The position numbers were made by a program, and so were the translations under genes. A stretch of 64,000 nucleotides of DNA from Candidatus Woesearchaeota archaeon (GTDB lineage: Archaea; Nanobdellota; Nanobdellia; Woesearchaeales; UBA583). The notes beneath the pieces were generated by a model. The model saw only the letters and a list, made by a program, of their open reading frames with translations, did not search any database and was not told where the DNA came from. The first letter of the stretch is position 1. Each line of letters begins with the position of its first letter. Location: NCBI GenBank assembly GCA_965205335.1, contig OZ242164.1:608001-672000 (forward strand), given 5' to 3'. This document shows positions 1-64,000 of the stretch, one piece after another.

Positions 1-28
1 TTTAAGCAAAGCCATTATCTCTGACAAA

Positions 29-970
29 CTAAATTTTTGAAATGCAATTATTTCCCCCTTTAAGACAGCATACAAAAAAACCCTGAGTGTGTGATTTATA
101 CGGCATAAATCTAATAGATTTCTGACTCTTAATTACTGGTTGAGTTGGAAAAGGGAATTTTAATTTAGGTCTGAAATCTATTAAGGAAAAATTTTCCTTG
201 AAATATTCAACATTCTCCTCATTTTCACAAACTTCAATAGAACAAGTGGAATAAATCAAAATTCCATCTTTATTTAACATACCAGATATATTAGAAACAA
301 TATTTCTTTGAATTTTAGCCATTTTCAAAATTCCATTTAAATCTCTTTTTTTAAGCCAGTCCTCATCAGAAATCAAATTTCCACTGCACGGAACATCTGC
401 TAATATAATATCAAACCTGATATTTGTTTTGAAATCCTCTGCTTTGGATTCAATGACTTTAACATTTCTAAAACCCTGCTTCTGAACATTATTAATTAAA
501 CTTCTATGCCTCTTAATCTGAGGTTCAAGAGCAATTATTTCATATTCTATCTCATGATAATTTAACAAATCCGCAAGCTGAGTTGTTTTAGAACCAGGAG
601 AAGCGCAAGAATCAAGAATATTTATTTTTCTATCTTTTCTTTTCAGACTTTCAAAATCAATACAATTAACTGGAACTAATGAAGTTAAGTCCTGTGAATA
701 GATTTTTCCTGATAGTGCATTAACAGATGAATTAATCTTAAAGAAAGTTTTTTCAATTTTAAGACAATTATATATAAAAGTTTGTGAAAACTCGGCTCTG
801 TTATTTTTAAGAAAATTTTCAATCTCATATTTCTTAGTTTTAGACAAATTAATTCTTATATATTCATCACTTGAATATTTCCTTCTAGAATCAAGTAAAT
901 TTTTAAATGTGCCCACTCCAAATGTTTCATCATACATCTTTCTGAAATCCGTCTTAGGCTCTCTCATCAT
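29..970 (-). CDS. RsmB/NOP2 (NOL1/Sun) family RNA cytosine-C5 methyltransferase
   Basis: Motifs ILDSCASPGSKT, DIILADVPCSG and LIYSTCS. Confidence 0.9.
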   Translation of the reverse strand: MMREPKTDFRKMYDETFGVGTFKNLLDSRRKYSSDEYIRINLSKTKKYEIENFLKNNRAEFSQTFIYNCLKIEKTFFKINSSVNALSGKIYSQDLTSLVPVNCIDFESLKRKDRKINILDSCASPGSKTTQLADLLNYHEIEYEIIALEPQIKRHRSLINNVQKQGFRNVKVIESKAEDFKTNIRFDIILADVPCSGNLISDEDWLKKRDLNGILKMAKIQRNIVSNISGMLNKDGILIYSTCSIEVCENEENVEYFKENFSLIDFRPKLKFPFPTQPVIKSQKSIRFMPYKSHTQGFFVCCLKGGNNCISKI

Positions 971-1071
971 ATTTATCTGAAATAAAACACCAATTATAAA
1001 GTTTTAGTTCAAAAATCAAATACAATATTTATAGAAATACACTTACTAAGAGTTCATATACTATTCATTAA

Positions 1072-1122
1072 ATTGAAGATAGTTAGCATAGATTTTGGAA
1101 AAAACAATTTTCGGACAGAGCC
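1072..1122. mobile_element. Truncated half-copy of the 128-bp MITE family found at 56537 and 57497
   Basis: ATAGTTAGCATAGATTTTGGAAAAAACAATTTTCGGACAGAGCC matches one end of those MITEs; the other end is absent. Confidence 0.85.
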
Positions 1123-1166
1123 TTTTAAATAAAAGTTTTATAAATCAAAGTTTCTTAGTTTTACTT

Positions 1167-1634
1167 ATGACAGATTTAAAAGAAAAAATTATTGAAGTTC
1201 TAAGAGATGTATATGACCCAGAAATTCCCGTTAATGTGTACGATTTAGGTTTAATCTATGAAATAAATATAAAAGAGGATTCATCTGTTCACATCCTAAT
1301 GACTTTAACATCCCCTACATGTCCAACAGCAGAATATATTCAGACTATGATTGAGGATGCAATTAAAACAATTTCTGATGTCAAGGATGTAGAAATTGAA
1401 CTAACATTTACGCCTGCATGGACTCCTGATAGAGTTTCTATGGATGCGAAAGAAGAATTAGGACTTGGAGATGTTCAATCACAGGACAATTTAGCAGTTC
1501 AGTCAGTATACGGAGATGATAGTGTTTGTTCAAAGTGCAATATTTCAAGTGATAAGAAAATTCTTCTAAAAGCAGTTTGTGACAATAAAGAGATTTTGAT
1601 TTGTAATGATTGTCTTGTTAAACAAGAGAAGTAA
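1167..1634 (+). CDS. sufT: SufT/PaaD (DUF59) Fe-S cluster assembly protein with C-terminal CxxC...CxxC tail
   Basis: VYDPEIPVNVYDLGLIY and MTLTSPTCP motifs; start moved to ATG 1167 because the TTG at 1095 lies inside the MITE remnant. Confidence 0.85.
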   Translation: MTDLKEKIIEVLRDVYDPEIPVNVYDLGLIYEINIKEDSSVHILMTLTSPTCPTAEYIQTMIEDAIKTISDVKDVEIELTFTPAWTPDRVSMDAKEELGLGDVQSQDNLAVQSVYGDDSVCSKCNISSDKKILLKAVCDNKEILICNDCLVKQEK

Positions 1635-1701
1635 CTTATTTAGGAACGATAAATTTATAAATATCAAAGCATATATATTATTATCTACTTTAATACTAAA
1701 A

Positions 1702-2289
1702 ATGAATATTGACATAACTAAAATTAATATTGGTGAAATATCTCAGGTAATAAAAAGAGGAATATCGTCATATTATTTATGTGAGGAAGGTAATATTGAG
1801 AATTTTGTAAATATTAAAGATATTCAAAATGGAGTTATAAATATGGAATTCGTTGAAAGAGTTAAGATTAAAATTACAAATTCAACTAAAAATTCACAAT
1901 TAGAAGTTGGAGATTTGGTTTTAGCAGTCAAAGGCTCTAATTATAAGTGTGGTTTAGTTGATGAAAATTCAGAAGGTTCATATATTAGCAGTAATTTAAT
2001 TGCAATTAAACTTAAACATCAATACAATTCTGAACTCGTTTTGGAATATTTGAACAGTTCTTTTGGTCAAAAGGAATTAAATATAAGAGCAAGTGGCAAC
2101 TTTCAAAAATCATTATCTATTAAGTCCATCTTAGATATTGAGATACCTATTTTTCCTAAAGATAAGGAAAATGTATTAGTTAAGTTTTTTGAGTTAAGTA
2201 AGAAGTTAGTTAAATTAAATATGCAAGAGTTAAAGTTAAGAAGCAAGTTAAATAATGAGATAATTGGAGAGGTTTTAAAAAATGATTGA
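1702..2289 (+). CDS. Half-size (single TRD) type I R-M specificity subunit-like protein
   Basis: GDLVLA, SSNLIAIK, YLNSSFGQ and ILDIEIPI motifs followed by a coiled-coil tail; overlaps the hsdM start. Confidence 0.75.
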   Translation: MNIDITKINIGEISQVIKRGISSYYLCEEGNIENFVNIKDIQNGVINMEFVERVKIKITNSTKNSQLEVGDLVLAVKGSNYKCGLVDENSEGSYISSNLIAIKLKHQYNSELVLEYLNSSFGQKELNIRASGNFQKSLSIKSILDIEIPIFPKDKENVLVKFFELSKKLVKLNMQELKLRSKLNNEIIGEVLKND

Positions 2290-3781
2290 AAATACACTAA
2301 CAGATGAACAGTTAAAAAGCAAAGTATGGCAGGCGGCAGATATATTAAGAGGTTCTATTGATTCATCAGATTATAAGAACTATATTTTCGGATTTTTATT
2401 CTTAAAAAGGTTGTCTGATGTTTTTGAAGAGAAAGTGCAGAAGATTTTAGATGAAGGAGAGAGTAAAGGTGTTGCATATGATCCTGATGAACACAAATTC
2501 TTTGTTCCCGAAAAAGCAAGATGGAAAAATATTAAGAAACAGCCTTCACAAATTGGTGATTATCTAAACAAAGTTGCAGCAGAGTTGGAGGATGAAAACA
2601 AATCATTGGACGGAGTTCTCAAAACTATTGATTTTAACAGCGAGCAGTTAGGAGATGTAAAGCAGAGAGATTCTACTTTATTGCAGTTAGTTCAGCACTT
2701 TTCAGCAATTCCTTTGAGAAATTCTGATATACACAGAGCTGACGCTTTAGGAGATGTATATGAGTATTTAATTGAGAAATTCGCTGATGATTCCGGAAAG
2801 AAAGGTGGAGAGTTTTATACACCAAAGGAAGTCGTTAAATTGATAGTTGAATTGTTAGACCCAAAAGAAGGAATGAGAATTTGCGACCCCACCTGCGGTT
2901 CTGGTGGTATGCTAATTGAAAGTGCTCATCATATTAAGGAAAGCAAAGGTAACGAACATAATATTTCTTTGTTTGGACAGGAAAAGAATGTCGGAACTTG
3001 GAGTATATGCAAGATGAATATGCTTTTGCATAATCTTCCCGATGCAGATATTAGAAAAGGAGATACTATTCGTGAGCCTAAATTATTATCTGACGGGCAG
3101 TTAGTATTGTTTGATAGAGTAATCGCCAATCCTCCTTTCTCCTTGGACAGATGGGGTATTGAAACCGCTCAAAATGATGGCTTTGGAAGGTTCATTTATG
3201 GAATACCTCCCAAGTCCAAAGGGGACTTTGCGTTTATTGAGCATATGATTGCAACAACTAATCAGGATGGAATGGTTGGAGTTGTAGTTCCTCACGGAGT
3301 TTTATTTAGAGGAGCATCTGAAGGAAGAATAAGGACTAATTTTATTGAAAAAGATTTAATTGAGGCTGTTGTTGGATTGCCTTCAAATCTGTTTTATGGC
3401 ACAGGCATTCCTGCCGCAATTTTAGTGTTTAACAAATCCAAGTCTGCAGACAGAAGAAATAAGGTATTGTTCATTGATTCATCGCAGAATTTTGAAAGCG
3501 GAAAAAATCAGAATAAGTTAAGAAGCAGTGATATTTCTAAAATTGTTAATGCATTTAAGGATTATAAGACTATTGATAAGTATTCAAGAGTTGTAGAGAT
3601 TAAAGAGATTAAAGAGAATGATTACAATTTGAATATTTCAAGATATGTTGATACAACGCCAGAGGAAGAGCCCATTGACATTAAGGCGACTATAAAGGAG
3701 TTGAATGATATTGAGAAAGAGAAAGCAGAAGTAGAAAAAGAGATGAACAAATATTTAGAAGAGTTGGGATTTAAGAGGTGA
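2282..3781 (+). CDS. hsdM: Type I R-M N6-adenine methyltransferase subunit
   Basis: WQAADILRG, GEFYTP, DPTCGSGG, ANPPF, PHGVLFRG. Confidence 0.97.
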   Translation: MIENTLTDEQLKSKVWQAADILRGSIDSSDYKNYIFGFLFLKRLSDVFEEKVQKILDEGESKGVAYDPDEHKFFVPEKARWKNIKKQPSQIGDYLNKVAAELEDENKSLDGVLKTIDFNSEQLGDVKQRDSTLLQLVQHFSAIPLRNSDIHRADALGDVYEYLIEKFADDSGKKGGEFYTPKEVVKLIVELLDPKEGMRICDPTCGSGGMLIESAHHIKESKGNEHNISLFGQEKNVGTWSICKMNMLLHNLPDADIRKGDTIREPKLLSDGQLVLFDRVIANPPFSLDRWGIETAQNDGFGRFIYGIPPKSKGDFAFIEHMIATTNQDGMVGVVVPHGVLFRGASEGRIRTNFIEKDLIEAVVGLPSNLFYGTGIPAAILVFNKSKSADRRNKVLFIDSSQNFESGKNQNKLRSSDISKIVNAFKDYKTIDKYSRVVEIKEIKENDYNLNISRYVDTTPEEEPIDIKATIKELNDIEKEKAEVEKEMNKYLEELGFKR

Positions 3782-3785
3782 TAAT

Positions 3786-5129
3786 ATGAGAAAGAAAGAT
3801 ATTCTTAAATTAATTGAAACTGGAGAAGGTTATAAATTGGAGTTTAAGGAGACTTTTAGTAGTTCTATCGGAAAGGAAGTTTGCGCTTTTGCAAATGCAT
3901 CAGGAGGTAAGATTATTCTGGGAGTTAGAGATGATAATACAATTAGAGGTTGCTCATTAAATAATTCAGAATTTTCACGAATACAAGATATTGCACGAAA
4001 TATAGAACCTTCTTTTAATGTTAGCATTGAACAGGTTGATGATTTAGTTGTTATTGATGTTTCAGAGGGCAAAGAGAAACCTTATTCTGTTAATGGGCAT
4101 TTTTATATTCGTCAGGGGGCAAACTCCCAGAAGTTAAGAAGAGACGAAGTAAGAGGTTTTTTTCAAAGAGAGAATTTAATCAGGTTTGATAATAAAGCAA
4201 ATCCTGATTTTGATATTAGAAATGATTTTGACAGGGAAAAATTTAAAGCATTTGTTCAGAAATTAGGAGTTGATAAATCATTACCACAGAAGAATTTGTT
4301 GCAGAATTTAGGTTTAGTAACCGATGGAAAATTAAATAATACAGGGGTTTTGTTTTTTTCGCATAGAATTTCAAAGTTCTTTCTTAATTCTGTTATTTGT
4401 TGCGTTTTGTATGATGGCAGAACAAAGACAAAGATTTTAGACAAGAAAGAATATGATGGGGATTTTGTTTCAAACTTTAATGATGCTGTGCTTTTTGTTC
4501 TGAGAAACCTCAGAACTGAATTTGTCATTGAGAAGATTGAGCGGGAGGAAAAAGAAGAGATTCCAGAAAATGCTTTAAGGGAGTTGATTATTAATGCAAT
4601 GGCACACAGGGATTATTTTTCAGAAGGACGCATATTAATTGAGATTTTTTCAGATAATGTTAAAATATCAAATCCCGGCAGTTTGTTGTTTGATAAAAAA
4701 GATTTTGGGAAAAGGAGTCTTTCAAGAAATCCCTTAATTGTTGATATAGCCCACAGATTAAAATTTGTTGAGCGTTTAGGTTCAGGTATTGAGAGAGTCA
4801 GAGAGATTTTAAAAGACAGAGTTAAATTTGAGATAAGTTCAGATTGGTTTGAGGTTATAATTAAGAGAAGGCAGATAAGAATTATTGCAGAAGAAACAGA
4901 GAATTACAGAAAGAGTTCACCAAAAGTTCATCAAAAAAGTTCACCAAAAATAATTGAGTTAATGAGAGAAAATCCTAATATAACAATAACAGAACTTTCC
5001 CTGATTATTGGAATAACAGAGAGGGGAATAAAGAAGAATATTGCTAAATTAAAACAGGAAGGAATAATAAAAAGAGTTGGTTCATACAGGGCTGGTTATT
5101 GGAAAGTATTGGGGGATAATAAAAAATGA
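3786..5129 (+). CDS. AlbA_2 (Schlafen-like) domain + HATPase_c_4 + wHTH protein (RecG-like regulator family)
   Basis: GEGYKLEFKE, AFANASGG, ALRELIINAMAHRDY, SRNPLI, ERLGSG and a C-terminal HTH. Confidence 0.88.
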   Translation: MRKKDILKLIETGEGYKLEFKETFSSSIGKEVCAFANASGGKIILGVRDDNTIRGCSLNNSEFSRIQDIARNIEPSFNVSIEQVDDLVVIDVSEGKEKPYSVNGHFYIRQGANSQKLRRDEVRGFFQRENLIRFDNKANPDFDIRNDFDREKFKAFVQKLGVDKSLPQKNLLQNLGLVTDGKLNNTGVLFFSHRISKFFLNSVICCVLYDGRTKTKILDKKEYDGDFVSNFNDAVLFVLRNLRTEFVIEKIEREEKEEIPENALRELIINAMAHRDYFSEGRILIEIFSDNVKISNPGSLLFDKKDFGKRSLSRNPLIVDIAHRLKFVERLGSGIERVREILKDRVKFEISSDWFEVIIKRRQIRIIAEETENYRKSSPKVHQKSSPKIIELMRENPNITITELSLIIGITERGIKKNIAKLKQEGIIKRVGSYRAGYWKVLGDNKK

Positions 5130-5914
5130 TAGAGTACATAAAGTTATTTTTTGGGAAGCATTGGAAATTGGTTTTGGTTTTTGTAATTGGAGTTATCATT
5201 ACTTTCAGTATAATGTCTCATTTTCATCAAAAAGATATTGACATAAAGGATAGTACCATAGAAATAAAAGATAGCACTATAGAAAATTTGAAAGAACAAC
5301 ATCAGAAAGATATAGATATAAAAGATAGCACCATAAAAAGTCTGGAAGTTCAGAATAATAATTTATCTTATCAAATTGGATATGTAAAAGAAGAAAGTTT
5401 AGAATGTAAAATTGAATTCGGAGACTTTGATTTATCAAATAACAACATAATAAATTTTTCCACTCAAAAAGATTTAAATTTCAGTTGTATAGAGAAAGAT
5501 GTTGTAATTGATAAACTAATTGATAAAACTAATTCACAAGATGAAAGTTTGAGGATTTCAGAAAATAAGAATCAAGTTCTTGAAGAAGAAAATAACCAAT
5601 TATCAAACGAGAACTCAGATTTAAAAAGTAAAATTGGAATTGAGAAGAATTTCTTAAATAGTACAATCACGATTAATAATCTTAAAACATATGAAGCAGA
5701 AAATGGAAAATTCGCAATTACTGTAACAGGTATATTTAATGGGCAAACATCATTGAAAATTAATGGCAAGGACTTTAATAACTTAGGCAGAGGAACTCAA
5801 ATAAATTTCACTTACAAAAACCAAGAATACATTTTGAGAATAAACGAGATTTATGGTGAGTCAGCATATCATAATCAAAATTACATAATTATTAGGATTA
5901 TTAAAAATGACTAA
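5126..5914 (+). CDS. Membrane-anchored coiled-coil protein of unknown function
   Basis: N-terminal hydrophobic helix, duplicated HQKDIDIKDSTI, ATGA coupling to the upstream gene. Confidence 0.7.
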   Translation: MIEYIKLFFGKHWKLVLVFVIGVIITFSIMSHFHQKDIDIKDSTIEIKDSTIENLKEQHQKDIDIKDSTIKSLEVQNNNLSYQIGYVKEESLECKIEFGDFDLSNNNIINFSTQKDLNFSCIEKDVVIDKLIDKTNSQDESLRISENKNQVLEEENNQLSNENSDLKSKIGIEKNFLNSTITINNLKTYEAENGKFAITVTGIFNGQTSLKINGKDFNNLGRGTQINFTYKNQEYILRINEIYGESAYHNQNYIIIRIIKND

Positions 5915-5966
5915 AACAAATGAAAACACTATTCCAAACTGTTGGCAAAAAGCAAAATCAAGATAA
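5907..5966 (+). pseudogene. Remnant of a displaced hsdS 5' end (19 codons)
   Basis: Encodes MTKTNENTIPNCWQKAK, compared with MTQTNENTIPEDWQEVK at the hsdS start (7808). Confidence 0.8.
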
Positions 5967-5974
5967 AAGAGAAA

Positions 5975-7066
5975 ATGGCAAGCACAACAAATAAACTGCA
6001 AACTAAGGATTTGATAAGATTTAAGCATATGTTTAAATTATTAGACATCTTTAGTTTTGTAATTACTAATTTTATTTTTTTTATAATTATTCTTTACTTT
6101 TACGATTTGAATATAAATCCCTTGCATCTTGCATTCTTGATAAACCTTTTAATTTTTATCATGATTTTAATCCTCAATTTTATCTTGCTAAAACCAGAAC
6201 ATATCTTGTTATGGAAAAATTCTAAAAAGTATTTCGGTTTTATTCCATCATTAAATAAATTAGAAAGAAAAAACAGAAAATTTTTAAGCAGTTTCCATAT
6301 TATCACATTGTTAATAATTATCACTAGAACTCTTTTCTTTGAAATCTTAAGAAATTTTTTTATAATTACAATAATTTGGAGTTCTATCCTATTGCTATTG
6401 TACTTTTTGGGAATTTATGTAATAAATCAAAATATAGGATATGAAGCCTTCATATATCTAATCACTGCAATTGGGATTTTTTCTGGAATATTCCAATTTT
6501 ATTTTAAAGATTATAAAAACGAAGAGAAAAACAGAGTTCTTTTAATTATTCAAAATTATTTGAAAGAGAAAATTAAATTGGTTTCACAAGAAGAATTCTT
6601 AGAATATCTTAGTGAGAAAAACTCAAAATTGCACAACACTTTCAAAGATAAATGTAGAGATAATGTCGCTTATAATCAGAATAGAAACAATACTCTTTAT
6701 CTTTCATTTCCCAATTATAAAAACTTTAATATTGTGATGAAAGAAATGGAAAATGGCGATAAAGAGGAATTTACTAATCATTTAAACAATTTTTTTGAAG
6801 AAAGATTTAATGAGGTTAAGGGAGACTTAGAAAAAGATTTTAAAACTGAGGAACTTATGGAATTAAGAGTACGTATCCTCACAATAATAACATTTTTAGA
6901 TGACGCATTAGTTACTTTTCTAAATACAGAATTCAACTTGACAAAAAATCAGGAGAAAAACGAGAAATATGAGGACTATTTAAGCACTTTTATTACAGAA
7001 ATATATGAGTGCCTCTTTGATTATTTCTTACTTGGAGAAAACACAAATAAAGAGGAGAAAAAATAA
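5975..7066 (+). CDS. Multi-pass membrane protein with soluble C-terminal domain, unknown function
   Basis: About five hydrophobic segments in the N-terminal half; ATG at 5975. Confidence 0.7.
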   Translation: MASTTNKLQTKDLIRFKHMFKLLDIFSFVITNFIFFIIILYFYDLNINPLHLAFLINLLIFIMILILNFILLKPEHILLWKNSKKYFGFIPSLNKLERKNRKFLSSFHIITLLIIITRTLFFEILRNFFIITIIWSSILLLLYFLGIYVINQNIGYEAFIYLITAIGIFSGIFQFYFKDYKNEEKNRVLLIIQNYLKEKIKLVSQEEFLEYLSEKNSKLHNTFKDKCRDNVAYNQNRNNTLYLSFPNYKNFNIVMKEMENGDKEEFTNHLNNFFEERFNEVKGDLEKDFKTEELMELRVRILTIITFLDDALVTFLNTEFNLTKNQEKNEKYEDYLSTFITEIYECLFDYFLLGENTNKEEKK

Positions 7067-7067
7067 A

Positions 7068-7811
7068 ATGAGTTCTGAGAATAAATTGAAGGAGAAGAAG
7101 AAGAAGGAATGTGGAAATTATTATGATTGGTTATGTGGTGATGAAGATTTAGAAAGGGTAAAATTCTCTGAAAATATATCTGAAGAAGATATTGAAAAAA
7201 TCAAATTTTTATTTAGAAACTGTTGTTATAATAAAAACAGATTTGAGGAAGAATTTAATAGAGATGAAGGCTGGAAGTTTGACAAAGGATTTTTTAAACA
7301 TAACAATCTTAAACTTAAAGCACAAATTCCATTTACAATGTGGGCAGATATTCACGTTTTTGAGTTTAATTCTTTCTTGTTTAATGTTTCAAGATTAATA
7401 AATTTTTTAGTTAAAGTAGAATTGGAAATGGAAAGCATAGATACTAAGAGAACTCCCACAATTAATGAACTCTTAAATGAGAAAAGGAAAGCGAAATTCA
7501 AATCATTCAAACTTTATGATTTTTTTAAGGAAGAAAATGAGAAATGGGTAAGATTTCTAAACAATTTGAGGAATGAAATTACTCATAAGGAAATAGAGAG
7601 AAAATTAGAAGGTTATTACAAATTAGATGTTAGGATGGACAAGAAAAGTGATGAATTGGTAGTTAAGCAAGAAAAAATCTTTGAAGTAAAGAAATACAAC
7701 ATAGACAATTTGAAAGTTTATATAAATATGAGTTTGAATAATCTTACATATTTAATAAATGAATTTATGAACAGGATAGAAGTAAATTATCAAATCAAAA
7801 ATAAGAAATGA
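7068..7811 (+). CDS. HEPN-domain protein (Cthe_2314-like), putative RNase
   Basis: RxxxxH motif LRNEITH in a helical context, with upstream FEFNSFLFN helix. Confidence 0.6.
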   Translation: MSSENKLKEKKKKECGNYYDWLCGDEDLERVKFSENISEEDIEKIKFLFRNCCYNKNRFEEEFNRDEGWKFDKGFFKHNNLKLKAQIPFTMWADIHVFEFNSFLFNVSRLINFLVKVELEMESIDTKRTPTINELLNEKRKAKFKSFKLYDFFKEENEKWVRFLNNLRNEITHKEIERKLEGYYKLDVRMDKKSDELVVKQEKIFEVKKYNIDNLKVYINMSLNNLTYLINEFMNRIEVNYQIKNKK

Positions 7812-9022
7812 CTCAAACAAATGAAAACACTATCCCAGAAGATTGGCAAGAAGTTAAATTGAACGAAATAATAAAGATTAAAAAGGGGAAAACCCAAAGT
7901 CCTCTTTTTGATAATAAGGTTGATAGTTCATTACCTCATATTTTAGTTGAATCTTTTGATGGAAATTATAAAAGATTTACAACTTCAAAAAATGGAGTCT
8001 TATGTTCAAAAAATGAAATATTAACTATCTGGGATGGTTCAAGATTTGGCTTAGTCGCAAAAAATTTAGAAGGGTATGTAGGTTCAACTATTGGAATCTT
8101 AACACCCATTAATAACTTAAATAAAGACTATCTTTACTATTTTTTAGAGGAAAATTATAATAATATTAGAAAGACCACAGCTGGAAGTGGAATTCCGCAT
8201 ATAGATAAAAATTACTTATTAAGTTTAAAGATTTGTTTGTTTTCCATAAAAAAACAGCAAAAGATAGCGTCTATATTAACAAGTGTTGATGATTTAATAG
8301 AACAAACACAAAGAACACTTGAAAACAATCAAGTTTTAAAAAAAGGATTAATGAATGAATTATTAACAAAAGGAATAGGACACAAAGAATTTAAAAAAAT
8401 AAAATTAGGATTAAAGGAAATTGAAACACCCATTGATTGGGGAATTATGAATTTCGGAGAATTTACAAAAATGATTTCTAAAAAAAATACAGATAAACAA
8501 ATAACTAATGTTGTTTCTGTGACTAAATATGATGGTATTGTTGATTCATTAGAATATTTTAAGAAACAAGTTTATAGTAAAGAACTAGGAGTATATAAAA
8601 TAATTAAAAAATATCAATTTGCTTATGCAACAATTCATCTTGAAGAGGGTTCAATAGGTTATTTAGATATTTATGATGAAGCAGTTTTAAGTCCTATGTA
8701 TACTGTTTTTGAATTAGATAAATCTAAGGTAAATAGAAATTTTTTCTTTGCATTATCAAAATCAAATACTTTAATGCGTATCTATAATAGAATTGGTGAA
8801 GGGACAGTTGACAGAAGAAAATCAATACCTTTTGAATTATATAGTAAAATAGAAATTCCAATCCCACCAATTAAAGAACAAAAACAAATTTCACAAATCC
8901 TTCAAACAATAGATAATAAAATAGAATTGGAACAAAAAAAGAAACAATACTTACAAAGACTAAAAAAAGGATTAATGCAACAATTATTAACAGGTAAAAT
9001 AAGAGTGGAGGTGAAAGAATGA
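7808..9022 (+). CDS. hsdS: Type I R-M specificity subunit (two TRDs)
   Basis: IPEDW, QQKIASIL, LKKGLMNELLTKGIGH, PPIKEQKQI, LKKGLMQQLLTGKIRV. Confidence 0.95.
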   Translation: MTQTNENTIPEDWQEVKLNEIIKIKKGKTQSPLFDNKVDSSLPHILVESFDGNYKRFTTSKNGVLCSKNEILTIWDGSRFGLVAKNLEGYVGSTIGILTPINNLNKDYLYYFLEENYNNIRKTTAGSGIPHIDKNYLLSLKICLFSIKKQQKIASILTSVDDLIEQTQRTLENNQVLKKGLMNELLTKGIGHKEFKKIKLGLKEIETPIDWGIMNFGEFTKMISKKNTDKQITNVVSVTKYDGIVDSLEYFKKQVYSKELGVYKIIKKYQFAYATIHLEEGSIGYLDIYDEAVLSPMYTVFELDKSKVNRNFFFALSKSNTLMRIYNRIGEGTVDRRKSIPFELYSKIEIPIPPIKEQKQISQILQTIDNKIELEQKKKQYLQRLKKGLMQQLLTGKIRVEVKE

Positions 9023-9180
9023 ACAAAGAACCCTACATAGTCATCCCATACTCTATCCAGAGAAATCATATAACTTATAGGACTTACTCCTTATCTATTA
9101 TAAACATCTATTTAATAATAAGTCTATGGACAAGACTTATAGAAGAAGAAAGTTTAGAAATTATAAAGAGGTTAAAATAA
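9019..9180 (+). CDS. 53-aa ORF filling the hsdS-hsdR gap, unknown function
   Basis: ATGA overlap with the hsdS stop, GGAGGTGA upstream, ends 1 nt before the hsdR ATG. Confidence 0.4.
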   Translation: MNKEPYIVIPYSIQRNHITYRTYSLSIINIYLIISLWTRLIEEESLEIIKRLK

Positions 9181-9181
9181 A

Positions 9182-12145
9182 ATGGACAGCAAAGAACTAT
9201 TAGAAGTAGAAGACCCAATAATTGAAGTATTAACAAAATACTTAGGTTATAACGAAATCCTGCCAAAAGATGCAGAATTAGAAAGAGAATCCATCAAAGA
9301 CATAACACTAAAAAAAACACTAACAAAAAAACTAAAAGAACTAAACCCTTGGATTAACGAAGAAAACATAAAAAGAGTAATCCAGAAAATAGAAAACCCC
9401 AAAGCAATATCAACATTAGAAGCAAACGAAAAAATACAGGCAATACTTGAAAAAGGAACAACAATAAGACAAAACAACCAAAGCTTAGACGTTAAAATCA
9501 TAGACTACAAAAACCCTCAAAACAATGAATTCACAGTATCAAGACAATTCAGAATAAAACACCACAAAGAAAACAAACCTGATGTAGTCCTCTTCATAAA
9601 CGGCATCCCGATTGTAGTAATAGAATGCAAAAGTCCAACACTAACCAACCCAATGGATGATGCGTTAGAACAACTATACAGATACCAAGAACAAGAAGAC
9701 AGATTCAGAAACTTAGGCTGTCCAAAACTCTTCAACACCACTCAGATAATTGTAGGAACACACAAAGACAAAACAAAATACGCAACAAACTTCACTCAAA
9801 AGAGACACTGGTCTGAATGGAAAGAACCATTTCCCAAAACATTTGAAGAACTAACCAAAACTCTCCCCCAAACTCCAACCTCTCAGGATATATTCTTATT
9901 TGGAGTATGTGAAAAAAACAACCTCCTAAACCTAATCCAGAACTTCATCGTCTATGAAAGAGAAGACAGCAAAATAACAAAGAAAATTGCAAAATACCAG
10001 CAATACAGAGCAGTAAACAAATTAGTTCATAAATGCTTAAAGAAAAAAACATCAAAAGGTGGAGTAATATGGCACACGCAGGGCTCAGGCAAAAGTCTTA
10101 CAATGCTATGGACTGCTGTAAAACTAAGAAGAGAAGAAAAACTTGAAAACCCTACAATGATAATCATTACAGACAGAAACGACTTAGACGACCAAATATC
10201 AGGAACATTCACAAGATGTGGATTTACAAACCCAATACAAACCAAATCTGCAAGAAACCTCAAAGAATTACTAACAAACCCAACAGGTCAGACAATTATG
10301 ACAACAATACAAAAATTTCAGGACTCTGCTCAAACATATCCAATATTAACAGAAAACGAAAACATCTTTGCCCTAATAGATGAAGCTCACAGAACACAAT
10401 ACAAATCACTTGGTGCAAACCTAAGAAAAGCCCTGCCAAATGCAACATTCATAGGATTTACAGGAACACCAATCTCAAAAAAGAACAGAAGTACATTAGA
10501 CACATTCGGAAACTACATAGACATATACGACCACAAACAGGCAGAAAAAGACGGTGCAACAGTTCCAATTTACTACGAAAGCAGAATGCCCAACCTCTCA
10601 ATAACAGGAAACTCCTTAGACGCTTTATTTGACAGACTATTTAAAGACTACTCCAAAGAACAAAGAGAACAAATCAAAAACAAATATGCTACACCCCAAT
10701 CAATAGCCATATCCACAAACCGAATAAGAGAAATTTGCTTGGACATAATAAAACACTACGAAGAACACATTGAACCAAACGGATTCAAAGCCCAGATTGC
10801 AACATTCAACAGAGTCTCCGCAATAAAATACAAAGAAACATTAGACGAACTAAACGCCCCAAGCAGTGAAGTATTAATCTCTTCGCAACATAATGATGAA
10901 GAGCAACTTGCAAAATATCACAAAAGCAAAACTGAAGAAAAAGCAGTAATCAAAAAATTCAAAGAAAAAAAAGAACCTAAAATAATCATAGTATGTGACA
11001 AACTATTAACAGGATTTGATGCCCCAATAGAACAGGTAATGTATCTTGACAGTCCACTTAAAGAACACACACTGCTTCAGGCAGTTGCAAGAGTAAACAG
11101 AACTTACGACAAAAAACCATACGGCTTAATTGTAGATTACTGGGGAGTATCTGCTAACTTACAAGAAGCACTAAACATGTTCTCAAAAAATGAAAGAGAG
11201 GGAATGATACACACAAACTACAAAAACGAAATTCTTCCAAAACTTGAAAGTGCACATAACGTTGCAATTAACTTCTTTAACCCAAACAACATAAACAACA
11301 TAGAAAAATGCGTAATGTGCTTAGAGCCAGAAGATAGAAAAATAACATTTAACCAAAGATTCAGAACCTTCACAAATTACTTGGATATGTTATACCCTGA
11401 CCCAAAAGCCCTTAAATTTACAAAAGACTTAAAGACACTTGCAGAAATTAAAATCAAAGCCAAAAACAAATTTGAAAGACAAAAAGAAACATTTAAAGAA
11501 TGCAGTGCTAAAGTCTTAGCCCTAATTGAAGAACACATAAAAGTAGAAAGCATTGAAAAACTAACAGAACCCACATCCATATTTAGCGAAAAATTTGACG
11601 AAGAAATTGAAAAATTAGGCTCTGCAAAATCAAAAGCAAGTGAAATTGAACATGCAGTAAAACACCAGATAAACATTAAATTAGAAGAAGATCCGATTTA
11701 CTACAAATCTCTAAGAGACAAATTAAAACAAATAATTGAAAACTACAAAGAGGGCAGAATAAATGATGCAGAGCAACTAAAACTACTCAAAAAAGTTCTA
11801 AACAACATAAGAAATCCTCAGACAGAATCAGAGAAATTAGGAGTTGAACCAGAAGTTTCACCATTTTTTAAATTACTAAAAGAAAAAAACAATTCAGACT
11901 ATACCCTAAAAGAAGACAATCCAAATTATAACAATAAACAGAAACTATCAGACAAAGATGCCGCAAATGAGATTTACAAGATATTAGAAGAATACACACA
12001 AATAATTGACTGGTACATAAAAGAAGACACTAAAAGAAAAATGAGAAGCAAAATCAAAAGAATTCTAAGGCAGACAGACTGTGAAAACATTGAGCACAAA
12101 ACCATAGAAATCTTAGATGTAGCAAGAGCAAGATTTAGCAAATGA
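9182..12145 (+). CDS. hsdR: Type I R-M restriction subunit
   Basis: PDVVLFINGIPIVVIECK nuclease motif, HTQGSGKS, DEAHR, LLTGFDAP, QAVARVNR. Confidence 0.97.
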   Translation: MDSKELLEVEDPIIEVLTKYLGYNEILPKDAELERESIKDITLKKTLTKKLKELNPWINEENIKRVIQKIENPKAISTLEANEKIQAILEKGTTIRQNNQSLDVKIIDYKNPQNNEFTVSRQFRIKHHKENKPDVVLFINGIPIVVIECKSPTLTNPMDDALEQLYRYQEQEDRFRNLGCPKLFNTTQIIVGTHKDKTKYATNFTQKRHWSEWKEPFPKTFEELTKTLPQTPTSQDIFLFGVCEKNNLLNLIQNFIVYEREDSKITKKIAKYQQYRAVNKLVHKCLKKKTSKGGVIWHTQGSGKSLTMLWTAVKLRREEKLENPTMIIITDRNDLDDQISGTFTRCGFTNPIQTKSARNLKELLTNPTGQTIMTTIQKFQDSAQTYPILTENENIFALIDEAHRTQYKSLGANLRKALPNATFIGFTGTPISKKNRSTLDTFGNYIDIYDHKQAEKDGATVPIYYESRMPNLSITGNSLDALFDRLFKDYSKEQREQIKNKYATPQSIAISTNRIREICLDIIKHYEEHIEPNGFKAQIATFNRVSAIKYKETLDELNAPSSEVLISSQHNDEEQLAKYHKSKTEEKAVIKKFKEKKEPKIIIVCDKLLTGFDAPIEQVMYLDSPLKEHTLLQAVARVNRTYDKKPYGLIVDYWGVSANLQEALNMFSKNEREGMIHTNYKNEILPKLESAHNVAINFFNPNNINNIEKCVMCLEPEDRKITFNQRFRTFTNYLDMLYPDPKALKFTKDLKTLAEIKIKAKNKFERQKETFKECSAKVLALIEEHIKVESIEKLTEPTSIFSEKFDEEIEKLGSAKSKASEIEHAVKHQINIKLEEDPIYYKSLRDKLKQIIENYKEGRINDAEQLKLLKKVLNNIRNPQTESEKLGVEPEVSPFFKLLKEKNNSDYTLKEDNPNYNNKQKLSDKDAANEIYKILEEYTQIIDWYIKEDTKRKMRSKIKRILRQTDCENIEHKTIEILDVARARFSK

Positions 12146-12873
12146 TTAAGAAATATCATATTATGTGCGGAACTTCAAAAATAGAATTTTCTATACTTTA
12201 TTCCAAAAGAAAAACTGCAACAATAAGCGTATATCCATACAAAGACGTTGAAATTATTGTTCCGCAAAACACAACCTCAGAAGAAACAAAAAAAATAATC
12301 AAAAAAAAAGTTGCATGGATTATTAAAAAAATAGACTTCTTCAATCAAATCTCCAAATATAACGCAACTAAAGAATACATTAATGGAGAAACAATCCTTT
12401 ATTTAGGAAGACAGTACAGAATTGAAATAATAAAATCAAAAAACAAACCCAATGTAAAACTAAAAGGAAGATATTTAGAAATTGAACTTAACAAAAACTT
12501 CAGAACCAAATCAGAACAAAGAAAATACATTAAAACCCTTGTCATAGACTGGTATAGAAAACAAGCCAAAAAAAACATAAAAAAGGCTTTGATCATATAC
12601 TCCAAAAAATTAGGAGTTGAGATTCTAAAATTTAAAATAAAAAACCAAATTAAAAAATGGGGAAGTTGCACTCCAAAGAACACATTAAACTTTAATCTAA
12701 GAATTATAATGGCTTCAAAGTACCAATTTGATTATGTAATTGTTCATGAACTCTGCCATATTAAAATTAAAAATCATTCCGCTAAATTCTGGAAATTAGT
12801 AGAAAGCATTTTAAACGACTATGAACTAAGAAAAACTCAACTTAGAGAAAACGGCAATATGTATGATTTCTAA
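12142..12873 (+). CDS. YgjP/DUF45 (M48/SprT-like) metal-dependent hydrolase
   Basis: WGSC, YVIVHELCH, NHSAKFW; usual position after hsdR. Confidence 0.92.
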   Translation: MIKKYHIMCGTSKIEFSILYSKRKTATISVYPYKDVEIIVPQNTTSEETKKIIKKKVAWIIKKIDFFNQISKYNATKEYINGETILYLGRQYRIEIIKSKNKPNVKLKGRYLEIELNKNFRTKSEQRKYIKTLVIDWYRKQAKKNIKKALIIYSKKLGVEILKFKIKNQIKKWGSCTPKNTLNFNLRIIMASKYQFDYVIVHELCHIKIKNHSAKFWKLVESILNDYELRKTQLRENGNMYDF

Positions 12874-12944
12874 TTAAAATAAAAATCAATTTCTCAAAAT
12901 AATCTATACTTTAAGAACTAAATTGCTTACCAAAACCAAACTTT

Positions 12945-14570
12945 CTAATCCCTTGCTTTCTTTAATGCCGCACTTACAAGTCCGTAGAAAAGAGGGGCAG
13001 GATTTTCCAACCTTGACTTTAACTCTGGATGTGATTGCGTTGCAACAAAATAAGGATGTATCTTTTGCGGAAGTTCAATAAACTCAACTAAATCCCTTTT
13101 CACAGACTTTCCGCTAATTACCAATCCGTTTTTCTCTAAAACCTTTATATAGTTGGGATTTACCTCATACCTATGCCTGTGCCTTTCTGATACCACAAAA
13201 CTATCTTCTCTCTCCGTCATATTCCTCTCTTTGTACAAAGAACTAATTATACCTTTCTTTAACTTTGCCCTGCAATCTCCAAGTCTCATAGTCCCTCCTA
13301 ACTTAACAATATTTTTCTGCTCATCAAGTAAAGTTATCACGGGATTTTTAGTTTTAGAATCAATCTCTGTTGAATTTGCATCTTTTACACCGCAGACATC
13401 TCTAAGAAACTCAACAACTGCAAGTTGCAATCCATAGCAAATTCCCAAAAAAGGAATCTTGTTTTCTCTTGCATACTTTATTATCTTCAATTTTCCTAAA
13501 ACTCCTCTCTCTCCAAAACCACCAGGAACAATTATCCCAGAAACCTCCTTCAATATTTCTTCCCCATAACTCTCCGCAGTATCTATCCATAACTTCTCTA
13601 TCTTAACTCCCAAATTGAACTCACAGTGTAACAAACTCTCAACTATACTTGCATACGAATCCTCAAGTTGCATGTACTTCCCTGCAATTGCAATTTTAAT
13701 CCTCCTTTCCTTTTTTCTTGATAAAAAATTTTCCCATACCTGAAGTTTTTCTAACTTTGGAGGTTTTAATAAAAGTTCCTTTGACAATTTCTCAATCATA
13801 TTCTGGGAATTGAAAATCTGAGGTAAAGTGTATATGCAATCAACATCTGGTGCTGAGAGGACATTTGATGCATCCACATTTGAAAAAAGAACAACCTTTT
13901 TCTTTGCATTATCTGTTAAATAATTTGAAGTTCTTGCAATTATCATCTTTGGCCATATTCCCCTTTGACGCAGAAGATTTATACTTTGCTGAGAAGGTTT
14001 TGTTTTCTGCTCATTTACCCCATATAGAACAGGAACATACGTTAAATGAACATAAATTATATTCTCTTTCCCAACATTTCTCTCAAGTTGCCTTAATGCC
14101 TCAATAAACAACTCACTTTCCATATCCCCAATAGTTCCTCCAACTTCAATTAAAACCAAATCCACATCCTCATTATCTGCAACAGTTATAATCTCGTCTT
14201 GGATAAGATCCGTTACATGCGGTATCATCTGCACAGTCCTGCCAAGATACTTACCTTCCCTTTCCAACTGCCTTATTTTGTGGAATATCTTTCCCATAGT
14301 TATGCTATGCTCCTCTTTAGCATTATAGTCTAAAAACCTCTCATAATGTCCGAAATCCATATCAACTTCACATCCATCCTCCAAGACAAAAACTTCTCCA
14401 TGTTCTATAGGGTTCATCGTACCAGGATCTGAGTTTAGATAGCCATCAAGTTTAATTGGTAAAACCTTATATGTTCCAGAAAATAAAAACCCTATACTTG
14501 CTGTACATACTCCCTTGCCAAGTCCTGATAACACTCCTCCTGTAATTATAATATATTTTCTGGATTTCAT
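12945..14570 (-). CDS. pyrG: CTP synthase
   Basis: TGGVLSGLGKG, DPGTMNP, PGGFG, GICYG, ERHRHRYE, HPE. Confidence 0.98.
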   Translation of the reverse strand: MKSRKYIIITGGVLSGLGKGVCTASIGFLFSGTYKVLPIKLDGYLNSDPGTMNPIEHGEVFVLEDGCEVDMDFGHYERFLDYNAKEEHSITMGKIFHKIRQLEREGKYLGRTVQMIPHVTDLIQDEIITVADNEDVDLVLIEVGGTIGDMESELFIEALRQLERNVGKENIIYVHLTYVPVLYGVNEQKTKPSQQSINLLRQRGIWPKMIIARTSNYLTDNAKKKVVLFSNVDASNVLSAPDVDCIYTLPQIFNSQNMIEKLSKELLLKPPKLEKLQVWENFLSRKKERRIKIAIAGKYMQLEDSYASIVESLLHCEFNLGVKIEKLWIDTAESYGEEILKEVSGIIVPGGFGERGVLGKLKIIKYARENKIPFLGICYGLQLAVVEFLRDVCGVKDANSTEIDSKTKNPVITLLDEQKNIVKLGGTMRLGDCRAKLKKGIISSLYKERNMTEREDSFVVSERHRHRYEVNPNYIKVLEKNGLVISGKSVKRDLVEFIELPQKIHPYFVATQSHPELKSRLENPAPLFYGLVSAALKKARD

Positions 14571-14805
14571 TTTAACCTAAACTCCTCACCCTCTATTCAT
14601 ACAAACTCTTTATCCAAATCTGAATTACATCGGATTTACTTTGAAAAATAAGGATTATTCTCATTTATAATATTATGTTACTATATCGCAAGATATGAAA
14701 TCTAAAACCTTACCATACAACCATGGTATTACCATAATACTATTTAAAATTTACTATCTCCAAATGAAAAGGAACTAAGTTAATATGAAAACCTACAAAC
14801 TACTT

Positions 14806-15692
14806 ATGCTTGAAACATTGCACTAACTGACTTTGAAACACTTGACGGATTTAAATTAAGGGCTCTTTACTCCAAATCAAAAAGCAATATCGTAATTATT
14901 CATGTGCATGGCATGACAAGTTCAATGGCATCAAATACAGGCTCTAATATTTGTAAAATTGCTCAAGACTTAAACATCGGATGCTTGCTCTTGGACACAA
15001 GGGGTAGCGGAATTGTAAACTCCTTAAAAAAAAAAGACATCTTGGGAAACAATATATATCAAATGTGCGGCACTGCATACGAAATTTTTGAAGACTGTTT
15101 AATTGATATTGAATCCTCCATCAACTATCTCAAAGCACTTGGACATACAAAATACATTCTATGCGGGCATTCAACAGGATGCCAAAAATCCCTTTACTAC
15201 GCCCTTGAAAAAGAAAATGATAATATAATAGGACTAATTCTCTTAGCTCCTTGTGATGACATAGCAATTTACAAAAACAAATTAAAAGATGACTTTGAAC
15301 GAACCCTAAAACTTGCAAGACGAAAATATGAATCCGAAACATTTCAGGAAGTTCCCGAATTTGACTTATTATGTGCCAGAAGATTCTATGACTTGCTAAA
15401 CGATGACTCAATTGAAGGAAACCTATTTAATTACGAAAATGAACTTGATCATATCAAAAAAATAAAATGTCCCATTTTAGCTCTTTTCGGAAGTGAAGAA
15501 GAATTTGCCATAAACTGCTCACCAAAGGAAATGCTTGAAAAAATAAAAAAACATTATTCAAACCCAAATTCCCAAACTCAATTAATAAAAGGAGATCATA
15601 GTTTCTATGAGCATGAAGAAGAATTACAAAATGCTGTTTGCAAATTTGTAAAAAAATTATATAACAAACATAAGAACAAACCCGAGAAATAA
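14806..15692 (+). CDS. Alpha/beta hydrolase (DUF1749-like), with apparent 1-nt frameshift just after the start
   Basis: HVHGM, GHSTG nucleophile elbow, GDHSF; the frame stays open upstream of 14904 (FETLDGFKL) back to about 14814. Confidence 0.75.
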
Positions 15693-17051
15693 CGCAGGAA
15701 GAAACGCGATCCCATCCTTAACTAAAAGTTCTCTTAATTTGGGATGTCTCTGTGAAAGTTTTTTGATTTGTTCCAACTGGGTTTTGTCAACTCCTGTTTT
15801 GAAATCCTCTTTATGATAAATTATTTTATGCTTTATTACAATATCTTGCACAATCCAATCTCCCAAAGTTATCTCATCCAATTTTTTCTTCTTTATGAAC
15901 ACAAACTCCTCAACAGACTTGGCAATCTTAATAATAAAATACAAAGGAATTAAAACTGCTATAAGTAAAAACCTTATATCTTCATACGTAAGTAAAACTA
16001 AGGATACGATAACTAAAAGAGAGATTATAGCTTCCCTTCTTGTTATGTGAAATCTTACCTTTGAATAATTTTTAAAATAATGAAAAAATAAAATTACAAT
16101 AGCCAAAACTCCTCCTGCAATAAATGAGAAAAACAAAAACTTGAACATAAACAAAAGAATTTCTACATTGCTTCTCTCAAGTGAAATTACTTTAAGCATA
16201 TACATTACATAATTCAAACCAACAAGCATTCCATAAGGAAGAGATTTTCTGACATACACATCCATTAACTTATTTGACTCATTAATATTATCTCTTATCT
16301 TATGAACTTCATGCTTTGAAAGTCCCAACTTCCCATTCTCATAATCTATGATTTTTTTATTCGATATTACTAAATCAACATCTAATTTATCACCTGCTTT
16401 TAAATCCTCCAAATGCTTTTTCCACTTAAAATATACACTGTCAAAAATTCCATCCCTTGATACAAATATCAATAAAAATGCAATAAATCCTAACCCAATT
16501 AAAACAGCAGGATTGTAATCAAGATAAAGACCTGCAAACAGCACAAGCAATATAGCCATAAGAAGTATCAAATCTTTTCTTTCATCTGACCTTTTAGACA
16601 AGAAGAATTGCACTAAAACAAAAACAAAAAATACAATATCTATAATTATTATATATTTTAGAAATAAATCCAAAAAGACTGGAAGAAAATTAGATAACAA
16701 ATACACTCCCTTTTCATACATTAATCCCATATTTGTTTGAGACAACTGCGTAAACTCTATTAAATAATAAGATGCCGCTCCAAATCCAAGAATGAATTTC
16801 GCATCACCACCTCCCCATATTCCAAAGTAAAATAAGATAACTCCCAAAGCAAAACCTATGAGCAATCCAAATCCTGCGTGTTTTATCGGTTCTGTTGATT
16901 CAATTATTAATGAATGAAATATAGCACAGACTAAAATAAAAAATGCAAGCGAAAAATTAACATAATCATAAACCTCTCTTTTTTTAATATCCTCTATTGA
17001 TGCTATTGTAAAATATGTAAGCACTGTTAGAAGAACTAAATATCCTATCAT
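15657..17051 (-). CDS. Prepilin/preflagellin peptidase (A24, PibD/FlaK-like)
   Basis: ASIEDIKKREV and WGGGDAKF aspartate motifs, multiple TM helices. Confidence 0.88.
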   Translation of the reverse strand: MIGYLVLLTVLTYFTIASIEDIKKREVYDYVNFSLAFFILVCAIFHSLIIESTEPIKHAGFGLLIGFALGVILFYFGIWGGGDAKFILGFGAASYYLIEFTQLSQTNMGLMYEKGVYLLSNFLPVFLDLFLKYIIIIDIVFFVFVLVQFFLSKRSDERKDLILLMAILLVLFAGLYLDYNPAVLIGLGFIAFLLIFVSRDGIFDSVYFKWKKHLEDLKAGDKLDVDLVISNKKIIDYENGKLGLSKHEVHKIRDNINESNKLMDVYVRKSLPYGMLVGLNYVMYMLKVISLERSNVEILLFMFKFLFFSFIAGGVLAIVILFFHYFKNYSKVRFHITRREAIISLLVIVSLVLLTYEDIRFLLIAVLIPLYFIIKIAKSVEEFVFIKKKKLDEITLGDWIVQDIVIKHKIIYHKEDFKTGVDKTQLEQIKKLSQRHPKLRELLVKDGIAFLPALFLGFVLMFVI

Positions 17052-17142
17052 TTTGAAATTTTATGTAATAAAAATATAATCCATTAAAATAATTTTAAGG
17101 GTTGTGTAACACTTCAAAGTGAAATTAAACAACATTTATGTG

Positions 17143-17212
17143 AATAAGCTTAAAAAAAGATTTGGGACTGCTTGAAGGGTGGGGACAAATTGTTCATACC
17201 CTTGAAGTTAAA
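17143..17212 (+). repeat. Diverged ~70-bp copy of an internal segment (17388-17460) of the downstream BRO gene
   Basis: TTGAAGGGTGGGGACAAATTGTTCATACCCTTGAAGTT vs TTGAAGGATGGGGACAAATTGTCTATACCCTTGAAGTT. Confidence 0.85.
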
Positions 17213-17255
17213 AAATTAAGATAATTTTATATAATAGTATAAAATTTAATTTATA

Positions 17256-18080
17256 ATGAGAGAAAGTAGGATCATTGTTTTTGAAGACAAGAGAATACGA
17301 AGAACTTGGTTTAATAATGAGTGGTTTTATGTTATTGAAGATATTGTTTATGCAGTAACAGAGTCTAAAAATCCAAAAGATTACTTAAATAAACTTAAAA
17401 AAAGAGACTTAGGAATCTTTGAAGGATGGGGACAAATTGTCTATACCCTTGAAGTTGAAACATCTGGTGGTGTCCAGAAAATGAATTGTTCTAATACAAA
17501 GGGAATTTTTAGAATAATTCAATCAATACCTTCAAAAAGAGCAGAACCATTTAAGTTATGGCTTGCTCAATTAGGACAGGAAAGAATAGATGAAATAGAA
17601 AACCCTGAATTAGCACAAAATAGAGTAAAGGAATACTATGAGTTAAAAGGTTACCCAAGAAATTGGATTGATAAAAGGTTAAGAGGAATAAGTATAAGAC
17701 AAAAATTAACAGATGAATGGAGAAAAAGAGGAGTTAAAGAAAAAAAAGATTTTGCTATACTAACTAATGAGATACATAAAGCAGTTTTTGATAAGTCAGT
17801 AAAAGAACATAAAGACTTTAAGAATATTCCAAAACAATCCAAGATTAATTTAAGAGATCATTTAACAGATTTGGAGTTAATTCTTTCAATGCTTGGGGAA
17901 GTTTCAACAACAGAACTTGAAAAGCAGAAAGAACCAAAGACACTTAAAGAACATAAAAACATAGCAAACAAAGGTGGCAGTATATCAAAAAAAGCGAGAT
18001 TAGAGCTTGAAAAAGAGACAAAGAAAAAAGTTATTTCTAAAAGAAATTCCTTAAAAAGTAAAAAGAGGTTGGAGAAATGA
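17256..18080 (+). CDS. BRO-N domain DNA-binding protein (phage antirepressor-like)
   Basis: IRRTW, IFRIIQSIPSKRAEPFKLWLA, NLRDHLTDLELI. Confidence 0.9.
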   Translation: MRESRIIVFEDKRIRRTWFNNEWFYVIEDIVYAVTESKNPKDYLNKLKKRDLGIFEGWGQIVYTLEVETSGGVQKMNCSNTKGIFRIIQSIPSKRAEPFKLWLAQLGQERIDEIENPELAQNRVKEYYELKGYPRNWIDKRLRGISIRQKLTDEWRKRGVKEKKDFAILTNEIHKAVFDKSVKEHKDFKNIPKQSKINLRDHLTDLELILSMLGEVSTTELEKQKEPKTLKEHKNIANKGGSISKKARLELEKETKKKVISKRNSLKSKKRLEK

Positions 18081-18298
18081 ATATGGTACAAAAACACAAG
18101 AAAATAAAAATAAGAAAAGAAATCAGAAGGGAGTTAAATGATGATAGATTTTTAACAGATTACACTAAAAAGGAATTAGAGGAGGCAAGAAAAACTCCAA
18201 AAGCCAAATACATAAAAATCAAAGATATATGGCCTCTTTATTCAAAAAAATTCTCAATTTCTAATCTATTATCTTGGGCAACCTTTAATTTCCAATGA
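18077..18298 (+). CDS. Small putative antitoxin, 3' end running into the XPD gene
   Basis: LTDYTKKELEEARKTPKAKYIKIKDI resembles C-termini of archaeal RelB-like antitoxins; no toxin gene follows. Confidence 0.45.
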   Translation: MNMVQKHKKIKIRKEIRRELNDDRFLTDYTKKELEEARKTPKAKYIKIKDIWPLYSKKFSISNLLSWATFNFQ

Positions 18299-20148
18299 TT
18301 TGGAAAACTCTTGGCATAAATAGGAAACAAAAACCTTGAATCCATTAAAACAATTACTCCTTTGTCCTCCTCTGTTCTAATGCACCTTCCTGCCGCCTGA
18401 ATAATCTTAGACATTGCAGGATAAACATACCCATACATCTGCCCCTTTCCATACCTCTTATCAAAATGCTTTATTATTGCAGACGTTGTAACATCAGGAA
18501 CTCCAAGAGGCAAACCAACAACAATTACTATCTCCAAGGCTTCCTTTGGCAAATCCAACCCCTCAGCAAAAGAACCAGAAGTTACCGCAAATAAAACTTT
18601 TGACTTAAAACTCAAAGAACTATTATCACGAAATGCTAACACAAACTTCTCCTTATCTTCCTTTGACATATACCTCTTCTCTCTTAGAACTTTCCTGTCA
18701 AGAGAAAAAACATTAATATTAGATACAACCTTCTCCATCATATCATAACTCGGGAAAAAAACAATTGCATTTTTATCCTGAGCACAATCCAAAATCTCAG
18801 AAACCTTCTCAGCCATTAAACGAAACATCCTAGGACTTCTCGCTGTAAACTTTGTTGTAACCTCATTCTCAACAAGAGTTAATTGATTCTCTGATGAAAA
18901 CGGACTGTCAAGTTCAAGAAGTTCACAATCACAAACCCCTAAAATATCACGATACATCTCAATAGGTGATAGCGTCCCCGACATTAAAACAGAAGAAACA
19001 GAATTATTCAAAATCTCCTTTGCAATATCACAAGGATCAATACACTTAATTCTCAAATTCAATACAGTTTTGCCCTCCCGAACATCCTTATCAAGAACTC
19101 TTAAAAAACTCTCTTCATCATAACTATTCCATCTCTCAAGAAAATTAGCAATTCTCTCAACCTGTGAAACAATCTTATCCTCTTTAATTAACGCTGCGGC
19201 TTCATACAAATCCTTTGCAATAAACTCTACATCCAGACCAACTTTTCCAAACTTGGAATTTAACTTAGTCAGAAACTCATCCTTTGAAACAAGATAACTA
19301 TCACGTCCATCCTCCAATTTATCAAAAAACAATTCTCTAATCACTTCTCCAATATTTTTTACAACAGAATCATACTTAGACGATTTTATAGTATCATTCA
19401 ATTCCCTTAATCCAAAATTTATCAAATCAGACGATAAATTAAACGAAAATCCCATACGAATTCTGTCAGGCAGATTATGAGCCTCATCAACAATTAAAAT
19501 GCACTCATCAAGGGGCTTCCCAACTCTTCCCAAAAACCTCTCAGAAATTCCTGTCTGAAAAAGATAATTATAATCACATATAACAACATCAGAACTCTGG
19601 GCTTTTAGCCCTGCCACTTCATACGGACAAAGCTTGCAACCCGCTGAAAACTCAACAAATTCCTCAACATTCATGCCTGATTTATTTGCCCTACCAATCA
19701 CTCCCAAAACCTGATCCTCATTATCGTTATCCTTGAAATTTTTATAATAAACACACTTCCCCGTTTCACGAACCTTTTTGCAAAACTCATTAAAATCCTG
19801 TGCTGAATACTGCCCCCTATCACTATGAGCACACATATTCCTCTTCCCTATAAATGCAGTATACCTTATCCTCTCACCTGATATCTTGGAATTAATATCA
19901 ATAATTGTCTTTATAACCTGATTTGCCTGAGTCTGTCTTGAAGTCAAAACAATTACTTTATGCCCTCTCTCTCTTGCAATTGAAATTGCAGGAGCAAGAG
20001 CAGAAATTGTCTTTCCAAGTCCTGTTGGAGCATTTACTAAAATATTTTTATTCTCTTCTATTGTAGAATAAACCTGTCTAATAAATTCATCTTGCCCTCG
20101 GCGAACTTTTTCATAAGGGAAGTTTACTTTTTCAAGAAGAGAATCCAT
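18238..20148 (-). CDS. xpd: XPD/Rad3 (DinG family) Fe-S DNA helicase
   Basis: APTGLGKT, four-Cys cluster, DEAHN, SGTL, QAAGRCIR. Confidence 0.93.
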   Translation of the reverse strand: MDSLLEKVNFPYEKVRRGQDEFIRQVYSTIEENKNILVNAPTGLGKTISALAPAISIARERGHKVIVLTSRQTQANQVIKTIIDINSKISGERIRYTAFIGKRNMCAHSDRGQYSAQDFNEFCKKVRETGKCVYYKNFKDNDNEDQVLGVIGRANKSGMNVEEFVEFSAGCKLCPYEVAGLKAQSSDVVICDYNYLFQTGISERFLGRVGKPLDECILIVDEAHNLPDRIRMGFSFNLSSDLINFGLRELNDTIKSSKYDSVVKNIGEVIRELFFDKLEDGRDSYLVSKDEFLTKLNSKFGKVGLDVEFIAKDLYEAAALIKEDKIVSQVERIANFLERWNSYDEESFLRVLDKDVREGKTVLNLRIKCIDPCDIAKEILNNSVSSVLMSGTLSPIEMYRDILGVCDCELLELDSPFSSENQLTLVENEVTTKFTARSPRMFRLMAEKVSEILDCAQDKNAIVFFPSYDMMEKVVSNINVFSLDRKVLREKRYMSKEDKEKFVLAFRDNSSLSFKSKVLFAVTSGSFAEGLDLPKEALEIVIVVGLPLGVPDVTTSAIIKHFDKRYGKGQMYGYVYPAMSKIIQAAGRCIRTEEDKGVIVLMDSRFLFPIYAKSFPNHWKLKVAQDNRLEIENFFE

Positions 20149-20256
20149 AATAAAGTTAAGAGAGATATGTTATAAATCTTTTGTGTTCTTGGAAAATCAC
20201 ATTAACGAGAATACAGAATTTAATCCTGAATTAAAGAATTCCAATGTTTTCGCCAA

Positions 20257-20790
20257 TTACTTTTTCCAATCTTTTTTTAAATCTTCCAATCTGGTTTTAA
20301 TACCCAATTTCTCTAAGTAATTAACTGTTTTTTCAGGTACAAAATTCTTCCATTTTGAATCATTTCTTAAAATCATCTCTCTTATATCCGAACCTGAAAT
20401 GTCAGGAATCTCTCTAAGCAAATCATGAGGTGTCTTGACCTCATTTCCTAACTTTTCAAAAATTCTCTTAACCGCAGAACTTCCTGATACAATTAGTGTC
20501 TTCCTATTTACATTGCAGTTTTCTAATATGAAATCCAATCTGTCCTTTGATTCTTTAAAATACGGCATATGAATAAATTCAATCTTTTCAATATCTTCTT
20601 TACTTAGAACTTCTTTTATGAACTTTTCTCTTTCCAATCCTGTTAGGGGATTTTTAAAGTCAGTTTTATTGCTTTGATAAATTACAAGAATCAGATTGTC
20701 CGTTTGTTTCAATGCTTTTCTAAGCAATTTATAATGTCCCAAATGCATTGGCTGAAATCTTACAGGCATTAAAATATTTTCATACCTCAT
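20257..20790 (-). CDS. Nicotinamide-nucleotide adenylyltransferase (NadM-like)
   Basis: RFQPMHLGH, NPLT..ER, ISGSDIRE, WKNFVP. Confidence 0.85.
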   Translation of the reverse strand: MRYENILMPVRFQPMHLGHYKLLRKALKQTDNLILVIYQSNKTDFKNPLTGLEREKFIKEVLSKEDIEKIEFIHMPYFKESKDRLDFILENCNVNRKTLIVSGSSAVKRIFEKLGNEVKTPHDLLREIPDISGSDIREMILRNDSKWKNFVPEKTVNYLEKLGIKTRLEDLKKDWKK

Positions 20791-20840
20791 ACGAAATGAT
20801 ATTAAGTAAAATATATAAATTTATGTCTGCACAATATAAT

Positions 20841-21398
20841 ATGACTAAACAGATTCCAAAACATGCTAAGAAAGTTTTCAACGGCGTTTTATTTAATGTG
20901 TACCAATGGGAACAGGAATTATTTGACGGAAGCAAAACAACATTTGAGGGAGTAGTACACAGACCATCTGTTCAGGTTATCGCACTAACACAGGACAAAA
21001 AAATAGTTCTGCTAAAAGAAAAACAACCAAGCAGAGGCTCTTTCACATCCTTAGTTGGTGGAGGGGTTGATTCAGGAGAAGACTATGAAACTGCCGCAAG
21101 ACGTGAACTCTTAGAGGAAACAGGAATGAAATGCTCACAATTAGAATTATTTAAGATAGACAGAGAAGCAGGGCACATGATATGGAACACACAATATTAC
21201 TTTGCAAAAGGTTGCAAAAAAGTTCAAGAACCGCAAGTTGATTCTGGGGAGAAAATAAGTATCAGCCTTCTTGATTTTGACGAGTTCATTTGTGAAGTTG
21301 CAAAACCTCATTTTAGAAACAAGGGATTTAGTTTAATGGTTCTTCAGATGCATTACGAAAAAACATTAAACGAATTTAAAAAAAGATTACTTAGTTAA
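20841..21398 (+). CDS. NUDIX hydrolase (ADP-ribose pyrophosphatase-like)
   Basis: GGVDSGEDYETAARRELLEETG Nudix box. Confidence 0.92.
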   Translation: MTKQIPKHAKKVFNGVLFNVYQWEQELFDGSKTTFEGVVHRPSVQVIALTQDKKIVLLKEKQPSRGSFTSLVGGGVDSGEDYETAARRELLEETGMKCSQLELFKIDREAGHMIWNTQYYFAKGCKKVQEPQVDSGEKISISLLDFDEFICEVAKPHFRNKGFSLMVLQMHYEKTLNEFKKRLLS

Positions 21399-21436
21399 AC
21401 TGCTCATTTCTCAAATAAATTTCCCTTAAATAAAAC

Positions 21437-22066
21437 TTATTTCATACCTTCAATTGTTTTATGCAATAAATTCAGAACCTTCGTTCTTTCATGATAACTT
21501 AGAATTACATTTCTAACTCTTGGGTTTAAAATTTCCTCTGTATTGTGAACTAATTTTTTTCTCTTCAATTCTTTTAACGTTGTGGGATGAGAAGTCGCCA
21601 AGATTTTTCCCTCATCCATTCTTTCATCCTCTATTAAATGAAGTGTTGATGTAATTTCTTTGTACTTCAAAAATTCTTTTATCTCTGAGTTCAGTCCTTT
21701 CATATCCTCTCCTTTATTCAAGTCAGCATTGTGAATATTTATTATTTTAAGATTAGGATTTCTAAATTTCCCAAACTCAATAAATGACTTGGGAAGAAGT
21801 TTTGTGAAATTATTTGTGATTATAAAATCAGGTTCAAACTGTTCTATGAATACTGATAAATTATCAAAATACTGTTCTGGATTTTTCTCAAACAATTTCT
21901 GGTTCGCAAAAGTGTATGTATAAAAATTATCCAAATCATAAATATCAAAAGGAAATTTTCTATCAAAAATAAGAAAAATATCATATTCTCTATATTTCTG
22001 GGCAAAATTACATGCTAAATTTACATAAGATGATGACAAAAATACAATTCTTTTTCTCTCTTTCAT
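21437..22066 (-). CDS. Divergent formyltransferase-fold protein (PurN-like)
   Basis: IINIHNADL and STLHLIEDERMDEGKIL align with formyltransferase NIHP and VH..D.G motifs. Confidence 0.65.
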   Translation of the reverse strand: MKERKRIVFLSSSYVNLACNFAQKYREYDIFLIFDRKFPFDIYDLDNFYTYTFANQKLFEKNPEQYFDNLSVFIEQFEPDFIITNNFTKLLPKSFIEFGKFRNPNLKIINIHNADLNKGEDMKGLNSEIKEFLKYKEITSTLHLIEDERMDEGKILATSHPTTLKELKRKKLVHNTEEILNPRVRNVILSYHERTKVLNLLHKTIEGMK

Positions 22067-22112
22067 AGAGTTAGATAAGAAACCTCAGTTTAAAAATTCA
22101 TTGTATTTGAAG

Positions 22113-22284
22113 GGCTTTGTAGAAAATAGATTTGGGCAGGCTTTCTATCTTTACCTGAGTTCCTAATTCTAAACAAATTTTGACAAAAAACCTTATGAAA
22201 GAGAGACTTTTGAGTCAATGTGAGATTGGGATTTATCTTAAATCGAAACTCAATCTCCAACTTTATCTTATTTTCTACAAAGCC
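22113..22284. mobile_element. 172-bp MITE with 16-bp perfect TIRs
   Basis: GGCTTTGTAGAAAATA ... TATTTTCTACAAAGCC; flanks ATTTGAAG and AATTTAAG match 6/8; non-coding. Confidence 0.85.
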
Positions 22285-22425
22285 AATTTAAGGATAAATT
22301 ATTTAAGGCTCAAAAAAGAGAGAAGATTGCCTAATCAACATAGCCATAAGTGACTTAGTGTTGCAGCACTATGGGCTTGAATTGAGAAGGGTTGGTTAAA
22401 GTGTTGAAGATAGAAAGAAAAATTA

Positions 22426-22454
22426 GAGTTTGGTTTTACCAAAACTAGACTCTA
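22426..22454. terminator. Hairpin at the 3' end of the HNH gene
   Basis: AGAGTTTGGTTTT-ACC-AAAACTAGACTCT imperfect 13-bp inverted repeat, followed on the minus strand by a T-rich tract. Confidence 0.4.
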
Positions 22455-23273
22455 TAAACTAGATCTAATTTTTTGAGTTTCTTTGTCATAGGTTGCTAAA
22501 CCTAATTGACATAATTTAAATGAGATAGAAACAGGACTTCTACCAAGTTTTTTAGCAATATCTTCTAATGAATGTTTATCTTTATACATCGTTTCAACTT
22601 TTTGACCTTCTTCTTGAGTCCAATTCTTACCATGATTAGGATATCTCTCCAATAATTCTTCTGTAGTTGTTGAAGTATGTCTCTTATTTTTAATATCTGC
22701 AATTGAGAATTTTCTTTTATCTGTATTGATATATTTCTTATTTTCTCTTTCTAATAGTTTCTTGGGCTTTTCCCAATTTATTTCTTCAATTGGCATGAAA
22801 AATCCTGTCTCTTTCTTTAACCTCAAATGTTCTTTGTAATGACATCTATTACATAAAACTCTTATCATATCAATATTTTGTTGAAATTCATTAGGATATT
22901 TTTTAAACATTGCTGGCCAAATACTTTCATTCCTTATGTCGATATATTCATTAGGAATTTTAAGATCGTAAGAGAAATGATGTAAAGTTATATCTTTATC
23001 AGTTCCACAATGTTCACAATTCTTCCCCCTAACTTCAAAAACTTTCTCTCTAAAAAATTTACTTTTTAATTGTTTTCTAGCAAGATTAGAACTTCCAAAT
23101 AAAGTTAAATATTCTTTAGGGAATTTCAAAAAGTCCAAGACATTATCTTGCATAGTTTTTAGATCTTGTAATTGATTGTAACATTCTAATGAGCAATATA
23201 AAAATCCTTCTTTATCTGTGAAAGAATCATTTGGTAATTCATCTCTGCAAGAATTACAAGTAGGTACTTTCAT
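22452..23273 (-). CDS. HNH-type endonuclease with N-terminal Zn finger and C-terminal HTH
   Basis: CNSC..YCSLEC; CEHCG..LHH...LCNRCHYKEH; WTQEE..LEDIAKKLGRS. Confidence 0.75.
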   Translation of the reverse strand: MKVPTCNSCRDELPNDSFTDKEGFLYCSLECYNQLQDLKTMQDNVLDFLKFPKEYLTLFGSSNLARKQLKSKFFREKVFEVRGKNCEHCGTDKDITLHHFSYDLKIPNEYIDIRNESIWPAMFKKYPNEFQQNIDMIRVLCNRCHYKEHLRLKKETGFFMPIEEINWEKPKKLLERENKKYINTDKRKFSIADIKNKRHTSTTTEELLERYPNHGKNWTQEEGQKVETMYKDKHSLEDIAKKLGRSPVSISFKLCQLGLATYDKETQKIRSSL

Positions 23274-23573
23274 TTTTCTTCTTTGATAGGACTCTTTTCT
23301 TTAATACTTAATTTGAATTTTTAAGTAAACTAATTCCCTTTATCATTTGTCTATCCATACACTTAATACTACATAGTTTTATATATATTTAGCCACACAT
23401 AATACACAAACTAAACACATATTTAAAGTTTTTGAACCACAACGTGTTAGTAATACCTCAAAAGGCTTGATAAAAATTATAATATTCAAATACAAAAGTG
23501 CTAAATCCCTAATTTACAAAGTAAATTTTTTAAAAGATTATATAAATCCTAAGTCATTCTTAATTGTATTAAA

Positions 23574-24570
23574 ATGATTAACCCTAAGCACAAAACAGAT
23601 ATTCATAAGTTTTTAGAATCATTTATTGGTTCTATTGAATTTGAGGAATTCCCTTTCTCCAAAAATGTCCTAAATAGGATTCTTGATTACTCCTTAAATG
23701 GAAAATCCATCAGAGGTTCTCTTGTTCTTGAGACTTACAAATCTGTATGGGGGCAATGATTTTGAAAAGGCTCTAAGGGTTGCAACTGGCGTTGAACTAT
23801 TTCACAGTTCAATTTTAATAATAGATGATATTATGGATTGCGATGATATAAGACGAGGCAAACCGTCAATACACAAGCAGTTTGAGAACTTTAATCTTAA
23901 CAGAATATCCAAAAAAGACGGAGAGAGTTACGCTATTTGTGTCTCGACAATTACAAGTTATCTTGGGTTTAAATTATTAAAAGATGTAGATTCTAAAATC
24001 ATTGATTTAATATTAAACAATTACTCTTTGACATATCTTGCCCAGATGCGAGAACTTCAAATTTCAGCAGATATAAGTATTTCAAGAGATGACATTGAAA
24101 AGGTTTACAGAACGAAAACAGGAATATACACCTTCTCGTGTCCTATATCAATTGGTATTTTGCTCTCAGGCAATGAATTTGATAACATGATTTCTGATTT
24201 AGGTGAAGAATTAGGATTATTGTTTCAAATAAAAGATGATTTGCTTGAAATTGAGAGTTCAACTGACGAAATAGGAAAACCCATCGCATCAGACATAGTA
24301 GCAAACAGAATGACTTTGCCAAGATTTCTTTTAAGAAGTGAAATCGATGACTCTGATGAATTGGAAAGATTTGATTCCATTTTTGGCAATGAAGTGAATG
24401 CAGATGATTTGGAGTTTCTAAGGTCAATATGTAAGAAATACAATCTAATTTTCAAATTGTATTCTTACATGGATGAAATTGAAGCAAGTATAAAATCCAA
24501 GTTAGGCAAACACAAATTAAAAGAAATGATAATTCGTTTTATGGATTATAACAGAGATAGAAAGAGATAG
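23574..24570 (+). pseudogene. Polyprenyl (GGPP-type) diphosphate synthase split by a frameshift near 23739-23753
   Basis: GKSIR motif in ORF 23574-23759; DDIMD..RRG, KTG and FQIKDD motifs in the next frame. Confidence 0.85.
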
Positions 24571-24617
24571 GTTTGATAGGATTGTAATCAAATTAGGTTG
24601 TTTTCTTATATTGATAT

Positions 24618-25349
24618 TCATTTCAGATTAATTAAATCATTAGCATTTGTTATATTTACTTTGTCAACTTCTCCTGAATGAGTCCAGAAGATCTTACAAA
24701 TTATTTCTTTTCCAATTTCTCCTTCTCTGTGACCCTTTGCATTCCTATGAAACAAAAAAATTCCTCTGAATACATGAAAAAAACCTTCTTCTTCAGCAGG
24801 TGTAACACAAAAGGGAATTTTTAATTTTCCTGTATCTTTATTAAATGCTTTATTAACCAAATCAACACCAATATCACTTTGACTTAAATTTGCTTTCTCT
24901 CTTATTCTAACTTCTAAATGCCTACACGCATTCAAGACTAAATTCCGCCAGTCTTCAGAATCATAAGTCCTTTGACATGCTTCAATTAAGTTTTTATCAT
25001 GAATCCCTAAAGGAGAACTAACTTGAATTGAAGAATTCATAGATAATAACTTTTCTTGAGATAATTGTTTTAATTTAGAAATTCCTTCCCTTAAATCTGT
25101 CACTATTGAATCTGAACGTGAAATTTGTGAAGGAGGGATATAACTCCCATCATCAGACCTATACTTATTATAAAATCCGTCAATTTTCTCAATAAAAAAA
25201 TCAATTTTCCCTACATCAATTTCTTTAGAATTAACAGGATTATTCAATTCATAAACAAATGAGATAATTGATGAGAAAAATTTGTTATCGGATTCTACAT
25301 GGTCAAGTAATGCCTTCACATTATACTTTAATTTCTTTAACTCATCCAT
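24618..25349 (-). CDS. TIGR02391 (Ymh, HEPN-like) family protein, C-terminus probably chimeric
   Basis: LEVRIRE, GVDLVNKAF, EGF..FRG..RNAKGH; AGGTGA ribosome-binding site; lies directly 3' of tRNA-Met. Confidence 0.7.
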   Translation of the reverse strand: MDELKKLKYNVKALLDHVESDNKFFSSIISFVYELNNPVNSKEIDVGKIDFFIEKIDGFYNKYRSDDGSYIPPSQISRSDSIVTDLREGISKLKQLSQEKLLSMNSSIQVSSPLGIHDKNLIEACQRTYDSEDWRNLVLNACRHLEVRIREKANLSQSDIGVDLVNKAFNKDTGKLKIPFCVTPAEEEGFFHVFRGIFLFHRNAKGHREGEIGKEIICKIFWTHSGEVDKVNITNANDLINLK

Positions 25350-25413
25350 ACAAATCACCTACAGGTATCTATTTAGAGTACCTAACAATTCATAGATATT
25401 TTCTTTTGAAAAG

Positions 25414-25488
25414 TAGCGAAGAGTGGATTTGAACCACTGACCTCCGGGTTATGAGCCCGACGGGCACTCCTAACTGCCCCACTTCGCT
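25414..25488 (-). tRNA. tRNA-Met(CAT), initiator type, no intron, CCA not encoded
   Basis: AGCGAAG/CTTCGCT acceptor stem with A1-U72, GGG-CTCATAA-CCC anticodon arm, GGTTCAAATCC T arm. Confidence 0.97.
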
Positions 25489-25511
25489 ATAATAAAAAAT
25501 ATTTAAAAAAT

Positions 25512-25880
25512 TCAGCCAATAATTCTTGGTTTATCCTTTGGATTCCTTGAAATATAATCAGAAATTCTAAAAAACTTACCGCCTGACTTCTCAATCTTTT
25601 CAAGTGCACTATAAGATGCATTAAACCCAATAACTGTAACCTTCTTCGTTAAATTGCCATCACCAAGCACCTTGCCGCAAACAATAACACTCTCGCCATC
25701 CTTTGCATGCCTGTCAATCTTTGATAAATTCACTTGGGATCTCTGACTCGCAGAACCTGCTAACTTAGCAGCAACTGCTCTCCAAGTGCCAACACCTGAC
25801 TTATTTGAAAACTTCTTCAAACCAGAAATTACATCAAACAATTCCTTATCAGTTGTCTTAGTCTTAGGAAAACTCGCCAT
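25512..25880 (-). CDS. rpl18e: 50S ribosomal protein eL18
   Basis: VNLSKI, VCGKVLGDG, ALEKIEKSGG. Confidence 0.95.
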   Translation of the reverse strand: MASFPKTKTTDKELFDVISGLKKFSNKSGVGTWRAVAAKLAGSASQRSQVNLSKIDRHAKDGESVIVCGKVLGDGNLTKKVTVIGFNASYSALEKIEKSGGKFFRISDYISRNPKDKPRIIG

Positions 25881-26011
25881 TGCAATTAAAATAAATCCCA
25901 ATTACTTTATAAAGACTTTGATTTAGAGCCTAAAATTAAAAAAAATGCTTCTCAAAAAACCTCCTAACATCCCAATTCATCTAACACAAATCAGACACCA
26001 GAAAATAAATA

Positions 26012-26776
26012 TTACGAATAACTCACATTACTCAATGGATAACAATATTCAAAAATACCAAACTTACTCCCAAAACTGCAAACGCAAAACCAATTACTCA
26101 TATTATAACCCTCTTCTAAATCAGCATGTCTTTGAACATAACTACTATTCACCACTAAAACCACATCACCTTCTCCACAAAAATCCATGCAATCAGGCTT
26201 AGACTCAAAAACTGAAACATTAGTATGAACATAATACTCACCATCAATAACCAATTTACTTAAACTATCAGAACATATAACCCCAACCTGCTCAACATCA
26301 GAACCGCTAATCAAACCATCCCAATCATGCAAATCAATATCAAACAAATAAAAAGTTAAAAGTAATAAAACAGAAACAAAAACCATAACCTTAAACAAGA
26401 AAAATATAAACCTAAACAGCCAGCTATAAAAAATTCCTTTTGCTTTTCTTAACACTTCCCTCTGCCATACAGAACTTGGAGTATCCGGATACACAGATAT
26501 AAGCCCATAACTATTATGCCTGTAAATTTCCTTCTTACCTTTCGAAATACTATCATAATTAGAATCGCCCACCATCCCAAAATATTCAATGATCAACTTC
26601 CTCTTAGGAATATAAAAATCAGGATAAAATATACTCTCCTTACCCTTATCATAAGGCCTCTTTAAAATTAACCTCTTCTCATACACAAACTTAATTCTCT
26701 TCTCCGTAAGAAACTTGGCAATCCTTAACTCGCCCCTGCTCTTATACTTCACCTCATTAAACTTATAACTCTTCAT
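26012..26776 (-). CDS. PD-(D/E)XK nuclease-like domain + TM helix + Cys-containing C-terminal domain
   Basis: KSRGELRIA..YEK..YPDFY..IIEYFGM, then a long hydrophobic helix. Confidence 0.7.
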   Translation of the reverse strand: MKSYKFNEVKYKSRGELRIAKFLTEKRIKFVYEKRLILKRPYDKGKESIFYPDFYIPKRKLIIEYFGMVGDSNYDSISKGKKEIYRHNSYGLISVYPDTPSSVWQREVLRKAKGIFYSWLFRFIFFLFKVMVFVSVLLLLTFYLFDIDLHDWDGLISGSDVEQVGVICSDSLSKLVIDGEYYVHTNVSVFESKPDCMDFCGEGDVVLVVNSSYVQRHADLEEGYNMSNWFCVCSFGSKFGIFEYCYPLSNVSYS

Positions 26777-26997
26777 CTTCTCTTAAACAAAACCAAATAA
26801 AGCAAATATGCCACAACCAATATCAACACAACCTTTCCTGCAACAATAAGAAACTCAGCAACCTCTTCCCTAAACTTATACACAACAAAACAGACAATCA
26901 ATAACAAAAGTGCAAACACTAAAAAAATAAAACTTAATTTGGAGAACCTCTTAAACAAAGATTTCCTGCGGCTTGAACGCCTAAAAAACTTACCCAT
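26773..26997 (-). CDS. Small two-TM membrane protein coupled to the nuclease-like gene
   Basis: Basic N-terminus, two hydrophobic helices, ATGA overlap. Confidence 0.65.
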   Translation of the reverse strand: MGKFFRRSSRRKSLFKRFSKLSFIFLVFALLLLIVCFVVYKFREEVAEFLIVAGKVVLILVVAYLLYLVLFKRR

Positions 26998-27183
26998 ATG
27001 AATTTTCTTACTTTCCCATTTATATAATTAATCAAGTAAAAAACAAAAGATACCAAAAAATCCTAAACCTCACTAACCTTTCTACAAAATAACAAACTCC
27101 ATCAACCAACCATAAACCTTACAAAACTAACAAACTCCACTAAGTATTACAAAAATTACACACACTAAAGAACTATAAAAAAA

Positions 27184-28431
27184 TTACAAATCACTAAAAT
27201 CAAGAGTTGCAAACAAATCATCATACATCTCAGATCTTCTAATTTGCTTAACACTACCATCCTCTTTTAACAACAACTCAGAAGACCTTAACTTCCCATT
27301 ATAATTAAAACCCATTGAATGTCCATGTGCTCCAGCATCATGAATTACAATAATATCACCTATCTCAACTTTGGGAAGTTTCCTATCAACTGCAAACTTA
27401 TCATTATTCTCACACAAAGACCCAACAATATCATAAACATCAGTTAGTTCTTCATCCTCTTTGCCAAGAACACTTATATGATGATAAGCCCCATACATTC
27501 CCGGTCTCATAAGATTTGCCATGCACGCGTCAACACCAATATAATTCTTATAAATATCCTTCATATGAATAACCTTCGTAATTAAATAACCATAAGGACC
27601 TGTAATCATTCTTCCTGATTCCAAATATATCTTTAACTCACTCATACCCTCACTAACTGCTTTTTCATACTCATCCTTAATCCCCAAACCTAAATCCATC
27701 AAATCAATTGCTTTCTGGGAAGGCTCATATGGAATTCCAATTCCACCTCCTAAATTCACAAACTCAAACTCAATCCCAACCTCTTTTGAAATTTCAATAA
27801 CAAGTTCAAACATCATCTTAGCAGAATGAACAAAATAATTAACATCAAGTTCATTTGATACTACCATAATATGAATTCCAAACCTCTTAACACCCTTCTC
27901 CTTGCATATCCTATATGCTCTAAAAATCTGTTCTCGGGTTAAACCATATTTTGCTTCCTCTGGCTTTCCTATAATAATATTACCCCCTTTCAAAGGACCT
28001 GGATTATATCTAAAACAAATCAACTCAGGCAGTCTAACATTATCCTCAAGAAATTTAATGTGGTTAATATCATCCAAATTAATTACTGCTCCCATCTTAA
28101 TAGCCTTCTCATATTCCTCTACCATAGTATTATTCGAAGTAAACATAACATTCTCACCAGTAATTCCAACCTTCTCACATAAAAGAAGTTCGGCAATAGA
28201 TGAACAATCCACACCAAAACCAACTCTCTGTATTATTTTCAGAAGATGGGGATTAGGTGATGCTTTAAGTGCATAATACTCCCTAAATCCCTTATTCCAC
28301 GAAAAAGCCTTACTTAGTTTCTCTGCATTAGCGACAATTCCCTTCTCATCATAAATATAAAAAGGTGTGGGATACTTCTTCATAACCTCAATAATCTTCT
28401 CTTTTGTAAAAGGCAAAACTTTCTTAACCAT
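27184..28431 (-). CDS. lysA: Diaminopimelate decarboxylase
   Basis: TPFYIYDE, YALKA, AKYG, NLGGG, ESGR, GSLCENND, GFNYNGK. Confidence 0.95.
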   Translation of the reverse strand: MVKKVLPFTKEKIIEVMKKYPTPFYIYDEKGIVANAEKLSKAFSWNKGFREYYALKASPNPHLLKIIQRVGFGVDCSSIAELLLCEKVGITGENVMFTSNNTMVEEYEKAIKMGAVINLDDINHIKFLEDNVRLPELICFRYNPGPLKGGNIIIGKPEEAKYGLTREQIFRAYRICKEKGVKRFGIHIMVVSNELDVNYFVHSAKMMFELVIEISKEVGIEFEFVNLGGGIGIPYEPSQKAIDLMDLGLGIKDEYEKAVSEGMSELKIYLESGRMITGPYGYLITKVIHMKDIYKNYIGVDACMANLMRPGMYGAYHHISVLGKEDEELTDVYDIVGSLCENNDKFAVDRKLPKVEIGDIIVIHDAGAHGHSMGFNYNGKLRSSELLLKEDGSVKQIRRSEMYDDLFATLDFSDL

Positions 28432-28536
28432 AACAAAAGCCAAAAACACCTCTTTTAAAAATATTGCGATTATGAAATAATTATGTACATTCTTAGAATA
28501 TCAAAAGCCTCATAATTTAATAAGATGTTTTACAAG

Positions 28537-29478
28537 TGTGTAGTCGGGTGACATATGTCACCAGTTAAAAAATTCTTTATTTTCCCAATTTCATGAAGAA
28601 ATATGAAATCCGCAAAGAATTTGTTAAGTTAAGAGTGAAGCAATTTTCTTATTCAAAATGTCAGAAAATTTTGAAGAGTAAATTTGATTATAATATTACT
28701 ATTCGTACTTTAAAACGTTGGCAACGCTGTTTTAATAAAGAATCCAATTGGGATTTTTGTGACAACTCTCAAAGACCAAATAAAATCTGGTATAAAGTAA
28801 CCTTGGACATTGAATCTAAAATTATCAATTTAAGAACTGCAACAGGATGGGGAGCTAAAAAGCTCCGTGATTCTTTACATTTAGACTTACATCCAGCCAC
28901 TGTGAATGAAGTTTTGAAACGCAACAATTTAACTAGAAAAGAACATAACAGAGGTCAACGTAAGAAATATGTTCGTTTTCAAAGAAAACATGCAAATTCG
29001 CTTTGGCACATAGATGATAGCGAATTTGGAAAAAAAAGCAAAATAATTGCTGTAGTTGATGATGCTACAAGATATTGTTTAGGAATCTTACAGGTTCCTA
29101 CTGTAACAACTATGGTTGTTACTGAATTTCTTGATAATTTAACTAAGGAGTTTGGAACTCCAACTCAAATAATTAGTGACAATGGTGCTCCCTATGGATT
29201 AAATAGCAAACATTCTAAGTTTGATGTTTGGTGTCGGAGAAGAAAGATTGAACATATTCGGACTAGAGTAAAGAGACCTCAAACAAATGGAAAAGTCGAA
29301 AGACTTTTCGGAACAATTGAGAGAGAAATTAAATATTGTAATGAGGATTTAGAGAAATTTAGAATGAGATATAATCATTTTAGACCTCATGAGAGCTTGT
29401 TTTTACAAACTCCAGCAAATGAATTTTATTCATTTGAAAGAATTTTTTAACTGGTGACATATGTCACCCGACTACACA
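28537..29478 (+). mobile_element. Complete IS481-family insertion sequence (942 bp)
   Basis: 42-bp perfect TIRs beginning TGTGTAGTCGGGTGACATATGTCACC; 15-bp direct repeat AAGATGTTTTACAAG at 28522-28536 and 29479-29493. Confidence 0.95.
28593..29450 (+). CDS. IS481-family DDE transposase
   Basis: WHID, VDDATR, SDNG, PQTNGKVER, YNHFRPHESL. Confidence 0.95.
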   Translation: MKKYEIRKEFVKLRVKQFSYSKCQKILKSKFDYNITIRTLKRWQRCFNKESNWDFCDNSQRPNKIWYKVTLDIESKIINLRTATGWGAKKLRDSLHLDLHPATVNEVLKRNNLTRKEHNRGQRKKYVRFQRKHANSLWHIDDSEFGKKSKIIAVVDDATRYCLGILQVPTVTTMVVTEFLDNLTKEFGTPTQIISDNGAPYGLNSKHSKFDVWCRRRKIEHIRTRVKRPQTNGKVERLFGTIEREIKYCNEDLEKFRMRYNHFRPHESLFLQTPANEFYSFERIF

Positions 29479-29528
29479 AAGATGTTTTACAAGTTATGTT
29501 TATAAATACTTAAATTTGGATTTATAAC

Positions 29529-32500
29529 ATGCATGATGTTAAGAATTTAATTCTAAATTTAGAATCCGATTTAGATGAATTGGAAAAAATAGTCAAGGAG
29601 AAATTAAACCTTTTAACTCAAGTATTCAACACTGATGACTCGGATGTTTTTCTGTCTCTGATAACCAAAGTAAGAGAAATTACAAGCAAAAGAGAATTTG
29701 AAGTTATAAAAGATGGTATAACAGATTTTAATACATTAAAGAATTATTTAACTGCCGACGTTTCATCTAAGCATCTGAAATTAATCAAAGTTCTTCAAAC
29801 AAGGCTCTCAGAATTAAAAGAACTTTTTGAGAATGAAGTATCTCATGAAAATGCTGAACAAAACAAACAAGTAATCATTAGGGAAGTGAGAATCTTAAGA
29901 AATGAATTAGACTTAATACATGATGAAAAAGGCAATCTGAATGAATTAGTTAAATATTTCAATCTACCAACTTCACAAAGAGGAGAAATTTCTGAGGCAG
30001 AACTCAAAGAAAGAGAGTCTTATTTAATAAAATTAGAACTGCCATTAGATAAACTCACTAAATCTCAAATAAATTTTCTGTGTAAGAATGTTTTTGACGT
30101 ATATGCATTAGGGAAGCAAGCAGGAAAAAATGCAGAGGATTTCTATGGATACAGTATTCCTGCAATAGTGAGTTGCATAGAGAAATATCCTGATTTATGG
30201 CCTAAAATAGGGTATGAATTGGTGGAAATGGGGGAAAAGGCAAGAAAAAATGCAAGGTATTTGTATAGAGAAGGAATTCCTGCAATAATGAGTTGTATAG
30301 AAAAATATCCTGATTTATGGCCTAAAATAGGGTATGAATTGGTGGATATGGGAAAAAGGGCAAGAAAAAATGCAAGGTATTTGTATAGAGAAGGAATTCC
30401 TGCAATAGTGAGTTACATAGAAAAACATCCTGATTTATGGCCTAAAATTAGATATGAATTGGTGAAAGTAGGAAAGAAAGCAGGAAAAAATGCAGAGGAT
30501 TTTTATGGATACGGTATTCCCGCAATAATGAGTTGCATAGAAAAATATCCTGATTCATGGCCTAAAATAGGATATGAATTGATGGAAATGGGAAAACAGG
30601 CAGGAAAAAATGCATGGGATTTTTATAAATATGGAGTTCCCGCAATAATGAGTTGCATAGAAAAATATCCTGATTCATGGCCTAAAATTAGATATGAATT
30701 GGTGGAAGTAGGAAAGAAAGTAGGAAAAAATGCAGAGGATTTTTATGGATACGGTATTCCCGCAATAATGAGTTGCATAGAAAAATATCCAGATTTATGG
30801 CCTAAAATAGGGTATGAATTGGTGGATATGGGAAAAAGGGCAAGAAAAAATGCAAGGTATTTTTATGAACATGGAATTTCTGCAATAGTGAGTTACATAG
30901 AAAAATATCCTGATTCATGGCCTAAAATTAGATATGAATTGGTGGATATGGGAAAAAATGCAGAGGATTTTTATGGATACGGTATTCCCGCAATAATGAG
31001 TTGCATGGAAAAATATCCTGATTTATGGCCTAAAATAGGGTATGAATTGGTGGATATGGGAAAACAGACAGGAAAAAATGTAAGGGATTTTTATGAACAT
31101 AGAGTTCCCGCAATAATGAGTTGCATGGAAAAATATCCTGATTTATGGCCCAAAATAGGGTATGAATTGGTGGATATGGGAAAACAGGCAGGAAAAAATG
31201 TAAGGGATTTTTATGAACATGGAGTTCCCGCAATAATGAGTTGCATGGAAAAATATCCTGATTTATGGCCTAAAATAGGGTATGAATTAGTGGATGTGGG
31301 AAAACCGGCAGGAAAAAATGTAAGGGATTTGTATAAATATGGAATTCCTGCAATATTTCCATTTACTAATATAGAAAACCTTAGTTTGATTTTTAGATTC
31401 ATAAAAAACCAAATCCAAGGCTCAAGGAAGAAAATAAAGATTTTATCAAATCTGTCTAAATTCTCTAACTCAGAAGATATAAAATATGTAATCTGGCACT
31501 ATTTAGAATACAAACAAAAATCCCTTTTAGATTTCATATCCAATATCAACTTAGTTACTGAAATAAACTTAATAATAGACTTAAACTGGATATCTTCAAT
31601 TGCAAAGCCACTTAAGTATATGTCTCAAGAAGAAAGAGACTTTATATTCTCAGAAAATCCGAAAACAGGCAATAAATTAATTGAAGATTATTACCTCAAA
31701 CTCTTAGAATTAAATAATAGTTATCCTGATAAGAAAAGAGCCTCCTTTACACGAGCACTATCACAAATTAAAGATATAAAAAACATACCTACTGGTTCTC
31801 TTAACAATTTACAAGAAGTATTCGCAAAAGAACTCATAAATTATTTTGATAATATGCTAAACAGAAAAATTAAAATTAAAATTGGAAATGAATTTGGAAA
31901 AATTGAAATAGACGAAGAAGAACTAAGATCCGAAATTTTCATTGAGGTATATAAGATGTATTTCTCAACGAGCAAAAATAGAGATTATGCTAAGGAACTT
32001 CTTACAGAATACACACATAAAAATTGTTATCCTCACAAATCAAATAAGATATTAAATTGTTACCCATATACTAAGGATAAAAATAAAACTTGGATAGAAG
32101 AGACATTCAGTAATGAACAGAGGGAGATTTGGTTTTCTGAGAACAAAAGAGTGATTACTATTCAAAATTATCAGAATAATAGTTCAACCAACACTTCTGA
32201 GAGGATTTCACACCACTTAAATGATGCCAACTCCATACTTGAAAAATTAGGGTTTGATACATGCACTGATGCAGGAAACCTTATCAATTATTTTAATTCT
32301 ATTGTTAAAAAGAAAGAAAGTGAGATACATGGAAATTTGTTTAATGATTTGAAATTGCAAGTTAATTCAATTTTGAAATTGGTGAGAGATAGAAAAGCCG
32401 TAAAGATTGATGAAATTACAATATACAGAGAACTCAATCCCCTTCGTGTTTTAATGATGGGAAATTGGGTGGTTGGCTCTTGTCTTAGTTATTACAGCAA

Positions 32501-32807
32501 CGCTAAAAATTACTGGTCCTGTTTTACAAATGCCCTTGAAGCAAATAAGGCAGTTTTCTATATAGAATCAGAAAATAGGATTATTGGAAGAGTTTTAGTT
32601 GCAATTGATAATCACAAGAATATAGTTAGATTTCCCCTGTACTATAGTGGAAATATCATAGTTGATTTAAATCCTTATTTTGATGCATATATTACAGATT
32701 TGGCGAAAAAGTGTAGCTTGGGAATTAATGGAAACGTGAGCAATGTCAAATTGTTGTTTTGTGATGAATGGTACTCAGACCTAGAAAGACAAATATATAA
32801 TCTTTGA
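29529..32807 (+). CDS. 1092-aa protein: coiled-coil N-terminus, 40-aa tandem repeats, PcfJ/GNAT-like C-terminal domain
   Basis: Repeat array seen directly; C-terminal LMMGN..GSCL...NALEANK.VFYI..IIGR resembles PcfJ-like domains (from recall). Confidence 0.8.
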   Translation: MHDVKNLILNLESDLDELEKIVKEKLNLLTQVFNTDDSDVFLSLITKVREITSKREFEVIKDGITDFNTLKNYLTADVSSKHLKLIKVLQTRLSELKELFENEVSHENAEQNKQVIIREVRILRNELDLIHDEKGNLNELVKYFNLPTSQRGEISEAELKERESYLIKLELPLDKLTKSQINFLCKNVFDVYALGKQAGKNAEDFYGYSIPAIVSCIEKYPDLWPKIGYELVEMGEKARKNARYLYREGIPAIMSCIEKYPDLWPKIGYELVDMGKRARKNARYLYREGIPAIVSYIEKHPDLWPKIRYELVKVGKKAGKNAEDFYGYGIPAIMSCIEKYPDSWPKIGYELMEMGKQAGKNAWDFYKYGVPAIMSCIEKYPDSWPKIRYELVEVGKKVGKNAEDFYGYGIPAIMSCIEKYPDLWPKIGYELVDMGKRARKNARYFYEHGISAIVSYIEKYPDSWPKIRYELVDMGKNAEDFYGYGIPAIMSCMEKYPDLWPKIGYELVDMGKQTGKNVRDFYEHRVPAIMSCMEKYPDLWPKIGYELVDMGKQAGKNVRDFYEHGVPAIMSCMEKYPDLWPKIGYELVDVGKPAGKNVRDLYKYGIPAIFPFTNIENLSLIFRFIKNQIQGSRKKIKILSNLSKFSNSEDIKYVIWHYLEYKQKSLLDFISNINLVTEINLIIDLNWISSIAKPLKYMSQEERDFIFSENPKTGNKLIEDYYLKLLELNNSYPDKKRASFTRALSQIKDIKNIPTGSLNNLQEVFAKELINYFDNMLNRKIKIKIGNEFGKIEIDEEELRSEIFIEVYKMYFSTSKNRDYAKELLTEYTHKNCYPHKSNKILNCYPYTKDKNKTWIEETFSNEQREIWFSENKRVITIQNYQNNSSTNTSERISHHLNDANSILEKLGFDTCTDAGNLINYFNSIVKKKESEIHGNLFNDLKLQVNSILKLVRDRKAVKIDEITIYRELNPLRVLMMGNWVVGSCLSYYSNAKNYWSCFTNALEANKAVFYIESENRIIGRVLVAIDNHKNIVRFPLYYSGNIIVDLNPYFDAYITDLAKKCSLGINGNVSNVKLLFCDEWYSDLERQIYNL
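30111..31355 (+). repeat. About 10.5 tandem 120-bp coding repeats, one with a 12-bp deletion
   Basis: AAATATCCTGATTTATGGCCTAAAATAGGGTATGAATTGG recurs every 120 bp. Confidence 0.97.
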
Positions 32808-32935
32808 AAATTTGGTAGTGTTCAAAAATTTAATTTACAAATCCTTCAATTATATAAATAACAAAATTACACTTAAAAAAGAACTTTTTAACAAGAAATA
32901 AATCCCCTTAAATCACTAAACACCCTAACTTTTTC

Positions 32936-34858
32936 CTACATTAACTTCTTTAATATTTGAGAAACCAATCTCCCATCAACTGTTCCATTAAATGCCTGCA
33001 TACATTTTCCCATAAGAGCTCCAAAAGGTGCTCCTTTATTATCATCAACTATCTTCCTAATCTTCTCCTCAACTTCTTTCACATCAACACTCTTAACTAA
33101 CAAATCTTTCTTTTCCAAATACTCCTTTAAATTATCAACCTCTGACTTCTTATCCTTATACAAACTTAAAAAAATATCCCTTACTGCCTTTTGATTTAGA
33201 TTATTATCTCTTACTTCCTTTAACAAATCCAAAAGAAGTTCATACTTAAAATCCACAGGCTCAACTCCATCCCTCTTCCTAATATCCTTTGGAATATCAA
33301 ACAAAATTGAATAAAGTGCAGATGCAGACTTCTCTGAAACCTTTAACAACTTATCTACTTCACTCTCAGAATACCTATCAAGAACCTGTGCAACTTTCGA
33401 ACACTCTAAATTCCAATCGTTCTCAATCCTCTTTAACCTCTCACTATACAACTGAGGAACTTCCACACTACTAAGAATATCTGAACTTAACTCAACCTCA
33501 ACAATATCTGTTTCTGGATACATTCTGGCAGCGCCAGGCATAGGTCTTAAAAAATTAGTCACTGTTCCCTTTGAATCCACCCACCTTACCTCACTTGGAA
33601 CTTCCGATATAAGTTCACATATAACTCTCAAAACATTTCTAATACTTTCCTTTGCCAAATCAGAATCATTACTTGCAATCAAAATAAAAGAATCCTTCCC
33701 CTTAATCCCTAGCAATTTTCCAACCTCATTAACTTCTCTTTGCCCAATTCCATAATTAGGCAATTCATCCAAATGAAAAAGCCCTTTAATCTGAGGAAAA
33801 TGCTTCTTATTCCTATCTGAGATTTCCGTTGCGAACCTATAATTCTTTTGCATTTCATGTTTTAAAATACCCCTAAAACCAAACAACTTAATCGCAAAAA
33901 CCTTTGAACCATTTTCCCTTAAATTCTCCCTAATAACCTTAGATTTGCTCTTATCAAAAACTCCTGTTACATCATATATCTTCTTATCTGAAAAATTATG
34001 AGAATTAATTCCTCTATCTCTTAACTCATCAATTATTGAAAGATGAATTTTCTGTCTTCGGACCTCATCACTAATTATATCAGGAATTAACTTCAAGTTC
34101 TGTGCTCCCTTAATCTCAACCCTTGCACCTCCCTTTATTGAAACATTCAAATCCTGCCTTATGGTTCCAAGCCCTCTCTTTACTCTATCAAACGACCTTA
34201 AAACATCCCCAATATGTTTAGCCGCCTCAAAAGCCTGACTTGGGCTATAAATCTGTGGTGCTGTTGTTATCTCAATAAGAGGAATTCCCTGCCTGTCCAG
34301 TGAAAACACACTATGGGCTTCATCTCTCTCAATCACCCTGCATGAATCCTCCTCCAAACTAATTGCATCTATTCCAACACTTCCATCTTTCGTTTCAAAC
34401 TCTCCACCCAATCCAAGAAGTGCTGTTCTCTGAAAACCCGAAGTCACACTCCCATCAACAATTAACTTTCTCATAAAAACAAGTTTATCAAAAAACTTAA
34501 GATTAAACATCTTTGAAACTCCTATTGCAGTTTTCAATGCGCCACAATTAGGACCTTTTGGTGGCTCTTCATCCAAATCAACCAGACATGCATTTACATC
34601 ATTATACTTGTACAAATTATATTTCCCTTTCTTAAACTCCTCAAGAGCCGCCTTATCAACTCCTCCCAACTCTCCCAAAGAAAACCTTAAATTTCTTAAA
34701 ACTTCCTTATCTAATTTCTCATTTGAAACTATTTGCGAAGGGCATTTGCAAAACAATTTCCCAGTATCTAACTGTTGGTGAATTTCAAGCCCGCAAATCA
34801 AACCAAGTTTCTTATAATCCAATTTACTAAGAGTATCCCTTGAAATTAATTTACTCAT
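32936..34858 (-). CDS. gatE: Glu-tRNA(Gln) amidotransferase subunit E
   Basis: GLEIHQQL, DGSVTSGFQRT, LDRQGIPLIEI, GLGTIRQD, RPMPGAARMYPETD. Confidence 0.97.
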   Translation of the reverse strand: MSKLISRDTLSKLDYKKLGLICGLEIHQQLDTGKLFCKCPSQIVSNEKLDKEVLRNLRFSLGELGGVDKAALEEFKKGKYNLYKYNDVNACLVDLDEEPPKGPNCGALKTAIGVSKMFNLKFFDKLVFMRKLIVDGSVTSGFQRTALLGLGGEFETKDGSVGIDAISLEEDSCRVIERDEAHSVFSLDRQGIPLIEITTAPQIYSPSQAFEAAKHIGDVLRSFDRVKRGLGTIRQDLNVSIKGGARVEIKGAQNLKLIPDIISDEVRRQKIHLSIIDELRDRGINSHNFSDKKIYDVTGVFDKSKSKVIRENLRENGSKVFAIKLFGFRGILKHEMQKNYRFATEISDRNKKHFPQIKGLFHLDELPNYGIGQREVNEVGKLLGIKGKDSFILIASNDSDLAKESIRNVLRVICELISEVPSEVRWVDSKGTVTNFLRPMPGAARMYPETDIVEVELSSDILSSVEVPQLYSERLKRIENDWNLECSKVAQVLDRYSESEVDKLLKVSEKSASALYSILFDIPKDIRKRDGVEPVDFKYELLLDLLKEVRDNNLNQKAVRDIFLSLYKDKKSEVDNLKEYLEKKDLLVKSVDVKEVEEKIRKIVDDNKGAPFGALMGKCMQAFNGTVDGRLVSQILKKLM

Positions 34859-35041
34859 AAAATAACTCAGAGAAGATTGTTTTTAAATATTTGTCATACA
34901 CAATATCCAAAATATCCTTAACAAAACGCAATATTGAGACTTAAATTTAAGAAGACTACTTGCAAAAAAGATAGCAGAAATGAGAAAGTAAAAAAATTTA
35001 TAAATTACTCTCCCTCATCTTATATTATAATTTTGTGAAGG

Positions 35042-35488
35042 ATGAAAATAATAATGCTACTTCTACTATTAATTATTCTATCTGGTTGTAGTACAGAAAA
35101 TAATGATTACAATAAGTTCATATATGATGAAAATTATTATAACAAAAATATCAATATTAATGGAGAAGTAAAATTATATAAAGATGAATTTTATTACATA
35201 GGAGATAAAAATAATGTTAAAATTAAGTTAATTGAATGCTCCGACAAATATAATTTAATCTTGGGTGAACATATAGAGATAAATGGATACTTATTAAAAG
35301 AAGGGAATAAAATTAGTTTCGCCTGCAAATCATATAGGAGTTCAATTCAAGACTTAACTTCCGAAGTAGATAAATTAAACTATCAAATGATTAAGATAAA
35401 AGAAGAATTAGAAAGAACTATAGCCTCAAAACAAAATGAAGTAAACTCAATAGAACAAGAATTAGAAAGAATTAAGACCTCAAAATAA
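35042..35488 (+). CDS. Lipoprotein-like protein with coiled-coil tail, probably truncated by a premature stop
   Basis: ILSGC lipobox; the frame continues after the TAA to 35596. Confidence 0.7.
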   Translation: MKIIMLLLLLIILSGCSTENNDYNKFIYDENYYNKNININGEVKLYKDEFYYIGDKNNVKIKLIECSDKYNLILGEHIEINGYLLKEGNKISFACKSYRSSIQDLTSEVDKLNYQMIKIKEELERTIASKQNEVNSIEQELERIKTSK

Positions 35489-35618
35489 AATAAAATAAAT
35501 TCATTAGATAGTCAAATTTCAACTAAAAAAGAAGAATTAAATAGATTAACTTTTAAAAAATTTGCAATCAAAAAAACAACAAGTTTAGGAACATAATAAC
35601 TTCTTATATTCCTGCTCT

Positions 35619-35933
35619 TTAAATCAATTTAATTTCCAAGTTGAGACCACTTGGAATATGAACTTTCATAATAAGCCTTAAAACTCTTTCATTAATTTCC
35701 ACATCAATAAGCCTCTTATGAATTCTCATCTGGTATCTCTCAAATGATGCCTTTCCCTCTCCGTCAGGAGACTTTCTGGTTGTTACTTTAAACTTCTTAG
35801 TTGGCATGGGAATAGGACCTCTAAGACTAACTCCCAATTTATCAGAAATATTTATAACCTCTTCAACAAACTCATTAACCTTCCTAATATCATCACAAAC
35901 CAACTTAATCCTAGCTTTACTCATTTTCACCAA
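35619..35933 (-). CDS. rps10: 30S ribosomal protein uS10
   Basis: GPIPMPTK, TTRKSPDGEG, MRIHKRLID. Confidence 0.97.
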   Translation of the reverse strand: MVKMSKARIKLVCDDIRKVNEFVEEVINISDKLGVSLRGPIPMPTKKFKVTTRKSPDGEGKASFERYQMRIHKRLIDVEINERVLRLIMKVHIPSGLNLEIKLI

Positions 35934-35936
35934 ATA

Positions 35937-37205
35937 TTAAAACTTAAGTTCCTTCTTAACCACTTCAGTACATTGGCCAGCAGCAACAGTTTTACCCGAA
36001 TCTCTGATAGCAAATCTTGCCAAGTGAGGAATTGAATCCTTAGTCTCAGCAACTACTGCTTTCAAAGGCGAGAACTTAACAATTGCGGCATCCCCACTTC
36101 TAATGAAATCAGGATTCTCCGCCATATCACCATTAACCTTCTTAACAATCTGTGTAACCCTGCAAGAAACCTGAGCAGTATGAATATGAAACACAGGGGA
36201 ATAACCAACAGTAATAACACTTGGATGATTTAATACAAAAATCTGTCCTGTAAACTCACTGGCTAATGTTGGAGGATTGTCAACAGGACCTAAAACATCC
36301 CCTCTTGCAATATCCCCTTTCTCATAACCCTTAACAGAGAAACCAACATTAAAACCAGGTAGAGCCTCAGGTATTTTCTCATGATGCATTTCAATATCCT
36401 TAACCTCACCTGCCATACCTGTTCCAGTTTTTGCAGGAACAACCACACACTTTGTATTTGACTTCATAACACCAGTTTCAACTCTGCCAACAGGCACAAC
36501 ACCAATTCCTTTAATTGTATAAACATCCTGAATAGGAACTCTTAAGGGTAATTCTGTTGGCTTTTCAGCAATTTCAAAACCATCAAGTAACTCCAAAAGT
36601 GACCCATCTTTCCACCATGACATCTTATCTGATGCATTAACAACATTATCTCCTGATAATGATGCAATTGGAACAAACCTAACAGACTTAAAACCTAAAC
36701 CTCCAAGCAGAGTTTCAACTTCCTTTCTAACTTCTTCAAATCTGGCTTGGGAGTAATCCTTCATATCCATTTTATTAACTGCAACAATTAACTGATCAAT
36801 ACCAAATGTCTTAGACAAATAAGCATGCTCTTTTGTTTGTTCATTAACACCATCAGTTGCCGCAACAACCAAAACAGCAGCATCTGCTTGAGATACACCT
36901 GTAATCATATTCTTAATAAAATCAGAGTGGCCGGGAGCATCAATAATTGTGAAATCATACTTATCTGATTCAAACTTCTTATGCGAAAGATCAATAGTAA
37001 CTCCTCTCTCTCTCTCTTCCTTTAAAGTATCCATTGTATACGCGAACTCAAATCCAACCTTACCATTAGCGGCTGCCTCTTCTCTTAACTTTCTCATAGT
37101 TTGCTCATCAATACCACCAGCATCGAAAAGTAACCTTCCTACTGTAGTCGATTTACCATGGTCTACATGACCAATAAATACTACATTAAAATGTTCTTTT
37201 ACCAT
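35937..37205 (-). CDS. tuf: Translation elongation factor aEF-1alpha
   Basis: [32 protein letters not shown]. Confidence 0.98.
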
Positions 37206-37507
37206 TTTTAAATTTCAATCTCATATTACCAGAGAGATACTCTGTACACATAAAAAGTAACTATAAAGGTTTTATAAACGTTTCCATATACTAAACTCCT
37301 GAGCCAAAGACATCAAGAATATCTTTTTACACTTAAAAATTAACTCAGAATTATTTCTTATATAACAAACACAACAAAACAGAACATAAGAAAAAATAAC
37401 ACATTACCTGTCACTATTCAAACTCTTAAAAAGTACATTTACAAAAACTAAATCTAAAAAAAACCAACACCAACTTAATTAATCCAAACAACTCATTATC
37501 ATTTCAT

Positions 37508-39682
37508 TCAAAGACCAGCAAGAACCCTTGAGCCAACAAGAGTAAACAAAGAAACTCCCAGAGCTACAATAATTGCATACTTAGTCATTCCCTTAATCAA
37601 CTTATCTCCAATACTATGCTTAACTAAAACAATATCCTCACCCTCCTCCAAACTAACAACCATGTAGACAAGAATTGCAATAAGTATTACAATATAAAGT
37701 CCTACAACACTCTGAAACAAATAAGTTGGAATACTCTCTCCTAAAAAAGTTGAAATCTCTCCTGAACTCTGCGAAGACGCAGAAAGTTCAGAAGTCTTAT
37801 CCGATAAAATTCCCATAATCATTGTAACAAGTGAAACAATTGAAATAACAACACCTGATATCAAAGGTGCTAAAAAACTTGCCTGCCCCTTCATTGAACC
37901 GATAGGTTCTGCAAGCAAATCCTTTAACCTCTCATTACTCATATGAATCTCAGATAAATACCGAGACAAATCAATTAAAGTCTTTGCCGCAATTTGGGGA
38001 CCCTTTTCATTTGCCTTGATAAAGATCTTCATTGAAGAAATAATAAGTTCAGACGGATAAATATTAATTGCTCCTTTTTGCGAGTCAAAAATTGCCTGTT
38101 CAACACTCAAACCATTAAACTTGATATTTGTATCAATCTCAGAAAAAAAAACACCTGTCTCTGTACCTTTCATAGTATCCGCTACTGCTCCAAAAGCAAG
38201 TTCAGCTGAAATCCCCTCATTAACCCTACTCCCCAACTGAAATGTTGCTGATGCAAACTCAATCTCAAGTTTCTTAGTCTTATCACGAATATGAATGAGA
38301 TTTCTATACTTTCCCCTCAAATAATATCCTATTCCAAACGCAAAAGAAAGAGGAATAAACAAACTCAAAAGCCCTGGATACACACCATATGGACCATAAA
38401 TATAATCCCCATTAATATCCTTATAAGCCTGAAAAGTTCCAAATGGACTATTAGTATTGCCAAACACACTTCCAACAAAACTATTTACCTGTGCATCTAA
38501 ACCAACCCCATGAATAATTAAAGGAATCAAACCAATAAAAAAGAACAATAAAAAAATAACTATGGCCGGAATCTTTGGCGAAACATAAATCTTTTTATTC
38601 TTCGAAATCTTAATAGGAATCTGAGTTAACTCCTTTAAATTTAGTTTACTGGGCATCTTAACAGAATTAACTCCTGCTGGCCTGTTAAAAATAATTACAA
38701 GTGCAAAATACATAACAGCAACAGGAATAATTATATTATACAACAAAAACACAAATTCCCATGTAGATTTAGGGTCACCAAATGACGCTGCAAGAGGTAA
38801 AATAATCAAACCTAAAATAGGCAAAACAACCCCTATCATATTAAACGCTCCAACACGTCCTCTCAAGTCCTGAGCAAAATGAAGCATTTTCTCATACGAA
38901 CCTCTAAGTATCGTATCAAGAGACTTGTCAAGAAGAGAAATCCTTCTAAAATCCTCAGACTCAAAAAGAGAACTCTCAATCAAATAAATTGCTTCTAAGA
39001 ACTCAAGATTTTCATCTCTCCAATCCTCAAGATATTTATCATATGCAACCTTAATATTTGGATACTTTGCGTTCTCAAGATCCCATAAAATTCTCTTAAA
39101 ATCCAAAGACAAAGGACCACTTAGATAATTTGCTGCAAACTGGGTTGCAAGCTCTAAATTTGAATTAAACCTCATAAAAGCCACAATATAGAAAACTGCT
39201 ATAATGACCTCATCATTTGCTTTCGCCCTAAATCTCTTCTTTAAAAGGGCAGGAATTCCCTGAATAATAAAATAAGTTGCAAGCCCGATTAAAACAATAC
39301 CCACACCAATTGTTCTAATCCCTAAGATAAACAAACCCAACCCAAACATTATTACAAGCACAGATGAAAGCATTGCAAACGACATAACCCCACTTGGAGT
39401 ACAGTTCACATGGGCAGCAAACAAAAGTTCATTTAACCTCCTTTCAGTCTTATCATCAGCTTTAAGATTAACAACTTTTTGCGAAAAATTACATGCCCTC
39501 TCAAAATAATTCATAGACTTGGGAAGAGATTCAAGTCTGAATTTAATATAATCAATTGAACCCATATCATCATAAAAAGAACCTGATAATTCCTTTAAGT
39601 TTTTATCATCCAAACGTTTTTTCAACTTCTCTTCAAAACGTCTCAAGAAAATCTCTTTATCATCCATATCTTTTTTGTCCAT
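37508..39682 (-). CDS. Type IV pilus/T2SS membrane platform protein (TadC/ArlJ-like, two T2SSF domains)
   Basis: Polytopic with two helical domains (GPLSLDFKRILWD; FQLGSRVNEGISAELA). Confidence 0.75.
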   Translation of the reverse strand: MDKKDMDDKEIFLRRFEEKLKKRLDDKNLKELSGSFYDDMGSIDYIKFRLESLPKSMNYFERACNFSQKVVNLKADDKTERRLNELLFAAHVNCTPSGVMSFAMLSSVLVIMFGLGLFILGIRTIGVGIVLIGLATYFIIQGIPALLKKRFRAKANDEVIIAVFYIVAFMRFNSNLELATQFAANYLSGPLSLDFKRILWDLENAKYPNIKVAYDKYLEDWRDENLEFLEAIYLIESSLFESEDFRRISLLDKSLDTILRGSYEKMLHFAQDLRGRVGAFNMIGVVLPILGLIILPLAASFGDPKSTWEFVFLLYNIIIPVAVMYFALVIIFNRPAGVNSVKMPSKLNLKELTQIPIKISKNKKIYVSPKIPAIVIFLLFFFIGLIPLIIHGVGLDAQVNSFVGSVFGNTNSPFGTFQAYKDINGDYIYGPYGVYPGLLSLFIPLSFAFGIGYYLRGKYRNLIHIRDKTKKLEIEFASATFQLGSRVNEGISAELAFGAVADTMKGTETGVFFSEIDTNIKFNGLSVEQAIFDSQKGAINIYPSELIISSMKIFIKANEKGPQIAAKTLIDLSRYLSEIHMSNERLKDLLAEPIGSMKGQASFLAPLISGVVISIVSLVTMIMGILSDKTSELSASSQSSGEISTFLGESIPTYLFQSVVGLYIVILIAILVYMVVSLEEGEDIVLVKHSIGDKLIKGMTKYAIIVALGVSLFTLVGSRVLAGL

Positions 39683-39909
39683 AGAATAAGAATCCCTCAC
39701 ATCCTAAGATTATAAAATTATCATACTATTTAATAGCAGTAATACAAACTCGCAAAAACCCTCATTTCTAAACCTCTATCACAACTTCCACCCCTATTTT
39801 ATATCTAATATTTCTATCCCACCTAAATATTCATACAATTTTCAACCGCATAATCACCCTAATTAATTCAAAGGATTAACTTTATATATTCTAATAATTA
39901 CAATCATAT

Positions 39910-40236
39910 ATGGAAGAATTATCAAAAAAGAAATGTGTTCCATGTGAAGGTGGCGTAGAGCCATTAGACAAAGATAGAATTAACCAACTTAGAAAACAAA
40001 TCAAGAATTGGGAAGTATATAAGAATCATCATATATTCAAAAAATTTAAATTTGCAGATTTCAATTCCGCTCTTGATTTCATAAACAAGATAGCACCAAT
40101 TTGCGATAAGGAAAACCACCATCCAAACATAGAATTCTCTTGGGGTTATGTTATAATTACAATTTACACTCATGCCATAGACGGATTATCAGAGAATGAT
40201 TTTATATTAGCAAGTAAAATAGATAAAATTTCATAG
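39910..40236 (+). CDS. phhB: Pterin-4a-carbinolamine dehydratase
   Basis: CVPCEGG, NHHPNI, THAIDGLSENDFILA. Confidence 0.95.
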   Translation: MEELSKKKCVPCEGGVEPLDKDRINQLRKQIKNWEVYKNHHIFKKFKFADFNSALDFINKIAPICDKENHHPNIEFSWGYVIITIYTHAIDGLSENDFILASKIDKIS

Positions 40237-40424
40237 AAAAGATTACATTTTCATATCTACAAAAAATCATTGCCTAAAAAACTATCTATTAATATGAATT
40301 AGTACCATCTATAATGAGTTAGATGATATACAAGAATATAGAGGATAATGAAATTTTATCGTGTATTTCAATAATAAGAGATTTTAGTTCTAATAAGACA
40401 ATTGAGATAAGATTGGCTCTGTGA

Positions 40425-40862
40425 TTATTTTAACAGAAAATCCCCTTTCTCATATTCATTGTGTACTTTTTTCAAACAGTCAATAATGTAATCAATTTCT
40501 TGTTTTGTGTTGTAAAAACTTAGGCTTATTCTTGAAGTTCTACTAACTCCTAAGAGTTTTGCAAGGGGCATGGCGCAATGATGTCCTCCTCTGATTGCTA
40601 TGCCAAATTTGTTTAAGGTAGCACAAACATCGTGGGAGTGAATTCCTTTAATTTCAAAAGAGAAAATGGGAAATCGGTTTTTAGAAGATTTAGAACCATA
40701 GAGAGTTAATCCTTCAACTTCGTTAATCCTTTTAAGAAAATGTTTGGTTAAAATTTTCTCATATTTCTCAATGTCAGATAGTCCGATTTTGTTTAGGTAA
40801 TCAATTGCGGATCTAAGTCCAATAACTCCGCAAATGTTATGTGTTCCTGCTTCTAAAATCTT
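40425..40862 (-). pseudogene. sufS: 3' fragment of a SufS-type cysteine desulfurase
   Basis: EAGTHNI, HSHDV, IRGGHHCAMPL, RISLSFYNT present; the N-terminal PLP-binding part is absent. Confidence 0.85.
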
Positions 40863-41008
40863 AGTAATAGCACGTAACAATACTAGTTCCATCATCATTA
40901 GAGCATTCCCAAGAAAAACCAGAAACTGCATTACCAGTTGGTGTTCCTGATGCACAGGCGCCTACAGACCAACCACAAGCTGGAGGTGGACATGAATTAC
41001 ATTCTACA

Positions 41009-43585
41009 CTAGCATATGATGGGCAACACACAAGGGCAAATAATTACATCAAAACCATTAGTGCATTGCCAAGAATCGCCAGGAATACTAACACCAGCAA
41101 TTTCTGTTCCTGATATACAGCTACCAAAACTATTACCACATCTCGGTGGAGGAGGAGGAGGAGGTGGAGGACTCACAACACAAGAACCACTAATACAAGT
41201 CCCTGATGAACAATAAGTGCCCGAACAACTTATACTACAGGATTCACAAGAATCAGCATGAGAGCAAGTGCCAGTATATCCTACCGTTTTTCCACATGCT
41301 AAGTTGGAAGGACAAGACACACCACAGGTTCCGCAAGGCTTACCAGCACTACACCGTACTTCCCCACATACACTTCTACAACTCCATTCATATTCTGAAC
41401 AAGAATCAGGTGGATGATAATTATGATCTCCAGAGGAACAGGTGTTTGCACTACTTCCACAACTTGGTATCACATCACAAGGTGGTGGATCACAACTTCC
41501 ACTTGAACACCCATGAGGACAATAAGTTGAAGTTTCACTACAAGAAGAATCTCTTGACTTTGCATAATCTCCATCACACCAAGAACTTGGAGTACAAATT
41601 GGTGGTGCTGGATCACAACTTCCACTTGAACACCCATGAGGACAATAAGTTGAAGTTTCACTACAAGAAGAATCTCTTGACTTTGCATAATCTCCATCAC
41701 ACCAAGAACTTGGAGTACAAGTTGGTGGTGCTGGATCACAACTTCCACTTGAACACCCATAAGGACAATGAGTTGAAGTTACACTACAAGAAGAATCTCT
41801 TGACTTTGCATAATCTCCATCACACCAAGAACTTGGAGTACAAATTGGTGGTGCTGGATCACAACTTCCACTTGAACACCCATGAGGACAATAAGTTGAA
41901 GTTTCACTACAAGAAGAATCTCTTGACTTTGCATAATCTCCATCACACCAAGAACTTGGAGTACAAGTTGGTGGTGCTGGATCACAACTTCCACTTGAAC
42001 ACCCATAAGGACAATGAGTTGAAGTTACACTACAAGAAGAATCTCTTGACTTTGCATAATCTCCATCACACCAAGAACTTGGAGTACAAGTTGGTGGACA
42101 GGAACCACCGACACAAGTCCCAGATGAACAATAAGTGCCTGTTCCTGAACAAATATAATCACAGGAGTTTCCATTACCAGAGCAAGTGCCTGGCACAATC
42201 CCTAATGGACTTGTTCCACAAGTAACACTTGATGGGGATTTACATGTCTCACCTGCATTCTTCCAACAGGTTCCACAGGAAGGAGGTGGAGGTGGACTCA
42301 CAACACAAAAACCACTAACACAAGTCCCAGATGAACAGTAGGTACCTGTTCCTGGACAACTTCTAGTGCAGGAGTTTCCAGTACAAGAGTAGGTACCTGA
42401 TGGGTCTGGTATTGGACTTCCACATAATACACCTGATTTGGAAGCACATGATGGTGCACTACATGTATTAGCAGTACATGAATTACTCTTACAACAACCT
42501 GATAGACAATTGGTACCTGTGCCGACGCAGGTCTTGGTACAGTTTGCACCACTAATGGAGCAAATGCCAGATACATATGGCATTGAAGTCCCACATGATA
42601 CACTGGAAGGAGGATCACAAGTCCCGACACAAGTTCCACAAAGTATTGGTACACAACTACTACCATCACAAATATATGATGAATATGAACATTTGGTGCC
42701 TGTTCCTGGACAAGTTCTAGTGCAGGAGTTTCCAGTATTAGAGCAAGTGCCAGATACAGCTGGTATTGAAGTTCCACATGATACACCGGAAGGAGAAGAA
42801 CAAGTCCCTTGACAGGTTCCACACAGTTTTGCCTTACTACACATACCCGAATTATTTCCCCCATTCAAACCATCACAACGCCATCTGTAGTGGGTGGGGG
42901 TGTCAGTATACGCTCCACCGTTAGATGTCCCACTTGTACAGCCATTTCTTACCGCATTATTGCATATTCCATTCACAGGAGTAGAAGGGATTAATTTGCT
43001 ACACATACTTGAGTTAGTTCCACCATTAACTCCACTGCAATACCATATATGATGAGTTGAATTGGAAGAGGAGTTGTAAATGTTACCAATAATACAAGTG
43101 TCTTTACCCGAACCGCATACGCCATCTTCAGCAGGGAAAGAAATAAAATTTCTACAGCAAAAAGATCCCATTTTGTCATCATCACTGCTATTAAAATTTG
43201 GATCTAATCTGAATCCATAAATGTCATATTCCCCTGAACCAACCTTTGTCCAGCTAGAAGGACAAACTATGCCCCTCGTCCAAGTACAGACTCCCTTTTC
43301 ACACCTCCCTCCAACTTGGGCATCAACGTAATCTTTATTAACTGCATCACTTCCATTTATCGGAGTTGGAACATCAGTTATCTTGCCAGAATCTCTCAAA
43401 CTCAATGTACTGTTTAAAATAAAATCAGGAGAACCTTCGTCACTTCCTAAAACCCCTCCTCTTACGTCAGAGGCATTATGCCAAACACTGTTTGTATCCG
43501 CAAAAACAAGAACTTCTATCCCCGTAAGAACAAAAAGAATGGCAAAAATACTAATAAAAATTCCAAATAAATTTCTTCTAATCAT
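41009..43585 (-). CDS. Secreted Cys/Ser/Gly/Pro-rich repeat surface protein (adhesin-like)
   Basis: Signal-like N-terminus, ITDVPTP..DAVNKDYVD neck-like motif, many Cys modules, poly-Pro linkers. Confidence 0.85.
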   Translation of the reverse strand: MIRRNLFGIFISIFAILFVLTGIEVLVFADTNSVWHNASDVRGGVLGSDEGSPDFILNSTLSLRDSGKITDVPTPINGSDAVNKDYVDAQVGGRCEKGVCTWTRGIVCPSSWTKVGSGEYDIYGFRLDPNFNSSDDDKMGSFCCRNFISFPAEDGVCGSGKDTCIIGNIYNSSSNSTHHIWYCSGVNGGTNSSMCSKLIPSTPVNGICNNAVRNGCTSGTSNGGAYTDTPTHYRWRCDGLNGGNNSGMCSKAKLCGTCQGTCSSPSGVSCGTSIPAVSGTCSNTGNSCTRTCPGTGTKCSYSSYICDGSSCVPILCGTCVGTCDPPSSVSCGTSMPYVSGICSISGANCTKTCVGTGTNCLSGCCKSNSCTANTCSAPSCASKSGVLCGSPIPDPSGTYSCTGNSCTRSCPGTGTYCSSGTCVSGFCVVSPPPPPSCGTCWKNAGETCKSPSSVTCGTSPLGIVPGTCSGNGNSCDYICSGTGTYCSSGTCVGGSCPPTCTPSSWCDGDYAKSRDSSCSVTSTHCPYGCSSGSCDPAPPTCTPSSWCDGDYAKSRDSSCSETSTYCPHGCSSGSCDPAPPICTPSSWCDGDYAKSRDSSCSVTSTHCPYGCSSGSCDPAPPTCTPSSWCDGDYAKSRDSSCSETSTYCPHGCSSGSCDPAPPICTPSSWCDGDYAKSRDSSCSETSTYCPHGCSSGSCDPPPCDVIPSCGSSANTCSSGDHNYHPPDSCSEYEWSCRSVCGEVRCSAGKPCGTCGVSCPSNLACGKTVGYTGTCSHADSCESCSISCSGTYCSSGTCISGSCVVSPPPPPPPPPRCGNSFGSCISGTEIAGVSIPGDSWQCTNGFDVIICPCVLPIIC
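41484..42096 (-). repeat. Five tandem 123-bp (41-aa) near-identical coding repeats
   Basis: GGATCACAACTTCCACTTGAACACCC at 41487, 41610, 41733, 41856 and 41979. Confidence 0.97.
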
Positions 43586-43739
43586 GAAAAATTCCCCTTT
43601 GAAAAATATATATAAGTTAGTTTAAACTATAAAGTAATGATAAGTTCAAGAAGTCCCACTATGATTAGAATCTGCTATTCAAATGTAGCATAAATAATTT
43701 ATAAAAAAGAATAAAAAATAAAATTTAGCAATTACAGAT

Positions 43740-43890
43740 TAATAATTGCCTTTTTTTTAGTAGATTTGCAGACTTTGATGCTATAACCCTGACCCTTGCA
43801 GGACTATCCTTAAACAACTCAATATAAGAATTCACTGCTGCAACAGGCATATTCATTACTACAATATCAAACACACTAAATAAAGATTTT
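43740..43890 (+). pseudogene. Decayed fragment of a DUF4010 (MgtC/SapB family) membrane protein gene
   Basis: Reads SRFADFDAITLTLAGLSLNNSI*EFTAATGIFITTISNTLNK, similar to the family SGLADVDAIT...SNTLVK segment (from recall). Confidence 0.5.
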
Positions 43891-43932
43891 CACATATTTT
43901 GTAGGCTCAAAAACATGCTCCATGAAAATTAT

Positions 43933-44706
43933 TCACATCTTGGAAATTTCGGTTTTAATTGGATTCTTTATACCTGATTGTTCTTCTTTTGGTCTAAAAT
44001 ACTTTAATATGACTCCTCGAATCAATGGGAATATTTTCTCTGCGAAATATACCATATCATTTTCTAAAGTTTTATAATATGCAAAATCTATATACAACTG
44101 TTGTATTTTTGGATTACTTCTCACATACCTAATATTATGCAGTAACCCTGGGATTATCTTATTTTTATACTCAAAAACATTTCTAAATTCCCATGTACCA
44201 TAGTGCCTCTTTACTTTCTTATTCCCTACAAGAACCTCCCTTACTACAACATCTCTTGCTTGAATATCTAATGCAAACTCAAACCATCCATATTTAGAGT
44301 ATTTACTCTCACACCTTGATTCCCATCTGGTTTCAAACTCCATTGAAGAATCGGGTCTTGTTAACAAAAAAAACTTTTTCTCAAAAATACCAGGAGGTCT
44401 CGTTAGATTCCTCTTAGGATCTTTATACTCACTTAATGGAGCTGAAAACTCAAAAAAATTACCTCTTTTTATTCCATCCTCCGTTCCCCATTTATCCTTA
44501 AACTCATCAAACAATAAATTCTGCATAAGTGTTGCTCTCATCTCCTTATAAAAAGCACCTAAATCAACTTCGCATGTTATATACTCTTTTCTAGAATTTC
44601 TCCTTAACCTAATAGAAATTACACCCGTTTTCTCTACTATTACTTCCTCTCTGAAAATTTTTTTTCTCTCAAGTTTTGGTATAGGATACATATAAACATA
44701 ATACAT
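43933..44706 (-). CDS. Hypothetical protein
   Basis: 257-aa ORF with host-like composition, no recognised motif. Confidence 0.7.
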   Translation of the reverse strand: MYYVYMYPIPKLERKKIFREEVIVEKTGVISIRLRRNSRKEYITCEVDLGAFYKEMRATLMQNLLFDEFKDKWGTEDGIKRGNFFEFSAPLSEYKDPKRNLTRPPGIFEKKFFLLTRPDSSMEFETRWESRCESKYSKYGWFEFALDIQARDVVVREVLVGNKKVKRHYGTWEFRNVFEYKNKIIPGLLHNIRYVRSNPKIQQLYIDFAYYKTLENDMVYFAEKIFPLIRGVILKYFRPKEEQSGIKNPIKTEISKM

Positions 44707-44777
44707 GTTCTTATCTTTTAAATATTTTTAGTCTCTAAGCATAGGTTTATTAAGTTTGAAATACTAATAAAATATTA

Positions 44778-46427
44778 ATGAGTAATTTAGAAATAATAGA
44801 ATCATTTAGCATTAAAAGTCCAACAAAAAATAACATTGTAAATTTAGTTTTAGAAACCATTGATTTAAACAAACAGGTTTTAATATTTAATTCTTCAAAA
44901 AGTTCAAGCGAAAAAACAGCAGAAGACATTGCAAACTCAATAAAAAAATCAAGTGAGGAATTAGAAGATTTATCAAAGAAAATATTAAAATCTATTCCAA
45001 ATCCAACAAGACAATGTAGAAGACTTGCCAAATGTGTTCTTAAAGGCGTAGCATTTCATCACAGCGGACTTACTTCAAAGCAAAAAACCTTAATTGAAGA
45101 TGCCTTTAAAAGTGGTTTGATAAGAGTCATTTCCTCAACCCCAACTCTTGCAGCAGGACTTAACTTGCCAGCATATAAAGTAATAATCAAAGATTACAAA
45201 AGATACTCTTCAAGAGGTTATAACGACATTCCTGTTCTCGAGTATCATCAGATGAGTGGTAGAGCAGGAAGACCCGGAAAAGAAGAAATAGGAAAATCAG
45301 TTTTATATGTAAAAACAGAAGATGAAATTGATAGAATTACAACAAAATACATATTCGGAAGTCCTGAAGAAATCATTTCAAAACTTGCTGTTGAACCAAC
45401 CCTTAAAATGTATATTCTATCTCTTGTTTCAATGGACATAATAAACACCAAACCAGAAATTGAAGAATTTTTTAAAAGTACTTTGTATGCTTACCAATAT
45501 AAGGATTTAAAAAGTTTGAACCATAATATCTTTAGAATCTTAGACATACTCAAAGAATATGATTTTATCGCGCAAGAAGATGGATATTACATTGCAACAC
45601 CTGTTGGGAAAAAAGTTTCCGAACTCTATCTAAACCCTGACACAGCATACTATTTCATTCAAAACATCCCTAAATTCTTTGAAATTTTTTCAAAACCCAA
45701 TACCACAAAGTATGATGTTTACCAATTATTGCACTTCATTTGCAACACTCTTGAAATGAAACCCTTATTCAGGGTTTTCAAATATGAAGAAGAAAATTAT
45801 ATAAGAAAAATTGAGGACATAGAAGACTCTTATATTACCCAATTTGACCCATTTGAGATGGATTACAATGAATTCATAAACACATTCAAAACCGCAGATA
45901 TACTTGAAGACTGGATTAACGAAGCACCAGAGGATTACATTTGTGAAAAATACAAAATCACCCCTGGGGAACTTAACTATAAAAACGAAGTAGTTGATTG
46001 GTTATTATACTGCTTAGAGGAAATATCAATTATGAAAAAGAATTTCTATTTTAAGAATTTTCTAAACAGACTTAGAATAAGATTCAAAGTTGGAATCAAA
46101 TCCGAACTACTCCCTCTTATCTCATTAAAAGGAATCGGACGTGTTCGCGCCAGAAAACTATTTAATGCTGGTTTGAAGAAAATTTATGACTTGAAAAGAG
46201 CAGAGCATTCAACTATCTCAAGAATTGTTGGGGAAAGCTTAGCTCTAAAAATTAAAAAACAAATATCAGAAGATACTAACGAAAAAACACTGGACTTAGA
46301 CAAAAAACCAAAAGAAATAAAAGTTAGGTCTGTAACAGACGATGAAATTGAAGAATTAATTGAAGCAGAACAAGAATTTGAAAAAGAAAAAATATCAAAA
46401 CAAACAAGTCTCAATCAGTTCTTTTAA
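44778..46427 (+). CDS. Hel308/Hjm (Ski2-like) helicase, C-terminal portion only
   Basis: QVLIF, GVAFHHSGL, TPTLAAGLNLPA, QMSGRAGRPG, LKGIGRVRARKL; no Walker A or DExH motif. Confidence 0.88.
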   Translation: MSNLEIIESFSIKSPTKNNIVNLVLETIDLNKQVLIFNSSKSSSEKTAEDIANSIKKSSEELEDLSKKILKSIPNPTRQCRRLAKCVLKGVAFHHSGLTSKQKTLIEDAFKSGLIRVISSTPTLAAGLNLPAYKVIIKDYKRYSSRGYNDIPVLEYHQMSGRAGRPGKEEIGKSVLYVKTEDEIDRITTKYIFGSPEEIISKLAVEPTLKMYILSLVSMDIINTKPEIEEFFKSTLYAYQYKDLKSLNHNIFRILDILKEYDFIAQEDGYYIATPVGKKVSELYLNPDTAYYFIQNIPKFFEIFSKPNTTKYDVYQLLHFICNTLEMKPLFRVFKYEEENYIRKIEDIEDSYITQFDPFEMDYNEFINTFKTADILEDWINEAPEDYICEKYKITPGELNYKNEVVDWLLYCLEEISIMKKNFYFKNFLNRLRIRFKVGIKSELLPLISLKGIGRVRARKLFNAGLKKIYDLKRAEHSTISRIVGESLALKIKKQISEDTNEKTLDLDKKPKEIKVRSVTDDEIEELIEAEQEFEKEKISKQTSLNQFF

Positions 46428-46571
46428 TTTTCTATCAAAAAATCCATTCCTTGAATTTTTACAGAACCATTTTAAACTCAATCTCTAAACTAATTTCTAC
46501 AAATCCATAGTTAAAGCTATTACCCACAACAAACAAAAATTTATAATATATCATAACTAAGTTATATTAAA

Positions 46572-47093
46572 ATGAAAAAAGAAAAATACATGTCTTGGGA
46601 TTCCTACTTTATGAATATTGCTATTATCTCTTCCTTTCGCTCAAAAGACCCCAAAACTCAGACAGGTGCATGCATTGTTGATACTAACAAAAAAATCATT
46701 GGAGTTGGATACAACGGACTGCCAAGAGGATGTGATGACGATGACCCAGCTTTTTGGATGGATAAGGATGATTCAGACTTTGAACACTCAAAACACTCAT
46801 ACGTTATCCATGCTGAAAAAAATGCCATTTTAAACTCAATCACAAGAGACTTAACAAATGCAAGTATTTACATAACTCTTCATCCCTGTACAACATGTGC
46901 TCAGGCAATTATTCAGACAGGCATCAAAAAAGTAATTTATCTTCATATCAAGCCCCACCACGAAAAAGAAAACAAAGCAGTAGAAAAAATGTTTAAATCC
47001 TCAGGAGTTGAACTTATTTCATATGAAAACTTAGACATTAAAGACAAAAATATTATAGAAAAACTTGAAAATATAAGAGAGTTTTATAACTAA
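46572..47093 (+). CDS. dCMP deaminase
   Basis: WDSYFM, RSKDP, GYNG, HAEKNA, PCTTC. Confidence 0.95.
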   Translation: MKKEKYMSWDSYFMNIAIISSFRSKDPKTQTGACIVDTNKKIIGVGYNGLPRGCDDDDPAFWMDKDDSDFEHSKHSYVIHAEKNAILNSITRDLTNASIYITLHPCTTCAQAIIQTGIKKVIYLHIKPHHEKENKAVEKMFKSSGVELISYENLDIKDKNIIEKLENIREFYN

Positions 47094-47377
47094 ATCAATT
47101 TCTCATCTGAGCCATCTTCTTTAACTTCATGAACATGAATACAATTAACAGGACAAGACTCAGCCGCATCCATATTATCCTCAAAATCCTCAGTTAAAGG
47201 CTCTTTATTAGAACCTAACAACTCCTCCTCACCATTTCCACTCTTCACATGATTTACAATTGAGGATTTCCCATCATTTTTCATAACCCAATGTTTGGGG
47301 CAAACACTCGCGCACGCAGAACAACCAATACAAATATCCCTATCATGCACAATCTTATATTTCTTTCGCTCAGTCAT
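47090..47377 (-). CDS. Monocluster ferredoxin
   Basis: CIGCSACASVCP ... AAESCPVNCI. Confidence 0.92.
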   Translation of the reverse strand: MTERKKYKIVHDRDICIGCSACASVCPKHWVMKNDGKSSIVNHVKSGNGEEELLGSNKEPLTEDFEDNMDAAESCPVNCIHVHEVKEDGSDEKLI

Positions 47378-47475
47378 CTTAAAAATCTAATCCTTATAAA
47401 CAATAAATAACAATAAGTATAAAAACCTTACCTAAAACTGGTTCTTTTAATAATTCGAATCTTTTTTCAATTTGA

Positions 47476-49590
47476 TTAATATCGGTTGCTAAATAATCTT
47501 ATGATATAATCTCTCGATTTTTTATGTGGCTTATATTTTTTTAAATGTTTATACAAACTTGGATTAATTGCTTCTTTCACTGCATTACGACTCTTCCCTA
47601 ACACAAATATTTTATGAACTTTTTGGAGATTTCTCAAACCTAAAAGGATTACATTCAAAGCATACAAATCACGATCAACTTCTTCGAGTCTTTCCAAATC
47701 TAAAGAGGTTGCACTACTAGCATCCAAATCACGACCAACTTTTTTGAGTATTCTCAAATTTAAAATGGTTGCACTACTAGCATCCAACTTACCACCAACC
47801 TCTTGGAGACTTAGTAGAGATAGATGAGAGGTTGCACTACGAGCATCCAAATTACTACCAACTGTTTCGAGTTTTTCCAATTTTAAAGAGGTTGCACTAC
47901 CAACATCCAAATTACCACCAACTTTTTGGAGATTTCTCAAATTTGAAAAGGTTGCACTATGAGCATCCAAATTACCACCAACTTCTTCGAGTCCTTCCAA
48001 TTCTAAAAGGGTTACACTATGAGCATCCAAATTACCACTAACCTCTTCGAGACTTGGTAAATATAGAGAGGTTGTACTATGAGCATCCAAATTACCACCA
48101 ACCTTTTGGAGTATTCCCAATTTTAAAGAGGTTGCACTACCAACATCCAAATTACCACCAATTGATTTAAGTTCCTTATATGAAAAAACTTCTCCCTGTG
48201 ATTTATCAGTAATACTACCCTTAATTTCCTCAATTATACCTTTTCTATCATCACTCAGCCATGTAAAATCAAAAATAATCCCTGAATATGATAAGAACTT
48301 CTTAAATACCTCATAATTTCTATCATTAACAGCAAGTTTTCCTTTAATTATAAAGTCTCTCTCATCTAACTCTGAAACACTAACTATCCCTCTCTGTGTC
48401 AGGAATTCATTATCTTTAAGTTTAATATTAACAAAATCTTCTTCTATCTTATTAATATTTTTCTTATTAATCAAATTTTTAAGAAAACTAAGAAATGCTT
48501 TATAATACTCCTCATCACCTTTTAATAAAGTATCTTTCACTTCCTTAATCTGTTGGATCTTCCCATTTACTATATCATATTTTATTATTAATACAATAGT
48601 GTCATCAGATCTTCTAAATAAATATTCCTCATGTTTAATTAATTTCTTAGATTGTTGCTCTAAATGAGGTTCTGAGACCAATTTAACTAATTTATAACCG
48701 TTATCTTCAAATAAAACAACTTCTGGATGAGCATATCTAGGTTCTAATATATCCTCATTTGTTTTATTTTCATAAAATTTTAAAACACTTTTGATGTCTA
48801 TTGAGAGAGTGTCTAAAAATCCTCCATTTACTTCTGGACTCGTTTCATATTCTTCAATTGCATCGCATAATGTTGAAACGTTTATGCCAGTGGGAGGAAA
48901 TTTAGAATTAATAAATCCTGAGAGTTTTACCCTTAAAAGATATTTCTGCTTAGCATCTAATTCATCAAAACCTCTCTTGACCAAACCTTGCTCAACATCA
49001 GCAGCGATGCGGTTAACATCAGCAACGATGCGGTCAACATCAGCAACGATGCGGTTAACATTAGCAATGATGCGGTCAACATCAGCAGCGGTGATATCTA
49101 AATCCTTATTTTTATTATCTCGTGTTGTAATCTTACGTGACCGAAAACGAGATAAAAAACTCCCAGATATGGTTTTTTCTTTATTACCATTTAAACCTGA
49201 CGTCTTAAAAAGGTTGTCTTTAAAATACTTGCTCAATTCAATAATTTCCTCTGCGTAAACTTGAATTTTATTTTCTAAATCAACCTTTTTTGCTTCATCC
49301 TCCTTACTATATAATGAAACGAGATACCTAATACGGACATTTAAAAAGTTGATAAGTTCTTCTTGGGGTTTACGGTCTATTTTCTCGGAAACTTTATTTG
49401 CTATATCTATTAAGTAAGTTAAGTTTCCATGTAATTCATCCTTTTTCTCAATAAACCCATGTAAGTGAGATTTATCAAACTGAGATAATAATTTAGTATC
49501 AAGTTTCTGAAATCTATCTAAAATTATCTTAAATTCGCGAAGCTTCTTTTTTAACTCATATAACACTAAATCAATATTAAGCCCAAGCAT
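47476..49590 (-). CDS. 704-aa protein: coiled-coil N-terminus, degenerate PcfJ-like domain, 20-aa LRR/receptor-L-like repeats
   Basis: LxxVGGNLDAxSATxLxLxx repeats and ADVDRI heptads. Confidence 0.8.
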   Translation of the reverse strand: MLGLNIDLVLYELKKKLREFKIILDRFQKLDTKLLSQFDKSHLHGFIEKKDELHGNLTYLIDIANKVSEKIDRKPQEELINFLNVRIRYLVSLYSKEDEAKKVDLENKIQVYAEEIIELSKYFKDNLFKTSGLNGNKEKTISGSFLSRFRSRKITTRDNKNKDLDITAADVDRIIANVNRIVADVDRIVADVNRIAADVEQGLVKRGFDELDAKQKYLLRVKLSGFINSKFPPTGINVSTLCDAIEEYETSPEVNGGFLDTLSIDIKSVLKFYENKTNEDILEPRYAHPEVVLFEDNGYKLVKLVSEPHLEQQSKKLIKHEEYLFRRSDDTIVLIIKYDIVNGKIQQIKEVKDTLLKGDEEYYKAFLSFLKNLINKKNINKIEEDFVNIKLKDNEFLTQRGIVSVSELDERDFIIKGKLAVNDRNYEVFKKFLSYSGIIFDFTWLSDDRKGIIEEIKGSITDKSQGEVFSYKELKSIGGNLDVGSATSLKLGILQKVGGNLDAHSTTSLYLPSLEEVSGNLDAHSVTLLELEGLEEVGGNLDAHSATFSNLRNLQKVGGNLDVGSATSLKLEKLETVGSNLDARSATSHLSLLSLQEVGGKLDASSATILNLRILKKVGRDLDASSATSLDLERLEEVDRDLYALNVILLGLRNLQKVHKIFVLGKSRNAVKEAINPSLYKHLKKYKPHKKSRDYIIRLFSNRY
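47611..48172 (-). repeat. About 9.5 tandem 60-bp coding repeats
   Basis: GGTTGCACTA..AGCATCCAAATTACCACCAAC recurs at 60-bp period; one unit is 63 bp. Confidence 0.95.
48995..49090 (-). repeat. About 4.5 tandem 21-bp coding repeats (ADVDRI[IVA] heptads)
   Basis: AACATCAGCAACGATGCGGT(C/T) repeated. Confidence 0.9.
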
Positions 49591-49639
49591 AATTTCAAAA
49601 GTAATAAATATGTTTAAATAAGTATGTATTCATTAATGG

Positions 49640-49670
49640 TTTAGATATAACTAATAAGGTTATGTTAAAA
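49640..49670. other. dif-like inverted repeat
   Basis: TTTAGATATAA-CTAATAAGG-TTATGTTAAAA; arms resemble Xer binding arms but the spacer is 9 bp. Confidence 0.35.
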
Positions 49671-49870
49671 ATTAGGGAAGTTTTATTATTTCATCAAATA
49701 CAATAGTAGGTTCTGCAACAGAGTATGTTATAACTAACTTCTAAAATATATTTTTAAAAAGTTATAAAGTAATCATCAACCGATGTGTTATAAAATAGAA
49801 AAGTCCCAAATTCTAAACAGAACCCTAAAACTAAACAATAGAATCTTAAACAAAAATAAAATAATTAAAA

Positions 49871-50596
49871 CTATTCAAAACCATCCTTAAAAATTTTATT
49901 TGCAAGTTCCAAACCTCCCCTTTGCGAAACCCTACCTTCCTTTAAAACAATTACTTCATCAGGTTTAATATATTCAAGAATCTTATTATAATGTGTAATA
50001 ATTAAAATGCCTATCTTCTTCTTTACTCTCACTTCTTCAATGGATTCACAAACCCGTTTTAGAGAATCAACATCAAGTCCTGAATCAATCTCATCTAAAA
50101 TAGCATACTCTGGTTCAAACAAAAGCAATTGCAAAATCTCAGACCTCTTCTTTTCTCCTCCTGAAAAACCTGAATTTACAAACCTCCCCCGAAACTTTGA
50201 ATCAAACCCTAAAATATTCATCTTCTCATTTAATAATTTCATAAACTCACCTATCTGTAAATTAGTTCCCTTAACTGAATTATACGACTGTCTTAGAAAA
50301 TTACTCATAGACACACCAGAAATTTCAACAGGTTGCTGAAAAGACATAAAAAGCCCCTTCTTTGCTCTCTTATCTGAATCAAGTTCAGTTATATTCTCCT
50401 TATCCAATAAAATTTTTCCCTTTACCATATTATACTTGGGATTTCCCATTAAAGCATTAGAAACAGTTGATTTACCTGCTCCATTTGGACCAATTAAAAC
50501 AACAACTCCACCTTTTGGAACATCAAAACTAATATCTTCAAGAATTCTCTTATCATTAACATTTACACATAAACTTCTAACCTCAAGTTTACTCAT
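49871..50596 (-). CDS. sufC: Fe-S cluster assembly ATPase
   Basis: GPNGAGKST, SFQQPVEISGV, GFSGGEKKRSE, LDEIDSGLDVD, IITH. Confidence 0.96.
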   Translation of the reverse strand: MSKLEVRSLCVNVNDKRILEDISFDVPKGGVVVLIGPNGAGKSTVSNALMGNPKYNMVKGKILLDKENITELDSDKRAKKGLFMSFQQPVEISGVSMSNFLRQSYNSVKGTNLQIGEFMKLLNEKMNILGFDSKFRGRFVNSGFSGGEKKRSEILQLLLFEPEYAILDEIDSGLDVDSLKRVCESIEEVRVKKKIGILIITHYNKILEYIKPDEVIVLKEGRVSQRGGLELANKIFKDGFE

Positions 50597-50795
50597 AAAA
50601 TAAATAACTAATACTACTTTATAAAATTAACATAGGATTTAATCCTCTTAATCTTCTTGCCTCTATAACTTCCTTGCACACACCAAAACACAAACAAAAA
50701 CCCTTAGAAATTAATAAGATACATTCCATCCTGCAAAATCAAAAAGTTTTATAAAGCAATCCTCGTTAATTTACATATAGTTAGGGTAAGTTAAA

Positions 50796-51083
50796 ATGAA
50801 AAGAGTTGGGGGATTTAGAAGAAAATCCAGACATAAGATGAGAAAATCTATCTCAGAGAAAGGAAAACTGCACATTAGCAGATTCCTTGGGACATTTGAA
50901 CTAGAAGATAGAGTACTTTTAAAAGCATACTCAAGTTATCAGAAAGGATTATTCTGCCTAAGATTTCACGGGAAAATCGGTGAAATAGTAGGAAAAATAG
51001 GCAAATGCTACAAAGTCCAAATAAAAGATGGAAACCAAAAAAAAGAATGCATTGTTCATCCCGTCCATCTAATTAAAGTTTAG
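50796..51083 (+). CDS. rpl21e: 50S ribosomal protein eL21
   Basis: GFRRKSRHKM, RFHGKIG, VHPVHL. Confidence 0.96.
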   Translation: MKRVGGFRRKSRHKMRKSISEKGKLHISRFLGTFELEDRVLLKAYSSYQKGLFCLRFHGKIGEIVGKIGKCYKVQIKDGNQKKECIVHPVHLIKV

Positions 51084-51102
51084 AATCTTAAAAAAATCAA
51101 AA

Positions 51103-51447
51103 ATGAGCAATTACGAAATACTTTCAAAAGAACCAATATCAAACACGCAAGTTAAGAGCATAATCTCTAAAAAAGCAAAAGAAACAGAAGAATTAACATA
51201 TAGAGAAAAGAAAACAAAAGATTACCTAAAAACCTATACTAAATTAAAACTATCAGACTTTAAAAAAGCAAGAGAAGAATTATTAACATTAGAAATCCGA
51301 AGAATTGAAGAAAAACACATAATAAAAATATTAGACATAATGCCTAAAAACGGAACAGAACTTCGTGCTATTGTCTCACACTCAGGCATGGTCTTTGTCG
51401 ATGAAAGTGTTGAAAAAATATTAGAAGTTCTCAAAAAATACAGATAG
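51103..51447 (+). CDS. rpo4: RNA polymerase subunit Rpo4 (RpoF)
   Basis: ELTYREK..YL and KILDIMP...ELRAI; conserved rpl21e-rpoF-DUF655 order. Confidence 0.9.
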   Translation: MSNYEILSKEPISNTQVKSIISKKAKETEELTYREKKTKDYLKTYTKLKLSDFKKAREELLTLEIRRIEEKHIIKILDIMPKNGTELRAIVSHSGMVFVDESVEKILEVLKKYR

Positions 51448-51507
51448 AACTCCCAATTTTAACAAATATTTATAAATTTCTAAGTCCAAGAATTATAATA
51501 ATAAAAA

Positions 51508-52068
51508 ATGAATGAAGAAGAATCTAAAGAAAAAGGGAAAGAAGAATACGCCATAATATTAGATATTGTTACAGATTCCCCTAACTCATTCAAAAACCAA
51601 GAAATAGCTCAGGCAGTCGGTACTAACTCATACACACTCTTAGAACTCGTTCCAAAACAAGGGGTTATCCTAAAATCAGGACAGAAAGTGTATATAGGAG
51701 ATGGAAAAAGAGATGAAATACAATACATTAAAAGGGCACTCTTTCCAAGCAAACTATCCCCAAGTTCAAAATCAGAATTAATATTTGCAATAACTGATAT
51801 TATATGTGAAAAAGAAAAGGAATTTATAAATTTCTTCAATTCAGCAGGTCCAATCACAATAAGAAAGCACTCTCTTGAACTAATATCAGGAATTGGTAAA
51901 AAACACTTACATGACTTAATATGTGAAAGAGACTCAAAACCATTCTCATCATTTGAAGATATTAAAAAAAGATGTCAATTCATCCCAGACCCTGCCAAAT
52001 CAATTGCCCAAAGAATAGTTGATGAAATTGAAGGAAAAGATGATTTCAAATTCTTTACAAGAAAATAA
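51508..52068 (+). CDS. DUF655 nucleic-acid-binding protein
   Basis: EEYAIILD, TLLEL, VYIGDGKRD, HSLELISGIGKK. Confidence 0.93.
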   Translation: MNEEESKEKGKEEYAIILDIVTDSPNSFKNQEIAQAVGTNSYTLLELVPKQGVILKSGQKVYIGDGKRDEIQYIKRALFPSKLSPSSKSELIFAITDIICEKEKEFINFFNSAGPITIRKHSLELISGIGKKHLHDLICERDSKPFSSFEDIKKRCQFIPDPAKSIAQRIVDEIEGKDDFKFFTRK

Positions 52069-52074
52069 ATCCAA

Positions 52075-53457
52075 CTAACTCTTCCTTCTCTTAGACTTTA
52101 ATCTCAAATACACATAATGCAAAGGATTTTTTGATTTCCTATTTCTAAACTTATTTATATCCTCATCTACTATCTCCTGAGGAACTCCTATCCCGAAATA
52201 ATAATTAGCATTACTAAAATTAGGAGGAGATAAAACCTTGCTTTGAGCCTTAAACCACAACATCTGAGCCATTAGATAATTAGACTTTAAAGGATTGCTC
52301 TGCTTATCATTCCACTCCTTAACAACCTTTTCAACTGTTTCAATATCCCATTTAACTGATGTTAAAAAAGTCATAAGCAAAAACAAAGCTCTCTTTCTCC
52401 CATCCTCAAACTTATTACTTAAAACATACTGAATTGTTCTTGGAAAATCAGAAACTTTAACATCCTCTGTTATCTCAAATGCAAAACCCTCTCCCCTTCC
52501 TTTCAGACTATTCTCATATTCCAAATTCATCTTATCATACATATAATCCTCATCAGAATAAACCCTCTCAAGCAAAACCCTTCCATCCTGCCCATACCCA
52601 GAATCATATCTCAGAAACTCAAATTCCTTATTAGATGAAGGATTTACTATTTGGGGCTTTGCCATATCCTTATCAAACTCCATTACCTTATCCTTATCTA
52701 CTGGAACACTAACAAGCCCTGACTTCTCATTTAAAGAATATGGCATCCTAAACAGATGTCTTGAAGTAATCAAAATAGTATCAATATCTATTACCTTCAT
52801 AAAATTAAACTCATTCCTTTTTTCATTGTGCTCTAAACTCCCTTGAGGAATTGAATACCTCTCACAAATTTGCTTGATTGCCCTAATCCCTCCTCCCTCA
52901 TAATCCAAAATAGCTTTCGAAATCCTTGATTTAAGTTCATGTATTAAAAACAAAACTGTCTTCTTTGCCATATCCGGAAAGAGTAAACGAGTTTGGGAAA
53001 TTCCTGAAACCAAGCCAGGTGCTTCTGGTGGAAAAGCCTCAAAAGGAATTCCAATATGAAAACCTTTATTTCCTGAGAACTTAACTGTAACATTTTTAAT
53101 GCCAATTCCTTCAAAATAATCAAGAATAACTCTTGCAAAAAGTTTTGAATAAATAAAATCCACCCCATCCAAATCAAGAATTAAATCCCAGCCAGTTCTA
53201 TTCTTATTCTTTTCATCTTGGGGTAATCTATCATTTCCCAAAAGAAGAGGATTTGCCCATCTCTCCTCACTGCAATGAAAAGAAAAAACTCCCTTCCTGA
53301 CAAGACTTCTAACATCAGAAACATATTCTATAACATCAGGTCTTTTCCCAAAAAAACCATCAAACATAACACCAATCTCACGATCTTTTGCAAAACTTAA
53401 AATAGCCTTCTCAATTTCAGGTCTGCTATAATAATTCCTTGCAAGGATTTTGTCCAT
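52075..53457 (-). CDS. priS: Fused DNA primase (PriS catalytic domain + PriL/PriX-like C-terminus), DPANN type
   Basis: WDLILDLD, KFSGNKGFH, RHLFRMPYSLNEKS; C-terminal DGRKRALF..WN domain. Confidence 0.88.
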   Translation of the reverse strand: MDKILARNYYSRPEIEKAILSFAKDREIGVMFDGFFGKRPDVIEYVSDVRSLVRKGVFSFHCSEERWANPLLLGNDRLPQDEKNKNRTGWDLILDLDGVDFIYSKLFARVILDYFEGIGIKNVTVKFSGNKGFHIGIPFEAFPPEAPGLVSGISQTRLLFPDMAKKTVLFLIHELKSRISKAILDYEGGGIRAIKQICERYSIPQGSLEHNEKRNEFNFMKVIDIDTILITSRHLFRMPYSLNEKSGLVSVPVDKDKVMEFDKDMAKPQIVNPSSNKEFEFLRYDSGYGQDGRVLLERVYSDEDYMYDKMNLEYENSLKGRGEGFAFEITEDVKVSDFPRTIQYVLSNKFEDGRKRALFLLMTFLTSVKWDIETVEKVVKEWNDKQSNPLKSNYLMAQMLWFKAQSKVLSPPNFSNANYYFGIGVPQEIVDEDINKFRNRKSKNPLHYVYLRLKSKRRKS

Positions 53458-53581
53458 ACAAAAATCTGCAATCCCATATTTAAATACTTTATTTATTTCC
53501 TACTCAAATCAACCACAATTTCTTCTAACCGCAAAACCAAAAAAGCACAAAAAATATAAATAAGTGAAAAGTTAAGTATGC

Positions 53582-53925
53582 ATGGCATATACTTATAAAT
53601 TAAAGAACAAGCGAAAAACTGTTTATGTGGGTGTCTCTAAAAGCCCAAAGAAAAGAGCAGTTCAGCATAAAAATGATGGCAAAAAGTTCACAAGTGCTAA
53701 AGTGACTTCAAAAAATTTGCCAAGAAAAAAGGCAGAAGCAAAGGAAACAAGAGATTTAGAAAAACACATGGCAGAAATCCTAAATATAACAAAACATTGA
53801 CCGGAAAAGGGAGAGAAATAAAAGGAAAGTGTCATTACCGAATTAGTGATAAAGGGGTAAAAGAGAATGCCTCAGAAGTGATTAATAGAAACAAAACACT
53901 TCTAAAAAGACTAGCAAAACTATAA
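53582..53925 (+). pseudogene. Frameshifted small GIY-YIG protein running into an antitoxin-like tail
   Basis: AYTY..VYVG..R..H motif; the expected GRNPKYN end is in another frame that continues to ...NKTLLKRLAKL* at 53925. Confidence 0.6.
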
Positions 53926-53927
53926 AT

Positions 53928-54314
53928 ATGAGAATTTCCAAACTTTCTTTTGAAACAATAGTAAAAGTTCATAATGAAATAATTAGAGAAAGTGGAGGAG
54001 AATATGGTGTTTTAAATCCCTCTGCCCTACTCTTTGCTTTAGACCACATAAGTTATAACAATTCAGAAAATAAATTTTATCATAATATTTTTTTATTATG
54101 TAGGAATATAATTTCCCAACATCCATTTATAGATGGAAATAAGAGAACTGGACTTATGATAGTAGAAATCATTCTAAATGATAACAACTTAAGACTAAAA
54201 ATTACCTAAAAACAAAAAGAACTATTTGTTTTAGATGTAGCTCAAGGAAGATTTGACGATTTACAAAGTTTATCTGATTTTTTTATGAAAAATATATCCA
54301 AAAAGTACAAATAA
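53928..54314 (+). pseudogene. Doc/Fic toxin with in-frame TAA at 54207-54209
   Basis: HPFIDGNKRTG motif; the frame continues as KQKELFVLDVAQG.. to a TAA ending at 54314. Confidence 0.85.
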
Positions 54315-54319
54315 AAACT

Positions 54320-55282
54320 TCACTCAACCTTGAAAATCTCCAATGCATCAATTCTCTTATCCAAACCCTCAATCTCTTTTCTCAAATCCTCCAACTCATC
54401 AGAATCACTTGTTACAATATTTAAAAAAAACTCCTCAGAACTAAGACTCTTAATCGCCCTAACTATCCTCTCATTTGAACGCAAAAAAGATGTAATTTTC
54501 AACTCAGTCTCCTTATCCAAAAACTGAAACCTTAATATTGCCGCATACTGATTTAAACCCAACTTATTAAAATTAATAACTGGAATTATCTCTCCTAAAA
54601 TTCCCTGCTCACGCATCCTATCAATCCTGTACTTTACAGTATCCGAACTAATATTTAACCTCTTTGCAATTCCTTTGTACTGAGTTCTTGCATCCGACTC
54701 TAACTGATTAATAATCTCTCTGTCCTTCTCATCCATCTGTACAATATCCCCTGTCTTAATAACCTTAAAATCATTATCTCTCGTATACTCCTCATCAAAC
54801 ACCTCTCTTGCAAGAGTTTCCCTCTGCGACTCCTTTACCTCCTCAGAACTGATAATAGTATAATAATTTGCCAAAACATCTGAAAACTTCTCAAGAATCT
54901 CTGAAAGCTTCAACTTAAACTCATCAACAGACTCCGCATACAACCTTACAATCAAATCCCATCCCTTTTGAGACTTAACAATCCATATAAGATACTTATT
55001 CCCAATATTTTCCCTGATAAACTTCTCCTTAGAAACCTCATCATCCAAATTCAACTTAAGAAAAATAATATACTCCTGATAATGAAGTGCCTTCTCATTA
55101 AGCTTTGGCACAAACTTAACAATCAAATTCTCCTTAATCAATCTCTTTATTCTATAATTAACAATCTCCCTACCCAAATCAATTTCCTTAGAAATACTTG
55201 AAGAACTTGCCCTGCCATCCTCAAGCAATCTCTTTAAAATAAGCACATCTTTCTCTGTAATAATAGAATTCTTCCTGTCCAT
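54320..55282 (-). CDS. Tandem-duplicated Lrp/AsnC family transcriptional regulator
   Basis: Two HTH+RAM units (DVLILKRLLEDGR..YRIKRL; DREIINQLESDAR..YRIDRM). Confidence 0.92.
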   Translation of the reverse strand: MDRKNSIITEKDVLILKRLLEDGRASSSSISKEIDLGREIVNYRIKRLIKENLIVKFVPKLNEKALHYQEYIIFLKLNLDDEVSKEKFIRENIGNKYLIWIVKSQKGWDLIVRLYAESVDEFKLKLSEILEKFSDVLANYYTIISSEEVKESQRETLAREVFDEEYTRDNDFKVIKTGDIVQMDEKDREIINQLESDARTQYKGIAKRLNISSDTVKYRIDRMREQGILGEIIPVINFNKLGLNQYAAILRFQFLDKETELKITSFLRSNERIVRAIKSLSSEEFFLNIVTSDSDELEDLRKEIEGLDKRIDALEIFKVE

Positions 55283-55471
55283 CCTATCAAATATTTAGAG
55301 AATTTTATTTATAAACCCTTCTATATACCACCAAATAAACAATTCAACTTCAAAACAAAAGAACAATAAAAAACTACTCACAATAAACCAACTCACATTA
55401 CATCTTTGCCACAAAACCTCTGCCCTACCCTCCCATTCACTTTTTTACCTTCTTAACTAACCCTTCAAAAC

Positions 55472-55481
55472 TTTTATAAAA
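55472..55481 (+). promoter_or_regulatory. TATA box of the SRP RNA gene
   Basis: TTTTATAAAA about 25-30 bp upstream of the RNA 5' stem. Confidence 0.6.
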
Positions 55482-55502
55482 ACAAAAATCTTAACTTCTA
55501 CA

Positions 55503-55651
55503 AGGCCAGTCCTGACAGATAAGGTAGAAGCTCTGCCTCCTATGGCTTATTTTTAAGTGAACTGTGTCAGATGGGGAACCAAGCATCACTAAACTTATCT
55601 CTGAGTGCTTAGGAATCGTGGGGTGGACGATGCTGACAGGGTAGCTGGCCT
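55503..55651 (+). ncRNA. ffs: Signal recognition particle RNA, minimal 4.5S-like form
   Basis: Helix-8 motif GAAC-TGTG-TCAG-ATGG-GGAA-CCA-AGCA-TCAC; GC-rich island closed by AGGCCAGT/GCTGGCCT. Confidence 0.85.
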
Positions 55652-55749
55652 AACTTAAAAATTCTAAACTCACACATCACAGACCTTAAACAAATTTATC
55701 TCTACTAAAATAACAAAACAATTACACAAAAAATTACAAAAAGAAAAAA

Positions 55750-56490
55750 TTATCTCTTAAACAAACCACCTAAATCACTTGGCAAAAATATAAATTTCTG
55801 AGAAGCATCCGATGAAATATCATTAATTGTCTGAAGAGTTCTCAACTGCATTGCTCCTGGATACTTACTTAACATTGAAGCCGCCTTTGCTAAATTCTGT
55901 GAAGCCTGAACTTCTCCTTCTGACTTGATAATAATTCCTCTTCTCTCTCTTTCAGCTTCTGCTTCTCTTGCCATAACCCTCTTCATATCCTCTGGCAGTT
56001 CAATATGCTTTAACTCTACTCTATCAACCCGCAATCCCCAACTATCAGAAGCCTTATCAATTATAGTCCTGATTTTATCAGAAATTGAATCTCTGTTTGC
56101 AAGCAACTGATCCAAAGTTACCTCACCAACCACATCTCTCATTGTTGTCTGAGACAACTGAGAAATAGCATAATAAAAATCCTCCACATCAAGAATTGAC
56201 TTCTTCACATCAAACACATAATAATACGTTACAGCATCAACATTCATAGACACATTATCCTTTGTAATACAATCCTGTTTTGGAACATCAACTGTCTTAA
56301 CACGAATATCCACTCTCTCATACGACTGAAAAATCGGAATTACAACATTTAATCCCGGACTCATAATTGATGAGAACCTCCCTAAAGTAAACTTAATCCC
56401 TCTCTCATACTCAAGTATAATCTTAATACCAGATAAAATGAAAAGGACAATTACTACAATAATAAATATAATTATACCATCCATAGCCAT
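55750..56490 (-). CDS. SPFH/band-7 (stomatin-like) membrane protein
   Basis: EYERG, VPKQDCITKDNV, QTTMRDVVG, AEAERERR, QLRTLQT. Confidence 0.95.
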   Translation of the reverse strand: MAMDGIIIFIIVVIVLFILSGIKIILEYERGIKFTLGRFSSIMSPGLNVVIPIFQSYERVDIRVKTVDVPKQDCITKDNVSMNVDAVTYYYVFDVKKSILDVEDFYYAISQLSQTTMRDVVGEVTLDQLLANRDSISDKIRTIIDKASDSWGLRVDRVELKHIELPEDMKRVMAREAEAERERRGIIIKSEGEVQASQNLAKAASMLSKYPGAMQLRTLQTINDISSDASQKFIFLPSDLGGLFKR

Positions 56491-56536
56491 TGTAAAATAC
56501 TTGGATTATAATTATTTATAAACTTTATGTGTTCAA

Positions 56537-56664
56537 GGCTCTGTCCGGAAATTGCTTTTTCCAAAATCTATGCTAACTATATTCAATCAAAGAAAGAAAT
56601 TATTCGTCAAAAGTTGCTTTATTGATACAATATTTTAAGTTCTCTTGAATTTCCGGACAGAGCC
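56537..56664. mobile_element. 128-bp MITE copy A
   Basis: 17-bp TIR GGCTCTGTCCGGAAATT; GTGTTCAA on both sides (56529-56536, 56665-56672). Confidence 0.95.
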
Positions 56665-56672
56665 GTGTTCAA

Positions 56673-57487
56673 GGTTCTGTTCAATTTGAGAGGGATATAT
56701 AATTTTTATAACAAAATATAAAAAGACTAAGTCAATATTATTTGGAGTAACGGGATTATTATTTTTAGGAGGTTGTGAACCACAAACAAAAGGGGAACAA
56801 GTTTTTGAAAGTAGAGGCTCTAATATTACTGATGGGAAAGCAATGATTTATGAGGAAGATGGAAACATAGAACAACCTGAAGACTTGGAGAACAAACAAA
56901 ATAAGGAAGAAAAAGAAAAAATATATTATGATGATTATGGAAATGTTGAAAGAGTAGAATATGGAATATTTAATAGGTATGGAGAATTAGAAGGAGAAGG
57001 AAATATAACATATTACTATGAGAATGGAAATATAAAGGAAGTAAGAGAAGGAACATTTAAAGATGGTTATATTGAAGGAGTAAAAATAACAAAATACTAT
57101 GAGAATGGAAATATATTGTATGTAGGAGAAAGAGCATTTTATGGGTTTGAAAAATTAAGTGGAGAAGGAATAAGTACGTATTATTATAAGAATGGAAATA
57201 AAATGGAAGTAATAGAAGTAGCATTAAATATATTTGGAGGCTTAGAAGGAGAAGGAAAAGTAACAGTTTACTATGAGAATGGAAATATAAAGAAAGTAAT
57301 AGAAGGAACATTAAGAGGTGGAGCATTATCAAAAAGAGGAGATGGTAAGGGTACACTTTATGATGAAGATGGGAATATGATGATGTTTAAGGAATATAGA
57401 AAGGGGATATTAATTAATGAAACAAATTATTAATAAAGATATATTCTGGGAGTTAATTATTAACTACCCCTAAAAACAACCAGTACC
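56673..57487 (+). mobile_element. Transposase-less passenger-gene cassette
   Basis: Degenerate inverted ends GGTTCTG.../...CAGTACC (15/23 match), flanked by (T)GTGTTCAA; G-rich against the local C-rich skew. Confidence 0.6.
56699..57433 (+). CDS. MORN-variant (YwqK-like) repeat protein with lipoprotein signal
   Basis: YYENGNIK repeats; the frame is open upstream of ATG 56843 through KKTKSILFGVTGLLFLGGC; only ATA/ATT start candidates, so the start is uncertain. Confidence 0.7.
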   Translation: MIFITKYKKTKSILFGVTGLLFLGGCEPQTKGEQVFESRGSNITDGKAMIYEEDGNIEQPEDLENKQNKEEKEKIYYDDYGNVERVEYGIFNRYGELEGEGNITYYYENGNIKEVREGTFKDGYIEGVKITKYYENGNILYVGERAFYGFEKLSGEGISTYYYKNGNKMEVIEVALNIFGGLEGEGKVTVYYENGNIKKVIEGTLRGGALSKRGDGKGTLYDEDGNMMMFKEYRKGILINETNY

Positions 57488-57496
57488 TGTGTTCAA

Positions 57497-57624
57497 GGCT
57501 CTGTCCATAAATTCAAGAGAACTTAAAATATTGTATCAATAAAGCAACTTTTGATAAATAATTTCTTTCTTTGATTGGATATATTTAGCATAGATTTTGG
57601 AAAAAACAATTTATGGACAGAGCC
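57497..57624. mobile_element. 128-bp MITE copy B, inverted relative to A
   Basis: 17-bp TIR GGCTCTGTCCATAAATT; GTGTTCAA at 57489-57496 and 57625-57632; 9 differences from A by manual alignment. Confidence 0.95.
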
Positions 57625-57633
57625 GTGTTCAAT

Positions 57634-58110
57634 CTAAATTAATATTATTACAGCCATAACTATCATAACAAGATTCTCAATAATTGTAACATAACTTAAA
57701 GGAACCTTAAAAACAACTCCTAAACAAGCACACTCTAAAATAACTCCCTTTCTAAGCTTGCCAAAAATCCCAATTGTTGTCGATGACAATACAATAATTG
57801 TTATCAAACTTAGAATTTCTATATGATATTCTAACAAAAATAAAACTCCTAAAACAAATTCTATAAAAGGATAAACATAACCATAAAAAACAAAATTCTT
57901 GGAAATTAAATCATATTTTGAAAAACTCTCCTTAAATTTTTTTAAATGTATTACCTTAAAAAATGAAAAGAGTATAAAAAATAATCCCATAAAAATAACC
58001 ATAAAATTTCTTTGACTAACAAATGATACTAAACAACTAATAACAAAAATATACAATAAAAAAATCAGTACAATCCTATATTTAGAAATCAATTCTAACA
58101 AGTTTTTCAT
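57634..58110 (-). CDS. MauE/DoxX family membrane protein
   Basis: FMGLFFILFSFFK, YDLIS, YPFIE, CACLG, IENLVM. Confidence 0.88.
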   Translation of the reverse strand: MKNLLELISKYRIVLIFLLYIFVISCLVSFVSQRNFMVIFMGLFFILFSFFKVIHLKKFKESFSKYDLISKNFVFYGYVYPFIEFVLGVLFLLEYHIEILSLITIIVLSSTTIGIFGKLRKGVILECACLGVVFKVPLSYVTIIENLVMIVMAVIILI

Positions 58111-58316
58111 AATATTAGTTTATATTCTCTTTTTTATAAAATTTCTCTTTCAAAAAATCTTAAATATTCTCAAAATATAAATTCATATGATTTAAACTTT
58201 ACATAACTATACTATGTGGAATAGTATTCTGTAATCTTTCAATAGGTAAAATTTCTATATTAAATAACTTCTAAGTTTACCTAACATTTTATAAACAATT
58301 AAATCAGTTAAATCAT

Positions 58317-59267
58317 ATGGAAGATATTGAATACTGTGCTCCAAAGAAGAAAGAATGGATTGATATGGGGTATGTGGTTTTAGCCCTTTCATTTATGTTT
58401 GCCTTTAGCTTTACACGTTTTAATGATGACACTAACACCGCCTTTGCTCAGGCATTTATTACATTCTTCGTTTTCCTTGCAGTTCTATTTGTATCAAGAC
58501 AAATCTTCATGAAATACTATGCTCTTCTAAATGGCTTTGAAATAAGATTTAATCAGTCAATATTTAACAGATACGGATTTGCATCCTACGATACATTATC
58601 TTATTGGGCACATGAGGCTGAAAAGAAAGTAGGTGAAACCACTTTAGATATTTATGGAAAAGTTAAAAAAAAAACCAAACCTCCCAAGTACAACTTTCAT
58701 AAATTAGAAGGTATTGGTGCATCTATAATTAGTTTATTCATTTATTTATTGACATTAGGTTTTATCATTTACCCAAATATATGGTCTTATAAATTTAAAA
58801 CAATCCCTCATAGATTTGTAGGAACACAAAAAAGATACGAAGTACACATGAGAACATATTTATTTAACGTTGAAGTTACAGATTACCGTAAGAGCCTAAT
58901 ATACATGGCAGGGTTCATATACTATTTCATTTTCGGATATTTACTTAAAGCTTTCTTAGGTGGAACAGGAGAATTTTACCTCTGGTTTGTCTTTGCCTTA
59001 TACTGGATTGCTCTTATCACACTAATTCCAATTCCTGGTTCTGAAGGCTTTGAATTCTGGAGAAGAAATGCTCTTGCATGGATACTAACTCTAACTATCT
59101 TAATTACGGGAATGATTTCACTGCTTGTTTTAAAAAGTTTCTGGTATGTGATTTTATCTGTGCTTTTGGCTTTCTTAATTGTTTTATTCACAAGACTTTG
59201 GAGAAGTCTAATGAAAAAAGAAAGTCTTAGTGAAAGAGGAGAGTGGAAACATCCTAAAAGATACTAA
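58317..59267 (+). CDS. Membrane protein, M50 peptidase-like but lacking HExxH
   Basis: Polytopic; LIPIPGSEG resembles the NLLPxPPLDG motif. Confidence 0.55.
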   Translation: MEDIEYCAPKKKEWIDMGYVVLALSFMFAFSFTRFNDDTNTAFAQAFITFFVFLAVLFVSRQIFMKYYALLNGFEIRFNQSIFNRYGFASYDTLSYWAHEAEKKVGETTLDIYGKVKKKTKPPKYNFHKLEGIGASIISLFIYLLTLGFIIYPNIWSYKFKTIPHRFVGTQKRYEVHMRTYLFNVEVTDYRKSLIYMAGFIYYFIFGYLLKAFLGGTGEFYLWFVFALYWIALITLIPIPGSEGFEFWRRNALAWILTLTILITGMISLLVLKSFWYVILSVLLAFLIVLFTRLWRSLMKKESLSERGEWKHPKRY

Positions 59268-59273
59268 CTAAAG

Positions 59274-59792
59274 ATGAAAAAAACTCAAATATCAACTCAG
59301 ACAATATTTTATATATTTATGGCAATAATTTTTGTAGCCATACTATTCTTTGGGTATCAAAAAATAACTGCTGTTAGTGAAGTAATATCTGAGCAGGAAA
59401 GATTAGAAATAATAGATGAATTAGAAGATGCTTTTGGGTATTGCAATGACCCACTAAATCAAGGAGGAAGAAGAAAATTAGAAATTCCAAGCGATAAATT
59501 CAATTACATATGTATATTTGATGGAGAATTTCCTAACAACACTACATCAAATCCAGAACTATACAGCCAGATTGGTGGAGAAGGTAGTGATCTCTATAAC
59601 GAAGTCAAGTTATTAAATAAAACAGGACATAATGTTGGATTATTCAAATTAGGAATTGGTTCTGAGGGTAAACTTAACACTGAGGATTTTAGGACAATTG
59701 ATTCATTTCATGTTGATTCAGATGGAAACTTTGGACATTGCTTTGGTGAAATTAATAACTCTGGCTCAGTTATTATTGATTTCAATTGCTAA
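59274..59792 (+). CDS. Class III signal peptide (pilin-like) protein
   Basis: MKKTQ followed by a hydrophobic helix, resembling archaeal KK(G/A)Q prepilin signals. Confidence 0.65.
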   Translation: MKKTQISTQTIFYIFMAIIFVAILFFGYQKITAVSEVISEQERLEIIDELEDAFGYCNDPLNQGGRRKLEIPSDKFNYICIFDGEFPNNTTSNPELYSQIGGEGSDLYNEVKLLNKTGHNVGLFKLGIGSEGKLNTEDFRTIDSFHVDSDGNFGHCFGEINNSGSVIIDFNC

Positions 59793-59920
59793 TGTCATCA
59801 TGAATATAATAATCCTAATCTCTCTTTTTAACCAAAAGTACCAATGCAATTGACCAGATTACTTCCAAAAACCTAATTCACAGTAAAAATATTTTTAAAT
59901 AAACTTGTTTTACAAAATAT

Positions 59921-60151
59921 ATGGATGACAACTCTGCTAAAACTCAAGCAAAAGAAATAATGGATAAATTTATGAATGCTATGTCTGATATTTCAGTTGA
60001 AGAAGAATTTATCCTGAAAAGAAACAAATGCTTTAGAGAAGATAGAATGGGATGTGAAACTGATGAAGACTTCAGACAAAGATTTCTATCAAACGCAAAA
60101 AAGACATCAAAAAATGCAATACTTACAAACAAAGGAGACTGGGAAAAATGA
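59921..60151 (+). CDS. GatC-like small protein
   Basis: AKEIMDKF...FRED...FRQRFLSNA..KGDW pattern. Confidence 0.6.
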   Translation: MDDNSAKTQAKEIMDKFMNAMSDISVEEEFILKRNKCFREDRMGCETDEDFRQRFLSNAKKTSKNAILTNKGDWEK

Positions 60152-60708
60152 AACACAAAAGAGAACAAATATCAAAAAAAAGAAACACAAGTGATTTAAA
60201 TAAGAAATATATGGCGCTCACTATAATGATTTTAATGATACTATCAGTTGTAGCATTTGCATTCATATCAAGCACAGGAAGTGGAAACAACTCACAAAAC
60301 TCAGGTAGAGATATCTCTTTGGGATTAAATTACAGAGATGAACAGGGAAATACATACTACGGAGCAAGAATAAACGAAGAAGAATTCATTTTCATAGAAG
60401 GTATTGAAGGCTTTGAAGGAATTGAAAGTTCAAGACAACTTGCGGAAAGAATTAAAACAAAAAAAATATTAAAAATCTACATTGACGAAAACTTCACATC
60501 AGGAGATGCAGTTTACCTAATTGAAAAATCACTTAACGCTCTTGAAATAACTCACACTAGGATAAATGAATTAAGTTGCGATTCAGAAACATTAGTTATA
60601 ACAAACAAAAGAGATTTTGAAGGAGAATGCCTTGTCTTTGAATCTCCAAAAGGAGAAGAAAACTATTTATCTCAAGCCTTAGTATATCATCTCATAAAAG
60701 ATTACTAA
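60148..60708 (+). CDS. Membrane-anchored hypothetical protein
   Basis: Single N-terminal TM helix, ATGA coupling. Confidence 0.7.
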   Translation: MKHKREQISKKRNTSDLNKKYMALTIMILMILSVVAFAFISSTGSGNNSQNSGRDISLGLNYRDEQGNTYYGARINEEEFIFIEGIEGFEGIESSRQLAERIKTKKILKIYIDENFTSGDAVYLIEKSLNALEITHTRINELSCDSETLVITNKRDFEGECLVFESPKGEENYLSQALVYHLIKDY

Positions 60709-60710
60709 CG

Positions 60711-63062
60711 CTATTTCTTCTGATTTGTTTCCTTTTTACTTTTAGATGCCTTTTTTTCAGAAGGAATAATTGGGGATTTCAAATCAACCTTACCATTAAC
60801 TATTTTCATCATAGTTTTGCACTTAGGATAACCATTGCACCCAAGAAACTCTCCATAAGAAGACTTCCTTAAAACCATCTTCCCCTCATTACAAGTAGGA
60901 CAAACCATTCCTTCCTCCTCATACTTCTTCTCACTACTCATCTCATCTTCATCAGGATTAATACATACCTTCTGCAACTTCCCCTCAGACTTTCCAGCAA
61001 GAACCCATATCTTGCCATTCTCATCAACAGCCCCTTCCTCAATACCTCGTACAATATTTGCCTGCGGAACATTAAAAATTGTTTTACAATCTGGATACTT
61101 ATCACATCCTATAAACATCTTCCCACTCTTTTTAGCTTTTCTGATAAGAAGAACACCTTCTGAGCAATTAGGACACTTTGCAATCTTTAACCTTGAAAGA
61201 TCTGAAATCTTAGATGCCTTAGCAAGTTTTTTTCCCAATTCAACCTCACTGCCTTTAATTGTATCTAAAATTTTCGTTAATTCAGCCTTTGCAACATCTA
61301 AAACCTTCTCAGGTGCTGACTTCTCAGAACGGATTTTCTCCATCTCCTTCTCAAACTGTCTTGTAAGTTTCTCATCAACCAAATCAGGACACTCATCAAA
61401 AATAACCTCATCCATCCTAATTCCCAACTCAGAAACCTTAATCGACTTACCCTCAATATATCCCCTCTCTCTTAAACTATCTAAAATTGCCGCCCTTGTT
61501 GCCTTCGTTCCAAGATTTCTCTTTTCAAGTTCCTTAATAATTGAAGCATCAGTATACCTCTTAGGTGGAGATGTCTCCTTCTCAAGTTTCTCAATCTTCT
61601 TATTAACAACCTTAGCACCCTTATTAAGGCTTGGCAACTCAACTTCCTCAAACCTCAAATAAGGCTCATACAAATCATGCCAGTTCCTCTCAACAGTTCT
61701 TGTTCCCCTTAACACGAAATTATGAGAATTCACATTAATGCTAATAACATTTGTCTCACGAACTGCATCCTCTCCAAACACCGCTAAAAACCTCTTAACA
61801 ATTAAATCATATAACTTCTTCTCAGCCCCTTCAAATTTTGAGGGAATTTCTCCTGTTGGATGAATTGCAGGATGGGCAGGATCATCTTTCTTTCCCTCAT
61901 TTGGTTTAACTTTGGGATTAACTTTTAAAACCAGTTCAACCTTATCCCTATACATAGATTGTCCTGCAAGTCTCTTCAATTTATCATTCAAATCAAGTTC
62001 CTTTGGGAGTTTCTGTGACGACGTCCTTGGATACGAAGTATACCCTCCCACATACAAACTCTGAGCAATCTCAAGAGTTCTCTTAGGTGAAAACCCAAGC
62101 ATAGTACTTGCCTCAATCTGAAGAGAAGTCAAATCAAAAGGAGTTGGAACTTTCTGCTTAAACTTTTTTGCAGAAATATCTTCTATAACTCCATCCTTGC
62201 CAGTAGTCTCACAAACAACCTGCTCTGCCCATTTCTCATCAAAAACCTTTGTCTTGTCAACAGAAGACTTGACACCCTCAGAATCAGAAAAATCAGAAAC
62301 ATCACTTCTAACTTTCTTTGCTTTATCCAAAGGCATCTCATACTGAGCCCTGACATCAACACTATCACAATCACCATCTAAATAAATCTCACAAAACTTC
62401 TCAGGCTTAAATGCCTCAATTTCCTTCTCTCTATGAGCTAAAAAATGAAGAGTTGGGGCCTGAACTCTTCCGGTAGATAAAACCTTGAACTGATTAACTC
62501 CTCTTCTTATTGAAGTAGTAAATGCTCTTGACAAATTAATACCATAGAGCCAATCAAGCTTATGCCTTGTGGTCCCTGCCTTTGCCTGTCCCCACTCAAG
62601 ATGACTCTGCTTATTCTCATACGACTTAACCAACTCATTCTTTGTAAGAGTTGAAAACTTCATTCGGTTTGCATCACTCCTATTTAAAGCCAAAGTTACA
62701 ATATTAAGTCCTATAACCTCTCCCTCAACATCAAAATCAGATGCAACGGTAACCTCTTTAGCATCCTTTCCCAAAGCAATAAGAACATTAACATAATCCT
62801 TTGTATAAGCCAAAGCCTTACTTAACTTATACGTTGGTTTCCATTCAGTTTCAAAAACAGGATACTTCCAAGACTCCCCTCCTTTCTCACTAAGAGAATA
62901 TAAATGCCCAACAGCACAGCCAACTCTAATTTGCTTTCCATTATGCGTTAAAGAATAATAATTAACTCCTTTCTCCCTTAATTTGAGAGGGGTATTATCA
63001 GCCAAAGCCATTGCAATCTTCTGGGCTGCCTGTGGTTTTTCAGAAATAATAAGTTCATACAT
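60711..63062 (-). CDS. topA: Type IA DNA topoisomerase with C-terminal Zn ribbons
   Basis: ISEKP, ASDFDVEGE, STGRVQAP, SYPRT, AHPAIHPT, GTKATR. Confidence 0.97.
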   Translation of the reverse strand: MYELIISEKPQAAQKIAMALADNTPLKLREKGVNYYSLTHNGKQIRVGCAVGHLYSLSEKGGESWKYPVFETEWKPTYKLSKALAYTKDYVNVLIALGKDAKEVTVASDFDVEGEVIGLNIVTLALNRSDANRMKFSTLTKNELVKSYENKQSHLEWGQAKAGTTRHKLDWLYGINLSRAFTTSIRRGVNQFKVLSTGRVQAPTLHFLAHREKEIEAFKPEKFCEIYLDGDCDSVDVRAQYEMPLDKAKKVRSDVSDFSDSEGVKSSVDKTKVFDEKWAEQVVCETTGKDGVIEDISAKKFKQKVPTPFDLTSLQIEASTMLGFSPKRTLEIAQSLYVGGYTSYPRTSSQKLPKELDLNDKLKRLAGQSMYRDKVELVLKVNPKVKPNEGKKDDPAHPAIHPTGEIPSKFEGAEKKLYDLIVKRFLAVFGEDAVRETNVISINVNSHNFVLRGTRTVERNWHDLYEPYLRFEEVELPSLNKGAKVVNKKIEKLEKETSPPKRYTDASIIKELEKRNLGTKATRAAILDSLRERGYIEGKSIKVSELGIRMDEVIFDECPDLVDEKLTRQFEKEMEKIRSEKSAPEKVLDVAKAELTKILDTIKGSEVELGKKLAKASKISDLSRLKIAKCPNCSEGVLLIRKAKKSGKMFIGCDKYPDCKTIFNVPQANIVRGIEEGAVDENGKIWVLAGKSEGKLQKVCINPDEDEMSSEKKYEEEGMVCPTCNEGKMVLRKSSYGEFLGCNGYPKCKTMMKIVNGKVDLKSPIIPSEKKASKSKKETNQKK

Positions 63063-63213
63063 ATTTAATTAAAGTAGAAGAAACTTTTTATAAGTCTTTG
63101 TTTTAAAAGAATTACAAAAACCAAACTAAAATCAAAAACTCCAAAAAACCATTCAAAAATATCAAAAAACATAAAACCCAAAAAAACTATCACAACATCT
63201 AAAAACTCATAGC

Positions 63214-63869
63214 CTATAACTTTAACTCTAAATACAAATTCCCTTTATCATACTGTAATTTCCTTACCCTTAAATTTACACTCATGCAAAGACTCTTTAA
63301 CTCATCCTCTCTAAACAAATAATAAAACCTATTAAACTTCTCACTTTTATAAGTATAAGTAACTCTCACTCTCTGCTTACTCTCATCAATAAACTTAAAC
63401 TTTCCCTTCTCAATCTGCTTATCTAAAAATTCTTTTTTGGGAAACCAATTTGAAAGCAAAATAACACCATTAGACTTTACAACCCTTCTCATTTCATTTA
63501 AAGCCTTTAACTGTTCCTCTCTCTCAAGCAAATGATGAAAACTTGCAATACAAATTACAATATCAAAAGAATTACTCTCAAAAGGCAGACTCTCCAAATC
63601 AGCCTGCGCAACCTCAAACCCTTTCTTCTTTGTAACATCAAGCTGATTCTCTGAAAAATCACAACCCACTAAATTAAAATCACAAAACCCAATCTTTAGG
63701 GCATACTCCAAATGCCTTCCATTCCCGCATCCTAAATCAAGAAGTTTCAAATCTCCCTTATCCGAAAAACTATCAAGAAACTCACAAACAACTTTCCACA
63801 CATATCCTCTCTTAGAATCCCAACTGAAATCAAATCATAAGTCTCTTCATTAACCTTTTTATAGCGCAT
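63214..63869 (-). CDS. Class I SAM methyltransferase (Trm9/AlkBH8-like), frameshifted near the N-terminus
   Basis: LLDLGCGNGR, ICIASFHHL, RFYYLF; the N-terminus MRYKKVNEETYDLIS is in a different frame from WDSKRGYVW. Confidence 0.8.
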
Positions 63870-63994
63870 CACAAAAACAAATCCTGCAAATTTTATATAT
63901 TTAAGCAAAAAGAAAATCAAATCATAAGTCTCTTCATTAACCTGCATCACAAAAACAAATCCTGCAAATTTTATATATTTAAGCAAAAAGAAAA
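63827..63994. repeat. Tandem duplication (87-bp period) of the methyltransferase promoter and 5' end
   Basis: AAATCAAATCATAAGTCTCTTCATTAACC...TATATTTAAGCAAAAAGAAAA occurs twice; the second copy lacks 9 bp. Confidence 0.93.
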
Positions 63995-64000
63995 CATCAT

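Follow-up and report, generated by a model that had tools for sequence, protein, structure and literature searches.

What would a protein recognize whose 40-aa tandem units each carry two variable dipeptides and are followed by a predicted enzymatic domain? A gene of this kind is present in Candidatus Woesearchaeota archaeon, a tiny archaeon of the symbiont type, within the 64,000-nt stretch of contig OZ242164.1 that we analyzed (the window). In TALE, PPR and PUF repeats, such variable positions constitute a recognition code, and an earlier note on this DNA, prepared from the sequence alone, invoked this parallel along with a modular binding solenoid that would aim the C-terminal domain.

The repeat array and its host protein

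The features of the locus are as follows.

28537..29478, + strand: insertion sequence, IS481-like, a neighbour outside the gene (transposase at 28593-29450)
29499..29506, + strand: candidate archaeal TATA-like box, 23-30 nt upstream of the start codon
29529..32807, + strand: whole gene, single copy in the genome; intact ORF, 1092 aa
29529..30125, + strand: N-terminal region, aa 1-199, predicted to be helical with low confidence
30126..31355, + strand: repeat array, aa 200-609 (tandem-repeat and unit analysis, model)
30126, 30246, 30366, 30486, 30606, 30726, 30846 (36 aa), 30954, 31074, 31194 and 31314 (partial), + strand: unit starts
31356..32405, + strand: helical middle, aa 610-959, conserved family-wide together with the C-terminal domain
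32406..32804, + strand: GNAT-like fold, aa ~960-1092 (model, structure and sequence comparison)
32481..32483, + strand: codon of Cys985 (alignment column)

The protein thus consists of an N-terminal helical region, the array, a conserved helical middle and a GNAT-like C-terminal domain. No paralogue was found in a search of the genome, no credible family in Pfam, NCBIfam, PHROGs or PADLOC, and no sequence match among solved structures; no RNA holding the sequence of the gene was among those listed. The scores for FYRC, HofC and phrog_504 were rejected as sums of weak repeat pieces with no passing stretch. The N-terminal region contains no detectable signal peptide or membrane helix, and neither the genome nor the set of homologues compared yielded a detectable counterpart; its last ~40 aa resemble, by eye, the cap found ahead of the array in relatives (a pattern search for the cap gave no match). 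An N-terminal export motif in common with the 20-aa-repeat proteins of the genome looked plausible by eye and was rejected, the profile built from those proteins having missed the 1092-aa protein. A genome scan with a single relative, P0027, gave no match, and no specific fold match was found for the middle region.

Tandem-repeat analysis delineates 10.4 copies of a 120-bp period (30120-31355, score 1563). The earlier note counted 11 units of 40 aa; the array is real, but only 10 units are complete (nine of 40 aa and one of 36 aa), and the eleventh ends after 14 aa and is followed by unique sequence. The 11 dipeptide pairs, at unit positions 4-5 and 8-9 (i, i+1, i+4, i+5), read exactly as previously listed: ED/GY, RY/RE, RY/RE, ED/GY, WD/KY, ED/GY, RY/EH, ED/GY, RD/EH, RD/EH and RD/KY. 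Their placement on a single helix face also held, the dipeptides lying opposite the conserved core (mean wheel angles of 110 and 310 degrees, respectively, with helix limits taken from the model). The scaffold, in contrast, proved far from near-constant, with 22 of the 40 positions varying. Variability amounts to 1.94 bits at position 8, 1.89 at 38, 1.44 at 9, 1.32 at 4, 1.30 at 34 and 0.85 at 5. Positions 34 and 38 are thus comparable to 4, 8 and 9, and several positions of the scaffold vary at least as much as position 5; the variable patch of this array comprises positions 4, 5, 8 and 9 together with 34 and 38. The units are mosaic (the four-gamete test fails for 93 of 171 informative-site pairs), in line with the proposed recombination, but combination of the dipeptides is restricted: ED is paired with GY in four of four cases, and six distinct combinations occur among the 11 units. 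The near-identity of the units at the DNA level applies to some of them only, the differences ranging from 2 to 22 of 105 nt, with no two units identical. The pN/pS ratio is 1.73 at the four dipeptide sites and 0.44 elsewhere, a circular statistic because these sites were chosen for their variability.

An assembly artefact, which the earlier note raised against itself, is not an obvious explanation of the array, given the distinct units, the intact frame and the contigs from public runs that match both array ends and some inner junctions (run X4, with a small share and a loose end at 30490, was left out). All of these runs derive from a single sample, which may be the source itself, and none of the matching pieces crosses the whole array, so the unit order is provisional. 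The same genome contains many unrelated young repeats.

The predicted solenoid and the variable patch in homologous arrays

The units are predicted to form two-helix hairpins that stack into an alpha-solenoid (model from the single sequence; pLDDT about 60-80 for the greater part of the array). Structure comparison yields HEAT/ARM-type solenoids, the best with Z of 16.0 (rmsd 9.3, 354 residues aligned) and the next with 15.8 (rmsd 7.7, 280 aligned). The top match, 7XVK, is a Phytophthora modular effector (8% identity at this rmsd of 9.3), which may reflect generic solenoid likeness. At the sequence level, no HEAT profile of Pfam or NCBIfam matches the array.

The spacing of the variable dipeptides invites comparison with alphaRep proteins, which differ in the length of the unit (31 aa, as against 34-46 aa in this family), in the missing HEAT match and in that the arrays described here are natural enzyme fusions shuffled in genomes. 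The likeness lies in the two-helix solenoid, the Tyr-rich variable surface and the spacing along the helix: in alphaRep and natural HEAT-like repeats (PMC3754942), variable pairs sit at i, i+1 and i+4, i+5 and variation extends to i+8 and i+12, the alphaRep positions 18, 19, 22 and 23 (also 26 and 30) being those that bind proteins.

Comparison of homologous arrays indicates that the patch is a feature of the family. Among 36 proteins examined, 17 contain arrays in which at least three units were found, and in each of these 17 arrays, variability at positions 4, 5, 8 and 9 exceeds that of the 12 positions left free by the search pattern. The same four positions exceed the rest in all nine hand-anchored arrays (permutation p<0.05 in seven); when compared only with the exposed remainder of their own helix, they are still the more variable in eight of the nine. 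Arrays built on different scaffolds retain the same variable patch. Compared across strains, as had been suggested, arrays of close relatives differ in both the number and the content of units. P0092 and P0171 are 90% identical overall, a value that rises to 98% for the first 55 and the last 520 aa; aa 57-232 contain 65 of the 73 differences, and the dipeptide sets differ in five of five units. Three near-identical protein pairs each differ by exactly one unit, a kind of difference that assembly collapse could produce.

The GNAT-like domain and its replacement in relatives

The C-terminal domain (aa ~960-1092) is modelled with a pLDDT of 87.8, and the lists of matching solved structures are filled with GNATs (Z 6-7, about 105 residues aligned, rmsd about 3), as is the Foldseek list throughout; individually, these matches are weak or moderate, none reaching E<=0.001 and all having Z under 8. 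Near-invariant residues are E968, P971, M977, C985, N1001, N1006, K1007, R1021, Y1038, W1081 and Y1082. Cys accounts for 118 of the 120 aligned residues at the column of Cys985, which makes this residue a candidate nucleophile or metal ligand. Acetyl-CoA motif A, for which we assumed the pattern R/Q-x-x-G-x-G/A, is absent from the 1092-aa protein and from all 75 homologues, of 150, that could be placed by pattern. The domain is also found in bacteria that are not known as symbionts.

The previous assignment of this domain as PcfJ/GNAT-like stands for the GNAT-like fold, whereas PcfJ is a resemblance only. PcfJ-like phage models recur in the viral structure list (E 0.005-0.27), the feature search gave PcfJ a score of 0.86, and the predicted GNAT-like fold and conserved Cys recall the PcfJ-like domain and the GNAT superfamily. 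Like the domain studied here, PcfJ adjoins variable modules, for example, a 20-aa repeat protein in the same genome and CPR retroelement targets (PMC5758913). Unlike PcfJ, the 1092-aa protein falls below any PF14284 score (another protein of the genome passes the curated cut-off), and hhalign against the single PcfJ sequence of the genome is not significant. A search for relatives of that PcfJ protein returned itself alone, and no phage sequence matched the C-terminal domain.

The C-termini of 39 repeat-sharing proteins, assigned by eye and by profile, fall into several types: five belong to the GNAT-like type, 14 plus one to a second and three to a third type, six are kinase-like, three represent another type, and seven are other or apparently cut. 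P0027 and P0185, with 94% identity over the first 90 aa, retain 18% over the last 150 aa. The kinase-like assignment is based on motifs and one sub-threshold Pfam match (WaaY, E 0.0014); a His occupies what we take, from the kinase consensus, to be the site of the catalytic Asp, and no solved kinase was matched. The other Cys-bearing types are kept separate from the GNAT-like type because hhalign between them was not significant; types B and D are the sole ones that match each other (hhalign probability 92%). A by-eye guess that type F is an ADP-ribosyltransferase found no match and was dropped. In the relatives, N-terminal domains are common across C-terminal types, and the N-terminus of the 1092-aa protein matches none of these. 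The family is spread patchily, being present in 20 of the order's 401 genomes and in one of 19 congeners, with members in DPANN archaea and also in Gracilibacteria and Omnitrophota.

Retention of the same repeat while the enzyme-like end is exchanged points away from a DNA-reading code and toward a natural modular kit with which enzymes would be aimed at other proteins. What is new, judging from the sequences, is the joining of the repeat to several different predicted C-terminal domains, a kinase-like one included; no description of such a binder-plus-enzyme family was found in our literature search, most subscription papers being outside its coverage. Effectors of bacterial and oomycete parasites that combine repeats with enzymes, such as LRR-ligase and ankyrin effectors, likewise have a variable array as a putative aiming module, interchangeable enzyme domains and host-dependent carriers; unlike these, the present family belongs to archaeal and CPR organisms, lacks sequence homology to them and has neither a known secretion system nor a known target in a host. 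Polymorphic toxin systems (PMC6393860) similarly combine shared N-terminal parts with exchangeable C-terminal enzyme domains and are patchily spread, but the present family has no adjacent immunity gene or orphan cassette and no known delivery domain, and carries a putative hypervariable binder between the two ends.

A putative binder-plus-enzyme family and the alternatives

We give an even chance to the reading in which DPANN archaea possess a polymorphic family that couples a binder to an enzyme, the repeats gripping a protein and the enzyme end modifying it. Under this scenario, the 40-aa units would stack into a HEAT-like alpha-solenoid in which the start of helix A (positions 4, 5, 8, 9), together with the neighbouring end of helix B (34, 38), makes up a single continuous surface, rewritten via point changes, unit gain and loss, and exchange between units, much like a natural alphaRep library. 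The predicted folds and the homologue comparison both support the part of the earlier proposal that envisaged a modular solenoid, a putative binder whose diversifying face aims the GNAT-like domain. That the ligand of the array is a protein is quite likely; this would be a folded protein positioned near the C-terminal domain and probably comes from a host or a virus. The GNAT-like domain would then modify it, most plausibly through Cys-dependent acyl or aminoacyl transfer, an activity and chemistry that we propose tentatively; in relatives, other domains, kinase-like ones included, take its place. The target would most likely be among the proteins of the cells that serve these archaea as hosts, although host targeting and delivery without a signal peptide have, in our estimate, somewhat less than an even chance: no export route was found, the N-terminus lacking a signal peptide and being unlike both the domain shared by the relatives and other proteins of the genome. 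To our knowledge, the action of DPANN archaea on their hosts is largely uncharted, and the combination of a fast-changing putative binding face with swappable enzyme ends has the look of a host-manipulation or immune arsenal. The arrays could serve as bait for host or viral targets, near-identical strain pairs could reveal the residues that set specificity, and the family would offer a library of naturally occurring alphaRep-like binders, whose 34-46-aa scaffold is new, as well as an uncharacterised family of Cys-bearing GNAT-like enzymes.

The same binding and modifying parts could operate inside the archaeon's own cell, the solenoid recognizing a viral protein and unleashing a toxic C-terminal enzyme in abortive infection. 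GNAT toxins and kinases act as defence effectors, and the missing signal peptide, the patchy presence, the rapid change of the putative binding face and the interchangeable enzyme ends would all suit such an immune sensor, as would the appearance of the Avs4 defence protein among the solenoid matches, though only at rank 38. Conserved neighbours are lacking as well (no family is common to more than two of 45 loci). Nevertheless, no PADLOC family matches the 1092-aa protein at E<=0.01, no nucleotide-binding switch domain or candidate antitoxin is present, and the neighbours are housekeeping genes rather than a defence island, the next gene being the convergent gatE rather than an immunity gene; we consider this explanation unlikely.

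Distinctly less credible is a neutral expansion, with a single helical hairpin of the family amplified by slippage, exposed sites drifting and the array acting as an enzyme spacer. The closest homologue indeed contains one degenerate copy of the unit, clear repeats are present in only 17 of the 90 homologues of at least 600 aa, young repeats abound in this genome, and exposed sites are always more variable than buried ones. Against drift stand the excess over exposed positions of the same helix, the confinement of change to the array in P0092 and P0171, and the persistence of the patch across scaffolds. About as improbable is that the array follows a linear polymer stepwise, one unit per step (one or two residues in the case of an extended peptide, or else a single base), the unit order being a rewritable address that aims an interchangeable enzyme; if so, DPANN archaea would hold a naturally programmable platform of modifying enzymes, delivered into hosts.

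The least probable reading, and a very doubtful one, is the TALE/PPR/PUF-like code evoked by the earlier note; each unit would then read one base via its two dipeptides, and the array would aim a base- or tRNA-modifying GNAT-like enzyme (some GNAT-fold enzymes do modify nucleic acids). The tandem two-helix units of similar size, few variable positions and recent shuffling are indeed reminiscent of these families, and the small dipeptide set and a basic loop beside the variable patch in the units of the 1092-aa protein could be read this way, as could TAL-effector clusters in the feature search, whose scores of 0.77-0.78 are below the 0.9 lead threshold and within the range of shuffled proteins. 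However, the Pfam profiles of TALE (PF03377), PPR and PUF have no match at E<=1, and these families are absent from the 50 structural matches listed, an absence that by itself excludes no family; the net charge is neutral in all six arrays measured, the basic loop is not retained in relatives, and homologous units are 34-46 aa long and irregular within a single array. The variable sites of homologous arrays accommodate 19 residue types, many of them large and hydrophobic (Tyr 19-20%, F/W/Y/H 29-37%, basic and acidic balanced), the same repeat is joined to kinase-like domains, and the i, i+1, i+4, i+5 spacing is equally that of alphaRep protein binders. TALE units, moreover, are uniform in length with one variable diresidue in the inter-helix loop, as opposed to two variable pairs within helix A here.

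In none of the 19 congeners (two of which have little sequence there) are lysA and gatE adjacent within ~1.5 kb; a contig that is 86% alike connects position 28472 to 32942, its short side being only 53 letters, a weak hint that some relative lacks both the insertion sequence and the gene. The insertion sequence, which we assign provisionally to the IS481 family, is bounded by perfect terminal inverted repeats of 42 nt and flanked by a target duplication of 15 nt, and the TATA-like box, recognized by what we take to be the archaeal consensus, is not interrupted by it.

The repeat array and its variable positions

The gene under study is single-copy in a genome that consists of a single contig of 1.2 Mb with 31% G+C:

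29529-32807, repeat-array gene, 1092 aa

The nearby genes, read by eye, encode GatE, EF-1alpha, S10 and L18e; together with named relatives, they suggest a DPANN archaeon of the Woesearchaeota type. The gene faces gatE, has a TATA-like box upstream and is preceded by an insertion sequence. This element (28537-29478) is IS481-like; its terminal repeats measure 42 nt and are perfect, and the 15-nt duplication of its target is unusually long. Duplications of 14-15 nt accompany three of its four scored copies, and the genome holds more than 10 related transposase copies.

The array comprises ten complete units, nine 40 aa long and one 36 aa long, and a 14-aa eleventh. The list of paired dipeptides in the earlier note is exact, with ED accompanied by GY in every case; the scaffold is looser than the near-constancy claimed there, 22 of 40 positions being variable. 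A single-sequence structural model (pLDDT ~60-80) predicts two helices per unit and resembles HEAT/ARM-type solenoids (Z up to 16), with the high rmsd that is usual among solenoid matches. In this model, the dipeptides (positions 4, 5, 8 and 9) begin helix A and lie, as proposed, on one helix face, opposite the conserved core. Positions 34 and 38, which end helix B and adjoin the dipeptides in sequence, match positions 4, 8 and 9 in variability within this array, where position 5 is unremarkable. The units differ from one another by 2-22 nt per 105 nt and are mosaics: in the four-gamete test, 93 of the 171 pairs of informative sites fail, a count that recurrent mutation could inflate, and failure is rarer among close sites (permutation p 0.03). 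Public contigs, all from a single sample and none spanning the array, agree with both array ends and a few inner junctions.

Hand anchoring of nine homologous arrays shows positions 4, 5, 8 and 9 to be more variable than other positions in all nine (p<0.05 in seven) and than the remaining exposed residues of that helix in eight. The test is biased by anchors that fix some comparison positions, by two closely related arrays and by one mis-anchored unit. When the test was repeated on 36 further proteins with pattern-free positions for comparison, the patch was more variable in 17 of the 17 arrays scored, the other 19 proteins having yielded fewer than three units. Positions 1 and 2 were equally variable, which extends the patch beyond four sites; positions 12 and 16 vary moderately. 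The comparison of unit order and number that the earlier note asked for shows change in some relatives. The homologues P0092 and P0171, each on a long contig, have five units whose dipeptide sets all differ, against 98% identity in the rest of the protein. Three pairs (P0055/P0155, P0180/P0221 and P0187/P0192) differ by exactly one unit, possibly through assembly collapse. In two other pairs, and in several cluster members, the array is unchanged.

The C-terminal domain, its exchange and its spread

The model of the C-terminal 537 aa, built on a 128-sequence alignment, has a pLDDT of 87.8, and residues ~960-1092 structurally resemble many GNATs (Z 6-7). The Foldseek list is entirely GNAT-fold, yet none of its rows reaches E 0.001; its weak rows include the aminoacyl transferases FemX and ATE1, and PcfJ-like phage proteins recur as weak structural matches. 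Of the PcfJ/GNAT-like assignment made earlier, the GNAT-like fold is borne out, and the PcfJ profile PF14284 does not match the protein. Cys985 is conserved in 118 of 120 aligned residues, alongside near-invariant Asn, Lys, Arg, Trp and Tyr, and the acetyl-CoA motif A is missing in all 75 scored homologues. The domain is likely an enzyme, but a canonical acetyl-CoA acetyltransferase seems unlikely.

When the repeat region of a relative served as the query, 39 proteins were recovered, and a profile of the window units scores 32 of 36 new ones at E<0.001 (small set). Only five of the 39 carry the window-type C-terminus; by eye and profile, the others have a second Cys-bearing type (14+1), a third type (3), a putative kinase-like domain (6), a further uncharacterised domain (3), or other or apparently cut ends (7). 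P0027 and P0185 are 94% identical over the first 90 aa and 18% over the last 150; for P0197 and the kinase-like P0183, the corresponding values are 73% and 20%. Therefore, N-terminus, array and C-terminus recombine as modules. The kinase-like label is based on motifs and a sub-threshold WaaY match; all six proteins (P0186, P0195, P0203, P0204, P0207 and P0183) have His at the expected catalytic Asp and possibly form an atypical kinase or pseudokinase family. An N-terminal domain of ~130 aa, a candidate export signal of Woesearchaeota, is common to P0181, P0186, P0199, P0053, P0046, P0025 and the loci L012 and L023, which together carry at least four C-terminal types; it was not found in the window genome.

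At E<=0.001, 329 representatives match the C-terminal part; the analysis covered the best 150. Among 45 named loci, the closest are mostly from Woesearchaeota/Nanoarchaeota, further ones come from Gracilibacteria, an Omnitrophota giant ORF and uncultured Methanosarcinales, and more distant ones from Armatimonadota, Verrucomicrobiota and Acidobacteriota. In the Omnitrophota locus (L024:1-12471), the open frame that holds the domain is at least 4157 aa long. Distribution is patchy, with the domain in 20 of the 401 genomes of the order (counting the window genome and the unpublished G350) and in one of 19 congeners, the genomes being incomplete. Of the 90 homologues of at least 600 aa, 17 have clear repeats, mostly helical with units of 30-46 aa (two look beta-type); the closest homologue has a single degenerate unit. 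In 21 of 149 homologues (P0005, P0006, P0009 and others), Trp replaces the family Gly, as would result from translating TGA=Gly genes with TGA=Trp; this points to Gracilibacteria-type members and to mistranslated database entries.

A putative binder with an exchangeable enzyme

In the alphaRep binders, positions 18, 19, 22, 23, 26 and 30 vary and the concave face binds proteins (PMC3754942); the window pairs at i, i+1 and i+4, i+5 follow the same pattern. The residue alphabet at the variable sites is broad, Tyr-rich and charge balanced, the arrays are neutral, and unit lengths are irregular. Because of these features, we favour a protein-binding surface over the TALE/PPR/PUF-like base code suggested in the earlier note. 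The array would thus bind protein and carry a modifying enzyme to a target, most likely a host protein, a reading to which we give even credence.

The evidence fits host and virus equally as the source of the target, and an in-cell antiviral sensor is conceivable but rather unlikely; neither a signal peptide nor a shared export signal was found for the window protein. Neutral expansion of the repeats seems improbable, and a nucleic-acid code very improbable. Variable repeat binders with exchangeable enzymes are known from parasites' effectors. An exchangeable-enzyme design is also described for polymorphic toxins (PMC6393860). No family library names the family of the window protein, and no description turned up in the literature searched; neither the repeat nor the enzyme family, nor the use of both in DPANN archaea, appears to have been described so far.

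Other repeat proteins of the genome

In the genome (G000), a true PcfJ domain is also joined to 20-aa repeats. Two paralogous proteins combine a helical N-terminus, a PcfJ domain and 20-aa LRR-like repeats with variable positions:

47479-49590 (-), window copy, which lost the His-Cys motif and the PF14284 match
G000:C1:44871-47300 (-), copy that passes the PF14284 cut-off

In CPR genes, PcfJ-like motifs stand ahead of retroelement-diversified regions (PMC5758913). Further repeats are:

41012-43585 (-), window, secreted-type 858-aa protein with five 41-aa Cys-rich repeats and no Pfam match; its N-terminus is common to at least two further genes of the genome
G000:C1:18066-19706 (-) and 32465-33364 (-), cytoplasmic-type proteins whose young repeats, of 32-34 aa and 33 aa, have a few variable positions
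56963-57319, window, degenerate 87-bp tandem repeat, MORN-like by eye
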